DNA of 64,000 nt, from NCBI RefSeq assembly GCF_963921235.1, contig NC_086101.1, positions 16,120,001 through 16,184,000 of the forward strand, read 5' to 3'. The stretch comes from Mobula hypostoma (Eukaryota). The notes beneath the pieces were generated by a model, which worked only from the letters and a program-made list of their open reading frames with translations, was not told the origin of the DNA and ran no database searches. Positions within the stretch are counted from its first letter, which is position 1. Every line of letters starts with the position of its first letter. A program made the translations under genes and the position numbers. Below, piece by piece: positions 1-64,000 of this stretch.

Positions 1-3000
1 TCAGGCGAAGCAATAATCATCGGGGACTTGATAGTTAGGGTGACAGATAGGAGACTCTGTATCAGCAAAAGAGACACCAGGATGGTGTGTTGTTTTCCGG
101 TTGCTAGGGTCCTGGATGTCTCTGAGTGGTTGCAGAATATTCTTAAAGGGGAAGGTTAGAAACCAGAGGGCTGGTTCCATTGTACTGGTACCAATGACAT
201 AGGCGGGAGAGTGGTAGAGTTCCTGTGCAATAAGATTAAGAAGTTAGGAAGGGGGCTGAAGAGCAGGACTTCCAACGTCCTCTGGATTTCTCCCTGTGCC
301 ACGAGCTGGGGAGGGCCAGGAAGACAGTGCAGAAGAATGAATGGCTGAGGATATGGTGCAGTGAGTAGAGTTTCAAGTTCTTAGATCATTGGAATCTTTC
401 TGGGGAACCTGTACAAGTGGGATGGCCTGCATCTGAACTGGAGGGGAACCAATATCTTGGGAGGAAAGTTTGCATGTGCTGTTGGGGTGGGTTTAAACGG
501 GATTTGCAGGGGGGTGGGAACCAAAGTGAAAAGGCAGCGGATGGGGCAGTTGGTCAATAAGTCAAGACAGCTTGCAGGGTGTTTCTGCGGAAGGACAGGC
601 AGATGATAGAGCAAAGATGCACTCAGCCAGATGGTTTGAGATGTGCCTATTTTAATGGAAGGAATATCATAAATAAGGTGGATAAACTTCGGGAGTGAAT
701 TAATACATGGAACTATGACATTGTGGGCATTACAGAGACTTGGCTATCTCAGTGGCAGGAATGGCTGCTGAGAGCGTCGGGCTTTAGATGATTCAAAATG
801 AACAGGGACAGAGGCAAAAGAGGTGGGAATGCGACATTACTAATCAGAGATAGTGTCACGGCTGCAGTAAAGGAGGAAGTCTTGGAGGGATTCTCCACAC
901 AGTCAGTGTGGGGGAAGTCAGAAACAGAAAGAGGGCAATAACTCTACTGGGTGCTTTAGTAGGCCCTTCCTCAGTAGTAACAGAGACATCGCGGAGCAGA
1001 CAGGGAGGCAGATTCTGTAATGGTGCAATAATAATAATGTTGCTGTGTGGGTGATTTTAACTTTCCTAACATTGACTGGCATCTCCTTAGAGCAAGGGGT
1101 TTGGATGGGGTAGAGTTTGTTTGGTGTGTTCAGGAAGGTTTCCTGATGCAATATGTAGATGCATCAACCAGAGGAGAGGCTATACTTCATCTGGTATTGG
1201 GAAATGTACCTGGTCAGGTGTCAGATCTCTCGGTAGGAGAGTATTTTGGAGGTAATGATCACAAATCTATCTCCTTTACCATAGCACTGGAGAGGGATAG
1301 GAGCACACAATTTGGGGAAACACTGAATTGAGATGGAAACACTGAATTGAGATAAGGGGAGATATGATTCTATTAGGCAGGAGCTTGGGAGCAGATGTTT
1401 TCAGGGAAGTGCATGGCAGGAATGTGGCAAATGTTCAGGGAAAATTTGCATGGCATTCTGCATAGCTATGTTCCATTGAGGCAGGGAAAGGATGGTGGGG
1501 TTAAAGAACCATGGTGTACAAAGGAAAATTAGATAAGAAAAGAAAGGTTTACAAAAGGTTCGAGAAACAGGGTACTGTTAAAGCTCTAGAAAATTACAAG
1601 GTTGCTAGGAAGGAGCTTAAGAATGAAATTAAGAGAGCTCGAAGGAGCCATGAGAAGGCCTTAGCGAGAAGGATTAAGGAAAACCCCAAGGCATTTTACA
1701 AGTATGTGAAGAGCAGGAGGATGAGCCATGTGGGAATAGGACCAATCAGGTGCGATAGTGGAAACCTAAGCATGGAGTCGGAGGCGGAAGCAGAGGTACT
1801 TAATGAAAACTTTGCTTCAGTATTCACCAGTGGAAGAACCTTGACAATCGTAGGGATGACTTACAGCAGACTGAACTGCTTGAGCATTTAGGCATTAAGG
1901 AAGAGGATGTGTTGGAGCTTCTGTAAAGTATTAAGTTAGATAAGTCGCCGAAACCAGACGAAATATACCCCAGGCTACTGTGGACAGTAAGGAAGGAGAT
2001 TGCTGAGCCTCTGGTGATGATCTTTGCATCACTAATAGGAATGGGAGAAGCACTAGAGGATTAGAGGGTTGCAAATGTTGTTCTCCTGTTCAAGAAAGTG
2101 AGTAGAGATAACACAGGAAATTATAGACTGGTGAGTCTTACTTCAGCAGTGGGCAAGTTGTTGGAGAAGATTCCGAGAAACAGGATTTATGAGCATTTGG
2201 AGAGACAATCTGATTAGGGATAGTCAGCATGGCTTTGTCAAGGGCAGGTCATGCCTTACATGCGTGATCGAACTCTTCGTGGATGTAACAAAATACATTG
2301 ATGACGGGAGAGTAGTGGATGTACTGTATATGGATTTCAGTAAGGCATTTGATAAGGTTCCCCGTGCAAGGCTCATTCAGAAAGTAAGAAGATATGGGAT
2401 CCAAGGAGACTTTGCATTGAGGGTTGAGAATTGGCTTGCCCACAGAAGGTAAAAGCTGTAGATGGTTTGTATTCTACATGGAGGTCAATGATGTGGTGTT
2501 CTGCAGGGATCTGTTCTGGGACCCCCCCCCCCACCTTTGAGATTTTTATAAATGACCTGAATGAGTAAGTAGAAATGTGGGTTAGTAAGTTGCTGATGAC
2601 ACAAAAGTTGGAGGTGTTGTGGATAGTCTGGAGGGTTGTCAGAGATTACAGCGGGACATCGATAGGATACCGAACTGGCTGTGAAATGGCAGATGGATTT
2701 CAACCCAGATAAGTGTGAAGTGGTTCATCTTAGTAGGTTAAATTTGAAGACAGAATGTAAAATTAATGGTAAGACTCTTGGCAGTATGCTGGATCACAGA
2801 GATCCAAAGGACACTCAAAGCTGCTGCGCAGGTTGATGGTGTTGTTAAGAAGGTGTATGGTGTGATGACCTTCATCAACCGTGGGATTGAGTTCAAAAGT
2901 GTGAGGTAATGTTACAACTACAGTATATAAGACATTGGTCAGACCCCACTTGGGAGACTGTGCTCAGTTCTGGTCACCTCACTACGGGAAGTATGTGGAT

Positions 3001-3398
3001 ACTATATAGAGACTGCAGAGGAGATTTACAAGGATGTTGTCTGGATTGGATTGTGCACCTTATGAGAATAGGTTGAGTGAACGTGACCTTTTCTCCTTGG
3101 AGCGACGGAGGATGAGAGGTGACCTGATAGAGGTGTATAAGATGATGAGAAGCATTGATAGTGTGGATAGTCAGAGGCTTTTTTCCCCAGGGCTGAAATG
3201 GCTATCATGAGAGGCGCTTGGAAGTAGGTACTGAGGGTTGTCAGAGCTAAGTTTCTTACACAGAGAGTGGTGGGTATATGGAATGCACTACCAGTGATGG
3301 TGATAAATGCAGATACAATGGGGTCTTTTAAGGGACTCTTAGATAGATACAGGGAGCTTAGAAAAATAGAGGGCTATGTTCTATGTTCTATGTTCTAG
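1..3398 (+). mobile_element. Degenerate CR1 LINE (end of ORF1 esterase, broken ORF2 endonuclease/RT, 3' microsatellite tail)
   Basis: Fragments ...DGLHLN...VGLN, MGDFNFPNIDW, QHGFVKGRSCLT, YMDFSKAFDKV with stops and frameshifts; (CTATGTT)n tail at about 3373-3397. Boundaries approximate. Confidence 0.9.
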
Positions 3399-3399
3399 G

Positions 3400-3790
3400 T
3401 CTCTGTTCAGTTTCTGCCTCTCCAGAGAAAACAGCACACGTTTGTCCAACCTTTCCTTAAAGCACCTGCCGTCTAATTCAGTCAGAATTCTGGAAGCCCT
3501 CTTCTGCACCTTCTCCAAAATCTCATCATCCTTCCAATATGGAATGATGAGAACTGCATGCAATGCACCACATGGAAACTAAATAATTATATAAAGCTAC
3601 ACTGTAACTTCCAAACTCGAACTCATTTTTTAAATAATAAAGGCAAATTTGCCATGTACCTTCTTTTCCTCCCTATCAACCAATGTGGCCACTATCAGAG
3701 AGCTTTGGACTTGGAACCCGAAGATCCTTCTGCTCATCAACACTGTTAAGGGTTTTGCCACTAACAGCATGCACGAATGTATGCATCTGA
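3400..3790 (-). mobile_element. Old CR1 3' relic, paralogous to 14430-14775 (part of the duplicated NCR3-like unit)
   Basis: SGKTLNSVDEQKDL and LEKVQKRASRIL-type CR1 ORF2 C-terminal peptides; clearly alignable with 14430-14775. Confidence 0.7.
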
Positions 3791-3803
3791 ATAATTTTAG
3801 TGT

Positions 3804-3850
3804 TTAAAAGGGAACTGGGAAGCAATTGACTGGGAAGCGTTTGCGAGGCT
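3804..3850 (-). pseudogene. NCR3-like copy B, putative terminal coding exon (KPRKRFPVNCFPVPF*)
   Basis: Acceptor cttttcttcag|AG, phase 1 matching the V-exon donor; stop TAA at the same position as in the paralogous exon at 14796-14842. Confidence 0.55.
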
Positions 3851-4878
3851 CTGAAGAAAAGCTGGAGAGTGGAATTGCTGTTGCATGGACTTAGCACAGA
3901 CAGAATGAGGCCAATGTCCCCTTTTGAAAGGTCAGCTCTCAATCTCCCTCCCTAGATTCTGCCTGACTTACAAGTTCCTCCAGCATTGTGTTTCGTTCAT
4001 TCCAGATTCCGGCATCTGCAGCCTCTTTGGATTTGGTATTGGTTTATTATTGTCCCATAATCTGAGGTACAGTGAAAAACTTGTCTTGCATACTGTTCAT
4101 TGAGATCCAATCATTACATGACACAATGAGGTAGCACTAGGTAAAACAATAGCAGAATGAAGTGTAACAGCTACACAGAAAAGGCAGAGCAGGAAGACAA
4201 TAAGATGCAATGTCACGACAAGGTAAATTGTGAGGTCAAGATCGTATCAGGGAACCACTTAATAGTCTCATAACAGTGGGATAGAAGCTGTCCTTGTGCC
4301 TGGTGGTGTGTGCTCTCAGGCTTTTGTATCTTCTGCCCAATGGGAAAGAGGAAAGGAGAGAATGTCCTGGGTGGGTGGGGTCTTTGATTATGTTGGCAGC
4401 TTTACTGAGGCTGCAAGAAGTCAGCAGACAGGGTCCTTGGAGGGGAGATTTGATTTGTGACCTCATCCCCCCCACCTCCTTTTTTCAGTGCTGAGTCTTG
4501 TTTCTTATTCTTCTGCTGATGAAATTCTAACAATGGAAATTAAAAGCCTGCAGATGTTGGAAATCTGAGGTTAAAATTGGAAATACTCAGCATGGGAGGC
4601 AGCATCTGCAGGAAGTGAAACAGAGTTAATGCTTGAAGTGGAAGATCTTTCCTCAGAACTGGGCAAAAAAAGTTGTTTACAAGATTCTTCATTTTTCTTT
4701 TTTACCCTCTTTCCCTGCTCTGAGGATGGGTCGCTGACCTAAACATTGAACTGCTTCTCTCACTGCAGTGGCTGACTGATCTTCTGAGTGTTTCCATCAT
4801 TTTCCAGCCTTGACCAGATTGTGTTTGGGTGGTGGGTCTGATTCGCACGAACAAGCAGATACTTGAAGGCTGCCTTAC

Positions 4879-6200
4879 TTCTCACCGTGAGAAACATCCC
4901 CGCCCCATATATTTCCCATTCCATTGTCTTCAACTTACATAAGTAAGGCTCCTTTTCATTGACTACAGCTCTGCCTTTAATACCATCATTCCAAATAAAC
5001 TGATTCCTAAGCTCCGGAACCTGGGCCTTAGCACTCAGATCTGCAGCTGGATCTTCAACTTCCTCACAGACAGGACCCAGGCTGTAAAAATAGGGGACAA
5101 GCTCTCCTCTACAATCACTCTGAGCACCGGTGCCCCACAAGACTGTGCACTCAGCCCCCTGGCTGTACTCACTGTACACCCATGATTGTGTAGCCAAGTT
5201 TCCATCGAACTCAATATATAAGTTTGCTGATGACACAACAATTGTAGGTCGTATCTCAGGTAATGATGACTTTGAGTACAGAGAGGAAATTAAGAACATG
5301 GTGGCATGGTGCGAAGACAATAACCTATCCCTCAATGTCAGCAAGATGAAGGAATTGGTTGTTGACTTCAGAAGGAGTAGCGGACCACACGACCCCATTT
5401 ACATCGGTGGTACGCAAGTGGAACAGGTCAAAAGCTTTAAGTTCCTCGGGGTCAATATCACAAATGACCTGACTTGGTCCAACCAAGCAGAGTCCACTGC
5501 CAAGAAGTCCCATCAGCGCCTTTACTCCCTGAGGAAGCTAAGGAAATTTGGCCTGTCCCCTAAAACCCTCACTCATTTTTATAGATGCAATGTAGAAAGC
5601 ATTCTTCTGGGGTGCATCACAACCTGGTATGGAGCTTGAAGACTTGTACGGCCAGATTTGGGAACAGCTTCTTTCCAACTGTGATAAGACTGCTGAACAG
5701 ATCCTGACCCAGATCTGGGCCGTACCCTCCAAATATCTGGACCTGCCTCTCGTTTTTTTTGCAGTACCTTACTTTCACTTTTCTATTTATGATTTATAAT
5801 TTAAATTTTTAATATTTACTATCGATTTGTACTCCAGGGAGCACAAAGAGCAGAATCAAATATCGCTGTGATGATTGTACGCTCTGGTACCAATTGTTTG
5901 GCGACAATAAAGAATAAAGTATAAAGTACATCCCAGAATCACTCAGCCGCACGTACTTCAGTCGCATGAAAACATTGTTCATGTTAAGGGAGGGATCAAA
6001 CTCTTCAGGTCTGAAGAAGCGGCCCCTGTACTTCTCAGTTTCATCGGTCATTTCTATTCCATTTTGGGCATCCTTGACCCAATGGTACAACCATATCTTA
6101 CTCATGGAATTATGCCTGCATGGAATAACCACTGTCTCCCCTTCTGTGGCAACAATGCTGAACTTGTCCTGAATGACCACAGACTTCTCAGCACCAATGC
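4879..6200 (-). pseudogene. NCR3-like copy B VJ-type Ig exon, interrupted by a LINE (5' part 5929-6200, 3' part 4879-4945)
   Basis: Removing 4946-5928 restores a 339-nt open exon (acceptor taag|GC, donor AGAA|GTAAG): ...IPCRHNSMSKIWLYHWVK...[26 protein letters not shown], about 70% identical to copy A. No leader exon found. Confidence 0.88.
4946..5923 (+). mobile_element. 5'-truncated, internally deleted Rex1/Babar (L2-group) LINE inserted in the V exon
   Basis: RT motifs [22 protein letters not shown]; 3' tail aataaagaataaagtataaagta; AAGTA duplicated at 4941-4945 and 5924-5928. Confidence 0.88.
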
Positions 6201-6239
6201 CTTAAAGCAGGGAACAAACTTTAAAATGGGTAAATTTTT

Positions 6240-6765
6240 TTTTAGATTAGATTATGAGGACACTCAGTCCTCGCTTATTGTCATTTAGAAATGCATGCAT
6301 TAAGAAATGATACAATGTTCCTCCAGAGTGATATCACAAAAAAAAAACAGGATAAACCAAAGACCAACACTGACAAGACCACATAATTATAACATATAGT
6401 TACAGCAGTGCAAAGCAATACCATAATTTGATAAAGAGCAGACCATGGGCATGGTTAAAAAAAACTCTCAAAGTTCCGATCGACACCTGATAGTCCTGAT
6501 AGCAGGTGGCAAAAGGGAGAAACTCTCCCTGCCATAAACCTTCAGGCGCCAACAACTGCCGATGCATTGGAAGCACCCGACCACCGCTGACTCTGAGTCC
6601 GTCCGAAAACTTCGAGCCTCCGACCAGCCCTCCGACACCGAGCAACATCTCTGCCAAGCACTTCGACTCCGCCTAGCTGCCGAGCAACAAGCAAAGCCAA
6701 GGACTCGGGGCCTTCTCCTCTGGAGATTCTGGATCACACAGTAGCAGCGGCAGTGACGAAGGCAT
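6240..6765 (-). mobile_element. LINE 3'-UTR-derived insertion specific to copy B intron 1
   Basis: Begins with a (TTAGA)n tail on the + strand; absent from the paralogous copy A intron (about 24000-24060). Confidence 0.55.
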
Positions 6766-6944
6766 TGTTTAGTATTGTCACATGTACTGAGGTACAGTGA
6801 AAAACTACGTTTTATCTGCCATCCATACAGATCATTTCATCACATCAATTCAATCAGTTAGTGCAAAGGAGGAACAATAACAGAATGGGGAATGAAGTGT
6901 TACAGTTACAGAGAAAGTGCAATTCAGGCAGAGAATAACATGCA

Positions 6945-9900
6945 AAGTAGATTGTGTTGTACTTGAATATACACAGCATAAGGAATAAAATGGACGATCT
7001 TGAAATTCAGCTCAACATTAGCAAATATGACGTTGCGGCCATCACTGAAACTTGGCTAAAGGATGGCTGTCATTGGGAGCTTAACGTCCAAGGATGTACG
7101 GTATATTGGAAAGATAGGTTAGTAGGCAGAGGGGGTGGTGTGGCTCTGTGTATAAGAAATATTATTAAATCATTGGAAAGAGATGACATAGATTGCAAGG
7201 TGTAGAGTAGTGGTTGCCAACTGGTTGATTGCAATCAACCGGTCGATCTTTGAGACTTTCCCAGTAGTTCCCAAAAAAATGAAAAATAAATAAATACACA
7301 AATACTGTTGTAATGTGAACATTATAAAAATAAGTAATACTAATTAGGATAATGGTAATATAGCAATACTCCAGCTACTGAAAGCTGTTTGTAAAGAGAG
7401 ACTGTTTCCGGGTTGCAGGGTTTTAGTTCCGTTCTTTCTGCCCAGTGTGCATATCTCCCCCACCATACACCGCAGTAGAAAAGACCGGAAGTAAAACCCC
7501 ACAACCCGGAAGCAACCTCTCTTTACAAACAGCTTTCCGTAGCCGCGTAGTGGGAGTATTGCTATATTACCATTATCCTAATTTGTATTAACTTATCTTT
7601 ATAATGTTCACATTACTCACTTCTCCCCCTTTAAATTCCAACAGTCCCCAAATGTAAATAACTGGGAAACAAAAAACAGTGGTGTCATTATCTTGTGTAC
7701 CTCTGAAACATACTAGTGTCTCAGTAACAGCTTACCAATACAAAACAACTGAAAAATTTGGCAGATTCAACATTCAGTGTGTCCATTCAGATATTCAGTC
7801 TGTCAGTAGGTTTGCGAGGGTACTGTGCTGCAACAGATGAAAATTATGAAATCTAAGTACAGGAGCTGTCTTACTGACAGACACCTCACATATTGTCTCA
7901 GACTGGCTGTATGTAGATATGAGCCAAATTTCAGGGAACTAGCAGAAAGTATATTCAGCCCCAGTCATCACACTGAGTGCAACAATTTTTATTCACTTAT
8001 TTTTCATGTTCAAATAAAATTAAATAATGAAACATAGAATTAAAGGTGTTGTAATGTGAGCATTATAAAAATAAGTAATAGTAATTAAGATAATGGTAAT
8101 ATAGAAATACTCCCGCTACGGAAAGCCGTTTGTAAAGAGAGATTGTTTCTGGGTTGCGGGGTTTTACTTCCAGGTCTATTCTGCCTGGTGCGCATGCGTG
8201 TGACTAAACGATTTAGTAGGTCGATCTTGCCTTTCACCAAGGCTGAGGTAGGGGATCTTGGGCTTAAAAAGGTTGGCGACAACTAGTGTAGAGTGTCAAA
8301 GGGTTGAGTTAAGAAACAGCAAGGGTGAAAGGACCCTAATGGCAATTGTATACAGGCCTCCAAACAGCAGCCGGGATGTGGATTACAGATTACAGCAGGA
8401 GATACAAAAGACATGTCAAAAGGGCAATATCATGATAATTACTGGGAATTTTAACATGAAAGTGGATTGGGAAAACCAGGTCAGTACTGGACCTCAAGAG
8501 AGAGAATTTGTAGAACGTCTATGGGATGGCTTTTCAGAACAACTTGGTGTTGAGCCCACTAGGAGATTGGCTATGCTGGATTGGATGTTGAGCAATGATC
8601 CGGAGGTGATAAGAGAGCTTAAGGTTAAAGAACCCTTAGGGCACAGTGATAACAGTATGATCGAGTTCACATTTAAATTTGACAGGGAAAAAATAAAATC
8701 CAATTTGTCGGTATTTCAGTGGAATAAAGGAATTTACAATGGCATGAGAGGGGAGCAGGCCAAAGTTGACTGGAAAGGGACATTTGCAGGAAAGACAGCA
8801 GAGCAGCAATGGCCGGAGTTTCTGCAAAAAATGAGGGAAGTGCAAGAGAGATATATTCCAAAGAAGAGGAAATTTTCAAGGAGAAGAAGGACACTACTGT
8901 GGCCGACAAGTGAAGTCACAGCCAAAGTAAAAGCAAAAGAGAGTATTCAAGGAAGCCAGAGCTACTGGAAAGACAGAGGATTGGAGAGCTTTCAAATACT
9001 TTCAGAAGGAAACTAAGAAGGTCATTTGGAAGGAGAAGATGAATAAGAGGAAACTGGTGACTAATATCAAAGATGATACTAAAAGCTTTTTTAAGTATAT
9101 GAAGGGTAAAATGGAGTCGAGGGTAGATATAGGACCAATACAAAATGACACTGGAGATATTGTAATGAGAGGTGCACAGATGGCAGAGGAACTGAAGACA
9201 TCCGCAGTATACCAGACATTCAAGAGTGTCAGGGAGATGTGAAGTTTGTGCGGTGAAAATTGCAACTGAGAAGGTGCTCAGGTTCTTAATGGTCTGAGGG
9301 TGGATAAATCTCCTGGACCTGATGGAATGCACCCTTGAGTTCTGAAGGAAATAGCTGGAGAGACTGCAGAGGCATTAACGATCTTTCAGAATCGATAGAT
9401 TCTGGCATTGTACCAGATGACTGGAAAACTGCAAATGTTATTCCGCTATTTAAGAAGGGTGGAAGGCAGCAGAAAGGAAACTATAGACCTGTTAGCTTGA
9501 CATCAGTGGTTGGAAAGTTGTTGGAACAGATTGTTAGGGATGAGATTATGGAGTACCCAAAGGCACATGACAAGATAGGCCAAAGCCAGCATGGTTTCTT
9601 GAAAGGAAAATCCTGCCTGACAAACCTACTGCAATTCTTTGAGGAAATTACAAGCAGGGTAGACAAAGGAGATGTAGTAGACGTGGTCTACTTGGATTTT
9701 CAGAAGGCCCTTGACAAGGTGCCACACATGAGACTGCTTAGCAAGATGAGAGCCCATGAAATCACAGGGAAGTTACTAGACTGGATGGAGCATTGGCTGG
9801 TCGGCAGAAAACAAGAGAGTGGGAATAAAGGGATCTTATTCTGACTGGCTGCTGGTTACCAGTGGAGTTCCACAGGGGTCAGTGTTGGGACCACTGCTTT

Positions 9901-10860
9901 TTATGATTTATGTCAATGATTTGGACTACTGCATTAATGGTTTGTAGCTAAATTTGCCAATGATACAAAGATAGGCGTAGGAGCGGTCGTGTTGTGAAAA
10001 CAGACAGCCTACAGAGAGGCTTAGATAGTTTAGAGGCAAATGAAATACAATGTGGGAAAGTGTATGGTCATGCACTTTGGTGGAAGAAATAAATGGGCAG
10101 GCTATTATTTAGATGGGGAGAGAATTCAAAATGCTGAGCTGCAAAGGGACTTAGAAGTCCTTGTGCAAGGTACCCTAAAGGTTAACCTCCAGGTTGAGTC
10201 AGTGGTGAAGAAGGCGAATACAATGTTGGCATTCATTTCTAGAGGTATAGAATATAAGAGCAGGAATGTAATGTTGAGGCTCTATAAGGCACTCGTTAGA
10301 CCACACTTGGAGTATTGTGTGCAATTTTGGGCTCCTTATTTTAGAAAGGATATACTGACATTGGAAAGGGTTCAGAGAAGATTCACGAGAATGATTCCAG
10401 GAATGAAAGGGTTACCATACGAAGAACGTCTGACAGCTCTTGGGCTGTATTCTCTGGAGTTCGGAGAATGATGGGGGATCTCATAGAAACATTCCGAATG
10501 CTAAAAGGCCTGAACAGATTAGATAGGGCAAAGTTATTTCCCATGGCAGGGGATCCTAGGACAAGAGGGCAAGACTTCAGGTTTGAAGGATGTCCTTTTA
10601 GAACTGAGATGTGGAGAAATTACTTTAGTCAGAGGGTGGTAGATCTGTGGAATTTGTTTCCACGAGCAACTGTGAAGGCCACGTTATTGGGTGTATTTAA
10701 AGCAGAGATAGACAGTTTCTTGATTAGCTAGGGCATCAAAGGGTATGGGGAGAAAGCAGAGGAATGGGGATGACTGTGACAATTGGATCAGCCCATGATA
10801 GAATGGTGGAGCAGACTCGATGAGCCGAATAACCTACTTCTGCTCCTATATCTTGTGGTC
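6945..10860 (+). mobile_element. 5'-truncated CR1 LINE ORF2 (frameshifted), interrupted by a hAT element
   Basis: YLNIHSIRNK..ITETWL, GNFNM, YRPVSLTS, QHGFLKGKSCLTNL, YLDFQKALDKV, RPHLEYCVQFW. Confidence 0.92.
7208..8285 (+). mobile_element. Non-autonomous hAT (Charlie/Buster-type) DNA transposon
   Basis: 8-bp TSD GTGTAGAG (7200-7207 and 8286-8293); TIRs TAGTGGTTGCCAAC / GTTGGCGACAACTA (12 of 14 match); transposase C-terminal remnant KIMKSKYRSCLTDRHLTYCLRL; the flanking CR1 endonuclease rejoins when it is removed. Confidence 0.9.
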
Positions 10861-11592
10861 TTAAGTCCAGAATCCATCTGATGATACTAAGGGACCGTTA
10901 TGTCTTATTACAGCGGAATCAAATTCTAGAAAAGTGGGGTATGATGGCTGGGAGTATGAGGGTGTAGCTCATTGAAAGCAGCATATTGAAGAAGATTTTT
11001 TAGCATGCTGACCATCATTCAGGGCTTTGAGGATACGAGTCAGGAACTTATGTTTCAGTTGAAGTTGATGGCGAGACTGCACTTGGAATATTTTGTCGAG
11101 AATTGGCCACTTTGTTATAGATGTTTATAATTAGAAAGCGTGCAAAAAAAAAATTATCTGGACGTCATCTTAATTTCGGGGCCCGAGTTGCAAGGAGTGG
11201 TTGCACTGTCCAGGATTTTACTCTCCGGAATGTAGAAGAGCTCATTAGGAGTTTGAGAAAATTTGTTTTGTCACCAAAACACTTGAAAATTTCTACAGAC
11301 GTACTGTGGAAAGCATTCTGAAAGGCTGCACCACTGTCTGGTATGGGGGGGGGCATGTGGAGTGGGTGGCTATTGCACAGGATTGAAAGGAGTTACAGAA
11401 AGATGTAAAATTAGTCAGCTCCATCTAGGGCACCAGCCTCCACAATATCCAAGACATCTTCAAGGAGTGGTGTCTCAGAAAGGCAGTGTCCATCATTAAG
11501 GACCCCAATCACCCAAGACATGCCCTCTTCTCATTGTTACCACTGGGAAGGAGGCGGAGTGCAGTTCCAATTTTTTAGTTGCCGGAGCTGTA

Positions 11593-11793
11593 CGAGGGGT
11601 GATTGATAAGTTCGTGGCCTAGGGTTATACAGCTCTCTTACATACATGTGCAGTTCAACTCTTTGAGTGATTATGCAGAAAGTTTGAAGTTAATAACTTT
11701 TGTGGTATTTCTGTTTCAGATAACTGAAAATTGCTAGGTTTTCTAAAATTGACTCCTTCCACCTTAGGCCACAAAATTATCAATCACCCCTCG
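11593..11793. mobile_element. Mariner-type MITE
   Basis: About 30-bp TIRs CGAGGGGTGATTGATAA...; TA on both sides (11591-92, 11794-95). Confidence 0.85.
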
Positions 11794-11795
11794 TA

Positions 11796-11889
11796 TGTCA
11801 CACCCAATTTGTGTACCTGCTGATTTCACATACTGGGCAACTTCCTTGCCCATTCATGCAATGAGCAGGTACACAAATTGGGTGTGGCA
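11796..11889. mobile_element. Tiny TA-flanked MITE / hairpin
   Basis: 22-bp perfect inverted arms (11800-11821 and 11864-11885), extending to about 28 bp with 1 mismatch. Confidence 0.6.
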
Positions 11890-12279
11890 TATACAGTATA
11901 TGAATAGGGCTTCTTATAATGTCAAGCACTAAACCAAGATGAAAGAAATATATGAATCCCAGAGCTTCACATAAATATAGTGATAGTTAAGACATTAACA
12001 AGATTATAGCCTATCACTACACTTCAGTGTATAACTGGTACAATAAAACATATAATACTTAATTTAATAACATGACAGTATTGCACGGTTGCACTCCCTA
12101 ATTACCATAAAATATAATTATCACAGCTTTTGTCACTTTTAATGTTATCAGTCTTTTGTACGTTATTTTTGTTACACTCAGCTTGTTTACGAAAGAAGTT
12201 AACATTGTTTGTTTAGAAGCCATAGGGTTGCTAGTGAGAAAAATCAACTTTTGTATTAGCGACTAATCCACCGACCACC

Positions 12280-12810
12280 ACAGATAAACAGGAATTCTGC
12301 TGATGCTGGAAATTCAAGCAACACACATCAAAGTTGCTGGTGAACGCAGCAGGGCAAGCAGCATCTATAGAAAGAGGTGCAGTCGACGTTTCAGGCCGAG
12401 ACCCTTCGTCAGGACTAACTGAAGGAAGAGTGAGTAAGGGATTTGAAAGTTGGAGGGGGAGGGGGAGATCCAAAATGATAGGAGAAGACAGGAGGGGGAG
12501 GGATAGAGCCGAGAGCTGGACAGGTGATAGGCAAAAGGGGATACGAGAGGATCATGGGACAGGAGGTCCGGGAAGAAAGACAAGGGGGGGGGTGACCCAG
12601 AGGATGGGCAAGAGGTATATTCAGAGGGACAGAGGGAGAAAAAGGAGAGGGAGAGAAAGAATGTGTGCATAAAAATGAGTAACAGATGGGGTACGAGGGG
12701 GAGGTGGGGCTTTAGCGGAAGTTAGAGAAGTCGATGTTCATGCCATCAGGTTGGAGGCTACCCAGACGGAATATAAGGTGTTGTTCCTCCAACCTGAGTG
12801 TGGCTTCATC
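12280..12810 (-). mobile_element. Penelope-like element 3' fragment (GIY-YIG C-terminus plus terminal repeat)
   Basis: Reverse strand encodes ...LEEQHLIFRLGSLQPDGMNIDFSNFR*; terminal-repeat sequence shared with 33450-33870 and 35650-36120. Confidence 0.8.
12380..12417 (-). ncRNA. Minimal type I hammerhead ribozyme motif in a Penelope terminal repeat
   Basis: UAGUC-CUGACGA-AGGGUCUCGGCCU-GAAAC-GUC-GACUG: intact CUGANGA/GAAA core, stem I AGUC/GACU, stem II AGG/CCU, GUC cleavage triplet, loop-less stem III. Confidence 0.65.
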
Positions 12811-14795
12811 TCCACAGTAGAGGACCACCACAGATGTAGCCTTACTAATACGACTGAGTCAGCGCAGACAGCAGGGCCCGCAGCGCTTAGCAGTGTTCCT
12901 GAGCAGGTATAAAAATAACTGAAATAAAGCAAATAAGCTTTTTACACTTTTAACTACCTAAATTGGAACCAAGTAATCAAGCATGAAAAAAGAACATATA
13001 ATGAACTATTGCTAAAGCTACGAATATTGGTGAATATTAATATCAAAAGCGGTAGGTTGGCAACTCTACCTCGTACCGTTTCTCTCGCAAAAATGGTTGG
13101 ACAGGAAGTGGATCTGTGAGTGTCGATACTCACAAATTCCTCACACGTGGGGTATTACAAAGTTAGACCAATACAGGTCCTGTTTAGTCTTTAAATGTAT
13201 AAAACGTTAAAGAAGCTTGAATCTTTACATAAATTATTATTGTATCTATACGAATAAAAATTATATTTTGGAAGTGATAAATGTTAACAGAGGAGGAAAG
13301 CAACCATCTGGGAGGTTTGAAAATGCGTTTCGTCTCGTTCATTGTCTCACTAAATTACTCTTTTTCCTATCAGCACAAAGAGAAAAAGATCCTCTTTCCA
13401 ATCAACTATAGTTGGTGGAGCTCGGCCAAGGGGTTGATCCGTTATTAATGACAGTTGAAATGACGTAAAAATAGCTTATAGCCTAGAAATGTTCTTTTTT
13501 CTCCATTTGGCTTGTTAAAAAAAACTAAATTCGCTTTATCCAGGTGTAGAAGAGGATTTGGGATGATTACCTTGAGCATTTCATCAAAATCAGGCCGAAG
13601 ATGAGCGAGCAGTGATTTTTTTTTTCATTCATTATTTTTGACTTTTAACCTTAGGTTTCGATGTTCACTCCTTGCCTAATATAGCTCCTAAGTGGAATCC
13701 AGTGGTACCCGTTGGAGAGAGCGGAAGAATGCTCCCACTCGCGTACAGTCGTCCCTCGGCTGGAGAGAGACTCGGGCTCTGCGAAATGGCGGGAGGCTAC
13801 AGCAGGGCATGCTGGGAAAACAACGGGTCCAGCGAGGACCAAATTCACAAATACAGTGCCGAAATAAATTACAGTCACTGCTCCAGGATTTCACCAAAAA
13901 CGATCAAATATCCGATCCTAATGTTACTAGTGGTACGTTACCCACCAGCCGCCAACCACTCTCCCCAACACACGGTTCCGTAAAATTCCCTCTATTTAAT
14001 ATGCGGCCGCTGTTAAATTCCCCGTTTGTTTATTTTGACTTTTTTAACAGAGGTGCCGGAGCGACGCTCCAGTAGTACTGTACCCCTGGAAGGAGGTACT
14101 CTCAGTGATTTAGGAAATGCTTCTTCCTCTCTGCCATCCAATTTCTAAATCGATATCATACCCATGAACCCTACCTCACTTTTTAAATATTATTTATGTT
14201 TTTGCACGATTTCTAATTTAACTATTTATTATACATATATACAAACTTTGTACTTACTGTAATTGATCAACTTATTTAGTATTTTTTTCTAAATTATCGT
14301 GTATTGCATTGTATTGTTACCACTTAAGTAAACAAATTTCACAACATATGCCGGTGATATTAAACCTGATTCTGATACTGATGCCGTTTCTGGTTCTGAT
14401 CCCGCCATCAGTCAGAGTTGGCATTGGGGGTAGAAACTTTGAAAGAATGAGGTGGTAAAATGTGAGCAGACAGACTGTTGGTAAACCTCTTCTGCACCTT
14501 TTCCAAAACCTCACCATCCTTCTTATAACGGGCTGAACAGAACTGAATGCAATACCAGATGCAAACTAAATAATTATATAAAGCTATAATGCAACTTCAC
14601 AACTCTTGATTGATTACTTTGAATAATTAAGGCAAATAAGCCGTAAGCCTTCTTTTCCACCCTATTAACGTATCCGGCCCCCTTCACGGGAGCTTTGGAC
14701 TTGGGCTCCAAGATCCTTCTGCTCATTTGTACTGTTAAGGGTCTTGCCACTCACTAACGGTGTACTCTGTGTATACATTTGAATAATATTAATGT

Positions 14796-14842
14796 TCAAG
14801 AGCGAACTGGGAGGTATTTGACTGAGAACTGTTTGCCAGGCT
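14796..14842 (-). CDS. NCR3-like copy A, putative terminal coding exon (EPGKQFSVKYLPVRS*)
   Basis: Acceptor cttttctccag|AG, phase 1; stop TGA; acceptor, length and stop position conserved with copy B (3804-3850). Confidence 0.6.
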
Positions 14843-15264
14843 CTGGAGAAAAGCTGGAGTGTGGAATTGTTGTTGCGTGGACTCAGTACAGACAGAATGC
14901 GCTGAGTGTCCCCATTTGAAAGGTCAACTCTCAATCTCCCTCCCTAGGTTCTGCCTGACTTACGAGTTCCTCCAGCATTGTGTTTCTTTCATTCCAGGTT
15001 CCAGCACCAGCAGCCTCTTTGGAATTGGGATTTGTTTATTATTGTCCCATAATCTGAGGTACAGTGAAAAACTTGTCTTGCATACTGTTCATTCAGATCA
15101 GATCATTACGTGGCGCACAGTGAGGTAGTACTGTACTCGGTAAATCAATAGCAGAGTGAAGTGTAACAGTGACAAAGAAAGTGCAGTGTAGGGAGACAAT
15201 GTCATAACGAGGTAAATTATGAGGTCAAGAGCCCATCTGATCACACCAGGGAACCAGGTAATAG

Positions 15265-18200
15265 AACATAGAACAGTACAGCATAGTACAGGCCCTTCGG
15301 CCCACAATGTTGTGCTGACCCTTAAACCCAGCCTCCCACATAACACCCCACCTTAAATTCCTCCATATACCTGTCCAATAGTCCCTTAAATTTCACAAGT
15401 GTATCTGCCTCTACCATCAACTCAGACAGTGTATTCCACGCACCAACCACTCTCTGAGTAAAAAAGCTTCCTCTAATATCCACCTTGAACTTCCCACCCC
15501 TTACCTTAAAGCCATGTCCTCTTGTTTTGAGCAGTGGTGCCCTGAGGAGGAGGCACTGGCTGTCCACTCTATCTATTCCTCTGATTATCTTGTATACCTC
15601 TATCATGTCTCCTCTCATCCTCCTCCTCTCCAGAGAGTAAACCCCTAGCTCCCTTAATCTCTGATCATAATGCATTCTCTCTAAACCAGGCAGCATCCTG
15701 GTAAATCTCCTCTGTACCCTTTCCAATGCTCCACATCCTTCCTATAGTGAGGCGACCAGAACTGGACACAGAACTCCAAGTGTGGCCTAACCAGAGTTTT
15801 ATAGAGCTGCATCATTATCTCACGACTCTTAAACTATATCCTTCAACTTACGAAAGCTAACACCCCATAAGCTTTCTTAACTACCCTATCTACCTGTGAG
15901 GCAACTTTCAGGGATCTGTGGACATGTACCCCGAGATCCCTCTGCTCCTCCACACTTCCAAGTATGCTGCCATTTACTTTGTACTCTGCCTCGGAGTTTG
16001 TCCTTCCAAAGTGTACCACCTCACACTTCTCCGGGTTGAACTCCATCTGCCACTTCTCAGCCCATTTCTGCATCCTATCAGTATCTCTCTGCAATATGCG
16101 ACAATCCACTACACTATCCACAACACCACCAACTTTTGTGTCGTCTGCAAACTTGCGAAACCACCCTTCTACCCCCACATCCAGGTCGTTAATAAAAATC
16201 ACGAAAAGTAGAGGTCCCAGAACTGATCCTTGTGGGACACCACTAGTCACAACTCTCCAATCTGAATGTACTCCCTCCACCACGACCCTCTGCTTTCTGC
16301 AGGCAAGCCAATTCTGAATCCACCTGGCCAAACGTCCCTGGAAACCTTCTGACTTTCTGAATAAGCCTACTGTGAGGAAACCTGTCAAATGCCTTACGAA
16401 AATCCATATAGATCACATCCACTGCACTACCCTCATCTACATGCCTGGTCATCTCTTCAAAGAACTCTATCAGGCTTGTTAGACACGATCTCCCCTTCAC
16501 AAAGCCATGCTGACTGTCCCTGATCAGACCATAATTCTCTAAAAGCCCATAGATCCTATCTCTAAAAATCTTTTCCAACAGTTTTCCTACCACAGATGTA
16601 AGGCTCATTGATCTATAATTACCCGGACTATCCCTACTACCTTTTTTGAACAAGGAGACAACATTCGCCTCCCTCCAATCCTCCGGTACCATTCCCGTGG
16701 ACAACGAGGACATAAAGATCCTAGCCAGAGGCTCAGCAATCTCTTCTCTCACCTTGTGGAGCAGCCTGGGGAATACTCTGTCAGGCCCCGGGGACTTACC
16801 GTCCTAATGTATTTTAACAACTCCAACACCTCCTCTCCCTTAATATCAACATGCTCCAGAACATCCACCTCACTCATATTGTCCTCACCATCATCAAGTT
16901 CCCTCTCATTGGTGAATACCGAAGAGAAGTATTCATTGAGGACCTCGCTCACTTCCACAGCCTCCAGGCACATCTTCCCACCTTTATCTCTAATTGGTCC
17001 TATCTTCACTCCTGTCATCCTTTTGTTCTCCACATAATTGAAGAATGCCTTGGGGTTTTCCTTTACCCTACTCGCCAAGGCCTTCTTATGCCCCCTTCTT
17101 GGTCTCCTCAGTCCCTTCTTAAGCTCCTTTCTTGCTTCCCTATATTCTTCAATAGACCCATCTGATCCTTGCTTCCTAAGCCTCATGTATGCTGCCTTCT
17201 TCCACCTGACTAGATTTTCCACCTCACTTGACACCAATGGATCCTTCACCCGACCACTCTTTATCTTCCTCGCTGGGACAAATTTATCCGTAACATCCTG
17301 CAAGAGATCCCCAAACATCGACCACATGTCTGTAGTACATTTCCCTGCAAAAACTTCATCTCAATTCACACCCACAATTTCTAGCCTTATAGCCTCATGA
17401 TTTGCCCTTCCCCAATTAAAAATTTTCCTGTCCTCTCTGATTCTGCTCTTTTCCATGATAATGCTAAAGGCCAGGGAACGGTGGTCACTGTCCCCCAGAT
17501 GCTCACCCACTGAGAGATCTGTGACCTGACCCAGTTCATTACCTAATACTCAATCAGGTATGGCATTCCCCCTAGTCAGCCTGTCCACATACTGTGACAG
17601 GAATCCATCCTGGACACACTTAACAAACTCTGCCCCGTCTAAACGATTGGAACTAATCAGGTGCCGATCAATATTAGGGAAGTTAAAGTCACCCATGATA
17701 ACAACCCTGTTATTTTTGCACCTTTCCAAAATCTGCCTCCCAATCTGCTCCTCTGTATCTCTGCTACTACCGGGGGGCCTATAGAATACTCCCAATAGAG
17801 CAACTGCTCCCTTCCTGTTCCTCACTTCCACCCATACTGACTCAAAAGAGGATCCTGCTACATTACCCACCCTTTCTGTAGCTGTAATAGTATCCCTGAC
17901 CAGTAATGCCACCCCCTCCTCCCCTTTTCCCCCCTCTCTATCCCTTTTAAAGCACTGAAATCCAGGAATATTGAGAATCCATTCCTGTCCTGGTGCCAGC
18001 CAAGTCTCAGTAATGGCCACTACATCATAATTCCATGTATGTAGCCAAGCTCTCAATATATCACCTTTGTTCCTGATGCTTCTTGCATTGAGGTACACAG
18101 ACTTTAGCCCTTCTACCTTACTGCCTTTACACCCTTTAGTCTATTTCTCTTTCATCAAAGCCTCTTTATATGTTAGATCTGGCTTTACTCCATGTACTAT

Positions 18201-18680
18201 ACTTACAGTTCTTGCATGACCTTTATCCTCCTCCACGTCACTATCTGCTCTAATACTCTGGTTCCCCTCCCCCTGCAAATCTAGTTTAAACCCCCCGGAG
18301 CAGCACTGGCAAGCCTTCCCTCAAGGATGTTAGTTCCCCTCCAGTTCAGGTGTAACCTGTCCTGTCAGAACAGGTCCCACCTTCCCTGGAACAAGGCCCA
18401 ATTGTCCAGAAACATGAAGCCCTCCCTCCTGCACTAACTCCTTAGCCACATATTTAGCTGCATTATCTTCCTATTTCTAGCCTCACTAGCATGTGGCACA
18501 GGTAGCAATGCTGAAACTGCAACCCTGGACGTCCTGTCCTTCAACTTTGCACCTAACTCCCTAAATTCTCTTTGCAGGACCTCCTCCTTCTTCGTATCCA
18601 CGTCATTGGTCCCTACGTGGACCACGACATCTGGCTGCTCACCCTCCCTCTTGAGAATACTGTGAACTCGATCTGAGATA
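15265..18680 (-). mobile_element. 5'-truncated CR1 LINE (3' half of ORF1, frameshifted ORF2), specific to the copy A intron
   Basis: VHVGTND esterase, YLNARSIRNK..ITETWL..MGDFN endonuclease, [16 protein letters not shown]; flanks are contiguous in copy B (about 4255-4270). Confidence 0.92.
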
Positions 18681-18890
18681 TCTCATAACAGTAGGATAGA
18701 AGCTGTCCTTGCGCCTGGCAGTTTGATCTTTCAGGCTTTTGTACCTTCTGCCCAATGGGAGAGGGGAGAGGGGAGATGAGAGAATGTCCTGGGTGGGTGG
18801 GGTCTTTGATTATGTTGGCAGCTTTACTGAGGCAGCAAGAAATCAGAAGACAGAGTCCTTGGAAGAAAGGTTTGATTTGTTAGTACTCAC

Positions 18891-18948
18891 CCCCTCTCCC
18901 ACATTTTCTGTTCTGGAACGATTTTATCATTATCCAGTTGGTGAAATT
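18891..18948 (-). CDS. Possible stalk/alternative exon of NCR3-like copy A (EFHQLDNDKIVPEQKMWER..)
   Basis: Acceptor ttttcattgttag (also in copy B at about 4530) and donor GG|GTGAGT; 58 nt, phase 1 to 2. The equivalent donor in copy B reads ATGAGG. Confidence 0.3.
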
Positions 18949-19075
18949 CTAACAATGAAAATTTAAAACCTGCAGATGCGGGAATTTTTTTTTTTTTTTA
19001 ATAGGTGCAGGAGTAGGCCATTCGGCCCTTCGAGCCTGCACCGCCATTTATTATGATCATGGCTGATCATCCAAC

Positions 19076-22000
19076 TCAGAACCCAGCCTTCCCTGCATAC
19101 CCCCTGACCCCTGTAGCCACAAGGGCCATATCTAACTTCCTTTTAAACATAGCTAATGAACTGGCCTCAACAGTTTGCTGTGGCAGAGAATTCCACAGAT
19201 TCACCACTCTCTGTGTGAAGAAGTTTTTCCTAACCTCGGTCCTAAAAGGCTTCCCCTCTATCCTCAAACTGTGACCCCTCGTTCTAGACCTCCCCAACAT
19301 CGGGAACAATCTTCCCGCATCTAGCCTGTCCAATCCCTTTAGGATCTTATACGTTTCAATCAGATCCCCCCTCAATCTTCTAAATTCCAACGAGTACAAG
19401 CCCAGTTCATCCAGTCTTTCTTCATATGAAAGACCTGCCATCCCAGGAATCAATCTGGTGAACCTTCTTTGTACTCCCTCTATGGCAAAGATGTCTTTCC
19501 TCAGATTAGGGGACCAAAACTGCACACAATACTCCAGGTGTGGTCTCACCAAGGCCTTGTACAACTGCAGTAGTACCTCCCTGCTCCTGTACTCGAATCC
19601 TCTCGCTATAAATGCCAGCATACCGTTCGCCTTTTTCACCGCCTGCTGTACCTGCATGCCCACTTTCAATGACTGGTGTATAATGACACCCAGGTCTCGT
19701 TGCACCTCCCCTTTTCCTAATCGGCCACCATTCAGATAATAATCTGTTTTCCTATTTTTGCCACCAAAGTGGATAACTTCACATTTATCCACATTAAATT
19801 GCATCTGCCATGAGTTTGCCCACTCACCCAACCTATCCAAGTCACCCTGCATCCTCTTAGCATCCTCCTCACTGCTAACACTGCCACCCAGCTTTGTGTC
19901 ATCCGCAAACTTGGAGATGCTGCATTTAATTCCCTCATCCAAGTCATTAATATATATTGTAAACAACTGGGGTCCCAGCACTGAGCCTTGCGGTACCCCA
20001 CTAGTCACCGCCTGCCATTCTGAAAAGGTCCCGTTTATTCCCACTCTTTGCTTCCTGTCTGCTAACCAATTCTCCACCCACACCAATACCTTACCCCCAA
20101 TACCGTGTGCTTTAAGTTTGCACACTAATCTCCTGTGTGGGACCTTGTCAAAAGCCTTTTGAAAATCCAAATATACCACATCCACTGGTTCTCCCCTATC
20201 CACTCTACTAGTTACATCCTCAAAAAATTCTATGAGATTCGTCAGACATGATTTTCCTTTCACAAATCCATGCTGACTTTGTCCGATCATTTCACCGCTT
20301 TCCAAATGTGCTGTTATCACATCCTTGATAACTGACTCCAGCAGTTTCCCCACCACCGACGTTAGGCTAACCGGCCTATAATTCCCCGGTTTCTCTCTCC
20401 CTCCTTTTTTAAAAAGTGGGGTTACATTAGCCACCCTCCAATCCTCAGGAACTAGTCCAGAATCTAACGAGTTTTGAAAAATTATCACTAATGCATCCAC
20501 TATTTCTTGGGCCACTTCCTTAAGCACTCTGGGATGCAGACCATCTGGCCCTGGGGATTTATCTGCCTTCAATCCCTTCAATTTACCTAACACCACTTCC
20601 CTACTAACATGTATTTCGCTCAGTTCCTCCATCTCACTGGACCCTCTGTCCCTTACTATTTCTGGAAGATTATTTATGTCCTCCTTAGTGAAGACAGAAC
20701 CAAAGTAATTATTCAATTGGTCTGCCATGTCCTTGCTCCCCATAATCAATTCACCTGTTTCTGTTTGCAGGGGACCTACATTTGTCTTTATCAGTCTTTT
20801 CCTTTTTACATATCTATAAAAGCTTTTACAGTCCGTTTTTATGTTCTCTGCCAGTTTTCTCTCATAATCTTTTTTCCCCTTCCTAATTAAGCCCTTTGTC
20901 CTCCTCTGCTGAACTCTGAATTTCTCCCAGTCCTCAGGTGAGCCACTTTCTCTGGCTAATTTGTATGCTACTTCTTTGGAATTGATACTATCCCTAATTT
21001 CTCTTGTCAGCCACGGGTGCACTACCTTCCTTGATTTATTCTTTTGCCAAACTGGGATGAACAATTGTTGTAGTTCATCCATGCAACCTTTAAATGCCTG
21101 CCATTGCATATCCACCGTCAATCCTTGAAGTGTCATTTGCCAGTCTATCTTAGCTAATTCACGTCTCATACCTTCAAAGTTACCCCTCTTTAAGTTCAGA
21201 ACCTTTGTTTCTGAATTAACTATGTCACTCTCCATCTTAATGAAGAATTCCACCATATTATGGTCACTCTTACCCAAGGGGCCTCTCACGACAAGATCGC
21301 TAATTAACCCTTCCTCATTGCTCAAAACCCAGTCCAGAATAGCCTGCTCTCTAGTCGGTTCCTCGACATGTTGGTTCAAAAAACCATCCCGCATACATTC
21401 CAAGAAATCCTCTTCCTCAGCACCTTTACCAATTTGGTTCACCCAGTCTACATGTAGATTGAAGTCACCCATTATAACTGCTGTTCCTTTATTGCACACA
21501 TTTCTAATTTCCTGTTTAATACCATCTCCGACCTCACTACTACTGTTAGGTGGCCTGTACACAACTCCCACCAGCGTCTTCTGCCCCTTAGTGTTACGCA
21601 GCTCTACCCATATCGATTCCACATCTTCCCGGCTTATGTCCTTCCTTTCTATTGCGTTAATCTCTTTTTTAACCAGCAACGCCACCCCACCTCCCCTTCC
21701 TTCATGTCTATCCCTCCTGAATATTGAATATCCCTGAACGTTGAGCTCCCATCCCTGGTCACCCTGGAGCCATGTCTCTGTGATCCCAACTATATCATAA
21801 TCATTAATAACAATCTGCACTTTCAATTCATCCACCTTATTACGAATGCTCCTTGCATTGACACATAAAGCCTTCAGGCGCTCTTTTACAACTCTCTTAG
21901 CCCTTTTTAATGCTTGCCCTGGATTTGTCGGCCTGCCACTTTTACTTTTCCCCTTTGTACTTTTTGCTTCTACGCTCACTTTACACCCCTCTGTCTCTCT

Positions 22001-22096
22001 GCACTGGTTCCCATCCCTCTGTTGTGAACTAACCTCCTCACACCTAGCCGCTTTAATTTGATTCCCACCCCCCAACCATTCTAGTTTAAAGTCACC
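19076..22096 (-). CDS. CR1 ORF2: APE endonuclease plus reverse transcriptase (about 1000 aa)
   Basis: NARSIRNK, ITETWL, GDFN, SDH; [37 protein letters not shown]. The frame is open from 22096; the first in-frame AUG is about 200 codons in. Confidence 0.96.
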   Translation of the reverse strand, partial: GDFKLEWLGGGNQIKAARCEEVSSQQRDGNQCRETEGCKVSVEAKSTKGKSKSGRPTNPGQALKRAKRVVKERLKALCVNARSIRNKVDELKVQIVINDYDIVGITETWLQGDQGWELNVQGYSIFRRDRHEGRGGGVALLVKKEINAIERKDISREDVESIWVELRNTKGQKTLVGVVYRPPNSSSEVGDGIKQEIRNVCNKGTAVIMGDFNLHVDWVNQIGKGAEEEDFLECMRDGFLNQHVEEPTREQAILDWVLSNEEGLISDLVVRGPLGKSDHNMVEFFIKMESDIVNSETKVLNLKRGNFEGMRRELAKIDWQMTLQGLTVDMQWQAFKGCMDELQQLFIPVWQKNKSRKVVHPWLTREIRDSINSKEVAYKLARESGSPEDWEKFRVQQRRTKGLIRKGKKDYERKLAENIKTDCKSFYRYVKRKRLIKTNVGPLQTETGELIMGSKDMADQLNNYFGSVFTKEDINNLPEIVRDRGSSEMEELSEIHVSREVVLGKLKGLKADKSPGPDGLHPRVLKEVAQEIVDALVIIFQNSLDSGLVPEDWRVANVTPLFKKGGREKPGNYRPVSLTSVVGKLLESVIKDVITAHLESGEMIGQSQHGFVKGKSCLTNLIEFFEDVTSRVDRGEPVDVVYLDFQKAFDKVPHRRLVCKLKAHGIGGKVLVWVENWLADRKQRVGINGTFSEWQAVTSGVPQGSVLGPQLFTIYINDLDEGIKCSISKFADDTKLGGSVSSEEDAKRMQGDLDRLGEWANSWQMQFNVDKCEVIHFGGKNRKTDYYLNGGRLGKGEVQRDLGVIIHQSLKVGMQVQQAVKKANGMLAFIARGFEYRSREVLLQLYKALVRPHLEYCVQFWSPNLRKDIFAIEGVQRRFTRLIPGMAGLSYEERLDELGLYSLEFRRLRGDLIETYKILKGLDRLDAGRLFPMLGRSRTRGHSLRIEGKPFRTEVRKNFFTQRVVNLWNSLPQQTVEASSLAMFKRKLDMALVATGVRGYAGKAGF

Positions 22097-23040
22097 TCAG
22101 TAGCCCCCGCTAATCTCCCTGCCAGGATATTGGTCCCCCTAGGATTTAAGTGTAACCCGTCCTTTTTGTACAGGTCACACCTGCGCCAAAAGAGGTCCCA
22201 ATGATCCAAAAACTTGAATCCCTGCCCCCTGCTCCAATCCCTCAGCCACGCATTTATCCTCCACCTCATCGCATTCCTACTCTCACTGTCGCGTGGCACA
22301 GGCAGTAATCCCGAGATTACTACCTTTGCGGTCCTTTTTCTCAACTCCCTTCCTAGCTCCCTATATTCTTCTTTCAGGACCTCATCCCTTTTCCTACCTA
22401 TGTCATTGGTACCTATATGTACCAGGACCTCTGGCTCTTCACCCTCCCACTTCAGGATATCTTGGACACGATCAGAAATATCCCGGACCCTGGCACCAGG
22501 GAGGCAAACTACCATCCGAGTCTCTGGACTGCGTCCACAGAATCGCCTATCTGACCCCCTTACTATCGAGTCCCCTATCACAACTGCCCTCCTCTTCCTT
22601 GCCCTACCCTTCTGAGCTACAGGGCCAGACTCTGTGCCGGAGGCAGGGCCACTGTCGCTTCCCCCGGGTAAGCTGTCCCCCCCAACAGTACTCAAACAGG
22701 AGTACCTGTTGTTAAGGGGCACAGCCGCCGGGGTACTCCCCATCACCTGCCTTTTCCCCTTCCCCCTCCTAACGGTGACCCACTTGTCTGCCTCCCGTGG
22801 CCCCGGCATGACCACCTGCCTTCCACTCCTCTCTATCACCTCCTCGCTCTCCCTGACCAGACGAAGGTCATCGAGCTGCAGCTCCAGTTCCGTAACGCGG
22901 TCCCTTAGGAGCTGCATCTCGATGCACTTGGCGCAGATGTAGACGTCCGGGAGGCTTGGAGACTCCAGGGCCTCCCACATCCGACACCGAGAACAGCAAA
23001 CTGCCCTCACAGTCATAGTGCCCCTCTCCTCAAATAGCAA
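22081..23040 (-). CDS. CR1 ORF1: Cys zinc-finger plus SGNH esterase (319 aa)
   Basis: CSRCRMWE..ICAKC, coiled coil, GDSIVRG, VHIGTND, DGLHLN. Confidence 0.93.
   Translation of the reverse strand: MLFEERGTMTVRAVCCSRCRMWEALESPSLPDVYICAKCIEMQLLRDRVTELELQLDDLRLVRESEEVIERSGRQVVMPGPREADKWVTVRRGKGKRQVMGSTPAAVPLNNRYSCLSTVGGDSLPGGSDSGPASGTESGPVAQKGRARKRRAVVIGDSIVRGSDRRFCGRSPETRMVVCLPGARVRDISDRVQDILKWEGEEPEVLVHIGTNDIGRKRDEVLKEEYRELGRELRKRTAKVVISGLLPVPRDSESRNAMRWRINAWLRDWSRGQGFKFLDHWDLFWRRCDLYKKDGLHLNPRGTNILAGRLAGATEVTLN
22084..22090 (-). other. Candidate -1 ribosomal frameshift heptamer U_UUA_AAC at the ORF1/ORF2 overlap
   Basis: ACT TTA AAC TAG ends ORF1 and ORF2 is in the -1 frame; the same heptamer occurs at 492-498(+), 18284-18290(-) and 39850-39856(-). 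Confidence 0.6.
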
Positions 23041-23645
23041 CAGAAAATGAATGTCAAACCTTCCTCGCCTCGCCCGCTTCCGCCTAAGCCCGGTGAGCCG
23101 AAGCCCTTAAGTCTTCACTCTGCTCCCAGCTCACTCCGCTGCCCGCAAACTACGCTGCCCGCTCTCTGAGGCTCTGTTCCTTTTAAATCTGCCGCGCTGC
23201 ACTGCCCGACGTCACACGCCTGCGCAGTCCCGCCTCTCAGAAAGCCGTTGGAGAAAAAAAATAACAAAAATTTCAAAAATCTCTTTTTCGGCACTCCCAC
23301 TCAGACTCTCAGACTCCTTCTTCGAATCTAGAAAAAACTAGATATGCTGGAAACGCTCAGCACATCAGGTAGCATCTGTGGGAAGTGAAACAGAGTTAAT
23401 GCTTGAAGTGGAAGATCTTTCCTCAGTACTGGGAAAACATTGTTTACAAGATTCTTCTTTCTTCTAGTTTACCCTCCTTCTCTTCCCTGAGGATTGGTCA
23501 CAGATCTGAACATTTTGCTGCTTCTCTCCCCACAGTAGCTGACTGACCTGCTAAGTGACTCCAGCATTTTCCAGCCTTGACCAAATTCTGTTCGGGTGGT
23601 GGGCCTGATTTGCTTAGACAAGGAGATGCTTGATGATTAGCTTAC

Positions 23646-23984
23646 CTCTCACTGCGAGAATCGTCCCTGCCCCATACATTTCCCATTTTATTGCCTCCAA
23701 CTTGCAGAAGTACATCCCAGAATCACTCGGCCGCACGTCCTTCAGTTGCATAGAAACATCTATGCTGTTAGTGGAGGGATCACCCCCTTGAGGTTTGAAG
23801 AAGCGGCCTCTGTACTCTGCTGTTTCATTGGTCACTTCTATTCCATTTTGGGCACCTTTGAACCAGCGATATGACCATATCTTATTCGTGACATTGTGTC
23901 TGCATGGAATAACCACCGTCTCCCCTTCTGTGGCAACAATGCTGGACTTGTCCTGAATGACCACAAACTTCTCAGCACCAATGC
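23646..23984 (-). CDS. NCR3: NCR3/NKp30-like germline VJ-type Ig domain exon, copy A
   Basis: 339 nt, phase 1-1 (ttcag|GC ... AGAG|GTAAG). IPC..W(FK)..GIEVTNETAEYRGRF..LKDVRPSDSGMYFC..YGAGT resembles human NKp30 (GKEVRNGTPEFRGRL, GNGT) as recalled from memory; orthology not tested. Confidence 0.8.
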
Positions 23985-25449
23985 CTGAAAGCAGGGAGCA
24001 AACTTTAAAATTGGTAAATTGGTTTACTGTGGTCACATTTTGTTCTTCATACAGATCATTTTATCACATCGATTCAATGAGTTAGTGTAAAGGAGGAACA
24101 ATAGCAGAATAGGGAATGAAGTGTTACAGTTACCGAGAAAGTGCGGATCGGAGCCTGGAAAAGAGGAACCTAGGAGTACGGGTGCACAGCTCATTGAAAG
24201 CGGCAGACAGGTAGTGAAGACAATGTTCAGTACGCTGAGCTTCAGTCAGAGCTTTGCGGACAGGAGTCCAGAAGTTATGTTTCTGTTGTACACGTCGTTG
24301 GTGAGGCTGCACTTGGAATATTTTGTACATAGTTGGCCATCCTGTTATAGATGTTATTAATTAGAAAGCGCGCAGATGTGATTTACCTGGATGTCGTCTG
24401 TTTCTGGGGGCCTGAGTTACAAGGAGAGTTTGCATAGACTAGTACTTTATTCTCTGGAATGTAGGAGATTGGGGGGTCACCTGATAGGGGGATGTAACAC
24501 AATAAGGGGCATAGATATTCTGAAAACAGCATTTTTCACCGGGGTGGGGGGATGTTGTTACCAACAAGAGAACATAGATTAGACGGGAGAGTTTTGAAAG
24601 GGATATTAAACCATTTCTTTACATAAATGGTTTTACGTGGTTGAAATGAGCTGACAGAAATGGCGGTGGCGGCGAGTAAATTACAAACATTTTAAAGTCT
24701 TCTAGATAAGTGCATGAGTCGGAGGGATTTAGGGAGCTGTGGGCCAAACGCGGGCAGATGGGACAAGTTCGCTGGTTAACACGATCGACAAGGACGAGTT
24801 GGGCCGAAGGGCCTGTTTCGATGCTAGGAGTCCACAATCACCGAGGCTAAAATTCTACAGAATATTCCAAGTGCGGCCTCACGGTCACTGGTACATCTGT
24901 AAGAAAACCTCCCAACTCCCGAGCTCAAGGGATTCTGCACATGCGGGAAATCCAGAGTAACAGGACGAACTCGGGAAGTCAGGCAGCAGTTGTGGAGGGG
25001 AATAACCAGTTGACGTTTCGGGCTGAGACCCTTCATCATGATTGGAAAGGAAGGAGGGAGAAACGAGAAGTCTGCGTCCTCAGGGTTCGACCTGGAATTC
25101 AGCACCCCCCCCCATCCCCCTTCGGCTAGTCAGGGGGTCGATGCCGGAAGCCTGGAGACTAGAAGCCCGAACGTTGTTCTCGGAATTGGTGGACTGTCCG
25201 TGTGTGCGCGTGGGAGGGAGGAAAGGGGCTTGTTTTGTTGCGTTTTGTTGTGCTTTATGTTGTTCTGCCGACATTGTGGACATTAATGTTGGCGCCGGAA
25301 TGTGTGGCGACCCTCGGGCTGCCCACAGTGCCTCCGTAGGTGTGTTGGTTGTTAACGCAAATGAAGCAGACGAACCTTCCCGCTTTTCCCGCGCTGCCCA
25401 TTGCCTTCTCCCCGAAGCTGTAGCCGTAAAGGAACAGAAAGCTACTTAC

Positions 25450-25492
25450 CGGAGGAGACGGTCAGTAGCCACAGAATGGCGCCCACCTCCAT
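25450..25492 (-). CDS. NCR3: Leader exon of NCR3-like copy A (MEVGAILWLLTVSS-G)
   Basis: ATG at 25492, hydrophobic 14-mer, G|GTAAGT phase-1 donor in frame with the V exon; upstream acceptor ttttccaacag gives exon 25450-25569. Confidence 0.8.
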
Positions 25493-25849
25493 CGTTACTC
25501 CTCTAAAGCAGAGGAGATATTTAGTGTTCGCTACTTCTCCCTTCTCACAGCCGAGCGTCCTCGTGCAACCTGTTGGAAAATTGGGAGGGATTAAGTACTG
25601 TCCACTGGATTTTTCCATTTGATTTCCGAATCACTGGAACAAGCTGGATAAACCATAAGGAGAGTTACAAAGAGATTAGAAGCGGGGGAAGCGTGACAGT
25701 AAGCGGTTCACTGTCGTTAGGGTCGTTGAGCGATGAGCCACGTCCTCTCCTTGGTAAGATGCCCTTTTGGACTGACAGATTCCAAACACAGTTTCACGTT
25801 GAAATCCCTCAGCGCGCAGCGCGCGAAGAAGGCAATTCAGCCCACGCCG

Positions 25850-26120
25850 ATCGCCGGCTCTACTCCAGTGCTGACTGGGCTACACATTCTCCCCAACTTC
25901 CCTTCCACTCCTCCCGTAATTCGCTCCCACACTTGAGACAATTCCCAGATGCAATCCACAAGTCGTAGGGACGCGGAATGAATCGTAGCTCCCGGTGGTG
26001 TCGGGGGAGCCCACACGGCTGGTGCACCCGCAGGGAAACAGGTGGAATATGCAAACTCCACCCATAAAAACTGCACCAAAGTTAGGGGTCGAACCCGCGG
26101 ACGCAGGAGCTGCGAGAAAA
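25850..26120 (-). mobile_element. Degenerate tRNA-derived SINE
   Basis: GGGTTCGACCC B-box-like motif followed by GGAGTTTGCATATT..; similar to 42075-42240(+). Confidence 0.55.
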
Positions 26121-27562
26121 ACAGCGCTAACATTTGCCGCAATGGTTCTACGTATCAAACCGAAATGGTTAATGTAAGCTTACGAAACTGTCGTATCTCA
26201 GTTAATGTAAATTATTTCGCATTTGACTTCAATCCCCACAACAACGTGTCACTTTAACGGAAGAGGTTAAATAATTGGTAACATATCAATTGGTAGTAGT
26301 TGGTGAAACGGGCTGTCCAGGGAGGGGTAGCACCTCTTCTGAAGCGGCTTGTCCTGTCCATCCTGGGGCAGCTCACTTACCTTTGGGTTCCACCAGACGC
26401 TCAGCTCCAAGTACCTGTCTGCATGCGAAAGCGGCCACACTCGGGTACACCGCTTCAGGCGGGCTAAACCAGGTGAAGGCAGCCGGTGGACCTCATACTC
26501 GGGTGAGATAGGGAAATCCCCGTCCTACCATACGAAGGAAACTAATGGAAATCTATGGAATGGGAAACAGAATTAATGTTGATCTCCTCCGCCGGACTGG
26601 ACAGATGTGATCAACAGTGAGATTCAACAGCCAGATCCAACAGCCAGGAAGGCGGTTCTGCAACACTCCGTGGACAGCGCACGGCCTGACAAGGCACAGA
26701 AGATGTCATGGTCACCCACTACAACCAAGGAAGACCCCAGTTTGTGACGACTACTCGTACCACTGCACCCGGACATCCGAGGGCAAGAGTGTGGAACTGT
26801 CCCAGTTAACTTCCCCACGTTAAAACCCCCGCTCAGGTCTCCTGCGATTGTTGGTACGCCAGGCAACCGGCAACAAACGAATCACGTCGTTCACACCTCT
26901 TGACCGAATAGATAAAATAGTTAAGATAGTATTTTGTAGATTTTGGAAATCTGAAATAAAAACAGAAAATGCTTTTGAAAAACTCAGCAGGTCAAGCACC
27001 ATCTGCGGAGAGAGAAACAATTAATATTTCTACCGTGAGTCAGAGCGAAATATTAACGTTTTGTTTCGCCTGAAGGATCTCAGAACTGTAAACATTAACT
27101 CTGTTTCCCAGTCCATGGACTCCCATTATTTCCTGTTTTATTGGGAATTAAGGAAGCTTCCACAGTTCGTTGCAGTCCACAATTCGGCAGCGAATGGAAA
27201 TTACAGGAGTTGTATATAGTCGAAGACAGATTTTCCCCGGATCCCTCCCGGAAGAGCTAATAATTAATAAAGGTGTAATTCTAATTCTACCGTTGTTCTT
27301 TAACAGGTAAACTATCCGAAAGCTCACATGCGTCCGAGATGACAACTCCCTGCTGATAAATCCGGCTTGCTTGCAGATGTCAACTAACTTTGCAGTAGAT
27401 CTTTACCCCGCTCCCACCCTTGCCTGTCTCACAGCGTCCGGTTTCCGGCCGCGTGGAAAACTAGTCCCTCAGCGTTCGGCAGCTGCGGTAGCGGTGTGAA
27501 GAGCTGATGCAGGCAAACCGCCCGTTTCACGTTCAGCCCAGAGAGAAGCAGCTCTAACTCAC

Positions 27563-27950
27563 CGCACCACCGAGCTCAGAAGTCAGCAAGTGAACTGGTT
27601 CTTTTTATTATCGCAGAGGATGATGAGGCAGTTTGCAGTTCGAAATTACAGTGTGGATGGTGGTCAGCACAGGAAGGATTTGGTAAAATAGCTGTATACA
27701 CACACGTGCGCGCAGTCACACAGACAGACAGACAGACACACGTACACACAAACTCATACACACCGAGAAGGTGCTCCCCGATCCAAAGCTTCCATCGTTC
27801 CCATGCTCTGACTGATCTACATGAGCCCACTCTCTCCACCCCGCATGCGCTGTGTATAGAGTGAGGTAAAGCTTTGTGCATTGAGGAGCTTTGGTGCCTG
27901 TGTACCGCTGTGTGCGCTGCGAGCAGCTCCGTCGTTAACTTAAATATACA
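27563..27950 (-). promoter_or_regulatory. Putative TATA promoter and first non-coding exon upstream of NCR3-like copy A
   Basis: TATATTTAA at 27948-27940, non-repetitive CpG-containing sequence, strong donor GCG|GTGAGT at 27562. Confidence 0.3.
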
Positions 27951-28019
27951 ACGGTAAAGGTCCTGCCCCGGAGTTTTTGGGATAGTTGCAAAAACAGTTA
28001 TAGGAGGTATCGGCGCCCT

Positions 28020-31000
28020 TAAAGCACATTAAGGTGGGGAAATACCCTAAGCCTGATCAAGTGCATTCTTGGATCTCATGTGAAGCTACGGAAGAAATTG
28101 CAGAGGCACTTGCAAAGGTTCTTGGAACCTCTTTACCTACGGGAGAGGTTCCAAAGGACTGGAGGATGGCTAATGTTCATTCATAGGGGCAGCAAAGACA
28201 AAAGATTAAAGATTAGTTTTACCTATCACATGGACATCGAAACGTACAGCGAAATGCGTCGCTTGCGTCAATTCATATCAGCGAGGATTGTCGCCACGCT
28301 TCCGGGGCTAGCTTAGCATGCCAATAACTCAGTAAGCCGAGCAATAACTGCACGCCTTTGGAATGCCGGAGGAAATCGACGTGCCCGTAGGAAACCCACA
28401 TGGTTTCCCTACTGACAGCGGTTTGAATCGAACTCCGATCTAACAGCCAATCATTACGTTATTCTGCCAGGTGAGCCTGGCATCAGTGGTGATAAAATAC
28501 TGGAATTAAATCTGAGGGACGGGATCTACCAGCACTTAGATAGACAGGACCGATTAGCTTTGTGTGTGGGAAATAACATCTCACAACTCTATCCGAAATT
28601 TTAGAAGAGGTAAACACGACGACTGATGAGGGCAAAGTGGTGGATGTGGTCTATATGAACTTTAGCAAGACCTTTGACGAGGTCCCTTGTGGAAGGCTTG
28701 GGATCCGGGGTGAGAGAGCTAAGTGGATTCATCATTGATAGAAAGCAGAAGCTAATGGTGGAAGGTTGCTTTCCGGTCCGGAGGTCTGTGACTAGTGATG
28801 TCCCGCAGGGACTGGTGCGCCTATTGTTGTTCATCATTTATATCAACAATCCAGTTGAGAATGGTTAGTTTGCAGTTGACACCAAAATAGCTGGTACCGT
28901 AGGCAGTGTAGAAGGTTATGAACAACTACAGGGGTTCTTGGTCGGCTGACTAAGTAGGAAAATTATATTGGCGAATAACATAGAAACATAAAAATAGGTG
29001 CAGGAGTAGGCCAATCGGCCCTTCGAGCCTGCACCGCCATTTATTATGATCATGGCTGATCATCCAAGTCAGAACCCTGCACCAGCCTTCCCTCCATACC
29101 CCCTGCGTTGAATTAAATTTTGCGTGCTGTTTTGCATTTTAACCAAGGTCGAACTTTCATAGTTAGTGGCTGGTCACTGGCGAGTGCTGTAGAACAGAGG
29201 GACAGAGGAATACAAATACAAAGTTCCCTGTAAGTAACGTCACCGGGAGACAAGGAGGTGAAGAAGGTATTTGGCACAGAGAATCAGAGTTGGAATGTCA
29301 TCTTGCAGTTGTACAAGACATTGATGAGGCCGCTCCTCTTTTGGTCACCCTGCTCGAGGATAAGCCATCAGGGGGCGGGAAGGAGGTACATCTGCCAGTC
29401 GCCCTGGGCATGGTGTAGCACCCTCCACCTCCCCCCCCGCCCCCAATTCCCACCGTCCCCTGAATCAGGGTCCAGTGAAGCCATGGGAGTAGGTGGTGAA
29501 TGGTCATATGGGCTGCTGGTACATATCACAAGTCCTGGCAATGCGCTCACTGACGCCAGGCAATCAATCAATCTCTGAAGATACTGGGATCACCCATTTT
29601 ATGGTCATAGAATAAATAGCTTTGTTGCCAAGGTTACAGATGATACGAAGATTGGTGGAGGGGCTAGCAGTGTTGAGGAAACTGGTAGGCTGCAGAAGGA
29701 CTTAGACAGATTATGAGAATTGGCAAGAAAGTGGCAAATGAAATACAAAGTTGGAAAATGCATGGTCATGCACCTGTAGTAGAAATAAAAGTGCAGACTA
29801 TTTTCTAATTGGGGAGAAAATCCAAAACTCCAAGACACAAATGAAGGTGGGAGTCCTTGTGCAGAACACCCTAAAGGTTAACTTGCAGGTTCAATCGGTG
29901 TTGAGGAAAGCAGATGCAATCGTAGCATTCGTTTCAGGAAGTCCAGAATACAAGAGCAAGGATGTGATGCTGAAGCTTTATAAGGCACTGGTGAGGTTTC
30001 ACCTCGAGTATTGTGAACAGTTTGGGGCTCCTCATCTAAGAAAAGATGCCCTGGCTTTGCAGAGGGTCCAGAGGAGGTTCACAAGGATGATTTCAGGAAT
30101 GAAAGGGTTACCATACGAGGAACATTTGATGGATCTGGCTCTGTACCCGCTGGAATTTAGAAGGATGAGGGGGAATTTCATTGAAAACTTTCGAATGTTG
30201 AAAGATCTAGGCAGACTAGATGTTGAAAAGATGTTTCCCATGGTGGGGGAGGCTAGGACAAGAGGGAACAGCCTGAGGGTAGAGGTTCGTCCATTTAAAA
30301 CAGAGATGCAGAGAAATATCTTTAGTCAGAGGGAGGAATGTGTTTCCACAGGTAGCTGTCGAGGCCAGGTCTTTGTATATGGTTAAAGCAGAGCTTAATA
30401 GGTTCTTGATTCGACATGGAATCAAAGGTTACTGGGAGAAAGCCGGAGAGTGGGGCTGAGGAAGGGAACAAAGCATCAGCCATGATTAATGGCGGAGCCT
30501 AATTATGCTCCTCTGTCTCATGGTCTTATACATACTCGGCATCAAATAAGTCAATGGCAAACCACTTCTGTCGAAATATTTACCAAGAAGAATCATGGTC
30601 ATGGAAAGACCACGAGCGCCCACGTTATACGAAACGGCACATGATGATGATAACGCCCTAGGAAAGACGTCGTTAAGCAGAAAAAGAAATGAAAAGAATA
30701 TTTGCCAGGACTTCGGAGGGTGTGTTATAGGGAGAGGTTGGACAGGATAGAACTTTATTCCTTGGAAGTTAGGAGACTGAAGGGTGATGTTAAAGAGGTG
30801 AATAGGATCGCGAGTGCATAGATAGGATGAACGCCAACAGTCTTTTTTTCCCCACGGAAAGGGAACCAAAATCTAGAGGCCATAGATTTAAAGTGAGAGG
30901 GCAATAGGGAGAATATGGAATGAGCTGTCAAAGGAAATGATTGAGGCGAGTACAATCGCAAAAATTAAAAGACCCTTGGATAGGTGCCGGGATAGGAAAG

Positions 31001-31090
31001 GGTGAGAGGCAGATGGCCCAAACATGGGCAAACATGATTAGTTTAGATGAACATTTTCGTCGGTATGGACCAGCTGGGCTGAAGGGCCTG
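28020..31090 (+). mobile_element. Cluster of CR1 ORF2/3' fragments with other LINE 3' pieces
   Basis: VPQGLV, KLYKALVRFHLEYCEQF, RVQRRFTRMI peptides; a minus-strand CR1 3' end at about 28980-29105. Confidence 0.8.
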
Positions 31091-31420
31091 ATTATTTGTT
31101 GTATGACTCGGTAACACTGTAGTTCACTACGGCCTGCAGCTTGTAGTCCGGGTAGCTTGAAACGGGTCCCAGTAGCCCTGGATAGTACCGAACCTGAGAC
31201 TTCCAGGCGACAGAAGTTCAGAAAGGAGCAAACAAAAGTGCCTCGCTAATTTCCCACCCCTACAGAGCAATCCCGGTGTCCCCTGCTGCACAGATCCACA
31301 GAGAGTATCCTTCCTGGACCTGGTAACATTCTCTCCCTCATATATACACAAGCATATCTCTCTGCTACAGGTACACACATACATGCAGATTATCCACAGA
31401 ACCATCTCCTCCTTAAAGAT

Positions 31421-31465
31421 TCTCTCTCTCTCTCTCTCTCTCGCTCTCTCTCTCTCACACACACG
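31421..31465. repeat. (CT)n(CA)n microsatellite
   Basis: Direct reading of the sequence. Confidence 0.95.
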
Positions 31466-31782
31466 TTCATAAACAGAACTCGCATTCATAGACACACGCA
31501 CACGCACACTCATTCACTCTTTAATCTCCCTGTTTAAGATCTCAGTCTGTCTCAGTCTTTCACAAACTCTCTCTCTCTTGTAGAAAGATAATTACATGAA
31601 TATTGCAGAATGTTCACCCAGACAGACTTCGCACGTGTGATACGTGGTACTATTAATATAGATACATACACGTTGCCAAAAATACGGGCCGCTTTGTTAT
31701 AGTGTCTGCTGAGCCACTCGCGTGATATAAAGCTTTGCAGATGGAGCCACATGGAACCGAGTCACAGAAGTAGTTACGGGCT

Positions 31783-31784
31783 CG

Positions 31785-31830
<46 letters not shown>
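31783..31830. repeat. (CG)5(CA)19 alternating purine-pyrimidine tract
   Basis: Direct reading of the sequence. Confidence 0.95.
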
Positions 31831-31831
<1 letters not shown>

Positions 31832-33449
31832 TCAAGCGCACAGAGACATGTGCACATCGCCACATGGTATCCAGACGTACTCACGCAGGTAAACCAACGC
31901 ATCCCCCCCCCCACCACACAAAATACACCTGCATACCCAAAATACACACATAGATACACGCACAAATATACCCCAGATTTATAATCACAAGGAGAGATTT
32001 TACCAAAGCTTACACCATTCTTAGCGGGAGCTTCATAGACCAGACGCCCGGAGGAGGTGTTCTCTGACTGGAGAATTTCGAACAAGGCCACGGCTGTTTA
32101 GGACTGAAGTGAGCAGAAACGTCTTCACTCGGGCAGCGGGGAATGGAGCTTTGGCTCCTCAGACATTGACTTCATTTAAAACAGAGACTGGCTGGATTTC
32201 TGGATATTCAATGAATCAAGAGATATGGGAGCAGTGCAGGAAAATGGCTTTGAGGGAGAGGATCAGTCATGATCTAGACGAATGGGAAACAAGTCTGAAA
32301 GGCCAGATGGCCGAGCCCAGCTCCCAGTTCTTATCACAGAGAGGTACAGGGATACTACATAGTGCCTAATTAAACTAACTCCTTCTGCCTCCAAAATGCC
32401 CATATCTCTCTGTTCCCTGTACATCCAGATACCAATCTAGGAGCACTTTAAACATCTTTATCGAGATTGCCTCCACCGCCACCCAAGTCAGCACATTCCA
32501 TGCACCCACCAATCTCTGTGTAAAACAATTGCCACGCACATATCCTTTAAAATTACTTCCCTCATCTTAAATGCATGCTTTATAATATTAGATATTTTGT
32601 TCCAGGGAGATGGGCTCTGTTTTAGGTCGCTCGTAATCTTATAAACCTCTACCAGGCCTTCTCTCAACTCTGCTGCTCTAGACAAAGATACCCGTGTTTG
32701 TCCAACGTGGCGCGTGCCCTAATCTCCAAGCGGTGACCGGGAAACGTCTTCTGCAGTTTCTCTAAAGCATCCACGTCTTTCCTATAATAGGGCGACCAAA
32801 TACAAACTCCAGAAGCGGCCTAACTAAAGTTTTATAAAACGCAAAATAACTTCCGGACTCTTGAGCTTAATCCCTCAACTAATAAAGGCCAACAAGTAAT
32901 ATGCCTTCTTTACCACAATATAACCCGTGCAATGACTTTTAGGGAGCAATGGACCTGGACTTCAGGATCTTTCTTTTCATCAAAACTGTGAAAGGTCTTG
33001 CTATAACAGTGTACGGTCCCTTTACATTTGATCTCCCAAGGTGCAACGCCTCACTTTTGGCCGGATTTGTCATTTCTGCGTCTTTACTTGCAACTGGTCG
33101 ATATTCCGCTGTATCCTTAGGCCGTCGTCTACACTATCCACAACAATACCAACCTTTGTATAGTCTGCAAACTTACTAACACAACCATCTGCGTTTTCAC
33201 CCTGGTTATTTTCATATTACAAACAGCAGAATCCACGGAGCGCTGGGGAGAACGTGCAACCTAGTCGCGAATTTGAAGCCTGAGTAAGTTACATCTCCAT
33301 CCACCATCTGTCTTCTATGGGCAAGCCGACTTTAAATCCAAATGGCCAAATCACCGTGGTTCACATGCATTTTAACTTTGTGGATGAACCTAGTGAGAGG
33401 AATTTTTTCAAACACCTTTCTAACACCCATGTAGACAACACCCTCAACG

Positions 33450-33870
33450 CTGCCTTCATAGAAACATGAATCTGTTTTCCCTCACGCGTCTTGGATCTGA
33501 AAAACCAGTAAGGGGAAAGATAAAGGGCTGCCTATCACCTCCCTCATGGTTCCGCCTCCTACTACCCATTGTGTTTTCCACTATTCCTTCTTCATCTTTC
33601 CTGCCTATCCCCTCCCTGCTTCCCCTCCCCCACCCCTTTATCTTTCCCCTTACTGGTTTTTCACCTGGAACCTACCAGCCTTCTCCTTCCCACCCACCCC
33701 CACCTTCTTTATAGGGCCTCTGCCCCTTTCCTCTACAGTCCTGACGAAGGGTTCTGGTCCGAAACGTTGACTGATCGTTTCCACGGATGTTGCCCGACCC
33801 GCTGAGTTCCTCCAACGTGTTGTGAGTGTTGCTTCGACCCCAGCATCTGCAGAGTATTTTGTGCAGGGCT
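33450..33870 (+). mobile_element. Penelope-like terminal repeat fragment
   Basis: Pyrimidine-rich 3' UTR followed by gtcctgacgaagg...gaaacgttgactg...gctgagttcctcca. Confidence 0.7.
33736..33773 (+). ncRNA. Minimal type I hammerhead ribozyme motif
   Basis: CAGUC-CUGACGA-AGGGUUCUGGUCC-GAAAC-GUU-GACUG: 5-bp stem I, intact core, GUU triplet. Confidence 0.6.
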
Positions 33871-33879
33871 AAGTGTCAG

Positions 33880-34400
33880 GAGGGAGATTAGTGGGGAGAG
33901 ACGAGTGGACAAGGGAGTTACGGAGGGAGCAACCCCTGTGGAACGCGAAGGTCGGTGGGGGGGGGCGGCGGAAGGTAAAGATGTGTTTGGCGGCAGGGTC
34001 CCGTCGAAAAGGCAAATGTTGCAGAGAATTATGTGTTGGATGCGGATGGGCACGGGCGATAAGTGAGGAGAAGAGAAACTATTCCTGTTAAGGCAACGTG
34101 AAGATGGGGTGAGCCTGGATATTCAGGAAATGGAGGAGAGGCGGGTGCGGGTGGAGGATGGGAAACCCCATTATTTGAAGAAGGGTGATATCTTTGATGT
34201 TATTGAAAGGAAAACCTTGTCCTGGAAGCAGATGCGGCGAAGATCAATGAACCGAGAAAATGGCGGTTTCACAGGATGTGTGTGTGGGGGTTGGGGGTGG
34301 AGGATAGTCAAGACAGTCGTGGGATCCTTTGGTTTATAAAAGATATCGGTAGACAAGTTGTCTCTGGAATTATCTACATCTAGTCACGGCCATGTTACAC
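33880..34400 (-). mobile_element. Penelope-like RT C-terminal fragment
   Basis: STDIFYKP...PFSRFIDLRRICFQDKVF..SKISPFFK. Confidence 0.7.
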
Positions 34401-34689
34401 CATCGCTTATTTTGAACACAGGGCCTTCATTTAGTTCCTAATGCCCTCTTCCTCTCTTTTATCTGGAGCTTCGATCTGTGCCGTTCCGTGCTACTAAAAC
34501 TTTCCCGAACGGCATTTTTTGCAAAACTCTGAAACTGCAAATGGAATTATTTTATTACTGTCACATGTACTGAGATGCAGGGCAAAGCCTGTCTTGCACA
34601 CGGTTCCTACAGATCAAGGCATTACCCAATGCATCGAGGCTGAACAAGGCAAATAATAGCAAAACGAAAATATTATTACAAATTGGTAA

Positions 34690-36120
34690 CACGAACAGAA
34701 TGCTGGAGGAATTCAGCAGGTCATGTAACACCCACAGGAAGGAATGAAGGATCAAATCACAAACAAGAGAAAATCTACAGATGCTGGAAATCCAAGAAGC
34801 ACACACAAAATGCTGAAGGAGCTCAGTAGGCCAGGGAGCATCTATGGAAAATAAAATACAGTCGACGTTTCGGACCGCATCTGCTCTCAGGATGAGGCTT
34901 TTCATTCTCGAACGAAGGAGATGTCCTCTTTTTTTCAAAGGAAGGGCTTCCCTTCCTACACCATCAACGCTGCCCTCAATCGCATCTCTTCCATTTCATA
35001 CACGTTGCTCTTACCCCATCATCCCAGCACCCTACCAGGGATAGGATCCCTCTTGTCCTCACCTACCACTCCAACAACCTCCGTGCCCAGCACATAATTG
35101 TCCAAAACTTCAGCCACCTCCAACGGCATCCCACCACCAAACACATCTCCATCACCGCCCCCCCCCACCCACACACACACTTTCTGCTCACTCCCTATGC
35201 GATTTCCTTGTCCACTCGTCCCTCCCCACTGATCTCCCTCCTGGCACTTATCTTTGCAAGCAGAGCAAGTGCTACACCTGCCCCTATACCTCCTCCCTGA
35301 CTACCATTCAGGTCCCCAAACAGTCGTTCCAGGTGAAGTGATACTTCACCTGAGTCTGTTACGGTTATTATCACAGCGTTCGGTGCTCCCGGTGTGGCCT
35401 CCTGTATATCGGTGAGACCTGACGTAGATTGGGAGTCGGCTTCACTAAGCATCTACGCTCCGTCTGCCAGAACAAGCGGGATCTCCCAGTGGCCACCCAT
35501 TTTAATTCCACTTCCCATTCCCATTCCGATATGTCCATCTATGGCCTCCTCCACTGTCATGATGAGGCCACACTTGGAGGAACAACACCTTATATTCTGT
35601 TTGAGTAGCCTCCAACCTGATGGCATGAACATCGATTTCTCTAAGTTCTGGTAATGCCACTCAACCCCCACTCCCTTCTCCATTTCCTATCCCCTTTACC
35701 CTCTCACCTTATCTCCTTGCCCGCCCATCGCCTCCCTCTGGCGCTCCTCCCCCGATTTTTCTTTTTTCCATGGCCTTCTGTATGTTTCACCAATCAACTT
35801 CCCAGCTCTTTACTTCATCTCTCCCCCTCCAGGTTTCACCCATCACCCAGTGTTCCTCTCGCCCCTCTCCCCACTTTTTAAATCTACTCCTCTGCTTTTT
35901 TTTTCTCTCAGGTCCTGCCGAAGGGTTTCGGCCCAATACGTTGACTGTGCTTTTTTTCCACAGCCTGGCCTGCTGAGTTCCTCCAGCAATTTGTGTGTTG
36001 CAGCAATGAAAGGTCTGCTTTTTGGGCGGAGACCTTTCATTGGGACTCCTGGCGGCCCAAAACGTCGACTCTTAATTCCTTTCCATAGAAGCATCCTGAC
36101 CTGCTGAGTTCCTGCAGCGT
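34690..36120 (+). mobile_element. 5'-truncated Penelope-like element with GIY-YIG endonuclease and terminal repeats
   Basis: CSRCGLLYIGET..HLRSV..PVATHFNS..LEEQHLIFCLSSLQPDGMNIDFSKFW*; inverted terminal-repeat copy at about 34780-34880; two tandem degenerate copies at 35910-36120. Confidence 0.85.
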
Positions 36121-38164
36121 ATTTTCATTTTGTCGTGTGGCGCAGAGATTCACTACCTTGTGGAATAGGAGTTCCTGCGCACACCGTTGTTAAATGACCT
36201 CCGCCTTACCTTGTGACTTTGCCCTCTCGTTAGGGACTCGCTAGCCAGAGGAAACACCTCAGCAACACGCCCCCTCCCCCCACCAACCCTGGCACAATCC
36301 GCAGCGACATGCGAACTGCAAAGTTCCGTTCCCGCTCTGCGGTTCCGTCGCCGTCAACATTTCCTCTATATTTTGTTCACAGTTGCGCGGACCAAACACT
36401 GTTCCGAGTAGGACTTTTTTTTTACACGGCCTGAAAACTGCGCCACGCTTTATATTAACGATATATAAAACAAAATCTGAGCTGTGCGGCAACAAAGGCT
36501 ACGTGCATGGGATCATTTCAGTTACTGCGCGGCCACACACCTGCGCAGTTCAGAAGGAGCAGTGGTCACCATCACATACTGAAGCTTCCTCTGTGTTTTG
36601 TGGTTCTTTGCCGACCCAGACGTTGCACTCTCTGACAGTGCTGGGTTCACAGAGTGCTATAAGTAAATGCAGTAGTTATATGTGCAAACGAAACCAGATG
36701 AAGGTTCTCGATGGGATACGTTGAATATCATTTTCGTTTCCCGAGTCCCACATACATGTACTGTATTGCTACTATAAACGCTTTGCACGTATTGGCAGAT
36801 CCACACGTACACGTGTGTGCAGGTGCAATGAAAAACTTACTTGCAGCAGCATCATGGGCCCATGGCATTATATAATCAGATTTCACAGGAAAAAAACGTA
36901 AACATAAATTACAATTTTTACAAGAAAGCACAATTGTAACATAAAAATCAAAGTCCATTTTTGTGTTCATAGTGTTGCCAGGCTACAGATTAGCAACTCT
37001 AACGAGAGGTTGAAGAGAGTAGCTTTATTTGTCACGTGCATCGAAACAGACAATAAAATGCGTCGAAGTCTTCGGCAAATTCAAATCATTCTGAAATTAC
37101 AGACATGTTTAATTTTGAAAAGCGAATCTGAGACAGCGGGAGCATTCATGCAGTAGAGGGGGAAGGGGGCGGAAGAGTAATCCAGGGACTAGGATGGAAT
37201 CCTGAAGAAGGGTCTCGGCTCAAAAACATCGATTTCCAGAGATGCTACCTGACTTGCTGAGCTCCTCCAGCACCCGATGTATGTGTCGTCTTGGTTGTGT
37301 GAGTGTGTGGAGGGAAGAGATCAGAGTCTCAAGTCCCAGGATTAAGGTGAAGGGAAGCAAAATTCCGTGATAAGGAGAAGGAAGGGTCAGTATCCCCGGA
37401 CTGGAGTTCCGTCACGTTACCATAGTAACATGGGTGTAATTGGGCGGTATGGGCTCATCGGACCGGAAGGACTTGTTACAGTGATGCTTCTCTAAATAAT
37501 AAAAATAAAAACTAATCCCATCTATTTGCACGTGGTCCATATTCCACCATTGCCTATCTGTTCATGTGCCTATCAAAAATACCTCTTAAATATGGTTATT
37601 CTATCACCACATTCCAGCTACCTAAAACAATCTGTAAAAAAGATAATAGGCTCTGTAAATCTCCTTTCAAAAACGCAAGGCATTGATAAGGCCACGTTTG
37701 AATTATTATGCATAGTTTGGGTTGCCCTGCTTTGGGAAGGATGTAATTAAACTGGAGATGTTGCAGGAAAGATTTACGAGGATATTACCAGGACTGGAGG
37801 GCTTGGGTTAGAAGGGGAGGGTGGACAGACCAGGACTGTCTTTCATGGAGTGAAGGAGGATGAGGGGTAACTTTAAAGACATTAATGGAATCATGAGGAC
37901 CATGTATAAGGTGAACAGTCACAGACTTTGTTCAGGATAGGGGAGTTCAAGACTAAAGGACACAGGTAAATGTGAGGTGAGAAAATGTTAAAGGGATCTC
38001 GGACCTGCAGGGCAAGTTTTCACGAAGACTGTTTCATTGTCATAGAGAAGTACAACACAGAAACAGATCCTTCAACCAACACACATAAAAGTTGCTGGTG
38101 AATGCAGCAGGCCAGGCAGCATCTCTGGGAAGAGGTACAGTCGACGTTTCGGGCCGAGATTCTT

Positions 38165-41100
38165 CAGTCCATCTAGTCTATGCCAAACCTACCTACTCCC
38201 CTTGAACTGCACTGGGACTATAGCCCTCCATATCCCTAATATCCATGCACCTATCCAAACTTCTCCTAAACATTGAAATCATTCATATGCACCATTTGTG
38301 CTGACAGCTCATTCCACACTCTCGAGACCCTCTGAGTTAAGAAATTTCCCCCCATGTTCCCCTTAAACTTCTCACCGTTCACTCTTAATCCGTGACTTCT
38401 GCTTGTAGTATCATCCAATCTCAGTGGAAAAAGCCTGCTTGCATTTATCCTATCTATATCCATCATAATTTTGTATAACTTCATCAAATCTCACAATCTT
38501 CAATGTTCTAAAGTATACAGTCCTAATCTATTCAATCTTTCCATATAACTCCCAGATCCTTGCAAGTTTTCCCTGTACTCTTTCAAACTTGTTTACATCT
38601 GTCCTGTAGGTAGGTGACCAAAACTGCACACAATACTCCAAATTAGGCCTCAGCAACGTCTGCAACAACTTCAACATAATATCCCATCTCCTGTACCTAA
38701 TACGTTGATTTATGAAGGCCAATATGACAAAAACTTGCTTAACTACCCTATTTACCTGTGTCACTACTTTCAACAAATTATGTACCTGCATTCCCAAATC
38801 TCTTTGCTCTACCATACTCCTCAGTGCCCTACCGTTCAATGTGTAAGGACTACTCTGGATGGTCCGACTGAAGTGCAAAACCTTGCAGTTGTCTGCATTA
38901 AATTCCATCTGCCTTTTATCCTGACAGGCTCATACAAGCTTTGACCTTTCAAAATTTCGTTTTGGAAGGCTTTCCACTTTCCAATTACATCTTCACCAGA
39001 AAACAACCAGTCCCAATCCACAAACTTGGCCTTTCTCCAATTTGGAATCTCAACCCGTGGACCAAACTTATCTTTTAAGATATTCACTTTGAAACTACTG
39101 GTATTGTGGTCATTGGATGCAAAGTGTTCCCAGACACAAACTTTCACCTGCCCCATCTCATTCCCTTTTAGCAGATCCAATATTGCACGGTCTGCTTGGG
39201 ACTTCTATGTACTGATGAAAGAAACTTTCCTGAACACATTTGATAAACTCTATCCCATCTAGTTCTTTTACAGTGTGGGATTCCCAGTCAATATGTGGAA
39301 GGTTAAAATTACCTACTATAACAAAGTTATTTTTCTTGCAACCGTTTGCAATCTCAACAAATTTGTTCCTCTAAATCCTGCGGACTGTTGGGTGACCTGT
39401 AATATAGTCCCATTAAACAGGACATATCCTTCTTATGTCTCAGTTCCACCCATAATACCTGACTCGTCAAGTTCTCCAGTCTGCCCTGACAGAGCACTGC
39501 CATGATATTTTCCCTGACTGGTAACAGCACCCCTCCTCCTCTAATCCCTCCCACTCTGTCACTTCTAAAACAACAAAACCCTGGAATATTGAGCTGCCAG
39601 CCCTGACCCTCCTGCAACCAAGTCTCACAAATGGCTACAAATGTCATAGTTCCAGGTATTGATCCATTCCGTGAGCTGATCCGCACTTCCTATGATACTT
39701 CTTACACTGAAGTATACGCAACCCAGGACACTAGTCACACTGTGCTCAACTTTTGATTCCTGACCTTATCTGACATCTTTCCAACTTCTGCCTCCACAAC
39801 CTCTCAACTAACTGTTATAGCACTGGGGTTCCATTCCCCTGCAACTCTAGTTTAAACCCCACCTTGCAGCATCAACAAACCTTCCCACTAGGATATTAGT
39901 CCCACACCAGTTCAGGTGCAAACCGTTTCTTCTGTACTGGTCCCACCTTCCCTGAAAGAGAGCCCAATGATCCAAAAATCTAATGCGCTCCCTCCTACAC
40001 CAACTCCTTAGCCATGCGTTAAACATACCTGTTGTTGAGGGGGATGGCCACAGGGGTACTCTGCGCCGGCTCCTTAACCCCTTCCCATCACCCATTTTCA
40101 TGTGTCCTGAACTTTGGGTGGAACTACCCCTCTAAAGGTCTTATCAATCACCCCTCCCCACAGTCTTCCGAATGATGTGAAGTTCATCCGGTTTGTGAGG
40201 GGATCCTGGAGTACCCCTATTGACTGTGCTTTTTGAGTGAGTGAGAGTGAGAGAGGAGACACACATGAAGATTAACGGTTGGACTGTCACTTTAAGGCAT
40301 TGGAAGTAACTTTGGATTTCTACTGAGTTGGGTTTGGAGACAACGCTGAGCAGCTCAAAGGTTGCTATGGTGACTGAAGGCAGATTGTTGATGTTACTTT
40401 CAAGGACTTGTTGCCTGCTTGTGCATTTCTTCACAGACAAAGGAGGGAGGGACTCTTTGAATGACAGGTGATGCTCAGCACAGAGAATTAAATAGGAGGT
40501 CAGATGATACAGACCTGAGACACATGATCTGGACACTGAATGAGCATTGTTGTGCCCCGCAGAGAAAGTGGGGTTTTGGAGGATCGATCAGGCGGATCGA
40601 TCCAAATTGCTATTACAGTGAAGGAGAAGGGGTTGACTGGTGGGGAGTTGTCTATGTGTCCAGCCTTGCCGGGGTGATAGCTCCACCACAGGAAAACCGG
40701 TCCCCCTGGTTAAAGTCACAGTCGGTGACTTATGAAGGATTTCGGAGGACGACGAGGAAATCGACAGCAGCTCACCTGAAGACTCAACTCTCTCTTTCTC
40801 TCTCTCTCCCCATCACTACTCAACTAAATACCACGAACTGAACTGAACTTCTACTCATCATCGTAAGACTGTATCTTTTTACCCCTAGACTTAAAGAAGC
40901 TTGGTTTTCATACATATATTTCCACACTTACTGATTTAGGTACATATATATATATATATATAAATCATTGCTAACCTGTGTGATTTATTTACTTTTATAT
41001 TACTGTATTGCGTAGTTACTAATAAATATTATTAGTTTATAGCAATACTGGACTCCAAAGTGATTTCTATTTCTGTTGGTTTCTTTATCCCCGTCACGGG

Positions 41101-41580
41101 GTACGTGACAGGTTCCAGCATCAACTGCTTAACGCGGATTGATAGAAAGCTGCATCTGGATGCAGCTCGCAGTTGGAGTCGTCAGGGACATTGGGGGTCT
41201 CCCTGCTTCCCCACATCCCGGAAGAGGAGCATTCAACTATTCTGCCTGGCATCTCTACTGTCCTAACAGCAGATATAAAAAAAGGGGGGAAACTTGAGCT
41301 TTTCTTTCCTTTGCTTTCTCCGACTGAAGCTTCGAAGAACTAAAGCCTCAAGATCACCATTCTGACTCTGTTCACTCGAAGAATGGCTGTTGCGCTTGGC
41401 CCCGCCTTCCTTAAATTTGCTCTTGCGAATCAATCCCAAACGCTGGTTTGTCGCTGGTCAAAGCTAAATTACGCTGCCCCTATTCACTGCTAACTTTTTC
41501 TACTCGGACAATGGACCTGAGTGAAATACACCCTCAAATTTCCGATATCTGGATTGGTCGCTGGTCAAAGCCTAAATTGG
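38165..41580 (-). mobile_element. Degenerate, internally deleted CR1 (5' UTR, ORF1, endonuclease, 3' end), interrupted by a solo LTR
   Basis: ORF1 end GLHLN..RWGLN*, ICETWL, RPNLEYCVQFW; ORF1 sequence continues on both sides of 40194-41110. Confidence 0.8.
40194..41110 (+). mobile_element. Solo LTR (Gypsy-like from the 4-bp TSD)
   Basis: TGT...ACA termini, GGTT TSD (40190-93 and 41111-14), internal AATAAA at about 41020, no coding sequence; 917 bp. Confidence 0.8.
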
Positions 41581-42074
41581 TAGTGGGTATATTGGGGGGA
41601 AAACTGCCCAAGGATGCGGAGGTGAACGCAATTACATTTAAATGACATTTGGACAAGTACATTGGCAGGAAATGTTTTGAGGGATATGGGTCAAATTGGA
41701 CTAGCTCAGTTTCGCAACTTGGTCACAATGGACAAGATGGACGGAAAGGCCGTTTCCGTGCCGTTTGGCTATGACTCTAAACTTTCACCACTCCAACTTT
41801 AAAGCTAACCCAATTAACCTATCACCTTCAAGCTTGTAATCCCCACCACGTTTTTATTCTGGTTTCTGCCCCATTATCCTCTGGTACTTATGAAGGTCTC
41901 GACCCAAAACAACGACTGTCCATTTCCGTCCCTGGATGCTTCCTTGACGCGCTGAATTCCTCCAGGCATCCTCGCCAGAAGAGAACCTCGGTGCTCACTT
42001 TAACTCTGGCCTTAATATTACCGGGAGTCCCCGGCCACATGAGGCGCTCACATCTCTCCCACTCTTCGGCCCCG

Positions 42075-42240
42075 GGAGGCACTGAGAGAGACAGCTGTAA
42101 AAGCAGCTGCTGCCTCAGGGTCCCAACGACCCGGGTTCAATCTTAACCTTCGGCGCGGGGTTCTCACACACTCCCTACGAATGTGCAGGTTTTCCGGGTG
42201 TCCCGATTTCCTCCGGATTTGTTACCAATTCAGACGCGAG
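42075..42240 (+). mobile_element. tRNA-derived SINE
   Basis: ...gacccgggttcaatc... B-box-like motif and the tttccgggtg..tttcctcc body. Confidence 0.55.
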
Positions 42241-42285
42241 ACTCCAGCAGAAGCAGAACGCACGCATTAAACACTCAAATGACAC

Positions 42286-42291
42286 TTTATT
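42286..42291 (-). terminator. Candidate DDR1 polyadenylation signal (AATAAA)
   Basis: AATAAA in AU-rich unique sequence followed by a GU/U-rich stretch; other AATAAA motifs exist within repeats nearer the stop. Confidence 0.3.
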
Positions 42292-42508
42292 ACAAACATC
42301 TACAGCAATGCAAGCAAGAACAAGGTCTACCGAGAAGCGTTAAAGTGATTTCATATATATTAGTGTAAAAATCTCTTTGTAAAATATTTACACACAGCCC
42401 CCACAGAATTCAGGACAACTTGATTCCACCATGACACAAAAGGATTAGAAAAAAAAATACCCATTAATATTTCACCGTATACATCAATAAATTTATACTA
42501 CACATATA

Positions 42509-43034
42509 CACCCAGTGGCCACTTTATTAGGTACAGCAGTGGGGCCCAGTGTAGCCAATACACTTCAAGTTTCGACGTGTTGTGCGTATAGAGATGTTCT
42601 TCTGCACACCACTGTTGCAACACATGGTCATTTGAGTTACTGTCCCCTTTCTGTCAGCTTGAACCAGTCAGACCATTCTCCTCTGATCTCTCTCATTGAC
42701 AAGGTGTTTCCATCCTTAGAAAAAACACTCACTGGATGTATTTTTTGTTTTTCGCACCATTCTCTGTAAACCCCAGAGACGGTGTGCTTACAATTTCCAA
42801 GAGATCAGCAATTTCTGAGACACTCAAATCACTCAGCCTGGCATCAACAATCATTCCATGGTCAAAGTCACTTAGATCACATTTCCTCCCTATTCTGATG
42901 TTTGATCTGAACAACTGAACCTCTTGACCACGTCTGCAAGCTTTCATGTGTTGAGTTGCTGCCACATGATTGGCTGATTAGATATTTGCATTAATGAGGT
43001 GTACGAGCATGCCCAGTAAAGCGGCCACTGAGTG
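42509..43034 (-). mobile_element. Non-autonomous Tc1-like transposon
   Basis: TIRs CAC(C/T)CAGTGGCC..; HTH remnant RKCDLSDFDHGMIVDAR; same family as 50862-51419. Confidence 0.85.
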
Positions 43035-45942
43035 CAATTCCTCCTCACCTACAATCTTAAACATCCACAGTACCTGTGATACATTGAATGGTTCAAGAAC
43101 AAATGACCACCCTATTCCTGGATTTGAAGGCAGGATGTTCAAAGTACCCACCTGAGCAGTAGTTGGACTGGTAGGAAACTATACACTTCTCCAAAGGAAG
43201 AGTTCAAACATTAAACGACGAGATGACAGCACCATATCTACGCGAGATTCGTGGTGAACAGTGTACGCAAGATAAAACGAATATTGCCAGCTTCAACACT
43301 TTAGAATAATACCTGATGGTGATTCTATACTAACACACCCATACACAGGCAAACTAATCAGGTGACATGAGAGACTGCAGATGCTGGAATCTGGAGCAAC
43401 ATACAGAGCAGCATCTGTGGGAGGAAAGAAACAGTGGACATTTTGGGTTTGCAGGACTGAAACTAAAACCAGACCGGAATCCGAAACAGAACAGTGGTGT
43501 CTAGGAACTCGGCCTGTCCCATGCGTCAGAGTCTCACAGAGTCTCTGGTTTGCATTGAGAATTTCTGATCCAAAACATTAACTACGCACTCTTTCCACAC
43601 GTGCTGCTTGACTGGCTGAGAAAGATCTGCCGACATTTTCTGCCTTTGGTTTGTAACTCATCTGACTAGATTGGTACAGTTTATATGCTCGGACATTTTT
43701 GCAGTTTAATGCTTTATAGGGTAGCGGTGGTGAAGCTCAGACCCCCCAGCCTTTTAATGTGATGGAGACTGGTCCATGTCCCAAGCCCTAAGCCCTTTCA
43801 CCCTCCTGCTCTGCCAGCCCCCATCTACCCAGGGCAGAACCCATTAGTGGAATTAGAACGTGCCCAGATTGAAGCCCCACATTTCAACCTTCAGTTCAAG
43901 AGAGTCCTGAAGGTCCTCACCCCAAACGTCCACTGTTTATTCCTCTCCATAGATTATGCCTGACCTGCTGAGTTCATCCAACGCTGCATGTGTGCACATG
44001 CGTGTTACTCTGGATTTCCAGCAAGCAGAATCTCATGTTCATTCTGAGAGTTCCTGGACTGGGTTTCCAGTAAGGTTCTCTCCTCTTTCCTCAAACTTCC
44101 ATCAGCAGGAATATCTTTCATTGGCTCTTTAACATCCACACTCCCCCACCCCACCCAAAAACACTCCTTCAATCAAGTCATCTCCAGACCCTGTATATTT
44201 CAGAGTATTACAAGCCAGCTTGTGGGATTTCTGTACTGTGGGGTGGGTGAGATGAATGAGGGGTGCGAGGGGTGGGTCCGGTCAGTTGCCTATTGTGGTT
44301 ACAATACTCACTCACGGAGGCAGAGATGGGATTTAAACTACATTTACTTGATATCAATGAAGCGTCATACTGACTACCTGCATGTATTGGTGGGCTTTCA
44401 TAGCAAAGTTCTATTCATGGCTCCAGACCCACTGCAATGACCAGAGAAGGCCATTCAGCCCCTCAAGCCCATTATAGCTTTCATTGTGACTAAGAGTGAT
44501 CTCCATCCTAACCAGGTGACTTGCTACAGGGACCAATGGGTGTTGGGTCAGTTAGGAATGGGCAATGAATGCTGCCGGGCGCCGGCGCTACATTTGTGAT
44601 GGGGGTGGGGGGGGGATGAGGAAGGTGGCAGAGGTGGAGGGTGGGTGGAAGGTAGTTTATGAATTGCATAGAAGGTTGCTGATTGATGCACTTCTCTGCA
44701 CTCCCAATGATGACCAGCATCATTCACGTCAAGAAAAATGGGAATCAAAAGCATTTGCCTACCCTATCTCACTTTACATCACATACTCTGCCCCCACACC
44801 CGCCCCCCCCCCCCCGGATTCTAATGTCAGGACCAGACTGGATACTATACGGGGAATGAAAGAGTGGAACCAGACATGACTGTGTCTCTATGCACTCTCT
44901 GTCCCATCTCAATGTTGCATGGGGTGAACTAGGCTAACTCACCGGAATTGTGGACTGCTCCTTAGGGCCCAAGTCTAGCCAGAATCTGATGTTTTCCTCC
45001 CCCCCTGCCAGGTTTCAACAAACAGCCCCCCCAAAGTTGGGTTAAAGCCAACTCCGTGAATCAAATCTTTCACCGGGTTGAATAATGGCCTGTGAAATCC
45101 ATTGACTGGGAGGGGATTGTTGGACTTGTTTGTCACCCCACTGGCTGAGCAGTGTGGGAGAAAGGCAATGGTTTGATGAATAACTTGAGGTCATGGTGCA
45201 CCTGAAGTATTGGGGAGCAATGCCAAATGTCCTAGTAAAGCTCTCAGACTCTCAGCTTCTGGTCCATTGAGTAGTCAGATGCACATTCAGTAGTTAAGAC
45301 ACGTTGGATGACTCCAAACCCCTGATTTTGTCTCTATCCTGGAGGGTTCCTCCGACTGAAGGCAGAATCCTCACGTTGACACAGCCCATTAGTCTTCAAC
45401 CCGAATCTGTCCCGTTCATCGGACATACATTCCTTCCCTTTGGAAGCCAAGTAGAACCAGAAAAGGAGCTTCCCCAATTCACGTCATGCTAAGTCAGGAT
45501 GTAGAATGAGTAAAATCATTGCCCAAGGTCAGCCTTGTCAGTGAATTCCAGAGAATCGCCTGAGAGACTTGTTGTCAAATCAACTAAAAATGTCTGTGTG
45601 ATTAGTTAGGATTAATGTAGAAATTCAAGCATCGCTGATCCCACCACTGAGACAGACAGAGTGACAGAGAAATGACACCCCAACTTTAGTGCGGGGGTGG
45701 GGGAGGGTGCTGGCTGATCAAGTCAGTTTGCAGTAGTCCAGTGTTGACCCAGGCAGTGAAGTCCATGCTGCAGGAATTCTGTGACCCGTCGAGAATGCAT
45801 TTGCATTTTGGGTGGATCAGTGGCTGTAGTTCTGCTGATACCAGGATTGCACTCACTCCACCTCGATGAAGCTGGAGTGTTCAGTTAATTTTGTATTTGT
45901 GATTGGAGTAAACATTTAACAGCAACTCTCTCACACTCCGAA

Positions 45943-46197
45943 ATGCGCACACACACACAAACTCACATGTTCACACATTCGCAGATATACATATGTGGAC
46001 ATACACACATGCGCAAACCTTATATACACATGTACACATTCAGATACACATACTGTATGTCACACACACACACAATATATACATGTTCACATATTTACAC
46101 ATATGCATACGTCAACACGTGCACACACACTTACAGATACGTGGTGTGTATATGTGTATGTGTGTGTATATATTAGAGATACACACATATGTGTGTG

Positions 46198-46232
<35 letters not shown>

Positions 46233-46480
46233 CCATTCATACATGTGTGCACATTTACAGGTACACATGTATACACATGCACACATTTACAGATGTACTT
46301 GGGTAGACACACACAAATACACAGTTACACACATGCACACTTTCTTGCTGGCTCACCAGTGAGCAAACTCACATAGATGTGCTCGAGTACATTCTTGACA
46401 TTCTGACAAAACCACATGAACCACAATATATGTGCACACTCATCAGATCGTCAGAATGTACGCATGCTAACAAAGAGGCA
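45943..46480. repeat. Compound CA/TA low-complexity repeat
   Basis: About 500 bp of interspersed (CA)n, (TA)n and (TG)n. Confidence 0.9.
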
Positions 46481-47301
46481 AGTTCCTGTTGGGCTCCTCC
46501 AGAAACTTGATATTTTGGAACACATCCACGCACACTCGCTCTCTCTCAAAGAGGCAAGCAAATAGACTTGTATACACTTAATGACACCTACATGCCTTCA
46601 CAAAGAGACAGACACACACACACATCCCAATCACTCTTCCTCTTGCTCCAGTGGGTTAAGCCTTAGTAGTCAAACGAGCATTCTGTATCACAGTAGTATG
46701 TTCTGGCCAAGACCACAGAGGTGGTGAGACGATGCGCAAAATGTCGCTCCCCACTGGCAGCAGGGAGCTGAGATGGAGCACCGTGAGCTACAAGGAGAGA
46801 TGTCACAGAGACCTTTTGACCCACAGTAAAGTTCCAAATTCCAGTGTTTTTCCCAAAAAATTAAAAAAATCCAAAAGGCTCGCAGTTCTCAGTCCTTCAA
46901 CAGGCTTTTCCCATGCAATTCATGGGGAGGAGGGAGGGTGGAAGGCTGGGGTGGGGGTGGGGGCAGAATCTGACTCCCGGGTTCCACCTGAACATTCAGT
47001 GTGTGGTCCTGAGACAGCGGTGGGGATTGGAACTTGTTGTGAAGCCCGTGCGCCACCACCCTTCCACGGAGCAAGGTGTGCCAGAGAGCCCAAGTGCAGA
47101 AAGATTGGTTGGCAATCAAGTTCTGTTCAAGTGACTACTGCAAGACGAAAGGAAAGTAAACCTACGAATACCAGAGGTTCCAACCCCAGGCCCTAAGGCG
47201 AAGCTCCTACAGCGGCAGCAGCTCACGAAAGACCCTCCTCAATGCGATGGCCTTCGGTCTCGGAGATGGCATCAGCCGGATTCACCCGGCCCAAGTCCTG
47301 T

Positions 47302-47442
47302 CTACACCATGTTCATGGCATCCTCTGTGAGGAACTGATGGATCTGCTGGAAGGTTGGCCGGTCCTTGGCATCCCTCCTCCAGCAGCTCACCATGACGTT
47401 GTAGAGGGCTTGCGGGCAGATGGCTGGGCGGGGGAGGTAGAC
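47302..47442 (-). CDS. DDR1: DDR1 last coding exon ([10 protein letters not shown]...[10 protein letters not shown])
   Basis: cag|GTC, phase 0, 46 aa plus TAG; the C-terminus matches DDR1 (human FLAEDALNTV). Confidence 0.96.
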
Positions 47443-47751
47443 CTGGGGGAGCAAGAGTCAGAAAATGGGAATCATAATCATAACGTACGACAGCACAGAA
47501 ACACATGACTTATAGAAGTGCATATGAAGATAAGAGGTGGAGATAAAGCACTTTTTTCCCCCCGGGGGTGGAAATGGCTAATTTGAGAAGACATAATTTT
47601 AAGGTATTGGGGGTGACGTCAGAGGTAGATTAGGGGTATGTAAGAGACTCTCAGGTAGATGCATGGATGATAGAGAAATGGAGGAAAATGCAGGAGAGAT
47701 GGGTTAGATTGAAATATAGGCCCTTCAGCCCAGAACCTCCCCAAGCATTAC

Positions 47752-47901
47752 CTGCTTGCCCTGCTCCCTGAAGAACTCGCCTGCGTTCTCAATGACCAGC
47801 TCATCTGTGAGGTGGTAGTAGGGTTGCTCCTTGCAGAGCACCAGGATCTCCCACAAGGTCACGCCGAAGGCCCAGACGTCGCTACTGGTGGTGAACTTGC
47901 C
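47752..47901 (-). CDS. DDR1: DDR1 kinase exon ([18 protein letters not shown]...EQGKQ)
   Basis: cag|GGC ... CAG|GTAATG, 150 nt, phase 0-0. Confidence 0.96.
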
Positions 47902-48609
47902 CTGCAGGGAAAGGAGGAGATCAGAAGGTCAGAGAAATGATGAGCTGCTCTGCCGTTAGCACGAGGATTAGATGGAGTGTGTGCTAAGAGCTGGCACAGA
48001 GGCTGTGGGATCACTCGAAATCCCTCCCATCCCCAGCTGTGTCACATAAAGCAGTCCCACCCACTGCCTGGCTCACAAGTGACATTATTGTTTTTCCCAA
48101 AAGAGTTATAGAGTACTACAACACAGAAACATTGTGTTTCTCTACTAAGGGAACGCTGGTGCTTTGAATTTTATAAATGACTTGGATGAGGAAGTGGAAG
48201 GGTGGGTTTGTAAGTTTACAGATGACACAAATGTTGGTGATGTTGTGGATTGTTTTAGAAGGTTGTTCATAGGCCACAATGGGACAGTGATAGGATGCAG
48301 AGCTGGGAGGGAAGGGTAAGATTGATCTTGGATTGATTAAAAGGTTGGCACAACATTATGGGCTGTACTGTACACTTCTGAGTCCTCTGTTCTAGAAGGT
48401 GTAAGTACAAGTAACACACATGGGTGTTGTTTCAGTAGGACATAAAATGGGAACTGCCGAGTAGCCACAGATAGGTCCCCTTGTTCTTGATGCCCCTTGT
48501 AATGGGATTCCCTTGCGGGGGTGGGGGGGGGGTGGGTGGCAGGGGTCCCTAATGTCACTGAGCCAGATTCTGCGTTCATCGTCCAACCTGCCAGCCCATG
48601 GTCACTCAC

Positions 48610-48844
48610 CAGCAGAATGCTTTCCCAGGCCATCCAGCGAATGGGGAGCACGGCCCGCCCCTGGATCCGGTAGTAGTCGCCCGCGTACAGGTTTCGGCTC
48701 ATCCCGAAGTCAGCGATCTTGATGGTGTAGTTCTCGCCAACCAGGCAGTTCCGCGTGGCGAGATCTCGGTGAACGAAGTTCATTGAAGCCAGGTACTTCA
48801 TGCCTGAAGCGATCTGGCTGGCCATGTGCACGAGACTTGGATAA
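48610..48844 (-). CDS. DDR1: DDR1 kinase exon ([17 protein letters not shown])
   Basis: cag|T TAT ... CTG|GTGAGT, 235 nt, phase 2-0. Confidence 0.97.
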
Positions 48845-50043
48845 CTGGTTTGGTGGGAGGGGGGAGCGGGGAGCGAGGAGAGGGAGAGAGGGGAGAGCGG
48901 ATGTTATTTCCTGTAGAAATGAAGAGAACTGAGGGGCGCACAGGTTTTGGAGTGTGCATGGATTCCAGCACAATTATCAAGAGATTTATCTTAAGGAAGG
49001 ATGTAGAAGGGAAGGGCTAGATTGATCCTAGAGTATAACGTTGGCACAACATTGTGGGCTTAAGGGCTTGTACTGTGCTGCAGTGTTCTATGTTCTCCAA
49101 GTTGCCCCTCTTGGTTAATGCACAGAGTCCTGCCCATCAATAAAAAAATTAAAACACCCTGGCTAAATCATGGGGTCGGTACCATCTTCCCTCATTCAAT
49201 GCTAAGGGATGCAGCGGTTTCCTTGGTCAACATGGGGTTCATTCCAGGTTAACAGTGGGTAATGTGGGACTGTGCTGGGTCAGTAATGGAGCTCTCTGTT
49301 TGGTCAACATTGGGGGAGCAGTTTGGGATCAATTTCAGAAGTCTCCCCGAGCTAATAACAGACTTGGAGACACAAGAAATTCTGCAAATATTGAAAATCC
49401 TGAGCAGCCGCCGGAAAATGCAGGTCAGACAGCACACATGGAGGCAAATAAACTGTCGATGTTCCGGGCTGAGAACCTTTATCAGGACTGGAATGGAAAG
49501 GGGCAAAGGTCAGAACAAGGTAATGTGGGGAGTGGGAGAAGTACAAGCTGGCAGGTGAGGGTGAAAGTTGGTGGGAGGGGAGGTGGGGGGGGAATGACAC
49601 AAGAAGCTGGAAGGTGATAGGTGAAAGAGGCAAAGGGGAGAAGGAGGAGGAATTTGATAAGAGAGGATAGTGGACCATGGAATAGAGAGAAGGAGGTGGC
49701 GATCCAGAGGGAAGTATTGGGCAGGTTATAAGGGTAGGGAAGAGGAGATGGGATTTATAAGGGTTCCCATTGGCTCAATAATAATGTATAGGGGTCTCTG
49801 TTGGGTCAGTAATGGGAGTCCTCTTTAGATCAATACTGGAAATCTCCTTAGATTAAAAAATGGCTACCAGAGTCATCTTTAGGTCAGAGGTCTCAGTCAG
49901 GGCAGTTTACAGGGGTCAGAAATGATCTACAGATGGATCTCCTTTGTCAACCATATTGGATTTCCTTAAATAAAGGGGCGCTTGCCAAGTCAGCACTGGT
50001 ACAGTGGGTCTTCTCTGGGTCAGAATGGGGTTCAGCTGCTAAC

Positions 50044-50241
50044 CTGATGCTCGGAACGTTGGTGGCCATTGCGAACTTGTCTCCCAGCTCGTGCTGGCTG
50101 AGGAACTGGTTGAGATCCCCATTCTCCATGTACTCGGTGATCATGCAGAGCGGGTCGTCCCTCACGCACACGCCCAGCAGCCGGATGATGTTGGGGTCTT
50201 TCAGCCGCGACATGATCTTCACTTCCTTCAAGAAATCATTC
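50044..50241 (-). CDS. DDR1: DDR1 kinase exon ([19 protein letters not shown]...)
   Basis: cag|G AAT ... AG|GTTAG, 198 nt, phase 2-2. Confidence 0.96.
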
Positions 50242-50861
50242 CTGTTGGTGGAAAGGACAGGCTTAGAAGTGAAGACGACTGTAAACAGCCTCCTGATCTG
50301 CAACGACCCTGAATCATTGTTCCCCTGGTAAAACAAATATGGCACAGGTGGTGGCCATTTGGCCCATTGACTTCATACCAGCCCCGACTCCCTTCCCCTC
50401 TTTCCAACGTTGTTTAGCTAATTTCTAATGTGCATTTGGGCTCCATTTCCACCACTGTTCTGAGCTCTCCATTCCAGTTCCTCACTGCTTTCCACTGAAC
50501 AGAGATTTTCCCCTTTTCCCTCCCAGACTTTTTAATGCTTACTCTACGGTCCTTTGATAAGGGAACACCTTGTTTGCCCTGTGTAAGACAGTCCTTATCT
50601 AGTACACCACCCAATGTTCATTGGAGAACTGTAACCTTGCCCCACGTCCCTGAAACCAGCCCTCATTCAGAAACTTCACATCCTTCCTAAAATAGATTGA
50701 TCATATCAGATAAAATTACAGCCTAACCAAAGTTCTGTATAGATTTACCACAGCTTTCCTGATTTTGTACACCTTGCCCATGAAGACTACTGACATATTG
50801 CAACAAAAAGAACCAATTGATAGCTCAACCAATTTAGAGCGAGACATGTACATTGTATTTA

Positions 50862-51419
50862 CACTCAGTGGCCAATTTCTTAGGTACACCTGTTTGTAAT
50901 GCAAATATCTAATCAGCCAATCATATGGCAGCAATTCAACACATAAAAGCATGCAGACATAGTCAAGAGGTTCAGTTGGTGTTCAGATCAAACATCAGAA
51001 TGGGGAAGAAACATGATCTTAAGTGACTTTGACTGTGAACTGATTGATGGTGCCAGATGGGGTGGTTCGAGTATCTCAAAAAATGCTGTTCTTCTGGAAT
51101 TTTCACGCACAATACTCTCTATAGTTTATAGAGAATGGTGAATAAGAAATATATCTAATGAGCGGCAGTTCTGTGGGCAAAAATGCTTTGTTAATGAGAG
51201 TGGTCAGAGGAGAATGGCCAGATTGATTCAAGCAGTCAGGAAGGTGGCAGTCTCTCAGATAACCACACGTTACAACAGTGGTGCGCAGAAGAGCATCTCT
51301 GAATGCACAACACATTGAACCTTGACGTGGATGGGCTACAGCAACAGAAGACCAAGAACATACAATCAGTAGCCACTTTATTAGGTACAGGACCTACCTA
51401 ATAAGGTGGCCATGGAGTG
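50862..51419 (+). mobile_element. Non-autonomous Tc1-like transposon
   Basis: TA|CACTCAGTGGCC...GAGTG|TA; HTH remnant; extra internal TIR copy at about 51361-51390. Confidence 0.88.
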
Positions 51420-53479
51420 TACCATATATATTACGAATAAAGTACATCTTCGAAATGAAAAACCTAAATATAAATAGTGCAATACAGGTTTATTTTTACA
51501 CTGGAAGTGGTACATGCCTGGAATGCACTGCTGGGGATGGTGGCAGAGGTTGATATTTCTGGGACATTTAAGATACTCTTAGATAGGCACAGGGCTGATC
51601 GAGAAATGGAGGGTTAGAGGCTGTGAAAGAAGGAGATGTTTGATTGACAGGAAAACAAATAAAGAATTATAGGGCTCCACACAGATGGCGGGGCTGGTAT
51701 TGAACCAAGGATGCTGGGGCTGTCTGGTAGCATCTCACTCTTTATTTTAAGCTTGCAATCACAGTTGCATCACGGCACAGTACGGCAATTCAAGCATATG
51801 GGAATGCAAGAGGCAGCAGAGAGTAGGGGACACAGCTGGGTCCATCACAGGCACAGCTCTTTCCCCCACTGATAGCATCTAAATGGAGCACTGCCTCAAG
51901 AGATTGGCATCTGGCATCAAGGATCTCCTCATCCAGGACAATGAACCCCACTATCCAGGACACACCATCTTCTTGCTGCTTATCATCATGCAGGAGATAC
52001 AGAAGCCTGAAGTCCCACACCAGGAACAGCTACTTTCTTACAACCATTTTACATCATTACAGCTGGGTATGGAAACACCATTGCCCTTAAAACAGAAAAT
52101 CCTACAAAAGGTGGCGTCTATGGCCCAGTCCATCACTGATAAAGACCTCCCCACCATTGAGCACATCTGAACAGTGTTGTTGCAGGAAAGCAGCATTGAT
52201 TGTCAAGGACCCCCAAATCCAGGCCACACACCCTTTTCGCTGCTGCCATCAGTAAGGTGGAACAGGAGCCTCAGGACTTGCACCACCAGGTTCAAGAACA
52301 GTTATTACCCCTCAACCATCAGGGTCTTGAACCAGAAGGGATAACTTCATTCAACTTCACTGTTCCCACAACCTATGAAGGACTTTTCATCTCATGTTCA
52401 CAATATTTATTGCTTATTTACTTATTTTAATTTTGTATTTGCACAGTTTGTCATCTTTTGCACATCAGTTAATTGCTTGTCCTGTTGGGTGCAGTCTTTC
52501 ATTGACTCTATTGTGTTTCGTGGAATTATTGTGTATGCCCACAAGAAAAAGAATCTCAGAGTTGTATATAGAGACATGTACTTTGATATTAAATTTACTT
52601 TCAACTTTGAATTCGGCTCTTGAATCAATCTTACTTCAGTGATGGAACACCACAGACCACCTTTTGCACTAGCATAGATTTGTTTCTATTTGTCTATCTC
52701 TTCTTCTTCCCATCTCTGTTTCCAGCATCATGGCATTACCAATGCAAGCCTATCTTTATTTTAGAAACATAGAAAGCCTACAGCACAATACAGGCCCTTT
52801 GGACCACAATGCTGTGCCGAACATGTACTTACTTTAGAAATTACCTAGGGTTACCCACAGCCCTCTATTTTTCTAAGCTCTATGTACTAATCCAGGAGTC
52901 TCTTAAAAGACCCTATCGTATCCACCTCCACACCGCCTCTGGCAGCCCATTCCACGTACTCACCACTCTCTGTGTTTTTTTCTTAAAAAGAAAACTTAAC
53001 CCTGACATCTCCTCTGTATCTACTTCCAAGCACCTTAAAACTGTGCCCTCTCGTGTTAGCCATTTCAACCCTGGGAAAAAGCCTCCGACTATCCACACGA
53101 TCAATACCTCTCATCATCTTATATATCTTTTTGTGTGGGTTGTCCAAACCTATATGCCTGCAGAGATGCCATAAACAAGTCTTTCACTGTACCTGTATCT
53201 TATTGTACCTGGGCAGGTGATGATAAACTTGTCCTGACTAAATAGTGGTCGGTTAATGAAATGGAATAACATCACATTAATAATTTGACTTGAATGCTAT
53301 TCATCAAATAATTAAAAGATACAAGTGCAGAAAGTTATTTTGAAAGAAGAATAGAGAGCAGAATGTTTCTAACGGGCTGGTAACAAGCAATGAAACACAA
53401 TTCAAGACAGTGCTGTCACTGAATCTTGCAGGAAGGGGTAAGGAGATGGAAAAAAGAGCAAATAGGGTTGTGGACCTAC

Positions 53480-53607
53480 CTAGCATTCTTGGTGGCATCC
53501 GAGCGCAGCATCTTCACGGCCACCATCAGGGGGCGACCTTTGCGGACATTGAGGGGGGTTCCTAGGTCCTCTAGCTCCTGAGGGTTATGCACTTCGCACA
53601 GGTGAAC
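53480..53607 (-). CDS. DDR1: DDR1 kinase exon (VHLCEV..PLNVRKGRPLMVAVKMLRSDATKNAR)
   Basis: cag|GTT ... AG|GTAGG, 128 nt, phase 0-2; PLNVRKG.PL and DATKNAR match DDR1 rather than DDR2. Confidence 0.97.
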
Positions 53608-54289
53608 CTGCAAGAGGAGGAGGGGTGAGGTCATTGGCCACTGGGTTAAAGCCTGCTTGCCGATCAAGGTCCCTTGTGTCTTTTTTTGAACAGCTGAAGA
53701 GAAATTACAGAGCATTTACTTACAGCACACTGGGAGGCCAATTTTTGCATTAACAAGGTTGCAAAAAAAAAAACCCAAAATGAAAACCTTACCTAGTGGC
53801 TAGACATGGCAGAAGAATTAGGCTAATTGGCTCCTCGGTCTGCTCCACTATTCAATTATGACAGATTTATTTTGTCCCTTAATTTTTACTTAAATACACC
53901 CATTGCCTTGGCCTCCACAGTCACCTTTGGCAATGAATTTCACAGATTCACCACCTTCTGGCTAAAGAAATTCCTACTCATCTCTCTTCTAAGGGGATGC
54001 CCTAGTCCGAGGCTGTGCCTGCTGGTCATGAATTCTCCCACTATTGGAAACATCCTCTCTATGTCCACTCTATCCAGCTTTTAATATTTGGTAGATTTCA
54101 AAGAGATTCCTCATTCTTCTAATCTCCAGCAAGTACAGGCCCAGAGCCATCAAATGCTCCTCCTACGTTAACCCTGTCATTCACGTGAACATCCTCTGGA
54201 TCCTCTCCACCGCCAACCACATCCTTTTGTAGATATGGGGCCCAGAACTGCTCACGATACTCTAAATGCAGTCTGAGCAATGCCTAATA

Positions 54290-55470
54290 AAGCCTCAGCA
54301 TTACATTCTTGCTTTAAGTTCTAGTCCTCTTGAAATGAATGCTACCATCACATTTGCTTTCCTTACTATCGTACCATATAACAATTACAGCACGGAAACA
54401 GGCCATGTCAGCCCTTCTAGTCCGTGCCGAACTCCTACTCTCACCTAGTCCCACCGACCTGCACTCAGTCCATAACCCTCCATTCCCTTCCTGTCCATAC
54501 ATCTATCCAATTTAACTTTAAACAACAACATCGAACCTGCCTCCACCACTTCTGCTGGAAGCTCATTCCACACAGCCACAACTCTCTGAGTAAAGTTCCC
54601 CTTCATGTTACCCCTAAACTTTTTTGCCCTTTAACTCTCAGCTCATGTCCTCTTGTTTGAATCTCCCCCACTCTCAATGGAAAAAGCCTATCCACGTCAA
54701 CTCTATCAATCCCCCTCATAATTTTAAACACCTCTACCAAGTCCCCTCTCGACCTTCTACGCTCAAAAGAATAAAGACCTAATTTGTTCAACCTTTCTCT
54801 GTAACTTAGGAGGTGAAACCCAGGCAACATTTTAGTAAACCTCCTCCGTACTCTCTCAATTTTATTGACATCCCCAACATATACCCCCATCACCTGCCCT
54901 ATCTCATTCCCTAACAGGAGATCCAACACTGCCCCTTCTCTAGTTAGTACCTCTATGTATTGCTGCAAAAAACTATCTTGCACACATTTGACAAACTCCA
55001 AACCATCCAGCCCTTTTACAGAATGGGCTTCCCAGTCTATGTGTGGAAAATTAAAATCGCCCACAATCACAACCTTGTGCTTACTACAAATATCTGCCAT
55101 CTCCTTACAAATTTGCTCCTCCAGTTCTTGGTCCCCATAGGAAGGTCTATAATACACCCCTATAAGCGTCACTACAACTTTCCTATTCCTCAATTCCACC
55201 CAAATAGCCTCCCTGGACGAGTCCACTAATCTATCCTGCCAGAGGACCACTGTTATATTTTCTCTGACAAGCAATGCAACACCTCCCCCTCTTGCTCCTC
55301 CTATTCTATCACACCTGAAGCAACAAAATCCTGGAATATTTAGTTGCCAATCACACTCCTCCTGCAACCACGTTTCACGAATACCTACAACATCATATTT
55401 CCAGGTATCAATCCATGCTCTAAGCTCATCCAGCTTTCTTACAATGCTCCGTGCATTAAAATAGATGCAT
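54290..55470 (-). mobile_element. Internally deleted CR1 (endonuclease joined directly to the ORF2 3' end)
   Basis: ORF 54603-55367 runs ..GDFNFPHIDW..EIGQVMGVYVG directly into DVNKIERVRRRFTKML; the RT core is missing. Confidence 0.85.
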
Positions 55471-55489
55471 TGTTCTGGAGCTGTTCCGG

Positions 55490-56750
55490 CCTATGGTCAG
55501 GCCACACTTAGATCCTCTCCAGTTCACCTACCAGCCCCGACCAGGAGCTGAGGATGTCATCGTCTACCTGCTGAACTGTGTCTACGCCCACCTGGACAAG
55601 CCAGCGAGCAGTGTGAGGGTCATGTTTTTTGACTTCTCCAGTGCGTTCAACACCATCCGCCCTGCTCTGCTGGGGGAGAAGCTGACAGCGATGCAGGTGG
55701 ATGCTTTCCTGGTGTCATGGATTCTTGACTACCTGACTGGCAGACCACAGTATGTGTGCTTGCAACACTGTGTGTCTGACAGAGTGATCAGCAGCACTGG
55801 GGCTCCACACAGGACTGTCTTGTCTCCCTTTCTCTTCACCATTTACACCTCGGACTTCAACTACTGCACAGAGTCTTGTCATCTTCAGAAGTTTTCTGAT
55901 GACTCTGCCATAGTTGGATGCATCAGCAAGGGAGATAAGGCTGAGTACAGGGCTATGGTAGGAAACTTTGTCACATGGTGTGAGCAGAATTATCTGCAGC
56001 TTAATGTGAAAAAGACTAAGGAGCTGGTGGTAGACCTGAGGAGAGCTAAGGTACCGGTGACCCCTGTTTCCATCCAGGGGGTCAGTGTGGACATGATGGA
56101 GGATTACAAATACCTGGGGATACGAATTGACAATAAACTGGACTGGTCAAAGAACACTGAGGCTGTCTACAAGAAGGGTCAGAGCCATCTCTATTTCCTG
56201 AGGAGACTGAGGTCCTTTAACATCTGCCAGACGATGCTGAGGATGTTCTACAAGTCTGTGGTGGCCAGTGCTATCATGTTTGCTGTTGTGTGCTGATGCA
56301 GCAGGCTGAGGGTAGCAGACACCAACAGAATCAACAAACTCATTCGCAAGGCCAGTAATGTTGTGGGGATGGAACTGGACTCTCTCACGGTGGTGTCTGA
56401 AAAGAGGATGCTGTCTAAGTTGCATGCCATCTTGGTCAATGTCTCCCACCCACTACTTAATGTACTGGGTGGGCACAGGAGTACAATCAGCCAGAAACTC
56501 ATTCCTCCGAGATGCAGCACAGAGAGCCATAGGAAGTCATTCCTGCCTGTGGCCATCAAACTTTACAACTCCTCCCTTGGAGGGTCAGACACCCTGAGCC
56601 AATAAGCTGGTCCTGGACTTATTTCATAATTTACTGGCATAATTTACATATTATTATTAAACTATTTATGGTTCTATTACTATTTATTATTTATGGTGCA
56701 ACTGTAACGAAAACCAATTTCCCCCGGGATCAATAAAGTATGACTATGAC
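55490..56750 (+). mobile_element. 5'-truncated Rex1/Babar (L2-group) LINE
   Basis: MFFDFSSAFNTI, QKFSDDSAIVG, YKYLG; 3' end caataaagtatgactatgac. Confidence 0.88.
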
Positions 56751-56985
56751 CACTTAAGAAACTCACCTCTTACTCTCTTTTTATCTTTAATGGAGCAAAC
56801 AACTTTGTTATTTGTATCAACTTACAAGTTAATCTTCAGGGAGTCCTGCACTAGAAATCCCAAGACTCTGTCAAGTTCTGAAAGCTCTGCAGTGAACTCA
56901 GACTTTATATGCAACAATTGATTACAGTGCTGCCCCAACATTCCCACCTCTTCTACGTGCCCCCCTTCCTCCTTTATCCACTTAC

Positions 56986-57230
56986 CTCCCCAAACTGGCC
57001 CTCCCCCAGCTTCTCCCGGAAGACAAGGCGTTGCCGTGGGAACTCGCCAACAGTGACCTCCTTTCCAGCCAGCATGTCGATGGCGATAGCAGGGACGGCA
57101 TACGTGTTATTTCCGGTCACTCCCTGCAGGTTGATGATGTCAGCCTCGGCGTAGTGGGGCACGCTGTTGGGGAAGCCCGTCTGAACGGCCATCTTGGTGA
57201 GGTCAGGCTCCGCGTACTCCCCATTGCATG
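56986..57230 (-). CDS. DDR1: DDR1 juxtamembrane/kinase-start exon ([25 protein letters not shown])
   Basis: cag|CA ... GAG|GTAAG, 245 nt, phase 1-0. Confidence 0.96.
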
Positions 57231-59263
57231 CTGGGAATGAGAAAGCAAAGGGATCAGGAGTCATGGGCAGCCTGGACTGGGACATAAGCAAATCCACGTT
57301 CATACAGGACACACTTTATCGCTCTGGTAAAAACATAGTACCCCTATGAAGTTGCATACCCAGTGGCCAAATCATGCACAGCAAGAGTCCACAGTAAGAT
57401 GGCGGCGATTTGGGTGATGTTGGTCGAGGGGAATGATCCTACTGCGTCCATCTTACATACTAGGCACAGAGAGGACAACAATCTGAAACTTACTGGTGGC
57501 AGCTATTGTGATGTAGCCAAGGGGCAGTGAACCTCTGGCACACGTGCCCAAGATAGCACACGCAAAAATTTTGTAGGGACTTTGCATCCCCTGCCACCCC
57601 TTGATTCTTCAAAACAGACCCATAATAAAAAGATACACAATGATTACCCTTACTGGCAAAAATACAGCAAATGACTCTGTGACGGAGAACACGTTAAAGA
57701 ATCATGGCTAGAATGTGCTCCTTTCCTTTTTGATCATTTTTCAGAAAAGAAAAAAAAATAATCACCATGACATGTTAGAATTTTTTATTTTTTTTTAAAG
57801 ATTATTGCCAATTTGGGTACACACTCCAAAAAGATTCCACTCCTAGTCTAGCCCATTTCAAATCTGTAGCACAGATCTTCTTTAGAGCATAGAACAGAAC
57901 TGGCTATTTGGACCTGCCTCTAATGGATCTGCCTCAACCCTGGCAGGGTGTTCAACGCACCTACAATTCACTGTGTAAAAAACATACCTCTGACACTATC
58001 TCTGCACCTTCCTCCGAACACCTTAAAGTTTTAAGGAGTCAATTCTAAGACCCAAGTTAGAAATAAAGGTGTATAAAATCATGAGGGCATTGATGGGGTG
58101 AGTGCACTGTTTTTCCCCAGGTTTTGAAGAATCAAGAAGTAAGAGCACAGGTTTAAGATGAGAAGGGAGAGATTTAATAGAACTTGAGGCAAATTTTTTT
58201 TTTAAATATATGGAGCGAGCTGCCAGAGGAGTTGGTTGAGAGTTACAGTAACAACTTTGAAAAGACAGTTGAAAAAATACTTGGACAGAAACGATTTAGA
58301 AGATTATGGGGCAAATGCTGGGAAATGGGACTAGCCTGGATGGAACATCCTGGTCAACGTAGAGTCTTCAGGCCAAAAGGCCTGATTCCATACTGTGAAC
58401 TAGCATCTACCAGGAGCTAACTAATCTATCAGTGTGATTTTTGCAATCTCAGCCAACAGTGGTTCTGACTTACAGAAACTTAGGGTTCATGGACTCTAAC
58501 GTGACATGGGCAGCGTGTACGCTCAAGGACCTGTTCTCCTGTTCAGAGGAAATTTCCATGGTCCGGCACTGGTCAAGTCCAGGGCCATCGGAAGAGAGTG
58601 TTTCAATCCAGATTTTCTCTGCTGGGGATATCCTGAACAGGCTAGTGCAGAGATAAGGCTGTTCAGCCCGTTATCTAATACTGCCTCCTTCCCCTTCTCC
58701 ACTCTGGCTCCTTGAAGATTTGCCACTCCACAGTGGGAACGGCTTCTAATCAATCAACTAAGATGGTCTCCCATGGCAAAGGTCAAGCCAGTGTGGTGCC
58801 GGGTAGAAGGAAATGTATTCATATAGCTGCTTTCCTGTTCCCACTCACATCACCAAACAGCTAATACAATTTGACGAGGGAGGGAATGAAGCAATGGACT
58901 GAATAGCCTTGGAGTCCACACCCACACACAATCCAGCAGCTGTTGTGGTCTTAGTTACTAAGGCTCGGCGTTTTCCCCAAATCCCTTATTATTAATGAGA
59001 TTTAAACTCCACATCTGCAGTGGTGGGATTCGAACTTGGGTCTCTGAATTGTTTGCTCAGAGGACCAGACCAGCACAAATTAACCTCTGCTCCATGACCG
59101 CACCCTAGTTGTCGGTAGGAAATTTGAGCTTTCCACTGGCTGCTCACAACTTTGATCTAGACCCCCTCCATCCATTCCCCTCCCACCCCTCCCTATTCCA
59201 CCCCTTGTACCATCCCCAGCCCAACTCAACCCAACTACCAGTCCGATTTGGCGAGGTCCTTAC

Positions 59264-59371
59264 CATCTGTGTTGATTGGCTTAAGCTGGTCCTTAGAGCA
59301 GCCAGGGCCTCCAATCGGGTGAGGGTTTGCAGAGAGTAAGAGGTGATAGGCTGGGTTGTTTAACAGGAGAG
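59264..59371 (-). CDS. DDR1: DDR1 b-isoform cassette exon (ALLLNNPAYHLLLSANPHPIGGPGCSKDQLKPINTD)
   Basis: cag|CT ... G|GTAAG, 108 nt, phase 1-1; matches the human DDR1b insert ALLLSNPAYRLLL. Confidence 0.92.
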
Positions 59372-61599
59372 CTGTCGGAGAGGAGGGAACACAACAAGGG
59401 TGGATGAACAACGAGGGTGGAAGGAGGAGCAACAAGACAGAAGGGGAAACAAACGAGGGGGGAGAGGGGAGGGGCAGGGGGTGGACAACACAATACTTGG
59501 GGCGAAGCCTCTGGTGCCACTTACACAGCCTCCACCCACCTCCCCACCGCCTGTTGGGCATCTCAAACCTTTCCTCGAGGTGACCTCATCCAATCACATT
59601 GCACCTAACATGGTGGTTCTAGGAAAGGGACTGTAGTAGGTGGTATGTCATTGGCCCAGAAATGGAAACGAATCACACAGCTCAAATTGAGAAGCAGAAC
59701 CAATCCGCTTGCAGAAGAGAAAGAGTTTCCCCTTTCTATCTCCTCCCCCCGACACCTGCCAATCAGTACCATCTCTGAACATTGACTGGACGGTGCATCT
59801 ACTGGTTGAGGAGATAAGGTTCCAGCATCCAATGACATTGGCCTGATGCTCCCTATATCCAACACTGAACCAATCGAGGTAAACATTCCCTTTCCTTACC
59901 CACCCTCCTATCTGTTGAGCATCATGACTAACATGGTTTAATTCTGGGTCTTAAAATCTGTTGGAGATACTCATCAGGTTAAACAGTATCTTTAGAGGGG
60001 GACAGGAACATTCGACGTATTGAGTCGAGAACCTATGTCAGGAGAAATGTGAGATTGGCTGAGAAATAAATAAATTAAACCGCTTATAATACGGCAGGTA
60101 TTGTTCACGACTGATCGCCTGGCATCCGGCTCACTCATTAATTTGGGCTGTGAGTGGGGAGGGGGTGGTAGGAGGTGGTGGAATCACGAGTGCAATTTGG
60201 GTGTGCAGCAGACCGTGGGACTGGTGTGTGAGAGCGCAGAGTGCAGCTGGGATTTGTAGAACATCTATTATTTCTTGCTCCTGTCAAAACCTTCCGGCTT
60301 CACCAGAAAATTTATTGTACCATTGTAAAATGTGTTAAAGAGGAAAAAGGGAAAATTAATGTGTGCATGGACCACAGTCCAGAAAATATGCTGCTCCATC
60401 TGAGTCCCTGAAGACAACAGCTTTCGGAGGTTTACTGCATGTGATATGAAAACCCATCTACACCACAAACCCTCTTACCCCACCCAGTTTCAGGCACAGT
60501 CCAGAAGTCCCTGGCTCCCATTCCGGACTGATGAATTTATACAATTAGATGCTGGATTATTGGAGTTCAAGTAGACAAGTCCAGATTTTTTTTTAAAAAT
60601 GCGCAGGATAGAAACTTCAAGTATGAGAGGAAGTGCTTGGAGGGCGTAGAGTTGAAAGGAGTTAAGTGTGGCAAAGTTTCTATTTACACAGAGAGTGGTA
60701 GGTAGCTGCAACGGGCTGTATGGAGGCAGATACAACAATGGCATTATGGCTGTTAGTCGGACACATGAATATTACTGGGAACAGGGGAACGTGGATGTAG
60801 ACTGTCACCTCCATCACAGGCACTGGCCTCCCCACCAACGACTTCGAAAGGCAGTGCCTCAAGAAAGCATTAGATTGATTTGTATGTTTCTATGTCCTAT
60901 GTTTGCTCTTGGAGTAGGTTAAAAGGTCGGCACAACATTGTGGGCTGAAGGGCCTGTACTGTTCTATGTTCTATTATGGACCCTCACCATCCAGGAGATG
61001 CCCTCTTCTCACTACTACCATCGGGGAGCAGGTACAGGAGCCTGAAGTCCCACAGTCAATGTTTCAGGACCTGCTCCTTCCCCTGTCATCAGATTTCTGA
61101 ATGGACAATGAGCCCATGAACATTATCTCACTCTTCTTCTGCACTATTAATGCGCTCCATTTTTATTGAACCTTGCAATAATTTTTTTTCTATGTCGTGC
61201 ATTCTACTGCTGCCAAGGAAACAACAAATTTTGTGACGTATGTTGGTGATAGTAAACCCGATTGTGAAGTGCAGACCGATGGGCAGTGGTATAATTTGGC
61301 GAGTCGAAGGGTCTGCTCCCCAGCCTGCACTGTTCCATGCTTATGCCCCATAATTTGTGTTGCCTCTGGATAACCCTAGCAAGGTGGCAGTGGTGGGGGG
61401 GAGAGGAGGGGGAGGGATATGGTCTTCAGGGATCCTCGACCAACTCCATCCAAAATGTGTCAACCAGCCGCGGACCCCTCTCTGCTGCTTTCCCTAATGG
61501 GGGGGGGGTTATGCCCCTCCTTCCACATGGATTCGGCTAATGAGCTACCTTCCCCCACCACATCCCCTCACCCACATCAACCCCGCCTCCGCAGCTCAC

Positions 61600-61810
61600 C
61601 GTCTCCATCAGCGGCTCCCTGCGGCAGATCGGGCAGTTTCATCCGCAGTCTGCTGGGCTCCTGGTATTCCAGCTCCCCGGAACTGATGCGCTCGTACAGG
61701 TTGGAGTGGCGGCTGGTGGCCCCGCTGGTCTGGGTGTTGTTGATGACGATGGTGTCGCCGGGAGTGGAGAGCCTCACGGTCAAGTCACCGTCTGAGATCC
61801 GCCGCTGAGC
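61600..61810 (-). CDS. DDR1: DDR1 first cytoplasmic juxtamembrane exon (AQRRISDGDLTVRLSTPGDTIVINN..YQEPSRL..)
   Basis: aag|GCT ... G|GTGAG, 211 nt, phase 0-1; the TM and ectodomain exons lie beyond the window. Confidence 0.93.
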
Positions 61811-62059
61811 CTTGGGGGTGAGGGGGCATTGAGGGGGAGGAATGGCCAGATTTAACGGAGGAAGACCTTATCCCTTCTCCTCTCCCACCCAGACAGACTG
61901 TCCTGTTTCCCCTTGCCACTCCCCACTAGCCCAATTCCCACCCTCCTCATTACCCAAACATTGGATAAGGACTGAGTACCAACTTCAAGGGGAAGGAGGG
62001 CCAATGGCACAAGTTTGCATCGAGGGAATTGGCAGAGGAGAGGGTCAGCAGCTTTAAAT

Positions 62060-62830
62060 TCCTGGGTATTAACATGCAAATTGGTCTGTCCTGGTCCCAG
62101 CACATAGATGCAATTACAAAGATGGTGTGTCAATGTCTCTGCTTCCTCATAAGATTCAAGGGATTCGGCTTGTGACTGGACACTCTATCATTTAAAGACG
62201 CACAGTTGAAAGTATCGTGACTGGTTGCACTCATGGTCTGGTACAGCTGCTACAATACAGCAGATTCATATTGATGCAATTACAAAGAAAGTATGCAAAC
62301 AGCTATACTTCATTAAGAGTTTGAGGAGATTTGGTATGTCACCAAAGACTCTAACAAATCTCTATAGGTGCACCGAGGAGAGCATTCTGACTGGATGCAA
62401 CCCTGCCAGGGATGGAGGCTCCAATGCAGAGGATCAGAAAAAGCTGCAAAGGGTTGTAGACTCAGCTAGCAGCATCATGGGCAACAGCTTCCCCGCCATC
62501 GAAAGCCTCTTCAGAAAGTGGTAACTCAAGGTGGCAGCATCCATCATGAAGGACTCTCACCGGCAGAAGCATGCCCTTTTCTCATTACTACCATCAGGGA
62601 GGAGGTACAGGGGCCTGAAGACACACGCTCAACGTTTTAGGAACAGCTTCTCCCCCTCCGCTGTCAGATTTCTGAACGGTCCATGAACACTACCTCACAA
62701 TTTCGCCCTTTTTTTTGCACCAGTTGTTTTTTTATCTATCCTTGTAATTTACAGTAATTTATGTATTGCACTGTATAGCTGCCATAAAACAAAATAAATT
62801 CACCACATATCAGTGATAAGAGATCGGAAT
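62060..62830 (+). mobile_element. Degenerate Rex/L2 LINE 3' fragments
   Basis: KFLG.., LYFIKSLRRFGMSPKTLTNLYRCTEESILTGC peptides and the 3' UTR. Confidence 0.75.
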
Positions 62831-64000
62831 CTGATTCAGACCCACAGGAACATTAAACACTGCAGAGAGTAGTGAATTCCACTCAGTCCATCGCAGGCAC
62901 AGCCCTCTCCTCCATCGGGAGTATCAACAGGAGGGGCTGCCTCTAGCAGGCATCTCTCATCAAAGGCCCCCATCACCCGAGCCATGCCATCTTCTCACAG
63001 CTACCATCAGGTGGCTCTGTCGTAGCCGGTTAACTAGACTCTGACAACTCACACTCGTTCCTCAATCACACTTTATTTGCTTGTGCACAAGGGTGATGGG
63101 GTGGAGATGAGTCTCTACCAACGGAGGTGCAAGGTGCTCCTTCCCTCTGCTCGCTGCAGGTCACCCCTTGGGCAAAGTGTAGTACCTGCTGTACAAGGTG
63201 GAGCCCTCAGATCAGGGTCACGTGAAGCCATGGGGAGCAGGTGCTGGATGGAATTAAGATCAGCTGGTGCATAATCACAAGTCCTGCTTATGCAACCACT
63301 GACGTCAGGCAGACAGTCTCTGAGGAGTATTGATAATGGCTGGGGTTACTCGTCTTGTAAATACACTGCTCAGAGGAAGGCAATGGCAAACCACTTCTGT
63401 AGAAAAATTTGCCAAGAACAGGCACGGTCATAGAAAGACCATAATCGCCTACGTACACGACACATAACGACTGAATGAACAAGGAAAAAGCATGGCCCCT
63501 GTCACCACACTGTTCTGAAGTCTAAACAGAGAAAATGCCATTTCCATACGGAATTGACTAGCAATTATAGATATTGACCATTTGGTAAACTGTGTATATT
63601 CACATCCCTTGCTTGCAAGATCTATCACCATTCACAACACAGGTGTTAAAAGCCAACAGAAACTACAAGTTGACAACCGATAACACTACTCTCAAGTTAG
63701 TAAAGTAATTGTCCTTTAGTGGTGTGTATTTGCATCTTTCCGTTTAATCCTTCTCAACTCTGTATATGGAATGGTTCCAGTACCCTGTTGTGAACAGGGA
63801 AGCTATGCTCTTCAAAGACCTTTCTTGTCTGTGCTGATTAAAATGCTAAAGACATAGAAGCAGAATTAGGCCATTTGGCCCATCGAGTCTGCCATTCTAT
63901 CAGGGGTGATTTATTATCCCTCTCAATCCCATTCTCCTGCCTTCCCCGCCCCCCCCTCCGATTACCTTTGACGTCCTTACTAAACAAGAACCTGTCAAAC

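Follow-up and report, generated by a model that had tools for sequence, protein, structure and literature searches.

We found an apparently intact CR1-type LINE on the minus strand of the window, the 64,000-nt stretch of Mobula hypostoma DNA analysed here (Table 1). The program-made list of open reading frames opens ORF1 at a TTG (23040), and the length of 311 amino acids is the count from the ATG. The N-terminus of the ORF1 protein is rich in Cys, and the protein carries an esterase domain of the SGNH/GDSL type (Pfam PF13472, 3e-16; PF00657; PF17182). The protein is 98% identical to the M. hypostoma protein LOC134342314, and homologues were found in rays, sharks, Xenopus, turtles and one snake. 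Several of the gene models encountered swallow a CR1 ORF1. ORF2 matches PF03372 (3e-12), PF14529 and PF00078 (1e-33), and the element closes with a 77-nt 3'UTR and an A15 run (18985-18999). CR1-group LINEs combine an SGNH esterase ORF1, bearing an N-terminal Cys-rich finger, with an ORF2 in which an APE endonuclease at the N-terminus precedes a reverse transcriptase. The element shows this layout and apparently belongs to the group; the CR1 label comes from the amniote relatives of ORF1 and from an earlier reading of the letters (the initial annotation).

Table 1. Features of the CR1 element, its ORF1-ORF2 junction and the decayed copies in the window
Feature	Position	Strand	Remarks
Apparently intact CR1-type LINE	18985..23040	minus	ORFs, Pfam matches and 3' end read directly
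ORF1	22081..23016	minus	311 aa from ATG at 23016; terminates ...EVTLN
ORF2, -1 frame	19076..22096	minus	APE endonuclease, residues 93-279; reverse transcriptase, residues 566-783
TGA in -1 (ORF2) frame	22097..22099	minus	two codons upstream of heptamer
Slippery heptamer U_UUA_AAC	22084..22090	minus	in ORF1 phase: ACU UUA AAC
ORF1 stop UAG	22081..22083	minus	directly 3' of heptamer
Sole nearby AUG	22077..22079	minus	third frame; missing from other copies, not conserved
G-tract GGUUGGGGGGUGGG	22064..22077	minus	G6 at 22073-22068, begins 10 nt past heptamer; candidate 3' stimulator
Decayed CR1 copy, in-phase TTTAAAC at ORF1 end	492..498	plus	stop mutated to GGG; G-tract follows; APE homology in -1 frame
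Second decayed CR1 copy, in-phase TTTAAAC TAG at ORF1 end	18281..18290	minus	APE homology in -1 frame
Third decayed CR1 copy, in-phase TTTAAAC TAG at ORF1 end	39847..39856	minus	downstream ORF2 decayed out of frame

The 3' end of ORF1 reads ...GAG GTG ACT TTA AAC TAG. The initial annotation had described this end and had seen ORF2 open from 22096 onwards in the -1 frame; re-reading the minus strand gave the same result. After the TGA at 22099..22097, the -1 frame is open for 1004 codons, up to a TGA at 19078..19076, and begins GDFKLEWLGGGNQ... Because this upstream TGA lies on one side and the ORF1 TAG on the other, a productive shift is confined to 16 nt (22096-22081). It had also been stated that ORF2 has no in-frame AUG for about 200 codons and that the only nearby AUG (22079) is out of frame and unconserved, and we agree on both points. 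The first in-frame AUG is codon 206 past the slip site, inside the endonuclease, whereas CVNARSIRNK, the earliest APE motif, already appears at codon 77. The junction thus has two properties of a -1 frameshift site: an in-phase heptamer, and a -1 ORF2 that is open through the heptamer with no start of its own ahead of the essential domains. The missing AUG alone proves no frameshifting, since human L1 ORF2 can be translated AUG-independently. In the intact element, TTA makes up 16% of Leu codons and AAC 33% of Asn codons, and NNT codons are 23.5% of all codons. By these counts TTA and AAC are minority codons, and heptamer conservation is not explained by codon usage.

A tblastn search of the 64-kb window revealed exactly four CR1 copies that retain an ORF1 3' end (43-55% amino-acid identity to the intact copy), and all four carry an in-phase TTTAAAC there (492-498 plus, 18284-18290 minus, 22084-22090 minus and 39850-39856 minus). 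This bears out the earlier claim that the heptamer recurs at the ORF1 end of three further, divergent copies. The endonuclease had been placed in the -1 frame in two of these, and the APE homology lies at offsets of 93 nt (copy 492) and 177 nt (copy 18290), both multiples of 3, which corresponds to the -1 frame. With 14 occurrences in the window against 10.2 expected, TTTAAAC as such is not above chance, and its count is no evidence; the signal lies in position and phase.

We then compared 13 junction DNAs with a -1 ORF2, four from the window and nine fetched. An in-phase X_XXY_YYZ heptamer stands directly before the ORF1 stop in 13/13: U_UUA_AAC in 11, G_GGA_AAC in one and A_AAA_AAC in one. 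The codon preceding the heptamer core encodes variable amino acids, and its third base always equals X. U_UUA_AAC is invariant in the 11 divergent DNAs that carry it, whose sources include rays, a frog-like source and a snake, and the preceding wobble base is always T. Seven junctions read NNT TTA AAC TAR with APE in the -1 frame, the NNT codon being CTT (L001), CAT (L002), TAT (L004), AAT (L005), GCT (L006), GAT (L007) or GCT (L010, from the snake Erythrolamprus reginae). L009 reads CAG GGA AAC TAG and L011 reads TCA AAA AAC TAG, both again with APE in the -1 frame. The information content is 2.0 bits at 7/7 heptamer positions (10 junctions), and a tree indicates that the heptamer type switched several times between close relatives. 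The ORF1 stop is TAG in 10 of the 13 junctions, TAA in two and TGA in none, with GGG in one decayed copy. No AUG lies between the slip site and the APE motif in 6/9 informative elements. The initial annotation had called for an alignment of junctions and for heptamer conservation beyond codon constraints, and this is what the divergent lineages display: judged from the aligned sequences, the heptamer is conserved beyond amino-acid demands and covaries (the G_GGA_AAC and A_AAA_AAC variants). It is also kept in other copies of the family, as contigs from four related sequencing runs contain no variants at a frequency of at least 3% in 22051-22096 versus 31 variable sites in the other 215 nt. None of the runs matching the stretch is on record as RNA, and their contigs look like DNA, with depth climbing towards the 3' end as genomic 5'-truncated copies would produce. 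Other subfamilies in these contigs likewise end in ...TTTAAA.

The same pattern can be followed in the proteins. Among 141 ORF1 homologues reaching the C-terminus, 90 end in xLN, 11 in xGN and two in xKN. In a larger set, the residue x is K, E, Q, M or W, which have no NNT codon, in 1/102 xLN proteins versus a background of 16% (P = 4e-7), and Q (CAG) precedes GN in 14/16 cases and LN in 0/102 (Fisher P = 2e-16); both P values are uncorrected for phylogeny and overstate independence because the sampled sequences are related. Instead of serving decoding, the xLN end might function in ORF1p as a C-terminal peptide, or it might mark an RNA or DNA signal of another kind; ribosomes would then reach ORF2 through internal entry or on a transcript of its own. 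The L and N are indeed invariant in 102 proteins and the residues before them variable, as such a peptide would suggest, but other lineages end in GN or KN, so that only the AAC codon is common, and the constraint reaches the silent third base of the preceding codon. Internal entry or a separate transcript would also have to do without an ORF2 AUG ahead of the catalytic N-terminus, and no joint or splice form is seen at the junction in the DNA-like run contigs. We consider explanations of this kind very improbable.

The likely explanation of these observations is programmed -1 ribosomal frameshifting that yields an ORF1-ORF2 fusion. The initial annotation had proposed such a Gag-Pol-like fusion, and the 13/13 heptamers, the invariant wobble base and the G_GGA_AAC and A_AAA_AAC variants lend it comparative support. 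In the teleost-type relatives L008 and L013, both ORFs share one frame and are split only by UGA-CUAG, which by its sequence is a readthrough context and a putative alternative recoding route to the same fusion. Since ORF1 ends on a slippery sequence in ray, shark, frog, turtle and snake elements, the enzyme that copies CR1 is most likely produced fused to the ORF1 protein. Translation of the CR1 RNA would start at the ORF1 AUG. Some of the ribosomes that hold UUA in the P site and AAC in the A site would move back by one base, so that tRNA-Leu exchanges its UUA pairing for UUU and tRNA-Asn its AAC pairing for AAA. Slipped ribosomes would continue with CUA GAA UGG UUG GGG... and produce an ORF1-endonuclease-reverse transcriptase fusion of about 1,313 amino acids, with the junction ...EVTLN-LEWLGGGNQ... 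and a predicted transframe tryptic peptide LAGATEVTLNLEWLGGGNQIK. Non-slipping ribosomes would terminate at the adjacent UAG and release ORF1p, so that slip efficiency would determine the ratio of fusion to ORF1p. The neighbouring stop codon may assist by pausing the ribosome, and so may the G-tract that begins 10 nt past the heptamer. The slippage itself and its efficiency are what we infer from the conserved junction. A Hypanus gene model (P0033) that runs from ORF1 into APE (...EGFKLNLQ) was set aside as slippage evidence; it is a genomic frameshifted copy or a product of gene modelling.

Alternatively, ribosomes might terminate at the UAG and resume close by in ORF2 with no AUG involved, as has been proposed for human L1, or in the manner of the SART1 UAAUG, the heptamer being conserved for another reason. 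For other LINEs, termination-reinitiation alone has been backed by experiments (PMC3708506, PMC3894237). The tight conservation of the stop codon beside the slip site fits it, and a UUG 6 nt past the stop in the intact copy is a possible restart codon. However, reinitiation requires neither an ORF2 that is open through the heptamer nor a -1 phase in 13/13 junctions, and it leaves the invariant wobble T before UUA AAC and the switches among UUUAAAC, GGGAAAC and AAAAAAC unneeded. Moreover, the sequence past the stop holds neither a conserved start nor a conserved near-cognate codon; its sole AUG is in the wrong frame and is not shared by the other copies. We therefore regard reinitiation as improbable and favour frameshifting.

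Most of the efficient -1 sites are followed by a hairpin or pseudoknot. Across the CR1 junctions no conserved structure of this kind was found 5-9 nt downstream of the heptamer, and a conserved G-tract is present instead. The tract reaches 1.5-2.0 bits at +17..+21, while the rest of the ORF2 N-terminal linker has about 0.3-0.7 bits and a variable length. A run of at least four G occupies this position in 10/13 junctions, and the tract is invariant among the family copies in the run contigs. The initial annotation had suggested that the G-run acts as a G-quadruplex or a stem. The conservation of the tract stands, a conserved stem is not supported, and a quadruplex is not general. An alignment fold, whose model does not reach pseudoknots, gave 0 consensus pairs 3' of the heptamer. 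Single-sequence folds are not unusually stable either (z = +0.56 for 130 nt; thirteen 100-nt folds mostly positive, range -1.7 to +1.9). ViennaRNA with its G-quadruplex option predicted a quadruplex in 4/10 junctions, three of them two-tier, and we dropped it as a general stimulator on this ground. The canonical four-tract G3 motif occurs in L006 only, and the G4Hunter maximum ranges from 0.3 to 2.2 across junctions. As a long-range partner of the tract we examined CCCCACCCACCC (around 18800; -25.5 kcal/mol versus a shuffled mean of -21.3, with one shuffle at -28). It was rejected because it lies beyond the poly(A) end of the element at 18985 and its score is within the shuffle range.

There is nearly an even chance that frameshifting occurs without stimulation by the G-tract. 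The tract would then persist because it encodes a Gly-rich linker in the fusion, or through base composition, and the heptamer and stop alone would act at low efficiency. Very little ORF2p suffices for a LINE, as is established for L1. The tract is missing in L004 and weak in L009 and L006, the region downstream of the slip site is 40-48% G in any case, and no conserved structure is present there. On the other hand, +17..+21 stand out in information content from the rest of the linker, the family copies show no variants in the tract, and the tract-less L004 has a hairpin from 6 nt past the heptamer instead (-17.6 kcal/mol).

The predicted CR1 frameshift resembles that of gag-pol (gag-pro) in retroviruses and LTR retrotransposons and that of PEG10, a domesticated relative of LTR elements with the shift site G_GGA_AAC. 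In all of these, an in-phase X_XXY_YYZ closes a structural or RNA-binding ORF. As in retroviral gag-pol, the enzymatic ORF has no start codon of its own and occupies the -1 frame, and slip efficiency would set the fusion ratio. UUUAAAC, GGGAAAC and AAAAAAC are all classical shift sites (PMC5009743). Unlike retroviruses, CR1 is a non-LTR, target-primed retrotransposon whose ORF1p is of the esterase type and not a Gag, and its site lacks a conserved hairpin or pseudoknot. The overlap of its ORFs is minimal, since the stop adjoins the heptamer. Coronavirus and torovirus ORF1a/1b share the identical heptamer U_UUA_AAC, and the decayed copy at 492-501 reads UUUAAACGGG. Coronaviruses, however, rely on a pseudoknot about 5-6 nt downstream, whereas none was found at the CR1 site, where the 0-frame stop follows at once. 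Luteovirus and dianthovirus -1 sites do have a stop directly 3' of the heptamer, as in BYDV (G_GGU_UUU UAG), and are in this respect like the CR1 junction. They rely on a bulged hairpin next to the site together with long-range kissing, whereas the best long-range complement of the CR1 G-tract is outside the element. The arterivirus C-rich motif and the cardiovirus 2A site are protein-dependent or linear 3' stimulators located 10-15 nt after the shift site (PMC5009743). The CR1 tract is similar to these in its unusual spacing and in being a conserved, apparently unstructured motif, but it is G-rich and has no known binding protein.

Among LINEs, SART1 and human L1 likewise have a bicistronic RNA with closely spaced ORFs and need little ORF2 product. 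Human L1 can express its ORF2 independently of an AUG, through an unusual pathway coupled to termination (PMC3708506, citing Alisch 2006). Both SART1 (UAAUG) and human L1 (AUG-independent) make separate ORF1p and ORF2p without a slippery heptamer, whereas the CR1 anatomy predicts a covalent fusion. The translation of ORF2 from a bicistronic LINE RNA has long been an unsolved problem, and two papers devoted to the subject call the mechanism unclear and omit frameshifting (PMC3894237, PMC3708506). In full-text searches of the literature we found no description of a -1 site at the ORF1-ORF2 junction of CR1 or any LINE; older papers on chicken and turtle CR1 and on esterase/PHD ORF1 are outside this scope and may contain an earlier mention. 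If the frameshift is real, ORF2p would be born covalently joined to ORF1p, which would explain in simple physical terms how the two assemble together on their parent RNA and why the ORF1p:ORF2p ratio is fixed. LINEs and retroviruses or LTR elements would have converged on the same recoding trick, pipelines seeking an ORF2 AUG would mis-call such elements, and the G-tract may represent a new type of stimulator.

A broader proposal can be made tentatively, and we think it somewhat more apt to fail than to hold. A covalent ORF1-ORF2 fusion made by recoding might be a general and ancient strategy of esterase-ORF1 CR1-group LINEs, with the signal swapped repeatedly (three -1 heptamers, an in-frame UGA-CUAG of the teleost type, and a U6 tract with a +1-frame ORF2 in a marine lineage). 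The G-tract would then be a new non-hairpin -1 stimulator that forms a quadruplex or is bound by a host protein or by ORF1p itself, permitting regulation of ORF2 dosage.

The apparently intact CR1-type LINE of the window (18985..23040, minus strand) ends its ORF1 with GAG GTG ACT TTA AAC TAG, and ribosomes probably enter ORF2 here by -1 frameshifting, as judged from sequence comparison. With the P site on UUA and the A site on AAC, tandem -1 slippage would take place at T_TTA_AAC. The -1 frame is open for 1004 codons beyond its TGA, down to 19076, and because of this TGA the 16-nt stretch holding the heptamer is the sole place for a productive shift. ORF2 reaches its first in-frame AUG only at codon 206, well beyond the first motif of the APE endonuclease at codon 77. 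The only AUG near the junction (22079) was found in the third frame, out of the ORF2 frame as the initial annotation had stated. ORF1 shares 98% identity with an annotated protein of Mobula hypostoma. At the 3' end of the element (18985-19075, minus strand), the 3'UTR is only 77 nt long, with AATAAA and a GGUGCAGG...CCUGCACC stem, and the element is closed by an A15 tail at 18985-18999, which is not a microsatellite and is unusual for something called CR1.

Features of the intact CR1 element and of two related loci (L008, L013) with a stop codon between in-frame ORFs
Feature	Position	Strand	Remarks
ORF1	23016 to 22081	-	311 aa counted from ATG; TTG at 23040 is the start in the mechanical ORF list
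SGNH/GDSL esterase	within ORF1	-	Pfam
TGA of the -1 frame	22099..22097	-	sequence reading
Heptamer T_TTA_AAC	22090..22084	-	phase fits tandem -1 slippage
APE endonuclease	ORF2 residues 93-279	-	Pfam
Reverse transcriptase	ORF2 residues 566-783	-	Pfam
Single TGA + CTAGTAAG between ORF1 and APE-RT ORF	L008:3240-3330; L013:1250-1522		same frame

A tblastn search of the window with both ORFs as queries returned many CR1 fragments, only four of which retain the ORF1 3' end. The recurrence of the heptamer in three divergent copies besides the intact one, as first proposed, was borne out: TTTAAAC is in phase and followed by a G-tract in 4/4 copies, at an ORF1 identity to the intact copy of just 43-55%. 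Counted plainly, TTTAAAC is no more frequent across the window than chance predicts; the evidence from these copies is the place and phase of the heptamer. Family variation was then read over 21960-22220 from contigs of four public runs of related organisms (likeness at least 85%). There are 31 variable places in this region, but 22051-22096, a block comprising the G-tract, the stop, the heptamer and 6 nt upstream, has no variant that reaches 3%. We estimate the chance of finding no variant in the a-priori 33 nt at about 0.015. The heptamer is thus kept in other copies, whose loss of it the initial annotation had regarded as evidence against frameshifting. Among loose contig ends, ...TTTAAA is also terminal in other subfamilies.

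CR1 fragments crowd both strands of the window, with at least 12 separate ORF2-homologous stretches, mostly 5'-truncated, and the depth of related contigs climbs steadily toward the 3' end of the element. In two runs, contigs pass from 20716 to 22225 with 1508 nt missing and 8 other letters in their place; this CR1 variant, deleted internally, has lost the junction and the 5' half of ORF2.

An ORF1 search yielded 75 homologues from rays, skates, sawfish, sharks, Xenopus tropicalis, bichir and catfish, and nearly all full-length ones end in x-L-N. A profile search over 1.84 billion cluster representatives, with local re-scoring, gave 141 homologues reaching the C-terminus (xLN 90/141, xGN 11/141, xKN 2/141); its named members include the turtles Macrochelys, Chelydra and Chrysemys and the snake Erythrolamprus reginae. 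We fetched the DNA of 12 proteins (13 loci) and read NNT TTA AAC TAG/TAA, with APE in the -1 frame, in seven distinct further xLN junctions (L001, L002, L004, L005, L006, L007 and L010; L003 is the L002 sequence from a second run). The codon before TTA AAC is CTT, CAT, TAT, AAT, GCT, GAT or GCT in these, and ACT or GGT in the window copies, so that its third base is constantly T despite the changing amino acid. In the intact element, Leu is encoded by TTA in only 16% of cases and Asn by AAC in 33%, and 23.5% of all codons are NNT. Ten heptamer-anchored junctions carry 2.0 bits at 7/7 heptamer positions and 1.3-1.5 at the stop, against mostly about 0.2-0.8 in the flanks. The 0-frame stop right behind the heptamer is TAG in 10, TAA in 2 and TGA in 0 of the 13 junctions with a -1 ORF2, one decayed window copy having GGG, and may contribute to a pause.

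The strongest argument for the predicted -1 frameshifting is covariation within the heptamer. L009, whose protein ends in xGN, reads CAG GGA AAC TAG (G_GGA_AAC), and L011, with an xKN end, reads TCA AAA AAC TAG (A_AAA_AAC), both with APE in the -1 frame. Three canonical X_XXY_YYZ heptamers are thus found at one position and in one phase, each preceded by a silent base that matches X. Residues that no NNT codon encodes (K, E, Q, M, W) precede LN in only 1/102 xLN proteins versus a 16% background (P = 4e-7), and Q (CAG) precedes GN in 14/16 and LN in 0/102 (Fisher P = 2e-16), neither value being corrected for relatedness. In a maximum-likelihood tree, LN-type elements lie on either side of the midpoint root, and one mixed clade holds closely related GN, KN and LN types; the heptamer has therefore been swapped several times. 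For instance, P0153 (KN) pairs with P0206 (GN) at 99% support, and the FLN-type P0122 falls within QGN types. The conserved xLN end might instead be a functional C-terminal peptide, but the GN and KN variants and the wobble-base constraint contradict this. Other LINEs are documented to express ORF2 by termination-reinitiation behind the ORF1 stop; however, no restart codon is conserved among the junctions compared, and this route leaves phase, silent-site constraint and heptamer switches unexplained. These three features favour the originally suggested -1 frameshift.

As a mechanism, -1 frameshifting is classical; what would be new is its use at a LINE ORF1-ORF2 junction. In the full-text literature searched, slippery sites are nowhere described for such a junction, although older chicken and turtle CR1 papers may hold an earlier remark. 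HeT-A gag is the sole non-LTR entry in a large recoding review (PMC5009743), two papers devoted to the biogenesis of non-LTR proteins regard the translation of ORF2 as unclear and never bring up frameshifting (PMC3894237, PMC3708506), and a slippery site goes unmentioned in a CR1-group survey of 2026 (PMC13343379).

The G-tract begins 8-12 nt past the heptamer and consists of G3-7, then 1-3 nt, then G3-4. A run of at least four G is present at this place in 10/13 junctions, and positions +17..+21 carry 1.5-2.0 bits. Folding of the junction alignment gave no conserved secondary structure downstream of the heptamer, and folds of the sequence beyond it do not exceed shuffled sequences in stability. 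Quadruplex prediction is positive for 4/10 junctions, with a canonical four-tract motif in L006 only. Of the initial proposal that the G-run may act as a G-quadruplex or stem, the conserved tract stands, while no conserved stem was found and a quadruplex is not generally predicted. As a truly conserved feature, the tract could serve as a quadruplex, as a site for protein binding or just as a Gly-rich linker. Its spacing matches that typical of trans-activated sites (PMC5009743). A long-range partner for the tract was looked for and rejected. A single U_UUA_AAC junction (L004:4736-4795) has no G-tract; an irregular hairpin starting 6 nt past its heptamer (-17.6 kcal/mol, z = -1.25) could be an alternative stimulator.

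Other relatives show different arrangements. In a teleost-type clade (L008, L013), ORF1 ends with ATC or ATA TGA CTAGTAAG, after which the APE ORF stays in frame; in L013, about 75 codons are open from the stop to the first APE motif, at which the contig breaks off. Among vertebrate stop contexts, UGA-CUAG is the one best known for high readthrough, which makes this TGA a candidate for stop-codon readthrough in place of the -1 site. In L012, from a marine metagenome (950-1100), the last codons of ORF1 are CGG TTT TTT CGT TAG, the APE domain lies in the +1 frame, and a +1 or -2 shift possibly takes place on the U6 run; an FF-x C-terminus occurs in four homologues. Retroviral gag-pol likewise uses readthrough and frameshifting as alternatives, and these LINE relatives would have a parallel set of differing ORF1-ORF2 fusing signals. 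Since all of these signals are predicted to fuse ORF2 to ORF1, we argue that the fusion is the selected product.

Ray and shark CR1 ORF1 sequences also sit in public databases under foreign names (P0019, P0024, P0050, P0052): one, from a 4-kb contig and probably a contamination, as an SGNH hydrolase of Pseudomonas aeruginosa, one as 40S ribosomal protein S24 isoform X2 (Pristis pectinata) and two as TMEM204 isoforms (Mobula birostris). In this group, a transposon ORF has been swallowed by gene models.
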